A DNA stretch of 64,000 bases, taken from NCBI GenBank assembly GCA_965649765.1, contig OZ287753.1, positions 12,524,001-12,588,000 of the forward strand. Direction: 5' to 3'. The notes beneath the pieces were generated by a model. That model was not told the origin of the DNA. It saw only the letters and a program-made list of their open reading frames with translations, and did not search any database. Both the position numbers and the translations under genes were made by a program. How positions within the stretch are numbered: position 1 is the first letter of the stretch; each line of letters begins with the position of its first letter. Below, one piece after another: positions 1 to 64,000 of this stretch. The DNA comes from Bispira polyomma. Taxonomy: Eukaryota.

Positions 1-389
1 TGGATTTCTTACACCACTTCATGCAAGAAGCCTTGTAATTTGTGTGAGTCTTTCAATATGCATTGATATCAAATACTCCGTCCTTTAATATTCCTACCTC
101 CACTTCAGTACAAACTAAATCAAAACCGAAGATATTTTTTGCAGCAATCTTACTTGAACAATGATTTATATAATTTTCAATTTTCTCATTTGCATATGCT
201 CTCATTTTCCATTTTCTCATTTGCAAATACACAGGGATTGCAAATTGTGGCTTTTCATGTCTGATCTGTGGTATTTTCTTGTATTTATGACTGGACCTAT
301 AAGAGTATTGGAGTGATGGTTTCTCATGACATAAAGACCTGCGGATATGTTGTGTGCAAATACTTCAGGAAGCCTTGTGTATCAGTTAA

Positions 390-1030
390 CAGTCTACATT
401 CCCCTAATTTCAATCGCGTCAATTTTTTCTGAGGTTAATGTCTTGAAATGTTCAAAATTTTTGATGATGGCGAATTAAAAATTGATGCTTGGCTGATCAT
501 TACTACAAACATGAAAGGTATTTCTTGTTAGTTCTTCCTTCCAACCATGGGAGCATACATGCATATTCTTTTTTAGTAAAATTTGAGGGCGGACTGAGGT
601 GCAAGGAATTATTTGCCGTGACAATCACACCCGCACCTCTTCAACAAAATACTAGATCTGCATATGTGTTTGTGTTTTTAAGTGATCACAGTAGAGAAAG
701 CAAATTGACTATAGATGATTTTCCTCACAGTAATAATAGTCTTCCTTTCACAACTGCAAAATCTAGGCCTTTATGTTTTAAGAAGATGAATTTGCAGAGT
801 CTTCTTTGCAGTGACACAACTAGGTTAGTGAGTCTCAATAACAGTCATTCTTATCTCCTTATTGTTAACCCAACATAGAGAATACAGCTTATTATTTATT
901 GATATGGCCATGTTTTGCCGGACAATGCGAAAAAAAAATGCTGCAGAATCTAAATTGATATTTTTCTTTAGAAGAAATTATTTAATCAGATCTGTATATT
1001 GTTTGAATTTGGTGTCTTTTGGTGAGAGAC
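390..1030. repeat. Dispersed repeat, copy 1 (paralog at about 10290-11000)
   Basis: Long co-linear similarity between 660-1025 and 10610-10990, e.g. ctgcaaaatc.aggcct.t.tgtt.taagaagat and gagaatacagctt.att.tttattgatatggccatg. Confidence 0.75.
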
Positions 1031-1759
1031 CAGTGATTCTGAAGCATTAGTAGCCGTATACACAGAATGGTGGCTCTTTTTTTATCACGTACAGCCTTGT
1101 GTTGATTTTATTTTGAAAAGGGTGCAGCCATGTTGGAAATATGTAACACCGTCATAGATTGGTTAAAATCTGAGGGCCGTCAGATTTATATTATCAGGCG
1201 ATCACCAGGCACAACTTGATATTGCCGCCATGTTGGAAATAATATGCAAGGTCTTCACGCCTTGGCTGGAAGCAATCAACCCAGCCAAACTGAGGGGTCC
1301 AAATAATACTGTGCACGGTGGTTTTTTCATTGGACAACTCTTGTATCCATTTATATGCTGCTATTTTGCTATAGTTACAACAAAAACGTTTTTTAACCAT
1401 ATAGGTTATCTTGATATTCTACTAGTACAGGGATAGAAAGTTTGATGTAGATACTGTGGAACATCACCGATTTCTTTGCACTATAGCATTATTATTTTGC
1501 ACTAACTAACTATTTGAATTAGTTAAAATCTTTTAATTTTACAATATGCGAAATATTATTTGGTATACCTCCCAACAAGGACTGATGTTTTCTCAATATT
1601 AATTTTTCAATATTACCAGTAGCATAATAGCAAGAGTAAACTTGTCATCAGCTTTTGATACAATCAACCACAACATCTTAAAAGACACTTTAGGTCTTGG
1701 CACTTGGCCTAGACATTAAATGCCTCTCCTTAGAGTGGATTGCTTCATACCTTGCCAAT

Positions 1760-1878
1760 AGTAGCAAAGGAATTCGGGGCCACTCCTATTATTGTTTACA
1801 CCTTTCCTCTGAGTTTTGTTATTAACAAACTTAATATCAAATATGTATGCCGATGACACCCAAATCTACATTACATTA
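1760..1878 (+). mobile_element. CR1/L2-type LINE 'A', segment 1 (RT core)
   Basis: Degenerate translation GPLL..YTFPL....MYADDTQIYIT; cut off by LINE B. Confidence 0.7.
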
Positions 1879-4800
1879 TATAGTATACTATTTGTATAGT
1901 GCTTCATTAGGAGGTCTATTCAGAGCGCTCATAGCAGCTCTGATTGAATAAGAAGGTTTTTAGGTTCTATTGGAATCATCGATTTTGTCTATTTTCCTGA
2001 GCTGGAAAGGTAAGGAGTTCCACAATTTAGGGACAAGCACACGGGATGATCTTTATGATCGATGGGGTGTATACCACTCCAATAAGGCAGAGAGATAGTC
2101 TGCACCGAGTCCATTTAGTACTTTGAAAACCAATACCAACAAGCTGTATTCAAGTCTCTGTTTCATTTTGAGCCAGTGAAGTTGTTTTAATATTGGAGTG
2201 ATGTGGTCATATCTTCTTGTCAGTGTTATGTGGCGGGCACACATATTCTGAAGTTTCTGTAGTCTATCGATCTGGTAAGCAGGTAAACCGACAAAGGGTA
2301 AAGCATGGGTGTTCTTGAACTGAAGGGATGTTTTTTTTGCAGACTGCTGATATGTGTTTTTTAAGGGTAAGGTGGTCATCAATAATTACCCGCAGGTTTT
2401 TGGCTGATTTACTTCATAATCATGAATTTTGTCTTATCACCGTTGAGCTTCAGTCTATTGTTTGACATCCAGGACACGATTTCTGACAGTTTTTAACTGC
2501 AAAAAAGGTTTGGTTTTCTCCTTCAGATGACCTTGGATTAGAGCCTTTATAGATCTTAGAGAAGGATCTTATGAGTTCACACAAGACTGTGTGTAATAGC
2601 TGTATAATATATGCACCTGATCCTTGTGGTACACTCCACCCAAGTTTACATACTCCTGCGAGAGATCCGTTGATGATGACCCTTTGCCTTCGGTTAGACA
2701 AATAGGAACAGAACCACCGCAGTGCCATTACACTAAAACCATACACTGACTGCAGTCTGTGTAATAAAGAAATGATTAACAGTGTTGAAAGCTGAGCTGA
2801 GATCCAGAGGAGTAAGCGGTACTACATATCGGTAAATATTTAAATAGGGTCAGTGATTGTGCTGTATTTGTTGTGATACACCGACTGCCTTTTCTATTAG
2901 TTTGGACATGTAAGGTAGGTTTGACACTGGTCTATAACTTTTGAAGGTGTATTCAAGGCCAGGCTTGTTCAGCAGAGGTGTTATTACTGCAGACTTATAC
3001 ATTTCTGGCCTTGTCCCGGTCTGTAAAGAGGTGTTGATCATTTTGGTGATCTAAGGTGTCAGCTCTTCTACACATTATTTTACCAGAGAAGTTGGTATTG
3101 GATCCAACATGCAAGACTTTGTTTTTGAGTGTTTTATTGTCTTGCGAGCATCCGTGTGCTGTAGTTTATAGAATTTAGTGAGTTTTGTCTTGGAAAAGTC
3201 TTGGTTATATTTATCAAAACTTGGATCGTCCTTAAAGTTGTCTTGGATTTTCCTGATCTTTGAATAAAAAAATGGGTTAAAACTGTTTGCGAGCCCTTCG
3301 TTGGATGAATGTTCTGGAAGAGGGGTACAAGCGTTTTTTATTGATTTTGTTATTGATTTCAATAGAGTTTTTTTGTTTGCATTTGTTATTGTTCACTGGT
3401 TTGTTTTCGTAATCATACTTTGCTTTTGTTAGTGTTGAATTAGCTTGATTTCTTTCTTACTTAAACATCAACAAATCTTCAATTGATTTTGATTTTTACC
3501 ATTTTCGTTCCAATTTCTTTCATTTCAACTTGTGCTGGTTCAGATTATTTTGAAACCAAGGCCAATTTGGTTGATTTTTTAAGGTCTTGGTAATGATGGG
3601 AGCATGTCTATCCAAAATATCTTTGAAAGTATTGTCATAGATTTTCTACCAACTTATTATTATCATTACAATTAATATCCTAACTTAGCGTGGAGTTTTT
3701 AATGTCCGATTTGAATAAGTTCAATATGTGGCAGTTACCTAAAAGAGATGGTTCATTTAGAAAAAGTTGGCTTCCTTAAGGGTAGGTGGCACATAATTAC
3801 AGCATGATCAAAGACATAATGACTCTTTATTCTTCTGAGATAAGGAAAATCTAAACTTCTGATTATAAGAGCGTCTAGAGTGTGTCCAAATTTTTGAGTG
3901 GAAAATCCAACAAGGTGTTGTAGGTTGAACATTGAAAACATGTCATTGAATTTACTTGTAATGAAGTCGCCGCAAATTATAACTTTCTCCTTCATCAAGG
4001 CAAAATGTTCCAAGTATACCGATAATTCTTCTAAAAAGTGTTTCAGCGTTTAACCATCGATTCTCGGAGGTGTGTAAATTATAACAAATTATACTCCATC
4101 TACAGTTAGTCCAACAGACATACATTCGAAAGAGTTGAATTTATCCAGTTTATCCATTTTAGGCTTGGTGGATTGTTTGCAAAGCAAAGCAACACCTCAC
4201 CTTTCCTGTCAGTTCTGTTATTGTGCAAAAACTCACATCCATTTGGGGTTAAATCAGCAATAATTTGTAAGTCTCCTGTTGAAAGCCATGTTTAAGTTAT
4301 TGTGCAGATATCCAAATGCTTATTTATTTTAAAATCACAGACTAGGTCAGCTTTATTCCTGACAGAGCCAGCATTAAAGTACAGAAAGTTTGTTTTCATT
4401 CTACTAGACCTTTTCGTCTCTGCACTGGTTTAATAATGCATATTTCATTTTTTACCAGTTTTGTAAATAAATCATTTCATAGTCTAAACTTGTTGAGGGC
4501 AGTATTTACCCTTCCCAAGTGAAATAAGGTCATCTCTTGTGTAAGTTTTGATTGGCATCAACATAATTAGCAGCAAGCATAAAACAAAACACTGCCACTT
4601 ATCACACAATGTGTTGGTGACATACTGTGATCATTATTAATTGGCACTTTATATCACTTGATTCGAGTTTCAAATATGTTTACATTTTTTTCACTAAAAT
4701 ATCCCTGTTTGTGTTTGTATTGTCATATGTTACACTTTTTCGAGACAACTTTTCTTTACACTAACATTACAAGATAGTTAATACTACTTGTTGTTTTCAT

Positions 4801-4920
4801 TCATATAATATTTACGACTTTTTACTGTTTATTTTCAAGGTAATAATCCCAATATATCAAATCTACTGTTTTGTGTTGCTTGCTAGCACTAGCACATATA
4901 CAAATCCCAGTAGTCTACCT
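1876..4920 (-). mobile_element. Degenerate near full-length CR1/L2-type LINE 'B' (APE endonuclease + RT)
   Basis: Minus-strand frames: FNAGSVRNK...DICTIT*TWL, IICGDF, GHTLD (APE); LDPIPT, YRPVSNLPYMSKLIEK, WFCSYLSNRRQRV, VPQGS, HITPILKQLHWL (RT and C-terminus). 3' tail GAGCGCTCTG..AAGCACTAT near 1895-1930. Many stops, frameshifts and deletions. Confidence 0.88.
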
Positions 4921-4922
4921 AT

Positions 4923-5340
4923 CATTAATGGCAAACAATGCAGAAGATCAGCTCAGCATCCTTGCCAAATGTTTTGACTCTATCCAAGATTCGATGAATT
5001 TTGCATAACTCAAACTCAATCTTGACAAAACTGAATATATATTTGGCACTAAATAGACAGGGATAAACTTAAGTCACCAGTTTCTATTACCCTACTCGAC
5101 AGTGACACACCACCACCGGATAAAGTAAAGAATTTGGGTGTCACTTTTGACTATGTCCTTTCCTTCAAAAATCATATCTTTAATATATTATCTTTCTACT
5201 TCTATATTCACGACCACAAGAGAATTTAGAAAACACCTATTCCATCAAACCGACATAGTCATAACAAATTTACCCGTAAGCATGCAATTGGACTACTGCA
5301 ATTCTCTGTTTCTTAGACAAAAAAATAACAAGTACACGTA
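4923..5340 (+). mobile_element. LINE 'A', segment 2
   Basis: Continues after YADD: NAEDQLSILAKCFDSIQ...LKLNLDKTE, KVKNLGV, LDYCNSLF. Confidence 0.7.
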
Positions 5341-6052
5341 CAAATGTGTGTAGTTTGACTCTGACTTTTCCTTTTCCAAACACGTTCCAAACACGTTCAG
5401 AGTGTCAAAAAGTTATTTTGTGCAACTCCGGGACAGTAATTCAGTTTTCAGGAGTCTCTTAAAGTTCAATCTACGCAAATTACAATATATTCAAAATAGT
5501 GCAGCTAGAATTGTGTCAAATACCAGTTAATGCACCAGTATAACTCCTGTTCTTACGAAATTGCATTAGCTTCCTGTTGAATAGCGGTCAGTGTTTAAAA
5601 GGGCCACACATGTTTATAAGTTTATTCACACTCGTTTTCCAAAGTATTTTGCCCCATATCTTTCCTCTTACAGTAGTTCTTACAATACTAGGTGCAGTCA
5701 GAGTGGTAATAATTTCCTTGTAGTTCCAAAGTTCCACCCTTCTACTCAAAATTCAGTTAAACAGTTTGGTTATAGCTGTGCTTTTGATGCTCCCATTGTT
5801 TGGAATACTCTTCCTGATGCGATTTGTGCGCCCCCCTCACTAGCCTCTTTCCAAAAGCAGCTTAAAACCCACCTGTACATCAAAGCATACCCACATTAGT
5901 CCTAATCATCCCCCTGCATTTTATGTGGTGCTTGACCCTTTTTCTATCCCTGGATATTTAAATTGGATTAGTGTCTTTTTGTGCTGTTGCGCATCACAGT
6001 CCCCTTCGTTAAGGGGAGATTAAGCGCTATAAAAGTCTAATTAATTACAATT
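5341..6052 (+). mobile_element. 5'-truncated LINE (family C), same family as 58036-59637
   Basis: High nucleotide similarity to the reverse complement of about 58040-58815. ORF 5591-5899 is FPKYFAPYLSSYSSSYNTRCSQSG...LKTHLYIKAYP. Tail hairpin TCCCCTT-CGTT-AAGGGGA then (AATTAC)n. Confidence 0.88.
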
Positions 6053-6525
6053 ACCAGCTACAATGGCTACACTCAATCCAGATTTACCTGTGCTGAGTTG
6101 TGTGCCGTGTCGGATCTTGCGTCAATAATACTCCTTTTCACAAAGGTTAGATTGGCTACCTATCAAGTACCTGCATCTTTTTCAAAGCCAATGTTACTAC
6201 ATAAAATGCTGTAAACCTATACCTTCCCTCACGGTTGTCTTTCCAGGGGAAACAGAATTTCAGTCTCTGATACCAGGACTAGTACACAGATTGGATCCTA
6301 TGCCTTCTCTGTTGCAGCACTATGGAATAATTTACCAACCAATACACAATTCCAGGAAACCCTCTTTTGCTTTAGAAGTAACCTTAGGACCCATCTATTC
6401 ACCCTCGCAACCCTCTGTAGACATCTTTCTCCTTCAAGTCACCCTGATTTTTACAACTTTTTTACAAAGTGATGATGTTGCGCTTTAGAAGATGCCTGGC
6501 ATCAATTAGGCGTGATAAAAATTAA
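6053..6525 (+). mobile_element. LINE 'A', segment 3 (3' end with tail)
   Basis: LDWLPIKY, GSYAFSVAALWNNLP, then tail GCGCTTTAGAAGATGCCTGGCATCAATTAGGCG. Confidence 0.7.
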
Positions 6526-6892
6526 CTACAGTTTGATGTAACTGGATCTATCTCACAAGAGGCTGATAATAAACATAAATATATAGAGTTTGCATCATAC
6601 ATATTTATTCATTGGCAGATCCAGGAGGTTCTGACCTTTTATAGACCCACTTCCTTGTAATTCATTTCCATGGAAAATACGATTCCAACAACCAAATTTT
6701 AACAGTTATATTATGTTCACAATATATTCTACGAGTGGACACACCACCTTTTCTATTTACAAAATCCTGGATATGCGTATGTGTATATTGCTGGCACAGT
6801 CTATAGCTGGCCTCTCACTATTCGCAAATACATAACGTACCCATGCAATAACTTTTTGTTTCCTTCAATTTCTTTCTCACAAGCTTTCTAAG

Positions 6893-7110
6893 GCACCGCA
6901 GTTGCCAAGTGATTACAAGTGCATACTTCACAATCACTAGCCTCTCATCGATGTGGATTTAATCATGTTTATTACTTTATGTGGGAAAGTTTGTCAGGTA
7001 CTTGCCATAGGTCGGTAGTTTACTGGTTTATTCCACTATTGAATCTGGCTGTTATGATATGACTAAGGCTATTGAAAGCAACGCAAAAACCCAACTAAAT
7101 TCAAATTCAG
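6893..7110 (+). mobile_element. tRNA-derived SINE (family with tgtgggaaag..ggtcggtgg core and gatat.actga..ttgaaag 3' part)
   Basis: Related copies at about 7320-7490(+), 12915-13130(-), 14160-14352(-), 16995-17190(+), 48955-49140(-) and 56160-56340(-). Confidence 0.65.
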
Positions 7111-8477
7111 AAGCTTCCCAATATCTCACATTCCGAGGTGGAAATATTTGCCTTTTGACATGAGAAGTAATTACAATATATGTTGACATTATGGATAGTT
7201 TTCGCAATTTCTAAGAGTGCCAGATTAATTGCTTTCCTGAGGAAATCTTTATAAAACTTAAGTTCTTGTTGAAGTAACCTCAGCATATCATTTACAAATA
7301 ATCCGATGTCGATCTGACTTTTTTGATCACTGGCCTTTTACCAATGTGGGCTCAAATGACATTCCTGCCTTCATGTGGGAAGGATTGTCAGGTGGTTTAC
7401 AATGGCTTTAGCACTGGTTTCTGTCATTATTGAATCTGGCCATCATAATATGACATAAGCGACATGAAGGCAAACTAAATTCAAATTGTGTTTGGGTTTC
7501 TTTATTAATATTATGAGTTTCATACTGCCAAATATCTACAAAAACATCTATTAAACCTCTATTAACTAACATATGATAGTTAAATATATTATTTCACAAA
7601 ATCCAGTGATTCTGAAGTTCTAGGATACCTATTGGCATTCTCCAAAAGCCCATGGGCTATTACTCATTCATGTGGGACTGCTGAAACTTATAACACCCTG
7701 CAAAATTATATTACTGTGTTAAGTCTATGAGGCAGTAAATGTTTATAACTGGTCCATATTTTCCCCCTACATGTCTTAGTTAGAACTGGTTCATATTATG
7801 GCACAACATGTCTTTGCAGAGGTATATGCTGCACTAAAATTTAAATTGTTCCTTCCATGGTTTTTGCCATAAACGTTGATTAAATCAGTTCACTGGAGAA
7901 ATTATGCACTCAATTAAAATTTGAAGATTTTTTTGCTTGGTCCATGTCCATATATCCACCAAAACATACAAACAGACAGGGGTTAAAATATACAACCTCC
8001 TTTCCTTGAATAGACTTTACTAGTAAATCATGTATTGTCTATGTGTGATCTAGCATTTAAACAAACAAAATATTATATTCAAAACATAAACTGTGCAGCA
8101 ATTATATATATAAATATACGTCAATAAATATATTTTAACTTTATAAAAGTTACTGTCACAATATTAGTTTATAATGCCTGGAAAGACAAAGAAAAACCCC
8201 TTAATTATCAAATATAAACTATATGCATCTGCTGTTTGTATTGTGTTTTTGTTTGCTTAGTCATCTCCTCGTATTGTCCCATATCACAATTATAGGAGTT
8301 GCCCTCAGCAAATCCATAACTGTCACGAGAAGCTGTAAAAAGGCTAACTGTCTGCAGATTAGAGCTGACACACTTTAAAGTGCCTTACTCTCAGTGTTCT
8401 ATTTTTATTGTTATTTGCTCCCTTTTAAGTCACATATGCAGACCAAAAAATCCCACAGACACCCACTCCCCTTCTCA

Positions 8478-9246
8478 TCACAAGGCAGTTAATTCATCTG
8501 TGTCCTCTGGCGGCATCTTGTTTATAGGCGAGTTGGAATTATGGCTGTTCGTGTACATGATCGAATGGTTAGTCCCATTGCAGTTGACACTAAAATAGAG
8601 GGCGCTATTGTTCCGGGTGACTGAGGTGCTCCTTTTTTTGCCGCTTGCACACTTCACCAGCCGCTTGAAGCCGTGTCGGAACTTCTTGCTGAAGAAGCAG
8701 TAGATGACAGGGTTGACGCAAGAGTTTGAGGAGCCGAGCCACTGGGCAACGGGCACGACAACTTGGGATACCAATGCGAACTCCAAGCCATTCTCGTTGA
8801 GCGGCTGGCCAAAGTCCATGCGCATGTTTACCATGTAGAGCGGAAGCCATGACAGCGAGAACAGGACTACCACAACAATCAGCATCTTTAGGGCCTTGAC
8901 CTTTGACCTGTAGATGACGGTGTTGGAGCTGTTCACCCCCGGGGCATTCCTGTGCCAGACCTTACAGCCGATGAGCAGGTAGCAGACGGAGATCAGGATC
9001 AGGGGCAGGGTGTAGCAGGTGAGGAAGATGGCCCCGAGGAAAAACCCCTTTTTCAACTCCTCCGAAGGCCAGAACTGGTCGCAGATGTAGATGGTCTGGA
9101 GCCGGGTAGACGTGTAGACCCGCTGCTCATAGTAAACTGCCCAAGGGGTCATGATCCCCCCAGCAAAGATCCAGATAAAGATGATAATAATCCGGGCAGC
9201 TTTCCTGGTCATACGGAACTTTAGCAGATGGCAGATGGCCAGGTAT
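8478..9246 (-). CDS. SIFaR: Neuropeptide GPCR (SIFamide/NPFF receptor family), terminal coding exon (end of TM3 DRY motif, TM4-TM7, C-tail)
   Basis: Acceptor ttttgtatcatcttcAG (AG at 9248-9247), then (R)YLAICH...; TM5 FLTCYTLPLILISVCY, TM6 FSLSWLP, TM7 PVAQWLGSSNSCVNPVIY (NPxxY; the P.AQWLG.SNSC.NP signature is typical of SIFamide/NPFF receptors). GC-rich codon usage against AT-rich flanks. Stop at 8478-8480. Confidence 0.88.
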
Positions 9247-10179
9247 CTGAAGATGATACAAAATGACAAAATGATGGTATTTTAAAAAAATTATTTAGTT
9301 CTTGTACTAAGTACATGAAATGTTTCAGAAAAAAAATAATTGAACCTCCTGAAAAAAAATAGAAACAACATTTAATTAGTACAAACAATCACTAATGATA
9401 TAATTAAATTCTGACAGAAACCTTAGTCTGATATTTACATTTTTACATTGTAACACATCCTTATTATGTTTCAAAGTCACAAAAATTGGATAAATGCTGC
9501 AACTTTAATCATATTTGAACTGGGAACTAGTTTCCCCAGGTAATGTTTTCAAATCCTAAAACATCACCACAAAAACTCAAGATATATTGATTAATTAAAT
9601 TAATTACTACCATCTGACTGAATTGTCCAAAAGAAACACAAAACAGAGTCCCTTCACTTGTGTAAGTCAATTTTAACACTTAAAGCTGATAAGCAAATAT
9701 TGATAATTCAATTTTTCATTCTATTTGAAGAATTTTACTGGGCCATGTATTGCCAACCCAATTACTGGACATTCCAAGTGTACTGAATGTTAACACTTGT
9801 GATACTGATCTAAATATATGGTTTTCATATATTCAAACTCTATATCATTCACCTCTGAATACATTTTTGTAGTGGTTCATTTTTCAATTTTGTTTGAACC
9901 AATACCCCCAATGTTATTGGTAGCTGTCACAATCATGCAAGCCACTGCCCCCTCTCGTCCCTACTCAAAAGTGAATTGTAAATCCTTATTATGTGTTTTA
10001 ATAATGCTTTTTTGTCAACTCTCATATATGGTATTATTGAGAGCGGTTTTGCTCCCTTATCTGACCATTGTATGTTATTCTTGTTTTTTTTAACAATTGG
10101 TAGAATATAATAAAACGTAGAAGCTGAACTCCCAAACTATACCATGAAACCTTTTACACGGTATAATAGCCATGGTAAT

Positions 10180-11000
10180 GTGGGTTTTTCACACTATGAA
10201 GGTGAAAATGGCCTTTTAGGAAAGGGACTTTATCTATAACTTCCAATACGTTTAGCTTCCTTCTTTAAACCTTCCCTTCATCAAGGCGGAAAAAAATCCT
10301 CAAACCTGTTTTCGACTATTTCTAGGTACTGGCGAATCAGAAATTGCAGCTTCATAAATTGGTCATGTAAAAGTTTTTTATTGTAGTCACCATAAGTCTA
10401 CAAAAAAATTGGCCAAGGTAAAATGGTGAACAAAATAGTAAGGGTGAATCAATTTTGAGGGGTGGACTTGACTTAACTTGCCAGACAATATTTTCTGTGT
10501 CTGACACACCCCCACCCCTTTAACAAAATCCTAGATCTGCCTATGTGATCCATGGTGTATCTTCGAATGTGTGACTAGTGCTTTAATAACACAATTTATC
10601 ATGTGATACACTGGTGTGTTGGTGTTTTTAAGTGGTCATACTAGAGATAAGGAAATTAAATTACAAATGATTTTCCTCATAGTAATACACAGTTCTCCTT
10701 TCTCAGCTGCAAAATCAAGGCCTCTGTGTTATAAGAAGATTAATTTGAGGAGTCGTCTCCGCAATGACACAACTAGGTCACTGAGTCTCAATAACATAAA
10801 TTCTTGTCTCTTTATTGTCAAGATGACAGAGAGAATACAGCTTATTATTTATTGATATGGCCATGTTTCTTGTTGCTCAAAGGGAAGAAAAATGCTGCAG
10901 AACCTAAACCGATATTTTTCCTTTGAGAAACACAAATAAAAAATGATTGAAACAGATCTTTATATTGTTTGAAAGTTGGGTCTTTTGATAAAGATAAGGG
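10180..11000. repeat. Dispersed repeat, copy 2 (5' part also similar to about 53340-53620)
   Basis: See copy 1; also shares cactatgaag... and cctrttt.cgactatttc with the 53.3-53.6 kb region. Confidence 0.7.
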
Positions 11001-13325
11001 AAATGTTGACGATTGTGCCGTCATATATATCAGTGAACTTCACAGATTTACTAACCTTTAATTTATTAAATTGCATTGTTTTTTTGTTTTTTTTGTTATA
11101 TGTATACTACTACAATTCATATATTTGCAAACTGTCTTTTTAAAAAATAATTTGTGATATTTGAATGTAATTCTTTAAGAGTTACAAAAAATTGTGTACA
11201 ACCATATATTGGAATTTGTTAGACAAGAATCCTTAGTGGTAGAGGGGTGGTATTTACAAATGGCTAAGTTTAGACTTTGTCTTGGATCTAGTATACTTTT
11301 GCACTAGATTTAGAACATCTGTCAAAATGATTGAGAATAGGGATTTATATTGGGAACTAATACCTAATACCTGGTTTGACCTGTTTCCCTTTTTAGAGTA
11401 ACTTGTAACTGAGTTGATATTTTCTTGAGAACTTTTATCAGGCCTAGTCTGATGTTGTTTTAATTCTCTCCATGAGGGTGTCTCATTATTACAAATAAAA
11501 TTCCTTCATGTATCTGTATGTCATTTTGTTGTCAAACAAAGAAATGCTCAGTGAAAAACAAGGCCAAAATGTGCCTTTGATTACAAAAACCCGATTTCCT
11601 AATTTAACCTATTCTAAAGTGGATAATAAGCCAATTATATGTTCAAAGCTATTTTTTGGTGCTGCACTTAAGAGATGCTATTTTATTAATAAAAAAGCAA
11701 AAATCTAACAATCCACTCAGGCTTTATCATTGTAAAACTCTAGGGGAGAAAAAGATAATCTCATATTGTGTCTATTGGGTTGAATATTATTTAAGAACAA
11801 ATACTGTTCAGCTAAATTGAGTTGGATTGTGTTTTAGGTTAAAGTGTGTCTGCTTTGCACTTCCAACTTGTATCCACATTTTTAAACTTTAAATTGAATC
11901 ATTTTAAGACCAGCAGAAAACATGAATATACCAAACCAATTCTAACATTCATGTTCAACATATATTCTGGGTGTGAACCCTCCTTCCCCACCTTTACAAA
12001 GTCCCTGGATATTATGCAGCACACACTACCACATCATTTTGAGCAGTTGTATCAACATTTCTCTCTCCCTCTAGTCATCTAGACATACACAGGCTGTTAA
12101 CCCTTGGAGATATCACCTTCTTCATATGGATAGGCTAGTACAATAACACGTGGATATAGACTCAAAATCACTCATCAATCAATAGTAACATATGCATTGT
12201 ATGATATATATATATATATTTTTGCCCGATGATAATATTCCACGAATTGACCTGGCGAAATCAGCAGGAGTCAAACTGGGAACCTTCTGATCACCATACC
12301 GACTCCCTAACCCCTCGGCCACTGGAGACCACAAGGGACTTGTATACATGTATAAACTCAATATGTGGTAGGCTTTGTAAAACATCTCTCTATACATAGA
12401 TGTGGTATTTATTTAGAAACTTTCCTGTCCATATCTACTGATAGGCTTTAGTTGTTTGTAGTCTACCCTCTTTGTAGCTGCAATGTGTCAAAATTATTTG
12501 TCAAAATTTACATGCATTAAAATAATGAGCTACATTTATGTCTCAACAAATTACATCACACATAGCTATTTAAAATAGCCAGATGTGGTACATATACTTA
12601 GTACATATAGAGCACTTCAGCCATATAATATAAATAAATAGCTAAATAAATACTTCAATAATCATAATCATCTAACATGGCAATAACTAGGGAATTGAAT
12701 ATGCAGAATACTCTACCCATATAAAATACAGCCACAAAGTGAAAAATGAATTGAAATGTGACTTTTGTTATAGGGCACCTTTACAAGATGGGGTCATTCA
12801 TTTCAAATACGCTTCCTCCTTAATCAGCCACTGGAGATAGTACTCAGTGGCAGGGGATCACCATTTTAAGTGGTCATCCGATCCAATAGGAGACATACAT
12901 GTGTGTTTACATTTTTGGAATCTAGTTGCTTTGACGTCACTTTCAACAACTTAGGTCATATTACAAAGGCCAGATTTAATATTGGAAGAAACCAGTGCTG
13001 AAACCACTGTAAATCACCGACCTGCTGCAAGTAGACATTTCCCACATGGAGCATGTGAACGGGATTTGATCCCATATTGGTGAGACACCAGGGATTTTCA
13101 AACATGCACTTTTAACCACTAGGCCACGCTAGTGCTTGTGTCACTCAAATAGTTTTTGACTGAAAAGCATTTCTGTATAAATATAGTTCTCATACCATTT
13201 ACCGAATATTTCCAAATATATAAATACCCCGAAATTAGTCGACTATTTCTAAAATGCAACATAATTCGTGAAAAATAATGTTTTTTAAAACATTACTTGT
13301 TATAATGACAGGAAAAATATTACTA

Positions 13326-13612
13326 ACTAGACCAAGCGCATCGGAGAACCGATGCATATTTGTATCCACCAGAAAGACAAAGCACCTTAAGTAGCTAGCA
13401 CCCAAGCTAGAAGCCTATGATTTCCTATAAGACATTTATACTAAAGCCTTCGATGGCGCAAATTGGTTTCACATTGCAAACATGTGGGACCAATAATAAG
13501 TGAGATATAAGCACTTAGAAGTTTGGCCATCCACATTTGATCTTGAACGAGAGGCCCAAGGTCAAATCTGAGCACATCAAAAGATTTACAGACCATGATT
13601 CTTTATAGGTGC
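13326..13612 (+). mobile_element. Truncated Helentron-associated (DINE/pearl-like) element
   Basis: ACTAG start, hairpin GCATCGG-AGAA-CCGATGC, sub-TIR TGTATCCACC and about one core repeat; same family as 36471-37730. Confidence 0.65.
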
Positions 13613-14000
13613 GCATTTACAGGAAGTAAAAAAACAGTTACACTGAAACCATTTATGTGACTTATGTGTCTTACCAGATTTACGTAGACATGGGCGTTAG
13701 CGTATACGCAAGAAAAGGTTTTTAAAGCACATAAACTCACTGCTTGTGTTGCGTAAATGACCTTGAGCTGGGTCAAAATCAAACGAAAGTAAAAGTACAG
13801 AGAGGTTTTTTACACGTAAACATACATAGAGCATACAGCTATACATTTATATTGTGTGACGTCACAAAACAACTCTCACCATATGGTTTTATCACATAAT
13901 GTAGGCATTTTTAACAAACGCATAAGTTATGTACACATACGCCTACACAAACGCAAGTCTAGTTCTTAGCTTTAGATACTCGAAAAAAAAACCCACATAC

Positions 14001-14100
14001 CTGTCTATGGCTATAGCCGCCAGAGTGTTGACTGAAGCACTCACTGCCACACCCTGGAGAAATGGAGTCACTTTGCACAGGACGGCCCCAAAACGCCAGC
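14001..14100 (-). CDS. SIFaR: Neuropeptide GPCR internal coding exon (ECL1-TM3)
   Basis: 100-bp exon bounded by ttttccAG and GTatgt. Translates (G)WRFGAVLCKVTPFLQGVAVSASVNTLAAIAID(R). The phase-2 end (AG) joins the phase-2 start (A) of the 9246 exon to rebuild the DRY motif. Confidence 0.9.
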
Positions 14101-16389
14101 CTGGAAAATGATAAACAAACATGGCCTTAGAAATTGATTTGCTTTCGAAAAGTTTTTGTCTAATATCATGACGGCAAGTTCACTGTTAGGGAAAATCAGG
14201 GTAGTTGATCAAGGGTTTTCTCTTCTGTAAACCACCAACCTTCAGCAAGTTTAGTGTTAACTGTTACAACATCCCTGCTAGGGGCAAGACTCAAACACAC
14301 GGCTACGCAAAGGTGTAAGGCAAGTGTGTGATCACTACACCACTGGCACCCCCAAATTGTGGCATAAACAAATTTTTTAAATGCAACTGGTATAGGTCTC
14401 AAACAATGGTTCTACGAGAGGAAAAGAATTTTTTAATACAAATAATTACTAAAAATAGAAAACCCGCTCTGTTTGCCTTCTTCCAATGTTATCAAACTGA
14501 TTTATTTTAATTTATTTATCAAACTTTTGTAATCAAAAATCAAAATCTCAGACTAGTCAGTACCCCCTTGTTTTCATTAATCAGACACTGCAAGGTAAAG
14601 ATGCATTGACTATGACAAATATCAAAGTATTTGAAACAGTTGACACCTTCTGATAGAAATGCTACACTTTATTCATACCTTAGAAAGACAAATGTCAAAA
14701 ATTTAATTCATTCAGACACAGATGTTAGTGGTAATTAAACACTACTAAAAATTGGGATGGGTTTGGAAATGCCCCGAAAAATGATTTATTTTTACTGATT
14801 TAGTTTTTTTGAGGGTCTATTTAAATTAACTGATCTATTTGAGCCCTGCTTAATTACTTTTTAGTGGAGTTTAAATTAAAATGTGTAGGTGAAATTGTGT
14901 TTCAGTTTAAATTTTTATTCCTTTTTCTCTGGGTTTAGGAGAAAACGTAAAACCTATCTATTCAACCTTGTTTAATCCCCCTTAGTCCCCACCCTGTACA
15001 ACCTACATCCTACCTAGTGACCAGATTATGTTTTTTGGACTTCTCTTTTTTTTATTTATTTTTTGACAATATACATAGTACATCACAATATTTCACAGAC
15101 AAACATGTAGTACTCAACAGTACAATACATTAGGACACTGACAGGTATAACGTATGGTATATATTATATTGGATATACATACAAGGATAGCTTTGGTGAA
15201 CCAAGGTGGACAACTCATTTGCACTCAAATTTGGCTTTCAATGAATTTAAATTTTTTTGTAATATTCACAGCTTTTTGGACTTCTCGATTTATAATTGAT
15301 TCTGTTGTAGCACTGAAGATGCCTCGCATCAATAAGGCGCGTTAAAAATACAAACTACATTACAAAATTCCCCAGTAACCATTATATGGCACTATCGGGG
15401 ACATCACCCTACTAAGCCACAGCAAAATACACCACAATATAAACATATATTGTTAATTAAATAGAGCATAAACCTTAACTAATACAATGCATGATTATAT
15501 AAGCACCTCAAATGTCTCTCTGTATGACCCAGCAAACCATGAGGAAACTCACACATTACTCACATAAACAGTTGTAAATCAGCTGTAAAATTCACCGTTT
15601 TTGTTGTCACTTAGTACGCGTCGCTGACGTTGTTTTGCAGGTTTGCGGGACAATGGGATTTGGTTTTCATGTCAAATTGGTTGTTCCTATTGTCTACAAT
15701 AATTTGTGAGGGATTTTGTCCTAGTTTATCTTGTGTATCACTTTGTGTATCACTTTGTGCAGCCAATAACACATCTGATCTACTAATGACACATCTGAGG
15801 CTATTGTCTCCTGTTTGTAAAACCATTCTACCTCTCTATTATATACCTATCCCTAGGCCTTATTTATACGGAACTCCTAGTTGATATCAGTAAGCATTAG
15901 TCGCGCCATCACCAAAGTTTTGAAAAGTTCCAAACTTATGTGAACAAATGCTCGTTTGTGAGGGTTTTTGTTGGGAGAGGGGTATATGTCTTGTTTAGTC
16001 TTGGAACGTTCCTCGTCAGTACAAGGTTGTGTTGACTAGTTTCATATTACTGTCATTAGTGTCTTTTTTTACAATTAGTAAGGTATTAGTGGGTATTCGT
16101 TATTGTTAGTTATGTCTACGTTTCTCATTATTAGGTGTTAGTGGAGGTGCATGCCACTTTTGTGGCAGATCCATCAAAATTTCATTTTAAACATGTCTCA
16201 ACTTCGTGGCAGTGGGGCTGGGGTGGGTCTTTTTGGGGGGTGATCTATACTTGGATTAAAAAAACTACGAACTTGATGCAACGAATACTGACAAACGAAC
16301 GTCTAAATGAAACTCAGCCTTTAGCATGTAATATACATTCTGTTGTATATAAAACAGGCATACGCAAGAGCACCTCTGCTGTCTGTTAA

Positions 16390-16830
16390 ATATTCAAACA
16401 CTTTTTCACTGGCTATCCGTCGAACAGCACATTCTTTTTAAATACAACCTTTTTGTGTTCCAAGCTATCAAACTCAGCCAACCTCCTTATCTGTCCTTTC
16501 AAATCAAATTTAGAAGCCTTACCCGGGTAAACCATCTCTCCGTCTCCTCAACCAGACGAAACAGAAAAATTGCTTTGCTTTGCCGTTGCAGCTCCTGTTG
16601 AATGGAACAAAGTCCCACACACTCTCAGATTACAGGATAAAATCTCAGGTCTCAAAAGCTTCCTGAAAAGTTACTTTTTCAGACTGGCCTACCCCCGTCC
16701 TTAGTCAACCTTCCCTTGGTGGATGCTTTCCTGGTAACAACCTTTTGCTTGCCCCTTGACTTTCCCTTTTTGCATATCAGCGCCTAAGAGGATGTTCTCA
16801 TTAATTTGGCATTTTATAAATGTTTCAATT
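16390..16830 (+). mobile_element. CR1/L2-type LINE 3' fragment
   Basis: FAFAVAAPVEWNKVPHTLR...LKSFLKSYFFRLAYP, then a GCGCCTAAGAG-type tail. Confidence 0.65.
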
Positions 16831-16994
16831 ACTATTGTGGCCATTTACTATATCCTTTACAGAGATATTTTGGAGAAGTCCAAAAACAAATCCAACAGGC
16901 CCCTGTGAATGTTTAGGTTTGTTTGAGCATTTTGGCGTGGTTCCGTAAAGTAGGCCCCAATACTCCTCAGGGTGCTTCACAATCACTGGTCTCT

Positions 16995-17190
16995 CCCTTC
17001 TGGGATCGGCTGGCGTGGATTTGACTACCGTAGATGCCTATGTGGGAAAGGTGGTAGTTTCTCACTGTGGGCTGTTGGTTTCAGTGCAGAACCTTGATCA
17101 ACTGCATGCCGTGTTTCCTCCAGCGTTTCCAACTACCTTTCCCAATATAACCTAAACAAGTACTAGAGTGGACGTTAAATATCCCAATTA
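16995..17190 (+). mobile_element. SINE copy with A-rich tail
   Basis: Near-identical to the reverse complement of 56165-56335; followed by poly-A at about 17189-17211. Confidence 0.7.
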
Positions 17191-18879
17191 AAAAAAAAAA
17201 AAAATAAAAAATACTTCCTAGACCTTCCTAAAGACCCTCTCGGACCCTCTTTTTTTACCATAGCACCTTTGGGTGTACAGTAATACAGGCCCCAATAAAC
17301 TCTTAGTGCACCAATGGGTATTATTTTTGAGTATGCAAGTAGCGACAATTTGTGGAGTTTCTGTAAGGCAAGCTTTAATATGCGATCACAGAACCAATGT
17401 ATTGTTTTTGTATAGCATTTCTTTGGGTGGTTTAGCTTGTCTATTACATTTTGGCAATGCCCTCCTGTGCTATGAATGCATAGTCCAGCTGCATTACAGA
17501 AACTTTAAAAAATATACGCAAAAAACACATTGCTATTCTTACGGCATATTGAGGCCTGCATTACGAACCCCCCCCCTCAAAAAAAATAAAAAATGCTGTA
17601 TTAGTGCTCTGAGGGCAGATTGTTGTTGATCATATGACACTCCCAAAATGCTATGGAAAAACTATGAATCAGCTCTCTAAGTGTCTATTGGGACTGGCGC
17701 TCTAAAGGATGACAGATAATTGCCTTTTTAACAAAAAAAAAAATAAGCTTTCATTTTAGATTTAGGCAACAAGCAAGTTTATTATCTGTATAAGGACACT
17801 GTGTTTATGCCATAATATAGGCCCTGTACAATGATAAAGCGCTAGTACTATTGTTATTCTGGTATTTCTGTGTTTAGTAAATCATTACATCACCAATGAA
17901 CTTGAGGGATTCAGTTTCTCAAGTAATAACCCATCTTGCACATTTCACTGTTTGAAAGATAAATGAATTATCATCACTTGTTGTAAGTTGTCATTGTTTT
18001 GCTTTGTTTTGGCCTTGGAGGACAGAGTCGCGTGGGAAAAGCTGTCTATTACTGGATGTAGGTTTTTAAAGGCTGTAAACCTTGCTTTTGGTTTACAACT
18101 TAATTAAAAAATAAAAAAAAAAGTATTTTTAATTTTTATTTTTTTATATATTTTTTTCTATAAAAAAAATTATTTTGTATGTTGTTTTGTTTAGAGTCAC
18201 ATATCTGATAACAACTGATAATACAGACAGACTGTATAAAATTTATGAAAAAAAACACTTTTTTTATGGAGGAGTCCTACTATAATAATAATAATAATAA
18301 GGTATATTCACTCTCCCCCCACCCCCACGACCAAGAAATCCTTACATACCCCTCACCCCCCCCACCCCTCATTGTACAGAATAATATACTTTAGTCTTTG
18401 GATGCTTCAGTAAAATATCCGTCACAATGAACAATACACAAATCAGTAATCAACACAAGATATTTCCCTTCTATATTGTATAAAGTTTTACTAAGCAGAA
18501 GTAAACATGACATTGATTTCCTAGGAGAAAATGTACCCAGGGGTGTTCCATTGTTTTGGAATATGATCATTACTATTCTAACATAACAAATTATATTTTT
18601 TTTACCTAAATCTGGTTTTACTTTGAATTATATCGCCTTAGTGTGGGAACTACTTAAACTAAGTAAATTAGACGTCAGGAAAACCTCGACTGTTCCGACG
18701 TTGTAATCCTAGATAGTTTACCCTACTTTAGAACCAATCAGGATTGGTGACACAAGCTTGTGCCATGTTACACCAGTGCTTAACACACAATCCAACTCCC
18801 ACCCGATCCTCCTCTAGCCTACATAACTCAGTTATTTTACTGTGGGTGATATATACACAACCAACGCAGTATATCCAAC

Positions 18880-19642
18880 TATGGAGCCCCTAAAGTAGCA
18901 TAGCAAGGAGTGAGATTTGTTTAAAATCGTTTCTACAAGATAGTAAGTCATTACCTCAAAATAGAAAGTAGTCTCCTCAAGATTAAAAGTCGTTACCTCA
19001 AGATAGTATATTCTTACCTGAATATAGTATATTGTTACCTGAATACAGTATCTTGTTACCTGAATGCAGTATATTGTTACCTGAATATAGTATATTGTTA
19101 CCTGAATACAGTATCTTGTTACCTGAATACAGTATCTTGTTACCTGAATATAGTATATTGTTACCTGAATACAGTATCTTTTTACCTGAATACAGTATCT
19201 TGTTACCTGAATATAGTATATTGTTACCTGAATATAGTATCGTGTTACCTCACGATAGTATATTGTTACCTGAATACAGTATAGTGTTACCTCAAGATAG
19301 TATATTGCTACATCAAGATAGAAAGTTGTTACCTCAGGATAGTAAGTCATTACCTGATTATAGTATCTTGTTACCTCAAGATAGTATCATGTTACCTTAA
19401 AATAATCGTAACTTTCTATCTTGAGTTAACGACTTTCTACCTTGAGGTAGCGATTTTCTATCTTGACTTAATGACTTTCTATCTTGAGGTAGCGACTTTC
19501 TTTTTAATTAACGACTTTCTATCTTGAGTAAACGACTTTCTATCTTGAGGTAGCGACTTTCTATCTTGAGTAAACAATAGGTTTTTTCAAATCCCCCCCC
19601 CCCCCACACACACATTTGCTATGTCAGTTTAGGGGCTCTGTA
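18880..19642. mobile_element. Non-autonomous TIR DNA transposon (IS3EU-like) with internal 21-bp tandem arrays in opposite orientations
   Basis: TIRs TATGGAGCCCCTAAAGTAGCATAGCAA / TTGCTATGTCAGTTTAGGGGCTCTGTA; flanks TCCAAC / GCCAAC (6-bp TSD, 1 mismatch). 21-mer GTTACCTGAATAYAGTATMTT about 22 times on the left and the inverted GACTTTCTATCTTGAGGTAAC about 8 times on the right. Confidence 0.75.
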
Positions 19643-19877
19643 GCCAACTGCTTTTACTGGTGGAGATTAAATGTAGTCACAATGCACAACTCATTTATCT
19701 TAATACAGAACAGCCTAATTGAAGTTTGACCAGCCCACTCTCACTGTAAAATCAAGGTTTTGGCCTTCACTAACTCAAAAGACAACTACACACACAAAAA
19801 GGCTCCTGGCAGCAATTGAGAAACTGCAAAGACACATTGTGTTCAATTGTTCAATTGTGTCACATGGCTGCCAGTAT

Positions 19878-19880
<3 letters not shown>

Positions 19881-19929
<49 letters not shown>
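19881..19929. repeat. (TA)n microsatellite
   Basis: Pure TA run; others at about 24673-24696, 36026-36072 and 49546-49597. Confidence 0.95.
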
Positions 19930-19931
<2 letters not shown>

Positions 19932-20974
19932 AAGAATTTAACTTAGGTCTAATACAAAGTAGATATCAGGTTATATGATACTATTATACCTCGGCAGAGA
20001 ATCCTAAGATTTGATTGGTTCAGAAGTGGTCACATGACATGTTCTATTCTAACTGAAGGGACTCAAAATTTATTTTTAAAATTATCATTAGTTTAGTAAA
20101 AAATTAGGCCTACTTTTGATAATTCGTCCCATCCCATTAAATTAATGGAAGAAATAGACAATACAAATATAGAAAAGATGATTGTGTGTGTGTGTGATGT
20201 GTGTGTGTGCTCTCCAAATAGTAGTCCATTTCAATGATGAAAGCAATGACACTCCCCTATAGCAAGTAGCAGGGTTAGATATTCTTTAAGGTATACTTGT
20301 CAAACTCACACCTGGATTCTCTCTATAATAACTCTGGATACAGTCAACATATCTAACATCTGACTTCATAGTTCAGCTCAGTGTTAAAAGCTCAATTGAA
20401 ATGAATGGTCACAAGTATAGGTTATTCCCATGTGCACAGATTTTCACAAGTATAGCCTGTACATTTGAGTGGAGTCACAGAGTTTAAGAGCCCTGAGCTT
20501 ATTTTTGATAACATCCTCCGACCAGGCTTCTTATTTACCTCTAAGCAGCCGGATATCTGATGTAAGGACTAGTATAAATATGCCTGTTCTTAATTTAGTT
20601 TCATCATAATACCTTAATCAACAAAATTTAAATTTTCTGTCCTATATACATATAATCCAAATACTTTCTTGCCAAAACACTAGAATATACCACAATTTAC
20701 ATATTCAAGTAACTACTAGGGGATTTCCATTGTGGGCCTGTGTTTGAAGTTTGTTCTTGAGATCTTATTTTTAAGCCTTAGACTACTAATGTTCAGTAGG
20801 GTTGGGGAGGAGGTATATGTGTGTATGTTATATTCCAGCTTTTAGCCTTGGAATAGACAAGCGTTGTCTTTTAAAAAGACACAGATGAGCACAGTATGAA
20901 ATACACTAGCATGGATATGGCCACTATATACTCAAGCCCCCCCCCCCCCCCCCAAGGCTGCACCTGATAAGGGT

Positions 20975-21300
20975 AATCTCCTGTGGTCTAGTGGTTTAGG
21001 GTGTTGGTCTGATGATTAGAAGGTCCACGGTTTTATTCCCGGTACTGACTGCTAGTTTCATCTGGTGGGATAACATCCTTGGGCAAGATGTGAACACAAA
21101 TTTGTGTAGTGGCTCGGATGACTACTTAAAATGGCGGTCCTATGTCACTGAGTAATATCTCCAGTGGCAGATTAAAGATCCTTGGGGACTTTGATTAATG
21201 TTCATCCTCAAGCAAGCATCGGTGCCTCTAATGGCTGCCCATGAGTAGGCACATTTAAAATGGCCTGTGTCGTTTAAGTGCTCTATAACAAATGTCCTAT
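20975..21300 (+). mobile_element. tRNA-derived SINE (family 2)
   Basis: A-box-like TGGTCTAGTGG head; core ccttgggcaagatg...gtggctcggatga..acttaaaatgg also at 52975-53155(+), 48265-48530(+), and fragments at 12260-12335(-) and 12820-12885(-). Confidence 0.7.
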
Positions 21301-24300
21301 TTTGTTTCATAATAATACAAATCTGACAGACACCCTCTGTGATTTAAAGATAATATACAAATATTAGTGTTATTAAAGAATCAAAATTTACAGTAAACAT
21401 AAACTATTGTATTGGGCATAAGGTCACCTTATATCATCACATGTACTTATCTTAAGTCAACCTTAAATAAATCAATTAACCTTTTAAATTGTGCTAACCT
21501 TAAAATTCAACCTTTTTTATTCATTTAAATGAACCTTAACTAAATTTTACTAAACTCAAGTTAAGGTAACCTCATGCCCCAAACTAGAACTGTGTATAAA
21601 ACCTAGTAGATTGAACATGTAGTATGTAATAAAATATTATAATCTTTTCTCATAGAAATGTAACTATTTGAAATCTTACTACCACCCAGAGGAACTGCCT
21701 CAGTTTTTGTCTGGGCCGATTGTTTCCAACCCCAATCCATGCTTTACATAGTTTCGCTAAGATGGTGGGCGCCACTTTTTCAAAATGAAAAACAATATCA
21801 GGCTGGCCTGATAAAAAACATTGCACCTTGTCCTCCCCAGCTGACAAGGTCATTCTCGTCCCCTCTGTCAACACTCTCCAACTCAGGTCAATACTCTATT
21901 AATTTTCTTGTTATTTTCTCTATCTTGCTTTACAATTTCCACACCTCCGGAGCGGATCCAAGAGCAGTATCCAACAAGATCCAACAAAAATAGAAAATAA
22001 TGACTACAAAGGTGACATGATTAATGAGTTCAATATATTACTGGAACAAAAAATCCAATCTGGGTTACAAAAAAACACCATCTGCTTAGTGTTTGTCTTC
22101 CCATGAGATATCCAAAAGGTGTATAGTATCCTAAAAAGAGGTAAGACACTTTCTGTTTCCTCTGATAAACCCATCAAGAGGGCTGGATCTAGAGCTTTCT
22201 CAATCGCTATCCCTATGTTATGGAATAGTCTCTCAGTTGCGCTTTGATCACTCGAAAGACTTTCTGGGTTTAGGAGAAAACTTAAATCCTACTTCATCCA
22301 ACTCAATTATCCCAACTTATTACCCTCCCGGTACATCCCACATTTTTTCTTACAACATTGCTATGTTTTTTTATTATACTTTAATTCTGTTGTTGCACTT
22401 TGAAAGATGCTTTGCATCAATAAGGTACATTAAAATGCAAAATTTAATACAAAACAATAATAACACATAACATGCAATATATATCAATAAATAATAGGAC
22501 AGTCCCAATGGGGTTGGTAAGTCTTACAAAATTGGCAACATTCTCAGTAGAGCAAGGTAGATGGACAGTTCCATGAAAAATAATATTCTCACTTTTTGAC
22601 ATAATGAACACCAGGTTGAAAAACCAGGTGAACACCAAATATAAGTCACTTTTTCTCTATTATTTTCTTTCTGTCACCTGAATTACACAAACAAAACTAC
22701 TGAACCCGATGTACATAAAATTTCGTAAAGAGGGGAGGAGGCATGGTCCAATAAATAATTCATTGATGATTTGGTGGGAGTGGACGTTGGTAGAAGGGGT
22801 GGATTTGGTGGGGGTATGCACTCTTTTGAGTGCCCTTCTGGTTTATGATTATAGTCATAGCTTTTAAGTCTACACTTCATTTCAGCCAATACTGAGGTCG
22901 GCTGATTTTAAAATATCCAAGCCAATGCGACATCAGCGGATGCATAAAAATGTAGTAAATATTCGTCAGATATTGAGGGCAAAATGGTGTGAGAAGGCTT
23001 ATGTTATATTGTGATTATTATTGCTTTTTATTGCATGCAAATCTGTTAAGAAACGGCTAAGGTATTTAAGTGTAAATACAAGTACCACTCTTTACTTCCT
23101 GGTTTGTGTCGACTACTCGTTTGAGGTGCATGTTCATGTGCCATTTCTTGTTTGTTTTACACCGAAAGACTAAAACTACAAATATTGGCTGATAGTGTAA
23201 CAACATGAAGACTGAAATTTCTCCATTTTCGCTGATATGTCGGGCTGACCTACGATTTTTGGATGGTTGAACAGACTTTTGATGACATATTATAGGATGT
23301 GATGCAAATCTGTTGAAAGAAAGTGCTTTCTAAAATCTAACAATGGCCGAAACCTTGATCCCTTGTCGGCCAACAAAATAGCGACTGAAAGGAACCGCAC
23401 ATTAAGAGGTATAATTATACAACCTTAAATTATTTATTTTATTCTTGAGTTCAAGGAAATGTAATTCGTTTAGCTACATCAAAAATCCACATTTTTTTTT
23501 GACTGGAAGACAAGCTTAAATAATTAAATGGATCCCCATGGGGCTACATATACATCATGTTACTGGTTGTGGAGGCATTTTTTTCTTTATTGCCTGCACT
23601 TACATAATAAAAGTCTATAGCAGCATAATTTTGATAGCTTTCTCACAATGACAAATGATCTTACTGCACATATATGTGCCATTCTAGTGGTTCTTTTTAC
23701 ACTTTGGCGACAATTACCAGAATTGTGTTACCATGGAAACTGATAATGACTTCGGGTTAAAGATTAAGGTTTATTGTATTTTCTCAGGTAAAATATCTGG
23801 AGATTTCTTGTTTTTTACTTGGGGTAGGGTTGTAAAACTGATCCACAATTTTATAGGCTGACAATAAAAATGTCAATTTTTTTAAAGCAAATTAAAAACC
23901 ATTGGCCATGTCTTAAACTAATATTTAAACTTTGGTATCACATATAAATACATATCCTTATTATTTAAATAGAGTAACCCTAGATATGTTACCATTCATT
24001 AGATTTAAGGTTTCAGTGAGTAACTCTAATTTGTCTTCAGATTTGAGATATTTGGACATAATTATGACTTCAAGCTTAATACCTGTCCTGTGATAAATAA
24101 CTGTCCTCTGACTTATCCAACCACCAAGATCAAATAACTTTAATTAACATAGGCAAACATTTACTACACCTTCGATTATATATTGACATACATCAAATTC
24201 ATATGTCTATATACATTGTTAATTCATTAATTTACTACATATGTTAGTAGTATTCATAGCTCAACTTTATCTGTTTATACCTATGTACATAATGTATATA

Positions 24301-24671
24301 CATTGTTTAATAATTAAAATGCCAAAAAATAACTGCTATAAATAACAAAAAGTCCCGAAAGGATAACCTCAAACACTGTAGTCGTAGTATATAATTCTGT
24401 TAAACATTTTGTTTCGAAACTTGTTTCGCACCTATTTTTTGTCAAGAGTAATTTTTGTTGGCCACCAAAAAATATGAGAAATTTTGTAAATATAATGTAT
24501 CTGTGTTGCTCAAGTACTATGTGATACTCTCAGTCCAATGATAAAGGAACATTAGAAGATATATCACGACTACTCATAAAGAAAGACCCATAAAGACATT
24601 GTAAAACCTACCCCGCCAGACACATTTCAATCTTTTTTTATGTCAGTTTATTCCAAAAATAATGTAGGCTC

Positions 24672-24702
<31 letters not shown>

Positions 24703-25544
24703 AATTCTCTTTACTAAAATATGCCGGATACAATTGAAGTCATCCTCAACTTTTTGACCCCTATGTTATCAGCTAGCATGCGATAGCTTTTGTTACTCCC
24801 AGAACTTATGTGTCTGTCAGCATGCAGTCGAAACCCCCAAAAAAAATATTATTTTATTTTCCTTCAGTTCCTCGCAATTTGAAATTCTAAGGACAGCGGC
24901 CTGGCCAATGTAAAAAGACAATACTTAAGGCCGTTATTGAATGACGGAAGTAATCTGTTGTGTGTGTTTTAGTGACTCCAGCTGTCTGCAACCTATTACT
25001 GAATTATTTCCTTAAGTTCTTGATAATAGTTTTCTCTTGGAGTCGAAAGGGTTAATTTCTCCTGGTTACTAAAGTTAAACTTAAATCAGATAAGGTTGCC
25101 TTGAACTTAGTCTCAAGTTTATAAATTAATACATTTTAGATGTAACATAGAATATAATTAATATATACTCTAGTCCCTGGTTTTTACTAGTCTACAAGTA
25201 AAAACTTGGTGTCACGTCAAGGTCACTTTATAAAGGTCACTTTATAAAAACCTCCACCAAAGAAGTAATGTCTTCGTTTGTCGTCAAAATTAAACAAAGC
25301 CCACGGAAACATGGCCAATGTTCCAGCTTTACCTGTCAAAAGTACAAGCATACTAAAATCATTCTCTGTGTTGCTTGCAATTTTAGTGCCACAATTTGCT
25401 TAATTATGGCCCACAAAAGTGTTCCTCTGGTTGGCTTGCTGAGATCACAATAGAAAATGCAATCCATTTATTGTTAATTATTCGGAAGGAGTGATCCTTA
25501 ATGCATTTCCCCTTTGGATGAGACAGTACTTGATTATGAACCAA

Positions 25545-26060
25545 ACACCAGTCCATCTTCTTTAGCTTAGTTTAATAGCTATATTCTCAGCTCAAACTGA
25601 AGCTTAATTCCACAAGGCTATCCCTATCTCTGGTGAGAGGGGTTATACATAAATTCTGACTGCATATTTAAATTCAGTGTGGAAAGCTCTATTAAAATGA
25701 ATGGTCACAAGTATAGGTTTTTTCTACAGGAATGATGTAACCATAACCCCTCACTTAAGTTGAGTGTGAGGTTGCGTTATTTTGGAGAACAAGAATCCTT
25801 TGTATGGCGAAACTTCTCAAGCTCAACTAATAGTACGAAGCTCAAAGTCAAAGATATTCACAAATATCTCTGGCAAGAGTAAACCTAGGTAAAATCTGAA
25901 TGCATATTGGAATTCAGTGTTGAAAGCTCTATTAAAATGAATGGTCACAAGTATATGTTATATTTTCCATCTACATGAGTTACATACACAGCCTTCAATT
26001 GAGTTGAGTCTTATTTTGAGCTTGAGTTTTCTTTTGAGATAATAAGAACTCTGGCATATG
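25545..26060. repeat. Dispersed MITE-like repeat (ctcaa-rich; aaatgaatggtcacaagtataggtt motif)
   Basis: Motif occurs twice here and at about 20400 and 47550; the 47.4-47.66 kb copy ends in a Harbinger-like GAATACAGGTCCAG. Confidence 0.55.
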
Positions 26061-28169
26061 TATGTACTGAGACAGATCGTCACAAAATACTGCAGAGAGT
26101 GCAAAAGTTCCAGGAGGTAGTTTGACCTGGAAAGTTCTTAAGAAGGTTTTACACTCCAGTGCACTTAATATCAAATTGCTGGGTTGTTTCTGAGTAAAGA
26201 GGTGGGGGTTTAAAAGCCCTTTCACCACAGGAATTCTTTAGTATTGTTTTACAAATAGCCTCCCCCCCCCCTCCTAACCCACGCTCCAGTTTTAGTATCT
26301 ATTAGTATCTATTAGACGACTGCCCTCTCTCCCACTGCCAAGTGCATGATGGCAGCATTGTATACTGTAAGTCCATTAAAGCACTACCTGTGGTCAACAA
26401 TAAGCTCAGGGTGTGCAAAAAAACCACAAACCTAGCAGACAGTGCTTATCAGGGTGTTTTTTTTTTTGTCTTTGTTCATTAAAAGTACAGGAAGGAGGAT
26501 GGGAACAATAAGAAGAGAATGACTAGATATTTCTGCCATCTCCTCTGTCTTGGTGGTGGGGTGTGTGATAGGGAAGTAGATTTATCTCAGAAAGCTTCTG
26601 GGAATGCTCTCTCTGTCTTTTGACCAAATATGGGGAAGGGGAGGATTTATAATACATCTTTAGTAGCTGACCGAATGCTGACCTTGGCATTTTTTTTTTT
26701 GTTTTTGTTTTGACAAAAAGGCCAATGGCGGTTTCGAAACAGTCTCCCATTTATCATGGCTATTTTACGACCTAACAAAATTAATTATTTTGTTCAGTGT
26801 TATTGTTCAGTGAATGCACCAATACCTTGTTACATAGGTATTCCAGTCATTACATGTTATGGAAATTCTAATACTCAAACTGGACATTATACATAAATTT
26901 TTAACTTCCAAGAAAAAGTGTACAGAAAATAGGTTGGTAAAAATATTTATATGTATTGCTAAAATTCTGAAATTGATTCTTAAGTTGTGTACAGTTTCAT
27001 AATTAAATTTTGGCAAAGAGATATTTAGGTATTTCTTGTGGACCTTTTTACATAGACAAACTTTACCTACAAATATTCCTGTATATCTCTGTAATAACTC
27101 CTGAAACAACTATGGCCGTTTTAAAGCCTTAAACCATTTCCTAACTTAGAAAATGTCCCGAAATGGCCATGGCAGTTCCGAAACCATCATTGGTCACAAT
27201 TGACTAGTTATCTATCAGTGTCTATAAGTGAATCATGTATATTTATCTGGCTATAAAGGTGGAGGGGGACATATTTGATTGGATAGTACTATATTACCAC
27301 TACTTACAGCTGGTAACATATGACAAAAAAACTGTAAAAACCTTTATGGACTGGCGACTACACGACACAACAGTGCAAAGTACATAAAACACGACACAAT
27401 GCTACATATTTCATATAAAATATGATGTATCTACATAACAAAAGCCACAAACATACCATAATGTGAACGACCTGACGTTTTTTTTTTAAGATTTCTCCCA
27501 GTTTAATTGTCTTATTGGTGTGTGTGTGGTGTAATTGGAAGCAGTCTATATAATGTTTTTATATTTTCTTATTTTAATTTTTTTGCCATATTGTGTAGTG
27601 GGCGGTCTATGAGGGCCTTAAGAAATATTTCCAGACTTACTTATATAATACATAAAAAATCACATATATATCCAACAATAAAGTAGTGTACATATGTTAA
27701 CAATGAAACATAAAACTTAAAAGCAACATATTCAATATGTTAAAAAATATCTGTCACTTCTTGTAAATTATTAACGTTATTTAGTCTATAAATATTTTGT
27801 TTTCTTCATGTGATAAAGATGGCGCTTAAGTTCTAATTTTAGATGTTTTGTTGTTTTGAAATTTACACGAAGTTAACATTTATTTAACAGTTAATCAATG
27901 TTTCTTTCAGTTCTGATGTAAAACATATTGATTGCCACGAAATATTTGTTTAAGGTGTTTGATTCAATAAAAATCACTTCTAAAAGCATCTGTCTGTGAC
28001 ATTACTTTGAAACCACTCAATTGCCAATCATCTTTACTTTTCTAGGTCAGGCTATATTTTGGTTTGTTATTCAATACAAAAGTGCAAAAATGGAACAAAT
28101 AAAGCCCTGTGAAAGAAGTAAATCCCATGTGTAGGGATTGAGCTTTGGCACAGCATTGTGATGCTAAAT

Positions 28170-28760
28170 GACACTGTAATTGACTCTATGAGACTGTTTT
28201 CAACTCTATGAGACACTGTAATCAACTCTATGAGACACTGTAATCAACTCTATGAGACACTGTAATCAACTCTTTGAGACACTCTAATCAACTCAATGAG
28301 ACACTGTAATCAACTCTACGAGTCATTATAATCAACTCTATGAGAAACTGCAATCAACTCTATGAGACTGTAATCAACTTTATAAGACACTGTAATCAAC
28401 TCTATGAGACACTGTAATCAACTCTATGAAACTGTAATCAACTCTATGAGACACTGTAATCAACTATATGAGACACTATAATAAACTCTATGAGACATTG
28501 TAATCAACTCCATGAGACTGTAATCAACTCTATGTGACACTGTTATCAACTCTATAAGACACTGTAATCAACTCTACGAGACTGTAATCAACTCTATGAG
28601 ACACTGTAATCAACTCTATGAGACTGTAATAAACTATATGAGACTGTAATCAATTCTATGTGACACCGTTATCAACTCTATGAGACACCGTAATCAACTC
28701 TATGAGACACTGTAATCAACTCTATGAGACACTGTAATCAACTCTATGGGACACTGCTAT
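28170..28760. repeat. Minisatellite, 22-bp unit TATGAGACACTGTAATCAACTC with 20-bp variants
   Basis: About 27 tandem units directly visible. Confidence 0.95.
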
Positions 28761-28869
28761 GATGCATAAACAAGGGTTTTTGTTTCATAAACGTTGTTCA
28801 ATTGGTTCATGATGAAAATTCTGATCATGCTTCATGGGTCTCAGAGACCTTAGGAGAATCAGGAGGTAC

Positions 28870-29545
28870 CTTCAAAAATCGGTTGCAATAACTGCAGCAA
28901 ATGCTCTGATTGGTAGCAGGCTGGACTAGTTCAATTCACTGTATCACAGTTTGACCAAAAAGGACCTAAAGAAATTACAATGCATCCAGAACTCATTGGC
29001 ATGTCTGGTCAGTTGTTCTGCTCAGCTTTCAAATGCTTCACCGATTCTGAAGTCACTCTACTGGCTCCCTGTTAGGTATCGATGTGTTTTTAAAACTGCT
29101 ACAATAGTATATAAGTTTCTCGATTCAGGTTTGCCTAAATACTTTGAACCACACTTGAGTTACTGCAAGTGCAATGTGTATACCAGGAGAGCCGCTCCCA
29201 AAAATAGATTCCTTCTTGTTCCAAAATATAAGTCCAAAGTACACAGGTCAAAGGTTTACTTTGATAAAATTTTTGCAAAAGATGCCTCTACCCTATGGAA
29301 TAGTTTGCCTCAACACATTAGGACAGCTCCCTCCCTGTATTCCTTCCGGCGCAGTTTAAAGACCTATCTGTTCAATCATGCATTCCCTCCATAGTCTCTT
29401 TCCCATCCTCGGTGGACGCATTGATGACGACTTCCTTCTGTCTATCACCTATGTTTTTCGACTCTGGCTGTGTTTTTTTTGTGCCTTGGAATTCGTTACA
29501 ACGAAAATAAGCGCTAAAAAAGTCTGATATATTATTATTATTATG
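28870..29545 (+). mobile_element. 5'-truncated CR1/L2-type LINE (family D)
   Basis: ORF 28951-29394 KLQCIQNSLA...LYWLPVRYRCVFK...LWNSLP...LKTYLF; tail hairpin TTCGTT-AC-AACGAA; (ATT)n end. Confidence 0.85.
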
Positions 29546-32500
29546 GTTATCATACCAATACTTTGTTGTCCATGTTGGTGCAAAGTTGCGCAAATGATTC
29601 TTGATGGGTATATCTGTTTTTTTTAGAAAATATATGCCATGCTTATGTCTTTACGATGGCTGTATTGAACAGTTTAAAATGTTCATCAAACCTGTGGAAA
29701 GATGTTTAGTGTTTGAACCGGATGCCGACAGATAAGGACATACACGGAAGGATCTATTTACCACTACTGCACTATTTGCCAAGTTTTAACACAAGCCATA
29801 AAGAGCTACACATTCTTTCCCCATTCATTATCGAATTATATTAAAAATCCATGTCACAACTTTCAAAGCTGCTGTCTCACACAGCTCTCCTCCGTTGCTG
29901 CTCGACTTGCCTTCACTAAAACATCAAGAGAGGAAAGAGACTTTCTGTTTCCACTGTTAAACCCACCAACAGGGCTGGATCCAGAGGTTTTCTCCATCGC
30001 TGTCCTTATGTTATGGAAAAGTCTCCTTGTTGAACTTGGATAACTATAAACACTTTCTGGGCTTAGGAGAAAATTAAAACCCAACTTTTCAAACTCACGT
30101 ACTAACCTAAATTACTTTCTTGCACACCTTCCCTTATTGGTTTATTCATTATGTTATTGTCTGTAGAGGTAAGACCTAGGCAATGTCTGTCAGGTAATCA
30201 GAATCCAAGAAAACTCATCTAGTTAGAATATAAAATAACCTTCCTGTGTAGACTGTATCCTGCATTTTTTTATATATGAATATATATATTCAAATCTTAT
30301 CTGTTTTAACTTTTCTTCTTTTAACCACAAACAAACTATGTTTTTAGACTAAGCTATTACAAAGCTATCTGTATCAATTAAGAGCAGATTGCATCAATAT
30401 CCCTTTAAGATAACTCAGCCGGCCCCAAAAAAGAAGATTGACCTCAGACTAAAAAGCCATTCAAGATACCGAAATGTCTGATTTGAACGTGTCACATCTC
30501 AGACTCCTATATATTTACATACTTAAAGGGCCCACAATGTGTCCCCTATATGGTTTAAGTAGGGCTTTGTACATGGATCCTATACATCATTCAGGATGGA
30601 CATTATCCGAGCTAAGAACTTCCGGGCCTATAAGTTCTGTTACTAAAGCTAATGAAGACAGTCAAAGAATACCCAGGATATGAGGGCTGATGTTTTAAAT
30701 TTTTTTAAAAAAAAAAAATCTCTCATTAATTCCAGCTACATTTATCACACTGGATGAAAATAAGGGGTTTTGGAAAGTCTTTACAAAAAGTTTTACTGAA
30801 TGCTTGAATATATAGAGTTCGAAAATTTTCCTGGATAGCACTTGGGTGGTATCTAGTTCAATTGTGACACCCTCGTTGTGGGATAATTAATTCTAGATTT
30901 ATTTATTTGGTCAGCGATTAAATTGTCGAAAGAAAAGCATATAAATATGTTTTACACCGATTTAAGCTTGACAACTTATAGAATAACACATTGTGGCTAA
31001 TATGGCTTCAAGGGAATGGAAAAAGACTGTGGGTGGGTGGGGGTAGCCTGTCATGCCGGGCAGTTCTTCTTCTGTCTTTACGATTTCATAACTAGTAGTG
31101 TAATACACAAGGTCATTTTACATGGAGGAGACAAAGGGGAAAAGATGATATGTCACATAAACAAGTTACTTGTTGCCTTTTTTAATATTTAAAACGTAAA
31201 ATGCTTTAAAACTTCTGGAGCCCCTAGACTTCACATACGCTGACTATTTCTAAAAGAAAGGGTGGTTCTGTTTGTGAAAATGACATATAAAGTATTTGAC
31301 TTTTTTGTACTCAAAAATCAATCTGCAAATGACATGTCTTTATTTGTTGTCCAGTCAACTATAGGCGCATATATTTCTGAAACAAGAGTTATCTTTTTAA
31401 AAACACACGCACAGTGTGAACTACATTCACGGTGATATAGCCACTATATAATCTCAGGTAAATCTGACACCCCTCCATTTTGGATGGGTCGATTGCTTCC
31501 AACCAATCCATCGAGGCCTTAGGTATTATTTATAAGATGACGGCGCCATTTTCAAATTGAAAACAAATATCAGGCTGTGCCTGATAAAAAAAATCTATTT
31601 CTGTCTCTATCGTTTATAGTCTGTCTAAATATAGCAATATGGCAGACAATTTACCCCCAATACTAACCCATAACCACGACTCCCACCACCTCCCCCTAAG
31701 CTCACAATGGGCTTCTACTTGTTCAAAACCCTGAATAAATCAGATAAATCGGGGCCTCCAAGTGCTGCACAAGGGATGCATAGATCAGTATCGGTAGATC
31801 GAGTTTCCACCCCTTTTCTCTCTGGAGCTAAATGGATTACTGACATGATCTGACTCCATGACAGCAACAATGGTGTGATATACTAACTCCACCACTCAAA
31901 CCCCTCATGTTTATAGCAGTGGATGCATTTTGTGTATGCAATGCTGCGTGTCTCTGTGTGGTTTAATTAACAAAATGGGTATTTTTATTGTCTGAAGAAA
32001 GAGCGAAAATAATATAGTTATCACGGTGATTGTAGTCATGAGATTTTTTTTAACGGCAGACGACTTTTGACTCGTATGCACTGGGCAAATAAAGGAGCGG
32101 CCTGACTTTGAAAAGCTATTTATCAGAGAGACTAAAAGTAGCAAGTATATATTAACCAATGTAAAATATTTAGTAATTTAACATTGAAAACTCAAATTTG
32201 TTATCAGTATGGGCAGAAACATTAAACAAATCAAAACCTACCAGATGCCTAAATTTTAGCTGGGTGTACTACTGTTTAAAATTTCTGGGGAACTCACTTC
32301 TAGTTATTTTCACTTTTGGATCATTTGTTATTTGAAAAATATGAAACAACTAGATTTTATTGCAATACTTTGAAATAGTATCTCATCTGTCTTAATGATG
32401 TTGTTATATTTGCCAAGGAGGTTTTTTGTACCTACATTTATTGGTTGGTTTATTTGTCACCAAAATATCACAAAAACTACTGAACCAATTGACATGAAAT

Positions 32501-33194
32501 TTTCTGGAGGGGTGGGGAGGCAGTAGGGGGGGAAGAGGCATGGGCCTAGAAAGAAACAATTACATTGTGGAGTGGATCTGAGTAGAAAAGCAGATCCCCA
32601 AAAATGACACTGGCTTCGTATTCACTATCGACTTCTGTTTAAAGTGCACGTGACCACTTTCAAATCTACTACCTTGCTCCTTACCTTTCCTTTAGCAACC
32701 TTAAGAGGAGAAATAGGCTCTCTGTTTTATCCTGTAAGACCCAATAAGAAGGCAGGATCCAGAGCTTTCTCTTCCCATGCCCCTATGTTATGGATTGGTC
32801 TTGAAACACTATCTGGGTTTAGAACAAAAGTTTAAAAGCCATCTCTATCCCTGTACACCCCGACATTCTTTCTTATGACCTTGGCTATGTTTTTTAACTT
32901 CCCTGTTGGTTTACTGACTCTGTTGTTACTCTTTAGAAGATGCCTAGCATCAATAAGACATGTTATGTTATTTACCACATAAGCGGAGATATGCACTCCA
33001 CTGAGTGCCCTTCTAAGTTTCTCTTTCTGTTCATTCCATCACTCTTATCCTTCATCTATGAAGCTGTTAATGATCCCATCAGTTACCAATTGTCTGGAGA
33101 TTACCGCTCTAATGAAAACTCACTCTTAATAGGAATCCACACTTCTTAGCATGTAGAAGAATTAGGACAAGTCACATCAACTCAATTTACACCA

Positions 33195-33660
33195 CTTGGA
33201 TAGGCAAGGCCAAGCTTATTTAATTGAATGATTTAAGGCTTCTAGAATATCAGGCTAGTCAAAAGGCGAAGCTTATTTAATTAAATGATATAAGGTTTCT
33301 GAAATCTTAAGGCAACAAGGTCAAGCTTTATTTAATCAATTGAGTTAAGGCTTCTATAATCTTAGGCTTTGGGTCAAACTTATTTGATTAAATTATTTTT
33401 AGGATCTTTTAGCATCTTAGTCTAGATAAGGCTAAGCATATTTAATAAAAGGATTTAAGGTTTATAGAATCTTAGTCTGGGCAATAACAAGCTTTTTTAA
33501 TTAAATGATTTAAGGCTTCTAGAATCTTAAGCTAGATAAGGCTAAGCTTATTTAGTTTAATGATCTTAGGCTAGACATGGCTAAGCTTATTTAATTTAAT
33601 GACTTAGTGCTTCTAGAATGTTTGGCTTGGCTGAGGACTAAACTTGATTAATTAAAGGAT
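33195..33660. repeat. Degenerate tandem repeat, about 55-bp unit
   Basis: AAGCTTATTTAATT.AATGATTTAAGGCTTCTAGAATCTTAGGCTAG recurring about 8 times. Confidence 0.8.
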
Positions 33661-34169
33661 TCAAGAATTTGATCTCAATGGGAAGAAATTGTTATTTAAT
33701 AAATAAATTGATGTTGTTGCACTGAAAAGATGCTTCACATCAATAAAGCAAGTTTAAAATGCAAAATACAAAATAACATCCGAGAGCTAGTGATGTATAA
33801 AGTAATTTTGATAATTGTGAATACTAAAACACACCCCCCTCCAAAATACAGTTGATTGAAATTTTATTTGACCTTTAACTTGAAATTGTATTATTTTTTT
33901 ATATTATAAACATATTATCATAGATAAATAATAAAATATGCAAATTTAAAAAATAATTACAAGTTATTATTGTATTATGTATATTAAATATTATTTTGTT
34001 AAGGCACCTACCAAAGCACAACATCCAAAACAATGGACAAAAAGAGAATCTCTAAAATATCACCTCGGCATCAGCAGAGATGCAACCTATGAACATAAAA
34101 CAAGTTTGGGTTGATAACAAGCTTAAAAGCAATTAATGATTTAAATTATCTCTATTAAACTGAACAAGA

Positions 34170-34390
34170 GTTGTCTTCTTAAAAATGATAGTGGTGCACT
34201 GTGTGAAATACACTAACGTTGATATGGCCACTATATACTCAGACAGGCTGCTCCTGATAACAATAAATCTGACACCCCTCACTTTGGCTGAGTCGATTGC
34301 TTTTAACCTATCCATGAAGGCCTTACATATTTTTTTAATGGTGGCACCTTTTGCAGAATGAAAACGATAACAGGCTTAACCTGATAAATA
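34170..34390 (+). repeat. About 220-bp dispersed repeat family (representative copy)
   Basis: gatatggccactatatactcag...ctgacacccctca.tttgg..g.gtcgattgct..caacc...aggc...cctgataaa. Also at about 1075-1345(-), 20860-20975, 21715-21815, 31390-31590, 39975-40225, 52225-52410(-) and 55065-55220. Confidence 0.75.
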
Positions 34391-34642
34391 AGGATTTGTC
34401 GCTATACAGAGAGGTTCTTCCATAAACATAGTAATGGCCCAAATTTATAATCAAAACTATTCAGTGCTGTGTTTAAAGGTTTCCTTATTAAATGGGGATA
34501 AGCTACTAGGCATGTTAGCATTCATTTTAATAGAGTTTTTAGTGTTTTATTCGTGCAAAGAGATACAGAAGGAAGTATTTATAGGTATTTATTGTGAGTT
34601 CATGACAAAGACGTCTGATAAATATACAGGCTTTAGAGTAAT

Positions 34643-35982
34643 GGCCTCGTCACACCTACATGTGCATGGCTGCTAAAAATGTAGTAGTTTTTGAGGTTGC
34701 GACTTTTCGATGCATAACTGCTTCTGATGTTTGTGACGTTTCTATGATGTTTTGATGATAAATATGCCACAGATATACAAAAACTACTGTACTAAAACTG
34801 TATTCATGGTAAAATAGTATTGAATCAATGTCATGTTCGTCTTTAAAATCTTTTGAAATAATTTACATGCTAAACCTGTATTTTGTGTATTTATTAAATT
34901 GTCACTAATAAGCCCATAGGGGCTGGGAACTACTGTTCTGTTTCTGTTATTGTTATTACACATTGATATGTTCTAGTGACAGAAATAAACGAATAAACTA
35001 AAAAAAACTAACTTATAACTGCATACTACTAGGAACAGGTACTTACTGCTACGTTGTGTTACTTCTCGAGAAAGTGTAGAAACGAAGAGCTCTTGTCACG
35101 ATTGTTTCAAACAGTTTAAAACAAAAGTAACAGCAGACCAAACGGAGACGTTTCTGGAATGATATCATCCATTAAGTAACGTCACGGAACGAATGCACCA
35201 GCGATCCTCACTTTGGCATTACCTTCTACGACGTTTCACAACAGTTCAAAACGTCACACACATGTAGCTCCAGCAACGGAGTGTAGGTGTGACCAGGGCC
35301 CGTATTCGCCCGCTCAATTCTCAAGTTTTGGTCTCAACTTTGAGACCAAAGACAGTCTCAGACAGGGTAGGTATTCACAAAAGAGTTGAGACCAAATTTA
35401 AATTTAGTTTTAAATTTGGTCTCAAAGTTAAGACTGGTTGGGAGGTGTCTCAAGTATTTAACAAAAAGTCTCAAGCATTATTCTGTAGAAATAGAGGCCA
35501 ATACTAATTGTTTAAATGATGTAAAATAAACTTGAGATATTCCATTTTTTGTTACTGCACATATAATTCAAATATATGTTAAATAACAACCAAAACATTT
35601 GCCTCAAAAAATGCCCCACTTTGAGACTCTTATACAACACTTTTTGGCTTCATAGCAACCGCTCAAGTAGATCATGTGATGGTAAATATTAATAAATTAA
35701 TACACTACATGCTTATTTTTTTTTTCGCTAAAATGTATGTTACAAATCTTTTTTGAAATTATAGTAGACAAATACTAAAATTTTTGATGAAATATTGCCT
35801 AATATTCAAACAGTATGTTTGTTTACATTTTATTGATTTGAGATTTGGTCTCAGTTTAGTCAGCTGAGACCTTTTCTGTGAATAGCAACTTGAGACTTTG
35901 TCTCAGCTGAGACTAAATCTCAAATCTGAGATCACTTTTTGTCTCAGACTTAAGACCTCTTTGTGAATACGGGCCCAGACTT
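34643..35982. mobile_element. Older Harbinger-like MITE whose right TIR is interrupted by a younger MITE
   Basis: Left GGCCTCGTCACACCTACA; right TGTAGGTGTGAC[CAG-insert-CAG]ACT; TAA/TTA flanks. Confidence 0.55.
35297..35975. mobile_element. PIF/Harbinger-type MITE
   Basis: Perfect TIR GGCCCGTATTC / GAATACGGGCC with CAG 3-bp TSD on both sides; internal gtctca/tgagac subrepeats. Confidence 0.8.
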
Positions 35983-36022
35983 TAAGCAACTGAAAATCCA
36001 GTAGTTACACACGACAATTGAA

Positions 36023-36073
<51 letters not shown>

Positions 36074-36258
36074 CCTAAAGAGTAAAGGTTGATTCTAAAT
36101 AAAACTTAAGTAAGTGGCGTTTCCAAAATAACAATTTACTTTACTTAATGTACCCTCGTTCCCATGCCAAGCATTATTATGATATAGTGTGGGATTTTCA
36201 CTTACTTGGATTCTAAGTGAAACTTAAGTTAGTGGATTTTTGAGAGTGACAATGTAAA

Positions 36259-38147
36259 AGCCCCAGTCACGCTGCAGCTACAAGCTTTAAAGACCATCTA
36301 TGATACAATTATAGCCAAGAACAGTAAAGACTGTATGAGACCAAAGACCAAGGTCTTACTAATTCTTAGGGGCTGAAATTTCTTTTGCCGACTATTGTAC
36401 GACTAGACCAGTCTTAAGGTCATCGTAAGAAAGTATTGGTCTAACAAATGTCTTGTGAATGTATAAGATAACTAGACCTAGATGCATATTTGTATCCACC
36501 AGAAAGACAAAGCACCCTAGATAGCAAGCACCTTAGGTACCAAGCACCCTAGCTAGCACCCAGGTGCTTTAAAGTTTGGTCTACCCGTTTGACCTTGCAC
36601 GATGGATCCAAGGTTAAATCTGACCACAGCAAAAGATCAGCAGTCCATCTGTCCTATAGGTTGGTTTCACATGCAAAAACTTTACGACCAATAATATGCG
36701 AGATATAGGCACTTTTAAGTTTGACCAAGACTGACCTTGAACGAGAGGCCAAAGGTCAAATTGAACCTCATCAAAAGATTCTAAGGCCTTGATTTCGTAC
36801 AGGTTGGTTTCACATTTGAAACCTGTAGGACCAATAATAAGCGATATTTTCATTTGACCTTGAACGAGGGGCCCAAGGTCAAATCAGAGTATATGTAAAG
36901 ATTCCCAGCCCATGAATTTATATAGATTGGTTTTGCACTCCAAACCTGTCGGACCAATAATAAGCTATAGGCACTTTTAAGTTTGGCCATCCGCATTTAA
37001 CCTTGAACAAGGGGCCCAAGCTCAAATTGGACTACATTAAAAGATTCCCAGCCCATGATTTCCTATAGGTTGGTTTCACATCCAAAACCTGTTTGACCAA
37101 AAATAGGTGAGATATAGGCAGTTTTAGGTTTGGCCATCCCTGTTTGACCTTGAAGGAGAGGGCCAAGGTCAAATGTGAGCACATCAACAGATTCCCTGCT
37201 TATGATTTTCTGTAGATTGGTTTCAGATCCCAAACCTATAGGGCCAATATTAAGTGAGGTATAGGCACTTTAAAGTTTCACCATCCTCTTTTGACCTTGA
37301 ATGAGGGACCCAAAGTCAAATCGGACCACATGAAAAGATTCCCAACCCATGATTTCCTATAGGTTTGTTTGAGATCCCAAACCTCTAGGACTAATAATAA
37401 GTGCCAGGACATATATATTCATTAACATATCACCCATAAAGAGATCAACCTTCTACAGCTGAGAAACAGACACAGTAAAAAGCCTAATTATTTTCGAAGA
37501 AATGCCCGTGGCGGCCATCTTGTTTGTCAAAATGAGGCCAAAATTATTCCCAGGCAAGGTTTTGTAATAAAGAACATTTTCTGTAAATGTCAGGAGCCTA
37601 GGTGTAAAAGTTTTCCAGGACAGCGGTAACGGTAAAATCTCTACACACACTTATGCGGCTGCGGCAGCGGCGGCAGCGTAACGATGACTAATCCATAGTA
37701 TCCACCAAAGATTACTTCGGTGGATACAATTAGAGACAGGTTGCAGTCCATTGTATGACCATGTCCAATGTTTTAAAGATCATTTAAAATTTTGAGGATC
37801 ATTGAACAAAGAAACTATCGTTTGGTGGTGATCGGTGATTGGTTATTGTATTTTGTGCAAGTAGTTAATGTCACTAAGTGACCATTGTTTGCTGAGTGAT
37901 TCCTGAGCAGTCTCTTAAGAAAGCTAATGTTTGTGTTGGAAGTTGGTGGGATCGGTCACTAGTTAGGACGTTGCGCGCAATAGTTGCCGTCAATGAGCGA
38001 CTACTTGGCAATTACTGGGATGTTTTCTTAGCCAATTAAAGACAACCTTAGCTTAATCTTTGTACAACTTATTCTAAGGCGTGACAAACCTAAGCATTAA
38101 TCAACAATCTGTCTTCGGCAGCTCGTAACAGCTGTGTGACTGGGGCT
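36259..38147. mobile_element. Harbinger-like MITE hosting a nested Helentron-associated element
   Basis: TIR AGCCCCAGTCAC / GTGACTGGGGCT with AAA/ATA flanks. Confidence 0.65.
36471..37730 (+). mobile_element. Helentron-associated non-autonomous element (DINE-1/pearl-like) with about 147-bp tandem core repeats
   Basis: ACTAG start; sub-TIR TGTATCCACC (36491) / GGTGGATACA (37719); about 5.5 core repeats with period 147 (ataggca at 36967, 37114, 37261); (GCG)n-like microsatellite near 37655-37680; 3' hairpin GTATCCACC...GGTGGATAC. Confidence 0.75.
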
Positions 38148-39577
38148 ATAATAAGTAAAACTTTGTCAAGTGAAAAACCATACTTTTTTACTAAAGTGAG
38201 TGACAAAAAAGATTCACTTAGAAAACATAAACTAGGAGTAATCTTAGTGTCTATTGTCTATTGACGACGAATGGAGAAAATATTTTGTGTTTATCCTGGA
38301 TCCTAAAATAATTGCATCAACAGTTTTGATTTTTTTTTTCTCTCTATGTTCTCTTTATAGTACAATTTGTCAGGAAAGGCTGGGCACATGTTTATATTTA
38401 CTTTAGCACTCACCACATATTTACTAGCTTAGTTTTATAGTGTGAATTGCTCCCACAAACTATATGGATTTTCCTACTTTGACACAATCAAACTAACCAT
38501 AGTTTGCATGACATTCTAGTCATTCCAGCAATTATTTTAATAAACTGCTTTGGAATATTAAAACATCATTTCTTCCAGTGAAAATGTTAACCTGTGTTAA
38601 TATCTTAGTTAAAATTTAGCCAATATATAGTGACAATTTATTTTACTCTGAACAGTTCAAATTTCATTAAAATTAACTGACATTTTTAAATCTATTACTC
38701 ATAATTTGTGTCCTTTAGATTAATGATTGGACAGAGACAAAACTCCATTGCATTGTATTGTTTGTGCACATTTAATGAGACTTATTGATGTAAGGCATCT
38801 TTTTATGTGCAACAACAGAATCAATTAACCAATATCAGATCACATAGCCATGCCCATGCGGTAAGGAAGGATGTGGGGTGTAAAAGGAGGGAGTTAAGGT
38901 TGTTTGCTATAATTTTTTTTACACCACAGATTTTCAAAAAAAAAAAATGAATGAAAAGCTTTATTCATATGTTGAACAGAAATATCCCAAAAACTGTGTC
39001 ACACCAGGGTCTTTCAAAACCTACAGAACTTTGAATATGGTATGTATTTGCATTTATTTGCCTATTGTTTTCAATGGAAAAGCCTGTTTTAGGAAAGAAA
39101 AATTCCATAAAAAGTTACTTTAAAAAAATTTCACCCCACAGAATTTGATTTTTTTTTCTCCCCAGTTGTGGTATATTTTGAATTCTAACTAAATATAAGA
39201 AAACAGGGAGTCACCGTCTACTGATCTAAGGTAAACTGGGAGACTAATCTGTAAGTAGAATTTAAACTTATGTTGTCTTTAACTGGTATATATACTAATT
39301 TGCAGTGCAATGTTTATTAAATTGATTCTGTGTGCCGTATTAGTATCAATAGAAGAATGACACCTAAAAAGCTGAATATAATTTTCAAAAAAGTGAAATA
39401 AACAACAAGGCTTAGTTTGGCAATTCCCAGCAGTAGGCCATCACATCAATACCTATATTATGCAGAAATTGTAGTGACCTTAAGGTTATAAAGCTTACCA
39501 TAGTCCATACTAATAGTCATTTGATTCATAATTAATGACAAAAATTATTAGAAGCTCTCAATGAATATCTCAGACAT

Positions 39578-39850
39578 AGTGGTCTCTGTGGTCTAGTGGT
39601 TAGAGTGTCAGACTTGAATCTAAGTGCCCCGGTTTGATCCTTGCTGCGGGCCTGGAGATTGTGCCCTTGCACAAGGTGCTTTACACAAAGGTGTCCCTCT
39701 TTACCCAGGTGTATAAATGGGTACCTGGCCACTCTTTGGTGTTAGTCTTTGTGCATCGCAGGTGGCAGAACGGCTATGCTTCTTGTGGGAGCTGAGACTA
39801 AACAATTGGTTGACAGGTAAAAAAACCCAGGCTGGGTGTGTAAACTTTCG
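39578..39850 (+). mobile_element. tRNA-derived SINE (family 3)
   Basis: tRNA-like head TGGTCTAGTGG...GGTTTGATCC followed by gtgcccttg.acaagg..ctttac and cccaggtgtataaatgggtacc, a core common in invertebrate SINEs. Confidence 0.65.
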
Positions 39851-41699
39851 GCAGAGACCTCAATAGATGTTGATGAAGTCATAATTTTGTAGTGAATGAA
39901 ACCTTTTAGAAAGAAGAAGCTGTGGCTTTAGTCAGTCAGAATATTAAAAGCCAGAGAGGAGTTGAAAAACAACAACAGTTGTCTTTTTAAAAATACATTG
40001 GTCCACAGTGTGACCAACATCCCTCAGTTTGACCCGGCCGATTGCTTCAAACCAAACCACGAAGGGGCTTACGTACTATTTTTTCAACATGGCAGCTGTG
40101 CATGATAATTAACCAATCCCTTAATTCATTACATATTGTTGCTAAGAGTGCGGCACCCTTTTCAATTTTTTAGCAGAGCCCTTTTCAGAATAAAAATGAA
40201 TCAGGCTGAGCCTGATAAAAAAACATAACAGCGGTTGTCTATTGTAAAGCAAGAAAACAAACTTGAATACAAGCAGACCATTATGAACCCTGTTAAGTGT
40301 TAACGGTCTTTCTTTTGGTGGCAGCAGACGATTGTTAATGGCCTTAACTTCCTGTTTGACAAGTAGAAAACACTGATGGCGGCCGGAAGTCAAGACTAGA
40401 TTGTCGGTTTCCTTTTTTATAGTTTTCCCCCTTGTGAAAGAAGGGAAAAGATTTTTAAGTTCTGTGGTTTACTTTTTTGTTACATTCTTTTGTGATTTCT
40501 TTCCTCTTTTGTAAGTCACATTTTTGTAGCTTGTATTGCAATGATTGTGCAAAACTGAATCTAACACAAAATTTTCTGATGAATAGTTTATTAGATAGGC
40601 AAGTAGTCTGGAATAACACTCACAAATTCTAGAAAAAACATATCGTGACAAATAATATAAGAATAATGTTCTTGTATAAAGTGTGAGAAAATAAAAAAAC
40701 CTTATTTTTTTAGACAGAATTGTAGATATTCTTAACTACACAAGTGAACCTCCATATAAATATATATGTAGACATAAGACTTAATTTTTTATAGTGACAT
40801 GTTTAGCATGATCATTAACATATATTGACTGAATAAAATAAAAATACAAAATACCTTGCACATATAGATTTATATAAGGTGACTTTATAACATATAATAT
40901 CTAACGCATGTGTACATATAATCACTATAATTATACAAGTGTATGGTTAATTATTTCTCAGTATTCCTATATTATTTGTCACTACATGTTATATCTAGAA
41001 TTTGTAAGTAGATGTGTATATATTATCATTTATAAAATGCATCTTTTTAAGAAGTGTTTTTAATCTCACAATTACTTTTCTTTTTCATCAGTTAAAACAT
41101 AATTAAAATTCTAATTTTGTTTTAAATCTTCAATTAATTTGACGCAAAACAACTTTACCCTTTTGTATCTTTACCTTTTTTTCTCTCAGAGTAACAAAAC
41201 AACTCGGTGTTGACGTACTTTAGTATTTTGTATTCACAGTTTCTCACCAACAAAGTAACCACCAACAAAGTAACCCCCTATTCCCATCAAAATGAAAACC
41301 CAAAAAAACTATGTCTCCAAGAAAAACAATATATATCAAAGCGGGGAGTGCTTAATCGAATTGTGTGGTACAGATACAAGTTGGCATGCTATTGACGTGT
41401 CACAGTTACATCTTTGACAGCCTAAAGTATGTGACTGTCGGATTTGTATCTTAGCAAGAAAATCTTTTTGTGTCACTCCCTTTGTAATTAATGGAAGAGT
41501 CTTGTCTTAATTGGACAAGTGTGTTGTCTCCTCTGGCTATAATTAAGTCTGTCATCTTTGGCTTTTGAATGGATTTCTGCTTTGGCTAAAAAACAGGGCA
41601 ACATCAGCAAAAACTCTAGGTCACAGCTTTTACCAATCTGTGGCGTTATGTAATTATTTAAAAGGACTTTTGTAATTAAAAATTTGCATTATTGTATTA

Positions 41700-42110
41700 T
41701 GCATTTACAACATGCTTTATTAATGCCAGGCATCTTATAAAACGCAACATAATCAGCTGACCATGGAGAAGTTCCCCAAAAAAACATAGCAAGGTCGTAA
41801 CAAAAGATGTGGGGGTGTACATAAAAAGAGAATTAAGGGGGATAAGAGACTTTTTTTTCTAAGCCCAGAAACTGTTTCGAGTGATCTAACCTCAATGGGG
41901 AGACTATTCCATAATATACAGGAGGCAACAGAGGAACCTCTAGATCCAGCTCTCTTTGTAGGTTTTAAAGAGGAAACAGAAAGTCTCTTTCCCCTCTTAA
42001 AAGGCGAGCAGCAAGGTAGGAGGACGGTTGTTGAGAGATAACAGCTTAAATGGTTACATGGATTTTAAACAAAATTCAATAATAAATAGGAAGTCAATGT
42101 AATTATTTTA
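41700..42110 (-). mobile_element. Short 3' LINE fragment of the abundant family T (representative copy)
   Basis: GSRAFS..P.LWNSL-coding remnant plus the GCGCTTTAGAAGATGCCT.GCATCAATAAGGCGCG tail. Other copies at about 15295, 22130-22445, 29840-30150, 32620-32965, 33710, 38760-38900(-), 43925-43985(-), 50550-50790, 51805-52050(-), 55940-56130(-) and 56340-56430. Confidence 0.75.
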
Positions 42111-43989
42111 GGTACATATCTAGCACATGCCTATATTTTTTTTCCAAAAACAAGCTACCCTTCAGTGGTATATTATCTTTCCCCAAAGATGTTATACCCA
42201 AATGACCAATTATGGTGGTGTTACCAAAAGTTAAACCGGGCATCGTCTGATCACCAGACCACAATTACTCAATTGGGAAACATAACATAATTATCTTTTT
42301 TTATGTGCTGTTTAATAATATTATGGCGATTTTCTTTTGTTTTTAGAATCTGAGTAGACCAACCAACTTAAAGTGCTGTCATCCCTTTTCTTCTGGCAAG
42401 GCAGCTTATAGAAGCAACAGTAACTGACAAATCACGGGCTGGATACACAGGCTCTTCTAGGAGGAGGTGGCAGACATCCTCAAGAGTCCAGCGGCCATAT
42501 TCTCTAAAACAACTCAAGTTCAAAATCAGACTTAAGGTCAACTCTGAGATTTTTGCTCAGTTGCACATCTAGACATGTTGGCACAGGTCCAAGATAACAA
42601 CCGGCCAATCAAACATACTGTTATATATGGTCACATGATCATTTTGTTTATTCTTGTGAAATTCTTAATACAGTTAAGGGTTTGGTGACGTAAACACGTA
42701 AAACGATCGCCGATAACCACCTTATGTGGGCTCGAGCTTCTCAGAAACTACACAACCTTTTCTTTGTAGCCTTAAACCCGTTTTATAGATAAAATATTTA
42801 CATTTTCACCAGTATAAAGAATGACTAATATTTTAATTATATACTAATTCATATATTTTAAGTTTCATTTTAATAGATATCTTGAGACATACAATACATA
42901 TAGCAGTGTGTCATATTGTAACTAAAATGGGTAATATTTGCAAAGTACATGCTCCACTAACGTGACACAATTCATATACCAACAGGAGATCAATACTGAA
43001 GTATTGTACATGAATAGAAAAAGGAAAACATCAGCATTATTTTGAATGAATTCGTTTTTCAAGGAAAGCACAAAAACTGGATAATTTTAGAAAAACTTTA
43101 AAGTTACACTGTTCTAAATAGAAAGATACTTAGTTTTCTTTGTCTATACAAAATAAGGAGACATGTTTAAAAATGTAATTCATTGAAAACAATATACACG
43201 TTTTTTAAAGTTGTGTAGCCTATATAATGTCTTCATTTATGCTGGATCAATACTTGTATTGTGTCACAATAGAAGGGGCTCTCTGCGAGAAATGTTTACA
43301 AATATGACGTTCCACTATAGATTTCAAATTGTGTGACGTCACAATACAGGAATCGTTGTATGGGTGTTTTTATAGTTTTATAGCATAATATTAACCTTTT
43401 AAATAGTTTGGGTGTATTAAAATGGTTAAGAAACCATACTAAAGTGTACTTTACAGTCCTTATATTTGGTATACAGACTAGAAATGACTCTCGTAAAAAT
43501 AGCATGCCAGTTCCCTATGTGTAAGTCTCAGTAAATTAGTGATGTGAAAGTGTCTGCAGTTGGTGATACAAGACAATAAAAAGATACTGTTTTGGAGTTT
43601 ATTTTCCTATACAAGTTAGTATAGCTATGTACAATATGCAGTAGTTAATATAAAATATTTAAAATTTCAAGGGGTAACTGAGATTTTAAATGAACCCAAA
43701 CCCAAGTCAGAGGGAAGTGGGGACATTGTTTGCAAAAGTATGTGGAATCACAGAGGCAGCTTGTGATGTAGATTGAAGATAAGTCCATACAGCTGAGCTG
43801 CGCCAAAGTCCGTGTGCCATAATATTTTGTAAAGAAATGTTGCTATTAAATGCCAATGTTGCACCGGACCTACAAAATTATTATTATTACTATTATTATT
43901 ATTATTATTTATATTATTATTATAGATTTTTAACGCGCTTTATTGATGCTAGGCATCTTCTAAAGCGCAACAGCAGAATCATTAGTGTA

Positions 43990-44168
43990 GAAAACCATGT
44001 GTAGAGTGATCAATTCCAATATGTTGAAGTATCATTTTTAATGCTGCCCTAATGTGTGAGTCCACTACAGGGTAATGAGGGGGTTGTGCTGAGGTGAACA
44101 AGGGGGCGGAAGGCGCCAGCCCTCTGTTATTGATCAAACCATGAAGTGCTGTAACTGGACATAGTAAT
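43990..44168 (-). pseudogene. Tyrosine recombinase fragment
   Basis: Minus-strand LLCPVTALHGLINNRGLAPSAPLFTSAQPPHYPVVDSHIRAALKMILQHIGIDHSTHGF: the CPV.AL, PLF and pre-HxxR segments of DIRS-order YRs. This frame is not in the ORF track. Confidence 0.78.
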
Positions 44169-44565
44169 GGAAATCATCATGACCAGCCATAGCTGGAACA
44201 GGGCATATAAGTTTAATGACAAGGAAATGATGGGGGCAGCAGACACTCATGACAACTATAGTAAGGACCTGGCATGTCATATGACTTTTGGTCATGATTA
44301 TTCTCAGTACATGTGTAATATCATAGATAAGATCATTGAAAAAGATACCATGTATGTTAAATGTAATAAAGTTCAAAAACCCAGAGATAATTGGAAAAAT
44401 ATGCACAAGGTGAGTTGTACTTCCGCTCCGCTCATTAACAACCTGGATGGGCTGGTGGGCCCTGACATGGAGGTTAATTCTTCTTCAAAAACGTTACCCA
44501 ATAAGGACATCGACAACCCTGATAAAAACACAGGTTTTATCAAACTTACTAGTACTCCATTTCAA
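44169..44565 (+). repeat. 397-bp inverted duplication of 45078-45474
   Basis: Reverse complement with only about 5 substitutions; explains ORF 44167-44586. Confidence 0.95.
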
Positions 44566-44582
44566 AGGGGTTGGTGGTGGGT

Positions 44583-46213
44583 ATAAAATTTTGTGTTGTC
44601 ATAACTGTCCCTACTGGCGTGATCATTTACTGAATCACCCAATGGGTGGGAAAGATTTAGAATGACTCTACGTTTATCCTGATCTTTAGGTCTGGTTAAC
44701 AAGGGGGAACAATGGTAATGTGGATCTGGAAGTATGTCCACTGGACCTAACATGGCCCCTTTAGACTTCTCTTTCTCAAGATATTGAACAATCGCATTTG
44801 AGTATTCAAGAGCCAAGTGATGATTAGTCACGTGTTTAGCTTGCAACTGATCTGCATTATATAATGACAACGGAAAACCGAATTTCAAGTATTGTGTAAC
44901 TATCTTATCTGGGTGATCCTGCGTTATTTTTTCCCATGCAGCGATATTTAGTTGAGACTTGATAGGTATTCTTGCCTGTCTGTAATTCGGAAGTCCTGTG
45001 TCTCTTATAATATTTGCAACATGCATAATGTTCTCAATACTATCTAGCAGAACCGAATCCCTGTCTGGTCCTACAAATTGAAATGGAGTACTAGTAAGTT
45101 TGATAAAACCTGTGTTTTTATCAGGGTTGTCGATGTCCTTATTGGGTAACGTTTTTGAAGAAGAATTAACCTCCATGTCAGGGCCCACCAGCCCATCCAG
45201 GTTGTTAATGAGCGGATCGAAAGTACAACTCACCTTGTGCATATTTTTCCAATTATTTCTGGGTTTTTGAACTTTATTACATTTAACATACATGGTATCT
45301 TTTTCAATGATCTTATCTATGATATTACACATGTACTGAGAATAATCATGACCAAAAGTCATATGACATGCCAGGTCCTTACTATAGTTGTCATGAGCGT
45401 CTGCTGCCCCCATCATTTCCTTGTCATTAAAGTTATATGCCCTGTTCCAGCTATGGCTGGTCATGATGATTTCCTGCCTTTCTACAACATCTAACCGAAA
45501 ACCTGGCATGGCATCCAAGCGTGTATAATTGAAAGTATTACCTGCCTGATCCCACTCCCTAGTGCAAAAACCTGACATGTCATGATAATTTGGAAACTGC
45601 AAGTATACCAAAACTTTAACCATGCCATTGCTGGAATAGTAATCATAGTAATCATAATTCATTACAGAAACTATACATTTAGTCTCAAAAGTGCCTCCAT
45701 ACCACAGCACACACTGTTTGTCATATTGTTTATCATCTGGTCTCTGAACATGACAATAGCCATGTCTATAATTAAACCCGTCTACATCAAACAGAAAGTT
45801 ATTATTACCATTGCTATGGTAGCCTAATTGGGTAAATTCAAATTTTTGTGATATTTCCACAATTTGATTTTCCTTTCTTGGGAAATCTCCTCTGCTACCC
45901 TGCAAATTTCCCTTACAGTGTTTAATCATGTCTGTTTTCTTGTTAAACCTGTCATTGCCCTGTTCAGAGACACTAGGAATAGTGGTTTCACCATTTACAA
46001 TTATTTTTACATTTGTATTTTTATACTGCTATTTTTAACTATATGGGGCCCCTGTGGGGTCCTCTGTGATTCTTTTGAACCAACTAAACATATACTTTTT
46101 ACCTTATAGCTGTCGTCATTTCCAACATTATTATAATTACTGACTATATCTCTAGTACTCTTAAATAAACTGCACTCTCTGATAGTTCGTTTACTTGGTT
46201 GTCGATCTACTTC
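44583..46213 (-). pseudogene. pol N-terminal part of Ngaro-like copy 2 (unassigned domain + start of RT)
   Basis: ORF 45929-44562 homologous to 61236-62400 (FIGPDRDSV / FVGPDRDSV, PNY.QARIPIKSQLNI, YLKFGFPL). One frameshift in an A-run near 46020. Confidence 0.85.
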
Positions 46214-47070
46214 CTAACTGGGTGTCTGCTTGTCCGAGGATCTTTTGGTGACATTCGCCTTAACACATTTGAATTCTGGATGTGTGTTCTCCCTATTTGC
46301 TGAGCGAAAACAATGGTTACATATGTGGCGATATTGTCCGTGGCCGGACTCGTGGTTGCAAGTGCCGTTATTGTAAAATTTACAAACATTCTTGGGTTTT
46401 TGTGATGCCTGTGATGCCTGTGGGGCCTGCGCGACGTGGCCGTTAATCAGAGCCAGCTGCAATGTATTCATGCGATTTAGAGCCCACTGTGTAGAGTTCG
46501 ACCAATCCAGTCTACCCTCTTCCACCTCCTGCATGTTCAATGCCCAACCTGCTCTAACAGCTGGCCAGGGAAGAGAAGCCGAATCCCTCAGAGTATAAAT
46601 CATTTGGTACATCATGTGCCGCATGGTAGTGGCATCTGAGACTTGTACAATGTTAAATAACTGCCCGGCAGCCTACTGTGACAGTGAGAAGTCATCAAAG
46701 CTAGGTCGTTTCCGAGCAGTGCCTCCGATCCAGCCCTCGTTTGACCACCGAGATTGTGGATCAGACGTAATAACGTCTGTGGTGTTAAACCGACCGGATG
46801 TGTAGGAGAGGTTAATGGGGTCGAGTTACACGCACCTTTAAATTCCACCTTATCGAGCCGTCTATTATTTTCAGAATTTGCTGATTCCAGCCTTTTTGAA
46901 ATAGTCATTACGTCTGAAATACCATTCTCACCCGTCGCTGTCTGTGCTTCTGTCTCCTTTGTGATCCTAAGTTTCCTAACTACTGGATCTGTGCCTTTGG
47001 TTGTCCCGCGTTTAGAGGTCGTTTTCTTCTTGGATAACGGAACACTACCTGGTGTTTTCGTCTTCCCCAT
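46214..47070 (-). pseudogene. gag-like ORF1 of Ngaro-like copy 2 (about 270-bp internal deletion with frameshift, one stop)
   Basis: MGKTKTPGSVPL...DPVV...NSTPL then SGRFNTTD...LPWPAVR..WALNMQEVEEGRLDW...CKFYNNGTCNHESGHGQYRHICNHC..HPEFKC, homologous to 60099-61061. Confidence 0.85.
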
Positions 47071-49542
47071 ATTGTGTAAATATTAAAACACTAATAAAAT
47101 CACTTGTAAAAGAACATAAAACTTTAAATGTATAACAGTTATAAATTTTTTTTTTTATTTGTTGTTGATCCTTCTAATTAAGGGTGGCCTAATTAGTGAT
47201 TGGTTCATTAGGACATGTGTGAGGAAAATGTGTGTGCACAAGAATAGTCTTTTTAAAAGGGGTATTTATTGGGATGGTGAACTGATTCAGCAGACCCCTA
47301 AAGTTGTCGTGCTCGACATTTATTCAAGGCCTGTTTATGTGTTTACGTTACTAAAGCCTTAAGTAAAGGTACAGCCTTGCTCAACTTTGAGCTTGAGTTG
47401 AGCAAATATTTCAGCTCAAAATATTGGAGAATACAAACTGAGTTGAGATATAATATTATCTCAACTAAGCAAAAACTCAGAATTGAGTCGAATTTTGAAC
47501 CTAGGTTTCTTTCAGGAATATGGCGGATGGGACAGCATAAAAAGCAATATTAAAATGAATGGTTACAAGTATAGGTTACTTCCATCGACAAAGATTTCCA
47601 CATAGCCTTCATTTGAGCTGAGTAATTTTGAGTTTCAGTTTTTTTGGAGAATACAGGTCCAGGTTTAATTTTTGCTATAGCTAGGACCAAGTTGCAGTGG
47701 ATGTTTTTGTAGTAGCGTGGTCTCCAGAGTTTGTGTAATACAAATGAAAGATCCAGAGGATTCTTTGGTGTGAAGGTAAAACTAATACTTTGTGACAGTC
47801 AAAAACAGTAGTTTTGACTATCTTTTATGTGTTTTAGCCTTGTCTAGAGTCACTCCAATACCACTAAAAGAGCAAGATGTTTCCTACCGTGTGAATGTGA
47901 AGCTAACACTTTATGACAGTCAAAAACATTGGATTTGAATATCTGTTATATTTGTACACTCTCAGCCCACAACTGGAGACCAACATTTTGTTTCCTATCA
48001 GTTCCTCATGGGCCAGCATGGTCATGTTTTATGTTGTCAGTTCAGTTTGTACACTCTCAGCCCACAGCTGGAGACCAACATGTGCTCTCCTATCAGTTCC
48101 TCATAGGCCAGCTTGGCCATGTTTTATGTTGTCAGTCCAACAGCCGAATTTAAAAAGGTAGAATACTGAAGATACTGAGGCTTTTATAGTACAAGGCAAT
48201 GAACTGGTCCCCTAAAACTGATCATACCACCACTAGGGTGGTGCCCCGCAAATCCTGGTGATTGGAAGTTGATCTGGTGTTCAAAATGCCGGTTGGGAGG
48301 CTTGGTCTGGTATGGCCCTGGGGTTCGACTCCTAATAGTTGGCACTGGTTACATTTGTAGGATGGCATCCTTGGACAATATTGCTAACATGTCTTTGTAT
48401 AGTGGCTCAGATAAATCTTTAAAATGGTGTCCCTCTGCCATTGGGTCCGATCCCCAGTGGCTGGCTAAAGATTGTTGGAGCCGTTGATAAATTGTGTCAT
48501 CTCCAAGCCCCTCTCTTCGGTTAGGCGAATGATAGTGTTTCATGCTGGTTGGTTGTTGGCAATCAAAAAAAAAATTTTTAGGATTAAGTATTGCTTTAAG
48601 TTATAGATGAATGTAGATAAATGCGCAAAGTATAACATTGAAAGCAGAACAGGTTGTCTCCTTGGTCCAAAGATTAGGCCAGATAACTACTGGAGTCTCA
48701 TCATCTGATATAACTATTTTTACCACCAGCAGCTTCAAATAACTATTATTTCGTCTATTTCTGGAACATCTTTTTTAAAAACCCAGGTCCTTAAACCAAA
48801 AGCCCAAAATGCGTATATGAATAGTGTAATAGTGTAAATAATGCTAATGGTACGACACATGTAACAATGTTAACTGAAACAGTTCATTCACACATTGCTG
48901 TCTTTCAGCCATTATATTACATATTTTAAGTTTTACGCTTTCAAAATTCCTCATGTCACAGTATGATGGACAGTTCACTGGTGGAGGAAATCAGAACAGT
49001 TGGTAGTTGGTCAAGATTTTCTGCTCTACAATACACCAGCCTTCAGCAAGTCTAGTGCTAACCTTTCCACATATACTCAGGCACAATATTCGAACCTCCA
49101 CTGCAGCGGTGGGAGGCAAGTGTGTTGCCACTACACCACAGATGCTTCTTAAGCCTTTTTTTGCAACAATCAGCCATATTGTGTTCAAACATTTCAAAAT
49201 AGTTTTTACCATTTGGTCAATTACATTTCATTAGTTACATATTATAAAGACAGGAAGTGCACATCGAACACAAAAGCCGTCAGTGATCAATTTGTAACTG
49301 TACTATATCTGGGAGAATAATGTACATATAAAAAGTTCCCAGAAAATATAAAAGATATTGCACAGTAAGTTGGACAATATCTTATTATTTCCTTTAAAAT
49401 ACACTGTTGTCAGTCTTTTTAATAGGAATAAAGTACCTATCGGCCCTTGTCCATTATTCCGCCTTAAGTCAGTCCTTTAATCACTAATACAGTACCAACC
49501 CTTGAACTGTATTTCTACAATAAACTACATAAATAAAAAATA

Positions 49543-49601
<59 letters not shown>

Positions 49602-52600
49602 CTGTTAAACTATTAAAACTGTCCTATATGTGATAATTTTTATCATGTAAGTCAAGGTTTTTTCTTGTTGAATTTTTTTGTTCTGAGGTGTTATACCCAG
49701 TTACCCTATTTCCCCGCCTATCTTTTCTTTTCTTTCCCTTCCAAGTACTTGTGAATGTATGGTAATAAATGACAGAGATTACAACACAGTGTCCTAACTT
49801 ATGTTAATCTGAACCATGATTGCTCCCTTCCCCTCTTTCAGACAGAAGATAAAGTAACTGACTGACATTTAGAAGCCAGGCTAACTACCATAGAAAGATG
49901 GGTATTTTTTGTAGGGGGTGGATGGAATGGGAGGGTGCAGAAGGGGGACTTAGAGCACATTGACTTGAAGGGTATATGTCATCTCAGCTAAAGAGGAACA
50001 ATCCCATAACAAAGGAGCATTCTTCATGACCAGACTAGGCATATTTTCCTGGAACAGGCTAAGTTTTAGTTTAGCTCACCCCAAAAAATTTAAGGTGGCC
50101 ATAACATATATATATATATTTACAGATTCAGTAAATGTTTGAAATGTGTGTTCTTGCTATTTCCATTTTGTGAAGATTTGTGACCATATCCAAAAACTTC
50201 AGTCTTCTAAATATTATTATTTTCAAAAGTCATCATGTACATCATGTACATGTACTATACAAGAGGATAGTTCTTGGTGTCTCCAATAGGAGGGAATGAG
50301 GGTGTAAAACTACTTAATAAATAGCTGTAGGGTTGTACATTCATTTAGGTATTGTACTTGACACAACCAGTTAGTCTTTGTCTTCCTCATTCTATCCCCA
50401 GTACAACAAGGGCAAGGTCTCCCCACACCCCCTCCAGATTTATATCATCTACAGCTGTTCCAGTGTGTATGTCTAGCTTTAGAAACCATTGACTTGAACT
50501 ATTTCAATCCTACTCAAGGTCTTTTTTTATCAGGCACATTTAAGATGAAGAGCTTTCTCTACTGCTGCCCCTATGTCATGGAATAGTCTCCAAGTTAAGC
50601 TAAGATTGCTTGAAATACTATCTGAGTTTAGAAAAAAAGCTTAAAACCCATCTTTAAAAACTCGCCTAACTCCCCCATAGTCTATCTCCCTGTATACCCC
50701 TCACATCCTTCCTTACAACCTTGGCTATGGTTTTGGACCTTTCGTTTGGTTTACTAATCCTGTTGTTGCGCTTAAGGAGATGCCAATGTCGCTAATATTT
50801 TTTTTTCAAAAAGACGACTCTTGTTTTTTATTTATCTTTAGCTCATCACAATTTGAATTAAAGTGCCATACATCAAACCTCGGAAAATGACACAGTACTT
50901 ATGACAGAATGGTTGGATTCTTACAGTGAAATAGAAATATTTTGATCTAGTTTGTTTTTTCACACATTTATATCTTTAGAGGTTGCAAAGAGCATCAGTT
51001 CTATTTTTAGCTCATATATTAAAAAAACAGTATAATATAGGTTTATTTTTACTCTATTATTGCTGCTATTATTTATACAATCACCAATTTCCTAGTAATA
51101 TTAAAACAATTTAAATAAGCAAATTTGCAATAAGGTGAAAAACAAGTTAATGTCCCTAAAGGTAACACGTCCTAGCTTTTGAGATATGACTTTTAAGAGT
51201 ACTGCCAAAACCCAAATAAGGGCTTTGTACAAAACCTATCTGCTGTATCTGCTGCCATGTTGGAAATTTTAGACAATAAATATTGACTATTTTAGGAATT
51301 TAAGATGGTTGACACCTTGGGTTACCATTAAAGAAAATTAAGTTGACTATGGGTCTTGATGACATGGTCACCATAACTTAAGATCAGCATAAATTGATAC
51401 AAGTAAATTGTATCTGGAAATACTCCTGTGAATTTATGTTTGCTGTTATTGCAAAGGTTAACATGTGAACAAATGTGAACAAATGTGTCTGTCTATATCT
51501 ATATTGTAAGCCAACATGTTGCCCCCCCAAAGAGTAAAATTTTAAGCATAAAAATCATCTTTACTTGTCCTGAGAAAAATAAACGTGAATCAATAGCTAA
51601 GTGCAAAATGGATATATTTAAACTTTGTTGACAAATGTTTTGTGTTATCTCCTGCAATATTTATGGGTCTTCTACATGAACAGGGAACATTTTTCTATAG
51701 AAGCCGTGTTTGCTTTTTGTTAATATATATTTAGTGCAGCAAAGCTAAATAAAGGTACCAATGGAAAGTTTCTGTGAAATTACATTTTATTGTATTATTT
51801 TTTTAGGCATCTTCTAAAGCGCAACAACAGAATCAATTAACCAATTTCAAAATATACATAGCCAGGTCATTAGGGAAGGATGTGGGGTGTACAGTGAAGG
51901 AACTAAGGGGGTTAAGCGAGTTTGAAGAGATAGGTTTTTAAGTTTTCTCACAATGCCGAGGAAAGTGTTTCTAATGATCTAAGCTCAAATGGGAGACTAT
52001 TCCATTATAGCATTGGGGGCAGCAATAAAGAAAGCTCTACAATCAGTCCACTTATTTGGAAAGAAAACCCCCCATTTAACCAACTTATTAGTGCATAAAA
52101 GGGAAATAATTTCTGCATGAATTGCACCTCTTTCTTCTTTGATTCAAATAATTGTGTCCAGTTTGTTTATTCAGCTACAAATGTTTATGGGCTTTTTATG
52201 TGGTTTTCATTCTGTAAAGAGAGTTGCCATCTTAAAAAAATTTTAGCTTGGTTAGAAATAATTGACTCGTCCAAACTGAGGGTTGTCAGATTATTATTAC
52301 CGGGCGCCTCCGAGGAGTGTCAGATTTGCCTGAGTACATAGTGGCCATATCAACAATGTTAGTGCATTTTACACTGTGTGGGCCTGTGTCCTTTTAAAAA
52401 AAGACAATTCTTGTTTCTATCCATGATTACATATTTTATCAGCCTTTTTACAATCTTATAAACTGGATAAATGGAAGGGAAAATAAAAAAGTGTGTGATT
52501 GTGTGTGTGGGTGAGTGAGTGTGTTGTATGGTTGTATATTAAGTGCTTTAGAGCTGCACCACTAAAGGGTTAATCCATCTATAAACTAAATTAGTGTCAC

Positions 52601-52974
52601 TATCTGACTGTGTGGCCGGAGTCTTTAATAACACTTGAAACAGTAAAGAAAAAGACAAAATAAAGTGGGCAGCTAATCATTGAAATTCAATACTAGTAGA
52701 GCTCAAACAACGAAAGAAAACAACGGAAGAATACAAACCACTTCAAATCAATGTTTTCTTCCATAAATGGTGAAATACTTGTTGATTTATGGCGGTTGTG
52801 CGTGTTATTTTTAGGGGTGCATAAGCATGTTTTTTCCAGTTTTCAGGCGGAATTTTAATAAATAAGCTTTAACTAAACTAAAGAATAAAGGGCAATTTTT
52901 TCACAAAAATGACATTGATTTTACCTGAAGAAGAAAATCTAACTATAAAATCGATAAACTGAATGAAGTATCTA

Positions 52975-53155
52975 GCCAACTTATAGTGGTTAGTGAGTTG
53001 GTCTGATGATCAGAAGGTCCTATCCCGGGTACTGGCTGCAAGTTTCATTTGCAGGATAACATCCTTGGGCAAGATGTGTACACACATTTTCCAAGTGGCT
53101 CGGATGACCACTTAAAATGGCGGTCCTCTGTCACTACTGGATCCTATCTCCAGAT
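52975..53155 (+). mobile_element. tRNA-derived SINE (family 2)
   Basis: Co-linear with 20985-21170. Confidence 0.7.
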
Positions 53156-54494
53156 GATGCTAAATATAAACAGTGCTGGATGTAAGCGATAATACATTTA
53201 AGTACTTTTCTTAGGGTTATATAGGTTAATATGTTTATGCTTTCTATATTACTGTATCTGTGGTTATGCAGTGTTGTTTATATAGACCTTGAACTATTTC
53301 CAGCCAAATTTTTATTATTTTAGCGTTGATTCTAGCGAAGTTTCTCACTATGAAGAAAGGCGATAAGAAATGTTTTTAAAACCGCCTTCTAGTACGGGGA
53401 ACCCTGTCTATAATTTCCCATACGTTTTCCTATTTTCCCGAACCTTCTGCAGTCAGCAGTGCAAGGCGAAGGTTTTGGTTAGGGTCAAGGCAGAAAAAGG
53501 GGGAAAAAGGCTTTTGTCCATTTTCTGAGTGTTTACAGGTATTGCCAAATCACTATTGTAACTCTTTCATCTTAGTAACTGTGTGTTCCTACCTATTTCC
53601 GACTATTTCCAGATCGCTACTGTTAAAATTTTTGTGTCTGTTATTGTATGTTCCTGTCTGTTTCCGTTCGTTCGTAAAAAGTTTCAGGACAGTCTATTCG
53701 CCTAGATGGAACAGCAGATTTACTAGGCGGAAAGACAAGTTACAATACCTTGTGGTAAAGCCTACCATACCGATAATATGAGAATGGGGCATACCATTAA
53801 TTGTAGTTTAGAACCAGTAACCCTGTAGCATTAGTAGCATTTGAATAGCAGTAGTAGAAATCACAACAAAAGATTGAGCGGTCAGTCCTTTCATGGAACA
53901 CTTTAATCTCCCCCTAAAGAAGGATTTATTGAACATAAGATTAGAAATATGACCTTTTTGATAATTACCTTCTGCTGGGTTATTAATCTTTCACAGTCTG
54001 AAAACGGTTAAGAAATTTAACTGTAAGAGTCTTATAGTTTATTTTTATAGGTAATATAACCACATAATTGCTTTTTGTCTATAAAAGGGGACAATATATA
54101 TGATACTTTCTGGTCTCTAATTAACAGCTTTAGATACAGTAAGAATGTATTTAGTGATCCCATTTTAAACATCCTAGAGTATTTTCATTAAGATAAGATA
54201 AAACTGGTATAAGTAACCCTAATACTTTCATTATTCCCGTGATTTGATATCTGCTTATTTGCTTATTTAGGGGGATTTGGAATGTGATTTTTGGTAGGCT
54301 AGCTTGATAGCAGATTAGGATACCATTCTAGGGCCGGTTAATATGACCGATTTGTCTTATATACAATATAAGCAGTTGTCCAGTGCATCTAACGTGCATA
54401 GAAATGGTTCTAGTGGCGGCCATCTTGAAAAGTGATCACACCACAGACAGAAATTAAACTGGTATCACATTGCATCAGTATAAATACCACAACT

Positions 54495-55000
54495 AGCCAA
54501 CTCGGTCAACTCAACTAACCAAAGGCTAAAACATAAGGTTAATCTGATCACACCAGTAAACTCAATTGATCAAGAAATAAGGCTAACTGAGCAAATCAGT
54601 CAACTCGACTGATCAAGAAATAAGATTAACTGATCTAATCAGTAAACTCAACTGTTCGAGAAGTAAATTTAATTTTATCACGAAATAAAATTAGCTGATG
54701 ATCAGTAAACTCATTCAATCCAGTACAAGTAGTAAGATTAACTGATCCAATCAATAAAATTAATTGATGAAGAATTGAGGTTAACAGGTCAAATCAGTTG
54801 ACTCAACTGATCAAAAAATAAGGTAAACTGATCAATACCTAAAGGTAACAAATCTAAGTACTAAAATAATCTGATCAAGTATTAAGTTTTACTGATCAAA
54901 TCAACAAACTAAACTGATGAAGATCTATATAGTAAACTCAAGTGATCAACTCACCAATCTGATCAACACCCAATAAACTCAACTAAACACCTTAACAGGT
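54495..55000. repeat. Degenerate tandem repeat, about 43-bp unit built from aactgatc subunits
   Basis: TAAGGTTAACTGATCAAATCAGTAAACTCAACTGATCAAGAAA-like units. Confidence 0.75.
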
Positions 55001-55408
55001 AATCACTTCAGTAAACCCTGGTCCCACTAATACATCAGAAACCTTCCTCATTTCAAAGTTCCCGGCGGTACCTGATAGTCGCCTGATAATATAAATCTAA
55101 CAACCCTCAGTTTCGCCAGGTTGATTGCTTCCAACTAATCCGTAAAGGCCTTACATATTTCCAAAATAGCGGCGCCCTGTAAAAAGTGAAAACAAAATCA
55201 GGCTGCGCTTTGATAAAGCTACAGCTTACATTCAACTCTATAATTAAATGCACTAAACTTGGCAATATATTAGAGGAGAGTTATATTTGATACACTGTCT
55301 GTTTGTGGGTGTAGTATTTCTAATTTGTGGAAAGTTACCGCAGTTAGAGTTTTGCTTGTATTTCACACCTACAGTTTGGAATTTTCTGCATCTATATATA
55401 TTTATATA

Positions 55409-55850
55409 TGTCATAGTAAAAAGTCCAAACTGGTAGAATTTGAAATTCTACTGGTAAAAACTCCAATAGACTTTCTACCGGTGAAGAAATAAAAAGAAAA
55501 CACAACCTGTGATTTATGTTTTATTGTTTTAAAAAATGCGGTACATTGCTATATAAGACACCTTGACTAATTAATGATGTTTACATATTTGTTTTGTATT
55601 ACAACAATTGCAGCAACTATCTTGTCATATTAATGCTGTGAAAAACTAAAAGATTCTCAGTATTTTTATTACTGACATATTTGTCAGTAACATATGAGAT
55701 ACTTTGACAAATTGATCTTATTTATCATAAAAAAGAGTGTTGAGTCAGTAATGTAAAATACAATTTGATTTTTTTTCTCATAACAAACAGAATTGGACTA
55801 TCTACCAGTAAAATGTCAAGTTCTACCAGATTGGACTTTCTACCATGACA
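55409..55850. mobile_element. MITE with TGT...ACA termini inserted in a TA run (Ginger-like)
   Basis: About 60-bp imperfect TIR TGTCATAGTAAAAAGTCCAAACTGGTAGAA / TTCTACCAGATTGGACTTTCTACCATGACA, flanked by TATA on both sides. Confidence 0.7.
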
Positions 55851-56159
55851 TATATATATGTAGCATTTTTCTACAGTGATATTTTGTGCTAATTAACACA
55901 CACAAATCATGGCCTTCCATTTTTAAAACAAGTAATTGTATTGTATTGTGCATTTTTAAAGCACTTTACTGATGCGAGACATCTTCAAAAGCGCAACAAC
56001 AGAATCAATTTATAAGTGGGGCAGTCCGGAAAACATAGCCAGGTTGTAAGGAAGGATGTGAGGGTGTACAGGGTGGAAAATGGAGTATAGGTTTCAAGTT
56101 TTCTCCTAAACCTACAAATTGTTTAGGACTTCTCTATTGGAATTTGAATTTTAATTTGA

Positions 56160-56340
56160 ATTGGAATATTTAACGTCTACTCTAGTACCTGTTTAGGTTA
56201 TATTGGGACGGGTAGTTGGAAACGCTGGAGGAAACACTGCATACAGTTGATCAAGGTTCTGCACTGAAACCAGCGGCCCACAGTGAGGAACAACCACCTT
56301 TCCCACATAGGCATCGACGGGATTCGAACTCACGCGGTGG
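56160..56340 (-). mobile_element. SINE copy
   Basis: Reverse-complement match to 16995-17190; B-box-like GTTCGAATCC on the minus strand near 56320-56330. Confidence 0.7.
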
Positions 56341-58035
56341 ATTTCTCTCTTGGTTTACTGATTCTGTTGTTGTGCTTCAGTAGATGCCTTGCATCAATAA
56401 GGCGCGTTTAAATTCCAAAATAAAATACAATAACTGCTAACAAAAGTGGGCTCCTTGAGCACGAAAACTACATTTTAAAAACAATTTTATTTTCTGGATT
56501 CAATATAAATTTACTGACTGTAGTGTGCGTCTTTTATTGGGGCTATTCCACCCACTTACATCTATTTTTTTTTTCTTTTGGTAATCACATTTGATTAAGA
56601 AAGACAAAACTTGAAGTCTCTCATTGCATATAAAGCGGTGGTATTTTAATTATCTCTCTGTCAGGAGTATCATGTTTGACATTTATTAACTTTTTTTTCA
56701 TTTTCCCAGACAGTAATATTTATTTAGTGCATAGTTAATAACACTCTGCAGCAAATATCGTGTCCAATGAATGTTGATATGTCAGCCATAACGACTTAAT
56801 TTATGAACACTGAAAATGATGTATTAATTTCTCGTTTTCTTTTACAGTTATTTTTATATTTAAAAAAAAATAGGTGAATAGGTGACATATTTACTGCTTT
56901 GTAGTTCTAAAAGCCTGGTCACATTTAGACGTGTGTCCACGACCCTTCGTTGTGGGAGGTTACGGCACCAATGGACGCCAAGTATATCGTCATCTCGCCC
57001 GCTAAAATCCCCTTTTCGCCACACTGCCACAAAGGTGAGGCGACTTCAAAACAAAATTGTGAAAGCCGCGCCGCAGAAATGACACTCACCTTCACGAACA
57101 CATACTAATGAGAAACAAAGATATAACGGACAATAACTGCAATACCTAACTGCTACTTCGGTGACAGCGCTACTAATGCTCACAGATATCAATGAAGACC
57201 TTTAAAGCACCCCTAACGTAGAAAAACTTGAAACAAAGTTGAAACCAACTGTCACTGTCAATGTGTCACTACTACACAATCAATGTGGTGTATTTCATTT
57301 ATTTGTTTTCTTATAGTGACATGTACAACTACACAAACTGCTACTGACGAGAAACAAACCATAACAAATGAAGAAGTATAACCCGCCGCCCCTCTGCCTC
57401 CATCTGTTTCAAAAGTATATTATGTCACTAACTCACTGGTGGTAAATTAATGACTGTTGGTTTGCAGAGCAGAAACCTTTAACAAATTTTCCCTGCTCTG
57501 ATTTGCTTCACAATGTGCTGAACGTAGGGAAGTCACGACTATCATCAGTGGCTATCATATCACGGCTAACCATCAGCGATACGAGTAGTGACAATTACCT
57601 GCCACAAAATTAATTGTAACGAAAAAATCGCTCAAAATGTAAAAATAGCAAATATAGCAAACAATGATATTAGTTCTTAAGGTAACTTATAAAGTGATAA
57701 AATATCAAAATAAAATGAAAAACTAGTCAAAGCAAATGTGGAGCCATTCTTTGCTATGTTTACATCACCACAGAAAACCGGAATTGGAAATATAACTAAA
57801 ATGGTGGACTTCCTTAATTTTGACACATGAATCAGAAAGTGCCAACAAACTGGAAATTTAAAACAAAATAAATGACAATGCCTATATATTTGACATTTAT
57901 TTTACTTATTTCAATTTACACCGGCTTTTTTATTTGGTAACATGCAGCATATTCTATATTTTAAAATGTTCGACGACTATTCAGAGTACAAAACAAGTAA
58001 GGCTTGACGTCTGTAATTGATGGTAAGTTTAAGAG

Positions 58036-59637
58036 TTAATTGTAATTGTAATTAGACTTTTATCGCGCTTAATCTCCCCTTAACAAAGGAGACTCTAAGG
58101 CGCACCAGCACAAAAGACAGTTATCCAATTTCCCAAATCAAGGGACAGAAAAAGGGTCAGCAACATAGAGCGCTCTGGGGGATGATTGAGATTAAGGTGG
58201 ATATGCTTTAGTGTACAAGTGGGTTTTAAGCTTCTTTCTAAAACAGGCTAGTGAGGGGGAAGCACGAATCACATCAGGAAGACCATTCCAAACAATGGGA
58301 GCATCAAAAGCAAAGCTGTGACCAAACTGTTTTACCGACTTTTGAGTAGATGGGTGGGACTTCAGAACAACAAGGAAATTACTACCACTCTGACTACATC
58401 TGGTATTGTAGGAACTACTGTAAGTGGAAAGATATGGGGCAAAATACTTTGGAAACCCAGTGTAGAGAAACTTATAAACAAGTGTAGCTGTCTTAAACAC
58501 TGAATGCTGTTCAACAGGGAGCCAATGCAATTTCTTAAGAACAGGAGTTGTACTAGTGTATCGACTGGTGTTTGACACAATTCTAGCTGCACTATTTTGA
58601 ATGCATTGTAATTTGCTTAAATTAAACTTTGAGAGACTCCTGAAAAGTGAATTGCAGTAATCCAGTCTACTACTGACAAAAGCATTGGCCACAAGTATAG
58701 AAGCATCATAAGTGAGAAACCGTCTGACACGTCTAAAGTCACGGAGTTGCATAAAACAGCTTTTGCAGACACTCTCAACGTGTTTAGAGAAAGAAAAGTC
58801 AGAGTCAAACCATACACCCAGGTTCTTGACAGAATCAGCTGGACTGAAAGGGCTACCCAGGATGTCAACTGGAAATAATGCTTTCAACTTATCTCTCTGT
58901 TGTTTTGAGCCAAAGATTATGAACTCAGTCTTGTCGGGATTAAGTTTGAGTTTACCAGTTGACATCCACTCTTTCACATCGTCAAGGCACCTGTTCAATT
59001 GTTCAAAGGCAGTAGATGTGTTTTTATGGGATAGGTGCACATAAATTTGGGTATCATCTGCATAAAAATGAAACTTTATTCCTGTGTATTTGCCAATAAC
59101 CAATCTGAGAGGAGCAGTGTATAATGAGAACAACAGAGGGCCCAAAACAGAACCTTGAGGGACACCAAACAAGAGTTTACAAAGATCGGACAGAGTAGAG
59201 CCAATTTTTATCGACTGATAACGATCAGTTAAGTAGGAAGTGAACCATTTAAGAACAGAGCCCGTAACTCCAAACCAAGTCTGAAGACAACTGAGAAGCG
59301 TGGAATGATCAATGGTGTCAAAGGCAGCAGAGAGTTTGAGCAATACCAGGGAAGTAGGTTCCCCTCTTGACAAAGATAAGTGAACTTCATTTTTTATAGA
59401 CAGAAGAGCTGTCTCAGTCGCATGACCAGTTTTATACGCAGACTGGTATGGGTTGTCTAAGTCGTGGACAAAGATGTGATCTAACAGTTGCCTAGCAACC
59501 ATGCGTTCAACCAGTTTTGATATGAAACTAAGACCAGATACAGGGCGATAATTCTTCAGGTCATCAACAGGAAGAGAAGCCTTCTTAATAAGAGGATTAA
59601 CCACATCTGTTTTAAAACCATCAGGTACATGTCCCTT
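58036..59637 (-). mobile_element. CR1/L2-type LINE (family C): RT half plus 3' tail, abutting the Ngaro-like element
   Basis: Open ORF 59604-58192 with NYRPVS, AAFDT, GVPQGSVLGPLLF, YADDTQ, KLNPDKTE, LDYCNS and LHWLP; tail hairpin and (AATTAC)n near 58036-58110. Confidence 0.93.
58192..59604 (-). pseudogene. LINE reverse transcriptase ORF (truncated; motif-A Asp replaced)
   Basis: 470 open codons, but no endonuclease domain, and LLKLSAAFD where LLDLSAAFD is expected. Confidence 0.8.
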
Positions 59638-59942
59638 CGTAAGTGTGCCCAGCAGTCCACTTTAGGGGACTGCTACCTCAGTTGACCCTCCTGTCCAAAT
59701 CCACTTTTGTAAAACTATTCTTGTTCTGAAAATTTTCCACCCCTTTTAATTAGGTATCCAATTAGTGAACAGACCCCCCTGAATTAGCATGTGCATTCCC
59801 TCACACATTCTCCATTTTGGAAAAGACATTTCAAGGGTAAACACCCATTTTATGAAAAATTTCATTAATTCAATTTACTGTGATATTTAAGTTTTATTTG
59901 TTTTTACATGAGTTTTAAGTATTACAGTGCGTGTTATACACT

Positions 59943-61061
59943 ATGGGAAGGACAAAGCAAACCAAAACGCCAAGTAGTGTGCCTTTAAAGAAGAAGACAT
60001 CTGCAGGTACACGTAAGGCAATAACAAAATCATCCGATCCGGTGGTAAAGAACTTGAGTGTTCCATTATCACAAGGGGAGGCTACTAGGTAAGACGATAT
60101 GTTTGAGGTTATGAACATACTCCGGAAACTTGAGTCAGCTAATGCTTCTATAAGCAAGCGGCTAGATGAGGTCGAAACAAGGGGGTCGCGCAACTCCACA
60201 CCACTGAACTCACCCCCCTACCCGGCTAGAAACGACACAGTTCTGGATTTGGGTTTACATGCACAGCCACGGACCTCGGCTTTACTTCAACCTCAGGCTT
60301 TCACTCAACAGTTGCCAGGAATCCCTCCGGTGAGGGCGCATATGGACTACCAACGGGATGCCATTATACCCCGACCTGACGTCCTTAAGTCAATACCTGA
60401 AGTAACAGCAGCGGTTAACCAGAGACTGGCTGCGTATGATATACAACTCCGCCAGGACCTATCTCAAGGTAAGCCATCTTTGTGCCAGAAATCCGGCAGA
60501 TTTAATACCACGGACATTTGCAGTGCTGACCCTCAGTCTCGCTGGGCCAACGAAGGCTGGCTCGGTGGAACTGCACGGAAGCGTCCTCAGTACGACGAGC
60601 TATCTCTCCCCCAGTGGGCTGCTGGCCAATTATTTAACATTGCTCAAGTATCTGATAATACGGTGATTCGACAGATGCTTAACCAGGTAATTTTCTCACT
60701 GAGGGATGCAGCCTCCCTCCCCTGGCCGACTGTCAGATCTGCATGGGCCCTGAACATGCAGGAAGTGGAGGAGGGACGGCTTGAATGGGATAACACTACT
60801 CAATGGGCCCTAAACAGGCTTAGCACTTCCCAGCTAGTGCTCGCTAATTCTCAGGTAACACAGTCATCACAGAAACCAAAAACAGTCTGCAAATATTACA
60901 ATAATGGTACTTGTTCACATGAGAATGATCACAGCCAGTACAGGCATATTTGCAGTCATTGTCATCGCGTGCTAAACAGAGATAGTAATCATCCGGAGTT
61001 CAAGTGTGTTAAGGCCAATTCTGCAAAACGTACAACTGATGTCAAGTCATCTACCAGTTAG
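59943..61061 (+). CDS. gag-like ORF1 (premature TAA at 60090-60092)
   Basis: ATG at 59943 (MGRTKQTKTPSSVPLKKK..DPVV) matches the copy-2 N-terminus and is in frame with ORF 60099-61061; C-terminal CKYYNNGTCSHENDHSQYRHICSHC..HPEFKC. Confidence 0.82.
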
Positions 61062-63602
61062 GGATCTCCTGTACGACCAAATGAACGAACAATCAGAGAG
61101 TGCAGTGCTTGTAATAGTAGTAATGGTGAAACTAAAGTTTGTCAGTTTAATGTCTGTAGTCTGAGGAATATAACTAGGAGTGTCGATAAATGTCAGGTTA
61201 GATTTGCAGAGGAGTATCAGAAAGCAGATGTTAGATTGGTGGCGCAGGAACTTGCTAATGATAATATATATATGTCAGATAACAGTGACCAGATAACATC
61301 TTCTCAGTATAACAGTACTAGCATAAACAAGTGCAATATAATCAGGGGATGTTCATGGCATAACATAATAGTATACTTAAAATTCCACAACTTTCAAGAC
61401 ATGTCAGGTTTCTGTTATTTGTCATTTGACAGCAGTACTAGTACTTATACCTACAATCACATTGGCAATGGTCCAAGTTTCCCTATTAGGGTAAACGGAA
61501 ATCAAACACTGCAAATGACAGTGCATAAAAGGCACACTGTGAGTACACATTCAGCATTGGCAGTACTGGAGGCAAATAATACTTACTTTAACTACAAAAG
61601 AGACCTGATATGTTGGGAAAGCTTGGGTTATGATTATACTCAATTTATTCATGATATTATTGATGAAATTGTCATGCAGGATAATGTCAAAAGATATAAA
61701 ACAAAATTAAATGTATGCGATAATAAACTAAACGACTATGAGAATGCAAAGGTGAGTAACAACTCCGTCCGTGATTACAATGTTCACTTTGTGGAGGGGT
61801 TGGGCAACCTTCACACAGCTACCATTTCTTCTACGAAAACTAAGGACTTTACTGATATCTCAGACAGCTCTAAACACATTGGTTTTATTAAACTTGTTGA
61901 ACAAAAATTCAACTTCATCGGACCTGACAGGGATTCGGTCGATATTGTTGACATTACTCAGATGTGCAAAGTTGCAAACATTATTAGGAAAACGAGAGTT
62001 CCAAATTATAAACAAGCTCGAATTCCAATAAAATCTCAGTTAAACATAGATGTCTGGGAGAGAATAACCAGACATCACCCTGATAAGATTATTACTCAGT
62101 ACTTAAAATTCGGGTTTCCTCTCTTACTTGACAACCCCGATCAGCTTCAGTGTAAAGAGGTAACTAATCACCACTCTGCTTTACAGCACACAGAAGCAAT
62201 TGTAGAATATCTTAAGAAAGAACAGCATAAGGGTGCCATGTTAGGCCCAGTTCGAGAGATTCCCGACTCTCACTTTCACTGCTCACCTTTACTTACTAGG
62301 CCAAAGGACTCAAATAAATGTTAAGTCATACTTAATTTATCATACCCCAAAGGTCAATCAGTTAACGACAACGTTAATAGGGAAATTTTTGACAATACAA
62401 AATTTCTTTTAAAATTTCCAAACATAGATCACATTACTGATAGTATTAGGTCTACACTTGATCCAGTCATGTTTAAGGTCGACGTAGCTCGCGCTTTTAG
62501 AAATTTAAGGGTAGACCCAGTAGATAGCTTAAAATTAGGCATAAAACATGGTAACAGTTACTTCATGGACGCGGCGGTCGCATTCGGCTGGGCTCATGGA
62601 AGCGCGGCTTTTCAGCGTTGCTCGGACATAATTTCTGACCATATGGCCACTTTAGGTTTCAACTTATTCTGCTATATCGACGACTACATTTGCGTATGTT
62701 CTAAAGCTGGTGCCAGCAGGGGATTTGATATTCTCTGTAATTTACTCAGTGAGTTAGGTCTCCCTATCAATCAGGACAAGGTCAGCTCCCCTGACACACA
62801 TGTAACTTACTTGGGGATAGATATCAACATTTCAGCTGGAACCATTAGTATTACCCCTGGAAAAATCACACAAATTTACAACATCTGCGTTGAGGCCAGG
62901 AGTAAGTCATGGCTTTCACGTAGCAGATTTCAATCAATCCTAGGCAGTTTACTGTACGTTCACAAATGTGTGAAACCAGCTAGGTGTTTTATTAATAGAC
63001 TCTTATCAGTGTTCAGAGCTTCACCTAACGCCAAAAGGTTCAAGGTCACAGACAACATTAAAATAGACTTAGATTGGTTTATACATTTTCTAGTATCTTA
63101 CAATGGAATTACATATATTGACCCAGTGGACATTAAGTCAGGACAGGAATTACACCTTGATGCTTGCCTTTCTGGACTGGGAGCCATCTGGGGTTCTGAA
63201 GTTTACCATACCCCTGTTTATAATATATATCAACAAGATTTGGCTATAACTCAGTTAGAGATGCTTAATATCGTTATCGCTTTGAAAGTGTGGGGCAGGG
63301 ATTGGGCTCACCAAAAAGTATTATTAAACTGTGATAACATGGCCGTGGTTTTGGTCGTACAGACAGGTAAAACTAGGGATGCCTTCCTGGCTACATGTAT
63401 AATGAATATTTGGCTTATCACCTCCACACTGGACATAACTCTTAGGATACAGCACATTAGGGGTAAGGAGAATATATATGCAGATGCACTTTCGCGTATG
63501 TATTCAAACAACCCACCTAGACCAGAAATCATGCAACTTCTCAATGCTTATACCTGTAAACCGGTTCCTTTAAAATTATTTAACCTTGATTATAACATAT
63601 GA
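61062..63602 (+). CDS. pol: unassigned domain + reverse transcriptase + RNase H (premature TAA at 62322-62324)
   Basis: Same frame as gag directly after TAG 61059-61061. ORFs 61236-62324 and 62469-63602 are one frame with KC*VILNLS where copy 2 has KRRVILNLS. Confidence 0.87.
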
Positions 63603-64000
63603 TTTCAGGTGCTACTGCTTCATCACAACAACTGGGGTTAGCAGCCATCTCAAGAATCAATGCAGCTTTGAGACCTTCAACTACTTCAGCTTATGTCAGT
63701 CAATTTAGAACATTTCTTGCTTTTTTGCAATATGCTGCAATTCAAAACATTACTGTACATTCTATTCTGGCTTTTCTGGAATATTTAGTTCAAAATAACA
63801 TTTCTCCAAAAGTCATAAATAACTACATCTCAGCACTGAAATTCATGTCTGCAAAATACCACTTGGATACACAAGCATTCCAGCACAACTCTATATCACT
63901 CTTTACACGTAGTCTTGCCTTGAATTCTTCCTTTAGACCTGCAGTCAAAGGGATTTTCCAGATCAAACAACTACTACAAATATCACAGGTGTGTAGCATT
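63599..64000 (+). CDS. Tyrosine recombinase, N-terminal (core-binding) part, open to the window end
   Basis: MISGATASSQQLGLAAISRINAALRPSTTSAYVSQFRTFLAFLQY...ILAFLEYLVQNNISPKVINNYISALKF...; 134 open codons; the ATG overlaps the pol stop (ATGA). Confidence 0.85.
   Translation, partial: MISGATASSQQLGLAAISRINAALRPSTTSAYVSQFRTFLAFLQYAAIQNITVHSILAFLEYLVQNNISPKVINNYISALKFMSAKYHLDTQAFQHNSISLFTRSLALNSSFRPAVKGIFQIKQLLQISQVCSI

Follow-up and report, generated by a model that had tools for sequence, protein, structure and literature searches.

Readthrough of a UAG-G stop yields Gag-Pol in gammaretroviruses. More broadly, the type III readthrough signals are described, in the parts of the source covered here, as UAG-G contexts for which a structure further downstream is generally required (PMC13517186), and in the tombusvirus CIRV readthrough of UAG GGA GGC needs pairing over ~3.5 kb (PMC13517186, PMC3234231). 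Other means of bypassing an in-frame stop exist, as is shown by the Candida albicans element Tca2, whose local junction sequence alone gave no readthrough (PMC2194720). The ORFs of tyrosine-recombinase (YR) retrotransposons are described as overlapping or frameshifted (PMC9210276, PMC3783388, PMC6681497). In the literature found, so far as its covered parts go, the question of how such elements express both pol and recombinase from one RNA is not addressed, and no readthrough is reported for any YR retrotransposon, older reviews, Repbase and supplements lying outside the search; the covered portion of a recoding review mentions neither DIRS nor Ngaro.

Here we describe two YR retrotransposon copies from a window of 64 kb, the whole stretch of DNA that was analysed. 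We propose that their family makes Gag-Pol by programmed UAG-G readthrough, stimulated by a predicted helix that joins nucleotides +8..+20 to codons of RNase H lying 2.3 kb downstream, a reading that we hold to be reasonably probable from the sequences. Coordinates are those of the window; all features of copy 1 lie on its forward strand and all those of copy 2 on its minus strand.

Two Ngaro-like elements in the window

The window is AT-rich and repeat-rich, eukaryote-like DNA. Classed by domain content, both copies are Ngaro-like YR retrotransposons. Copy 1 (59660-64000) has its 3' end beyond the window, and copy 2 (44586-47304) is decayed and truncated ahead of RNase H; their 5' ends align (59659-59738 versus 47304-47223, 73%). 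Copy 1 has a gag-like ORF (59943-61061), whose C-terminal Cys/His zinc finger appears as conserved Cys/His columns in the alignment. The pol frame (61062-63602) comprises a variable linker, an N-terminal domain, a reverse transcriptase (RT) and an RNase H; Pfam places the RT (RVT_1, E 2.5e-10) and RNase H-like domains downstream of 62325. A methyltransferase, which is a feature of DIRS-like and PAT-like elements, unlike Ngaro-like ones, is absent from pol, which, both in copy 1 and in a 45-row alignment, ends ~35 aa past the final motif of RNase H. The YR ORF follows pol on the same strand, and its N-terminal part (63596-64000) contains Phage_int_SAM domains at 63596-63997 (Phage_int_SAM_1, E 7.5e-9), with the catalytic part outside the window. 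Ngaro-like elements carry split direct repeats (A1 ... B1-A2-B2), whose 3' part would lie past the window in copy 1. In L003, a relative 34% identical, we found one direct repeat of 211 bp that is 100% identical, and no B pair was seen.

The first-pass annotation had described 59943-63602 of copy 1 as a single frame with three stops, and this is borne out: from the ATG at 59943 the frame meets TAA at 60090-60092, TAG at 61059-61061 and TAA at 62322-62324 before the pol stop at 63600-63602. It had also taken the outer two as decay. This stands for 62322, which is decay, since the family has a near-invariant Arg there, and is insecure for 60090, whose supposed Glu counterpart in copy 2 is doubtful: this stop adjoins an indel and is aligned to Asn of copy 2, not Glu, in one alignment. 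Copy 2 itself has suffered a deletion in gag and a frame change near 46800, a gag Trp position has become TAG (46675-46673), and an inverted duplication cuts its RT short near 44590.

A spliced RNA, with its acceptor at 63609, is the probable source of the recombinase. A candidate phase-1 acceptor, TTTCAG/G (63600-63609), stands where the YR ORF begins, and a candidate phase-1 donor, AG/GTAAG (60468-60474), lies in the conserved Q-G-K motif of gag, the GK of which is present in 74 of the 93 related gags carrying the SGR motif. In all five elements with a YR start to compare (copy 1 and L002-L005) this start consists of a run of pyrimidines and a phase-1 AG, with no conserved ATG; the ATG of copy 1 at 63599 overlaps the pol stop. 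A donor-like AAG/GTGAGT at 61752, present in copy 2 too, was rejected, since its phase does not match that of the YR acceptor.

The in-frame stop between gag and pol

The gag stop of copy 1 (TAG, 61059-61061; UAG-GGA) lies in the pol frame, and that of copy 2 (TAG, 46214-46216) reads UAG-GAA. As had been recognised earlier, the two share one place and one context, CC AGT TAG G at 61059 and at 46216-46214 on the minus strand, and a third copy, on a contig from sequencing runs containing the element, also has TAG GAA. Measured against the readthrough context UAG-GGV/-GUA/-GAU, copy 1 fits, and copy 2 and the third copy share only the G at +4. Between copies 1 and 2, pS is 0.84 in gag and 0.79 in pol, and pN is 0.18 and 0.22, respectively. 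This synonymous saturation indicates that the copies belong to separate lineages, both under selection while carrying the TAG, and that the stop is therefore not shared decay.

Relatives extend this pattern. Among the matches listed, gag searches gave 28 + 150 relatives, 176 of them distinct, and 57 of the 176 keep the last zinc finger; gag ends 12-18 aa past the last zinc-finger Cys in 38 of these 57, earlier in 5 and later in 14, compared with 17 aa in copy 1 and 16 aa in copy 2. Eight gags run on past the stop position (seven of the 14 longer ones and one found separately). With its place judged by eye from the closest relative that terminates, the former stop is occupied by Tyr in four, Gln in two, and Trp and Glu in one each. 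TAG is the only codon one step away from all four residues (8/8), and the following codon begins with G in six of the eight; four Tyr is more than expected from the mutation spectrum of the element contigs. The other longer gags comprise P0156, which looks frameshifted at the stop, and six whose tails diverge earlier or are short, which were left out. A frame-shifted relative, read in the +1 frame, can be reconciled with two others only by a TAG stop followed by G.

The distant relatives L001 and L003 (30-34% identical over the matched pol segment) are the two of six metagenome loci that bear the junction, and both read gag-TGA-C-pol in one frame; the ORFs of L003 are intact. On this comparative sequence evidence, we regard an in-frame stop between gag and pol as real across the family. 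Searches with the gag alignment in three collections and with pol in viral and genome contigs turned up no close relatives at the DNA level, and a weak search of 2,576 candidates gave no longer fused gag proteins.

The frame that follows the TAG of copy 1 contains no stops in 104 codons, versus 7 and 21 in the other two frames, and these open codons lead into a conserved domain common to the long pol relatives. That of copy 2 stays open for 68 codons. The first-pass annotation had claimed that a small correction near 46020 would bring copy 2 into pol; a break into the pol-ORF frame does occur there, and the copy has undergone more decay than that claim allowed. The pol N-terminal domain (61293-61718), defined by conserved columns and a structure model, is predicted to form a beta sheet and two helices. 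It has no Pfam match at cut-off, and Atlas matches to CUB stayed below 0.9 with low recognition, the best structural Z being 4.6 with the whole model used. No protease motif was seen past the gag stop. Frameshifting at the end of gag was rejected, as the -1 frame closes ~20 nt past the stop in both copies and in copy 2 the +1 frame meets a stop immediately.

If pol instead had a start of its own, through an internal promoter or reinitiation past the stop, the block conserved behind that stop (described below) could be a promoter or initiation element. The block is constrained at the nucleotide level without a fold, the Tca2 junction contains a minor promoter (PMC2194720), and among the best 120 of 155 pol relatives each pol ORF has some Met upstream of RT. 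However, the earlier observation that copy 1 has no in-frame ATG for ~70 codons holds, the first post-stop Met being codon 71 there, codon 5 in L001 and codon 99 in L003. No conserved Met starting pol was found in copy 1, L001, L003 or the pol relatives, and among the same 120 the called pol starts are scattered and cannot be aligned; none of the 120 carries the gag finger. In one protein, P0028, gag continues through Tyr, in the pol frame and with no Met between, as far as the pol N-terminal domain (E 1.5e-6). Nor does a separate start explain why the frame is open, and keeps its phase, all the way from the stop; we consider such a start quite unlikely.

Splicing provides another conceivable route to pol, with TAG/G serving as a 3' splice site (it matches YAG/G) or an intron removing the stop, in an element that appears to splice for YR. 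However, no pyrimidine tract precedes the TAG, and both copies have an AG 4 nt upstream of it; Lys, Asn and Gln abound in related gag tails; the Q-G-K donor is in phase 1 and TAG/G in phase 0; and the distant relatives have TGA-C at the stop. Pol by splicing is thus very improbable. Expression of pol by UAG-G readthrough, which the first-pass annotation had proposed from two copies, is now backed beyond them by the stops of relatives and by in-frame pol; we infer that readthrough occurs, and think it likely.

A predicted helix spanning 2.3 kb

Beyond the codon itself, sequence around the stop is conserved at the nucleotide level. Over codons -2..+15, 16 of 18 third positions are identical between the copies, versus a fraction of ~0.42 elsewhere (binomial p 5e-5), which points to a nucleotide-level signal around the stop. 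The block AACGAAC.ATCAGAGAGTGCAGT, noted previously as shared downstream of the TAG, is real: 61077-61106 is identical to copy 2 at 27 of 30 positions (pS 0.16 versus 0.79-0.84), the best 30-nt stretch of either codon-aligned region, and is under nucleotide-level constraint. Its suggested role as the stimulator fares less well, for there is no local structure and the best candidate, at +8..+20, lies upstream of most of the block and overlaps it by 5 nt only. Ten local folds after the stop gave z from -1.7 to +2.1 and an alignment fold -0.7 kcal/mol; with these null folds and no Rfam match, a local hairpin or pseudoknot of the kind found in MuLV was rejected, pseudoknots having been checked via listed stems only.

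A duplex scan of copy 1 located a 13-bp complement whose strands lie 2.3 kb apart, enclosing a loop of 2,268 nt. The proximal strand (61069-61081) begins 7 nt past the stop, and all 13 of its bases can form Watson-Crick pairs with the distal strand (63350-63362), which encodes V-L-V-V-Q of RNase H (A-V-V-Q-V-V in the family). This is the longest complement, and the only one of at least 12 bp, among the sampled 40-mers of the 4.3-kb element, and 11 of 5,000 shuffles attained a 13-bp complement. The duplex energy is no better than that of shuffled blocks (-32.3 versus -29.7 +/- 2.9). Pair probabilities are 0.89-1.0 in a 2.45-kb fold, which means only that nothing local competes. In copy 1 only, a predicted extension pairs the stop and spacer (61060-61068) with 63376-63384, with p 0.96-0.99 for eight of the nine bases in the partition function of 61001-63450.

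Copy 2 keeps the proximal strand and conserved block (46169-46206) and has lost the distal partner. The reverse complement of its proximal strand reads L-V-V-D, versus L-V-V-Q in copy 1, and its differences from copy 1 face wobble or variable positions. In L001 (p ~0.7) and L003 (9 bp, p ~0.97) helices from +7 are predicted with other sites; these predictions were made without a control and are not counted.

A trace of the helix can be sought in the proteins of relatives, since the antisense of the RNase H site predicts P/L-P/L-G/E-R/P/Q in the post-stop peptide or, in the next register, H/N/D-L-H/N/D-H/N/D. Post-stop peptides, from gags 34-70% identical, were scored against the antisense of each position in a profile back-translated from 49 pol relatives, with the copies in the window excluded; this family test is built from proteins and not DNA, and each sequence carries little information. 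The RNase H site was fixed beforehand from copy 1 DNA, and the scoring length, the offsets and three added tails were chosen after the peptides had been seen. A first unanchored scan with seven peptides at one fixed offset left the RNase H site outside the top 6, and a subset of five peptides ranked it first. Given one codon of freedom, four of the seven run-on peptides each rank the site first of 2,341 and three do not, and the summed score of the seven was attained by none of 20,000 random sets. Pooling ten tails with free register, the site scores 44-53 (top of ~2,350), the next site 30-32 and a sense control 29-31; with six codons scored, five of the ten tails singly rank the RNase H site first. 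Neither P0167 nor P0156 fits and P0191 is a weak fit, and the motif is not enriched near called pol starts (1/512 versus 13/7,642 positions).

The Gln of the RNase H site is present in 61 of 69 relatives, and copy 1 has Leu. Scored against this Gln-based family profile, the DNA of copies 1 and 2 places the site 50th and 60th of 2,361 at best. Copy 1 departs from the family on both strands with pairing kept, Leu replacing Gln and the proximal strand changed to match.

The complementarity could nonetheless be chance or a by-product of amino-acid composition, leaving readthrough to the local context alone. The peptide test is indeed low in information, its choices were in part post hoc, and three of ten tails fit poorly. 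However, two largely independent lines, the DNA of copy 1 and the peptides in two registers, converge on the same codons; we consider this explanation scarcely probable, and the helix very likely a selected feature.

A helix that forms and is selected may still serve something else beside a genuine readthrough stop, such as joining the gag donor to the YR acceptor, packaging or reverse transcription. Its place is within the predicted intron of 3.1 kb, 250 nt upstream of the acceptor, and L001 and L003, which are without copy 1's pairing, retain in-frame UGA-C. However, the distance from proximal strand to stop is constant within ~1 codon across subfamilies, which is the spacing of known stimulators (PMC3159437), and we judge such another role unlikely. 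That the helix drives readthrough is, in our estimate, somewhat probable.

A model, and its place among known systems

Hypothetically, most ribosomes would stop at the UAG, yielding Gag from the full-length RNA. With the helix at the mRNA entry channel, termination would be slower, and a minority of ribosomes would insert an amino acid at the UAG and continue into pol, giving Gag-Pol; a spliced RNA would supply Gag(N)-YR. We infer helix formation, and its tie to readthrough, from the complementarity and the trace in relatives. On the broader proposition, that a cellular retrotransposon family sets its Gag:Gag-Pol ratio by a kilobase-scale helix and obtains three proteins from one promoter through readthrough and splicing, we see the chances as evenly balanced. 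Both helix strands would be present only on full-length, unspliced RNA, so truncated copies would be unable to make polymerase.

What is new is a localised candidate for a kilobase-scale readthrough stimulator, a long-range design that we found described only for plant RNA viruses, and its exact coordinates make the helix model testable. If the model is true, long-range readthrough stimulators are found in a cellular mobile element as well as in plant viruses, and the element possesses a built-in check against truncated copies. Short reporter inserts would then fail to capture such signals, which may be one way to read the negative result with Tca2, and annotators would cease scoring such elements as broken.

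Like Ngaro-like elements of the order DIRS, the elements studied here combine a zinc-finger gag, RT/RNase H without a methyltransferase and then a YR, and the identical direct repeat of L003 is placed like A1/A2. They differ in a pol N-terminal domain that Pfam does not match at cut-off, and the covered parts of the published descriptions mention neither readthrough nor an in-frame stop at the end of gag nor a long-range helix. With Tca2 they share a gag and a pol in frame across one stop; in Tca2, however, this is UGA, in an LTR element, and the covered part of the source leaves the mechanism of bypass unresolved (PMC2194720).

The UAG-GGA, the 7-nt spacer and the 13-bp stem of copy 1 fit the type III signals as far as the covered parts of the sources define them (PMC13517186, PMC3159437). 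MuLV likewise has an in-frame UAG-G between gag and pol, with structure predicted from 7-8 nt past the stop (PMC13517186), whereas here there is no local pseudoknot or hairpin, no protease motif after the stop, and a partner strand 2.3 kb off. The alphavirus, furovirus and Drosophila kelch signals also pair stems of 11-14 bp with spacers of 7-12 nt and were revealed by synonymous-site conservation, but their loops are ~100-270 nt (up to 268), versus 2,268 nt here, and their stops are mostly UGA (PMC3159437). In the PRTE-DRTE system of the tombusvirus CIRV, as in the model proposed here, polymerase is produced by readthrough of UAG GGA with kilobase-scale RNA pairing (PMC3234231, PMC13517186). 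The proximal element of CIRV, however, is part of a large local stem-loop and its partner lies at the 3' end, whereas the helix predicted here begins right past the spacer and has its partner in the RNase H coding region of a cellular retrotransposon.

Recombinase start and predicted splice sites

In all five elements where the start of the tyrosine recombinase (YR) ORF was compared, namely copy 1 (window 63600-63609) and four loci from the metagenome scan (L002-L005), the ORF opens with a phase-1 splice-acceptor-like site, and no conserved ATG is present at the YR ORF start across these same five. Within gag, the codons of a Q-G-K motif (window 60468-60474) form a donor-like site that is also in phase 1. 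The recombinase is likely made as a spliced Gag(N)-YR fusion.

Other donor-like sequences occur in the copies. AG/GTAAGA at window 60086-60094 contains the first stop of copy 1, and G/GTGAGA lies at about the same position in copy 2 (near 46931-46926); this position is a possible second splice donor. Both copies also share AAG/GTGAGT (window 61752; near 45233 in copy 2), which sits in a poorly conserved region of pol and whose phase at 61752 does not match the YR acceptor.

Surroundings and rearrangements of the copies

An ORF of 489 aa (window 58192-59661, minus strand) encodes the reverse-transcriptase motif YADD and is taken to be LINE-like; it stops at the point where copy 1 starts, and copy 1 seems to have inserted into it. 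A second, partial copy of this ORF lies at window 5433-6043 (84-90%). At the truncation point of copy 2, part of its pol forms a 397-nt inverted duplication (99%; window 44169-44565 and 45078-45474). Tandem arrays occupy window 18863-19591, 28104-28833 and 36697-37403, with units of 21, 22 and about 147 nt.

Relatives of the family

At the N-terminus of pol (window 61293-61718) lies a conserved domain of ~140 aa, common to the 75 long relatives aligned; comparisons with known families and folds gave no assignment for it. The four related gag proteins with Tyr at the stop position (P0008, P0012, P0028 and P0231) are the same four that best fit the predicted long-range RNA helix. Among the distant elements, L003 (1-5702) is apparently intact and young, carries an in-frame TGA-C, and is well suited as an experimental substrate for the distant clade.

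Follow-up and report, generated by a model that had tools for sequence, protein, structure and literature searches.

A 105-aa segment that the initial annotation had marked between gag and the reverse transcriptase (RT) of two likely, though provisionally classified, Ngaro-like retrotransposon copies is a real protein domain, which is larger and more general than first reported and is very probably not a protease. We studied it in a stretch of 64,000 nucleotides of contig OZ287753.1 from Bispira polyomma (hereafter, the window), and sequence comparisons indicate that it is a constitutive, vertically inherited and fast-drifting part of the Pol protein in this clade. Largely by elimination, we tentatively favor, at somewhat less than an even chance, the reading that this N-terminal domain is non-catalytic and serves Pol as a module for docking or assembly in an Ngaro-like clade.

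The two copies that carry the domain (copy 1 and copy 2, Table 1) are decayed by stops, a deletion and frameshifts, and the catalytic part of the tyrosine recombinase (YR) of copy 1 lies beyond the window end. The ORFs of copy 1 are co-oriented with little overlap and follow the order gag, RT/RNase H and YR, and its matches to RVT_1 (E 2.5e-10) and an RNase H-like family in pol, as well as to Phage_int_SAM in the YR ORF, place it in the order DIRS of YR retrotransposons, which carry a tyrosine recombinase instead of a DDE integrase. The label 'gag' is given by position in copy 1, whose gag-like ORF is 66% identical to that of copy 2 and had no match in Pfam. A methyltransferase (MT) after RNase H is absent from copy 1, where pol ends at 63602; in 30 of the 31 relatives described below Pol likewise ends 29–35 aa past the last RNase H motif (the remaining one being frameshifted), and no methyltransferase family match was obtained in the 8 of these 31 that were scanned. 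No long direct repeat of the split A1-ORFs-B1A2B2 type was found in the surviving sequence, in which copy 1 runs off the window and copy 2 lacks its 3' part. Because a PAT derivative lacking the MT has been described (PMC4157794), the two structural marks of Ngaro that were observed, absence of an MT and ORF order, make the element a likely Ngaro-like YR retrotransposon on a provisional basis.

Table 1. Positions of the retrotransposon features in the window.
Feature	Coordinates	Strand	Remarks
gag-like ORF, copy 1	59943..61061	+	premature TAA 60090-60092; Cys/His cluster near C-terminus; terminal TAG in the pol frame
gag/pol junction, copy 1	61054..61106	+	CCAGT-TAG-G, then 30-nt block 61077-61106; copy 2 counterpart 46221-46169(-)
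pol, copy 1	61062..63602	+	variable linker, domain, spacer, RT extension from ~61870, RT (YIDD), RNase H; premature TAA 62322-62324
Domain, copy 1	61305..61685 (core 61359-61673)	+	predicted five-strand beta module and two-helix hairpin; E 5.4e-14 with profile from the 31 relatives alone
Conserved residues of domain, copy 1	Tyr 61635-61637; Asp 61602-61604, 61662-61664	+	
Tyrosine recombinase ORF, N-terminal SAM-like part, copy 1	63596..64000 (cut by window end)	+	Phage_int_SAM_1 E 7.5e-09
gag-like ORF, copy 2	46214..47070	-	~270-nt internal deletion, frameshift, stop; terminal TAG in the frame of the pol start
pol, copy 2	44565..46213	-	frameshifted in 5' linker; domain and RT N-terminus; truncated
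Domain, copy 2 (sequence folded)	45294..45692 (core 45620-45306)	-	profile E 5.8e-16; AlphaFold pLDDT 87.2, pTM 0.56
Conserved residues of domain, copy 2	Tyr 45344-45342; Asp 45377-45375, 45317-45315	-	
Inverted duplicate of 45078-45474(-)	44169..44565	+	397 nt, 98.7%; C-terminal half of domain; truncates copy 2 inside RT

Several further features were observed around these ORFs. The arms of the inverted duplication lie 512 nt apart, and this recent event resembles a fold-back or template switch. A Cys/His cluster at the gag C-terminus (60885-61010(+) and 46390-46260(-)) is common to both copies, with the spacings C-x7-C-x5-H... and C-x2-C-x9-H-x4-C, and is likely a double zinc finger, though one without a match in Pfam. 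Non-coding similarity of ~130 nt upstream of both gag starts (59660-59790(+) and 47300-47170(-)) probably represents the A1 repeat region at the 5' terminus of each element. An acceptor-like TTTCAG/G is seen where the YR frame begins (63603-63610(+)) and a donor-like AAG/GTAAGC inside gag (~60468-60477(+)), both picked out by eye from their likeness to the splice consensus; YR expression might involve a spliced RNA. A LINE-type RT ORF (58192-59661(-), RVT_1 E 3.2e-30) abuts copy 1 at its 5' end, and the stretch 58037-58653 has an 85% related fragment at 6053-5438. A rhodopsin-family seven-transmembrane receptor ORF at 8478-9281(-) (7tm_1 E 7.2e-32) indicates that the host is an animal.

The cores of the two domain copies are open frames, and their gap-free alignment has 35 of 105 residues identical (BLASTP E 4e-24), in agreement with the ~33% counted by hand in the initial annotation, and their local alignment score of 187 compares with a maximum of 57 among 2000 shuffles. 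Nucleotide identity between the copies is 0.59, 0.55 and 0.41 at codon positions 1, 2 and 3, respectively, synonymous differences are saturated (pS 0.73) at a pN of 0.43, and the remaining five frames contain 2–14 stops per copy across the domain. This drop at the third codon position, the excess of pS over pN and the stops in the other frames show that selection on the domain acts at the protein level, as had been proposed under the idea of selective maintenance. With respect to its surroundings, the domain is intermediate, as the gag C-terminus and the RT N-terminus each share 67% amino acid identity between the copies, whereas the linkers share 17% (5') and 28% (3'). The latter two values come from gapped alignments of linkers that had been described as unalignable and N/S/D-rich; across 33 sequences, the 5' linker is N/S-rich and the 3' linker D/S/T-rich.

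The domain starts ~20–24 aa upstream of the originally marked core, which adds one more beta-strand (start at 45692 in copy 2 and, by a weak match, near 61305 in copy 1), and its full span is ~125–133 aa. Within the inverted duplication, we found a third, partial copy comprising the C-terminal half (~44169-44343(+), profile E 1.5e-12, profile positions 70-124); after these three copies, the next-best of 2084 window segments reached an E of 1.6 with the profile from the 31 relatives. A diverged partial repeat suspected upstream of the domain in copy 2 did not hold up, its score of 21 being matched or beaten by 1790 of 2000 shuffles.

Direct searches with the domain sequence recovered no relatives owing to their low sensitivity, and relatives were instead gathered through the RT N-terminus among longer proteins, which yielded 31 matches out of 162 candidates. 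These 31 relatives are full-length Pol proteins from ENA (855–968 aa) that are 45–57% identical in the RT N-terminus, and our statements about the family cover relatives at least 45% identical in this region. The domain was present once per protein, consistently ahead of RT, in all 31 relatives found through RT. A search with a 33-sequence profile gave 12 matches among 3222 candidates, namely 3 source proteins and 9 new ones, and the latter were all pieces of the same Pol type, of which 7 run into the same RT extension and 2 end before it. In the 40 proteins in which it could be measured, the distance from the domain end to the conserved FxGP motif of the RT extension is 64–106 aa. This N-terminal extension itself comprises ~105 aa ahead of the Pfam RT match (~61870-62190(+); residues 295-400 of protein P0033) and follows the pattern D...K..GF...F.GPD...G.PNY..AR.P...LN...W, with 16 of 106 columns invariant in the 31 relatives. 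In addition, seven of the 31 relatives (P0005, P0007, P0009, P0010, P0011, P0014 and P0016), which form one clade of the RT tree, carry an extra predicted beta-hairpin motif ~35–50 aa upstream of the domain that has no match in the window copies.

The evolutionary history of the domain mirrors that of RT. When both trees were compared with copy 2 left out, 14 of the 19 well-supported splits of the RT tree were recovered in the domain tree, all 7 well-supported splits of the domain tree were present in the RT tree, and no strong conflict was seen. The rates differ, given that the domain tree is about three times longer than the RT tree (38.9 versus 12.3) and that the median pairwise identity is 21% for the domain and 53% for RT. 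It is because of its presence in every full-length relative and this agreement between the trees that we consider the domain a constitutive part of Pol, and the earlier idea of an accessory domain or captured fold is a poor fit to such a pattern of inheritance with RT.

The wider alignment redefined the conserved features of the domain. Most of the pattern deduced from two sequences (xxDMSGFC, T.H and DLxC) is not family-wide, and the family pattern reads V[YF][ILV]H, G[FY][YW] and C..P.G.L.V, followed by [YF].[ND][YF].[KRQ]D and Y..Y[MI]..IID.L. The sole invariant column is Tyr117 (in the numbering of the folded domain, as are the following), which was conserved in 33/33 sequences and in all 8 further matches covering this position (41/41) and is never replaced by Phe, whereas each of the other seven columns rich in aromatic residues contains a mixture of Y, F, H or W. 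Further conserved positions are Asn/Asp102 and Ile125 (32/33 each), Asp106 (D82 of the 105-aa core; 31/33) and Asp126 (D102 of the core; 28/33). Hydrophobic residues and Gly predominate among the slowest sites, and invariant Cys, His or Ser residues are lacking. Conservation is concentrated in the hairpin and the hydrophobic core, while the surface drifts. Both halves of the domain are net acidic, the hairpin in 29 of 33 sequences.

An AlphaFold model of the copy 2 domain based on the 33-sequence alignment (pLDDT 87, pTM 0.56) predicts five beta-strands and a two-helix hairpin. A helix of residues 117-132, predicted with high confidence, begins with Tyr117 where the hairpin turns, and helix 2 bears conserved hydrophobic residues over ~180 degrees of the helical wheel. 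Structural matches span either residues 1-81 or residues 81-133 but never both. Together, the high pLDDT, the pTM of 0.56 and these split matches fit two modules whose packing would not be fixed in the monomer model, although the low pTM may also be a mere product of the shallow 33-sequence alignment. Searches of Pfam, PHROGs and PDB sequences and four fold searches of the model gave no confident match, consistent with the domain not having been recognized at first sight; it is uncatalogued in these libraries and possibly represents an uncatalogued fold. In the ESM Atlas, the top feature matches (0.96) of residues 123-247 of P0033 were unnamed clusters, mostly from Basidiomycota, a fungal group described as holding Ngaro elements (PMC3783388); these clusters may represent remote relatives, or the signal may be a generic one.

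In both window copies, the TAG that ends gag lies in the pol frame and in the same context (CCAGT-TAG-G). The 30-nt block that follows (61077-61106 versus 46198-46169) is identical at 27 of 30 positions and at 9 of 10 third codon positions, while synonymous sites elsewhere are saturated. RNA folds of the two junctions had no hairpin in common. The TAG and the block are a candidate readthrough signal or possibly another cis signal, and readthrough of the gag TAG is suggested by just these two decayed copies; the predicted proteins of the relatives begin at a Met of their own. Our literature searches found no paper centered on readthrough in DIRS-order elements.

These observations can be arranged into a tentative account of the domain as a docking or assembly module. 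The domain sits in the place of the protease of LTR elements, between a variable linker and the acidic spacer of 64–106 aa that leads to RT-RNase H, and YR retrotransposons are described as having no protease (PMC3783388). Pol would be made as a Gag-Pol fusion through readthrough of the gag UAG and, lacking a protease, this fusion would remain one piece. The predicted curved five-strand beta module would be followed by the helical hairpin, the wide hydrophobic face of which would be covered by a partner, be it the domain's own sheet, a second domain copy, RT or Gag. Because such a face requires a partner to shield it, we propose that the module docks or self-associates and might thereby position or pair RT-RNase H in the ribonucleoprotein particle, with the hairpin presumably stapled by the invariant Tyr and by the Asp of the preceding helix. 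What speaks against a plain hydrophobic interface is that Asn/Asp102, Asp106, Asp126 and a Tyr that is never Phe exceed its needs.

A different partner is envisaged if the domain faces the host and binds a host protein so as to dampen silencing or direct the complex to a target, in which case its fast drift would reflect host conflict. Drift at about three times the RT level around a preserved core agrees with this idea, as does the acquisition of chromatin-related domains reported for YR and LTR retrotransposons (10.64898/2026.05.21.726589). We nevertheless consider it unlikely, given that no reader or enzyme family was matched and that the domain, unlike patchily distributed accessory domains, was never lost in the 31 relatives and showed no swapping between lineages. 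Doubtful to a somewhat greater degree is an OB-like nucleic-acid-binding module, whose beta part would bind element RNA or single-stranded cDNA and assist the transfer of strands from one split repeat to another. The closest known systems considered for comparison include small OB-like beta-barrels (eS28, Pf3 SSB and CusF) and the CYTH barrel.

It is improbable, yet would be of the greatest consequence, that the domain is a protein primer, that is, an analogue of the hepadnavirus terminal protein with an unrelated fold, in which the spacer would bring the hairpin to the RT active site and the Tyr117 hydroxyl would take the first nucleotide, resulting in protein-linked cDNA. This reading is attractive because the layout of domain, spacer, RT and RNase H is that of hepadnavirus P (10.1101/2022.02.16.480762) and because DIRS-1 is described as having no known primer (PMC7192593), although the same source proposes a 3' RNA hairpin for this role. 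Priming from Tyr arose in both hepadnaviruses and Abi polymerases (PMC7291194, PMC9508834), and the only invariant column of our domain is a Tyr on a net acidic hairpin, tethered by the spacer. However, the known priming tyrosines reside in long flexible loops (Y63 of HBV, PMC7291194; Y44 of AbiK, PMC9508834), whereas Tyr117 starts a predicted helix, and invariant tyrosines are common in this Pol: of 13 RT/RNase H columns with a Tyr majority, 7 have Tyr in 30 or more of the 31 relatives. Moreover, none of the 33 members matched the Pfam hepadnavirus terminal-protein family at E 0.1. A literature search on protein priming in DIRS retrotransposons found no paper. Near-invariant Tyr residues in the RT extension are alternative priming candidates.

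Very improbable is the atypical protease of the initial annotation, cutting a readthrough Gag-Pol by means of conserved C, H and D residues, as the position of the domain, the single frame shared by gag and pol and two well-conserved Asp are outweighed by flagged Cys and His residues that are kept in only 4–6 of 33 sequences (C19 4/33, H56 4/33, C85 6/33), by a D14 kept in 3/33 so that only D82 and D102 persist, by best Cys and His columns (22/33 and 18/33, respectively) that are both absent from the window copies, by a D[ST]G triplet that, in line with its reported absence, is found in 3 of 33 rows only, at unaligned positions, and by the predicted location of both conserved Asp on helices and not on a retropepsin-type loop. 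A cysteine or serine protease was rejected, as the invariant nucleophile and His are missing and all Cys, Ser and His columns reach at most 22/33.

At minimum, the domain is an uncatalogued one and a marker for classifying these elements. It also offers a handle on how Pol assembles and starts in YR retrotransposons, which have no protease, integrase or identified primer, and its one invariant Tyr and two Asp are direct mutational targets. The gain would be modest if the domain proves to be the docking module that we favor, and large if it primes DNA synthesis, as this would name the primer for a retrotransposon order without a determined one and constitute protein-primed reverse transcription in a eukaryotic transposon.

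Among known systems, the retropepsin of LTR retrotransposons and retroviruses resembles the domain in its location between gag and RT, its size of ~120 aa, its beta-rich nature and its C-terminal helix content, but the domain has no aligned D[ST]G and about one third of it is predicted to be a long helical hairpin. The hepadnavirus terminal protein is likewise N-terminal, is joined to RT and RNase H through a variable spacer and has a strictly kept tyrosine; yet it is described as consisting of helices and loops with the Tyr in a long loop (PMC7291194), whereas five strands and a hairpin in which a helix begins with the Tyr are predicted for our domain, so that the likeness is an analogy at most. 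Ngaro elements share with copy 1 the arrangement of gag, RT/RNase H and YR on one strand with almost no ORF overlap (PMC3266345, PMC4157794). An overlap of the Ngaro ORFs is reported for Xenopus (PMC9210276), whereas gag and pol occupy one frame split by a TAG here. No domain upstream of RT was described in the Ngaro literature that we searched, although the original Ngaro description, the 2015 YR-element review or Repbase could mention one. Ngaro pol is described with RT and RNase H only, to which Xenopus elements add an ORF for an SGNH hydrolase (PMC9210276, PMC3783388, PMC8547959), and the elements studied here differ from this description by ~300–400 aa ahead of the RT extension, inside which the domain is located.
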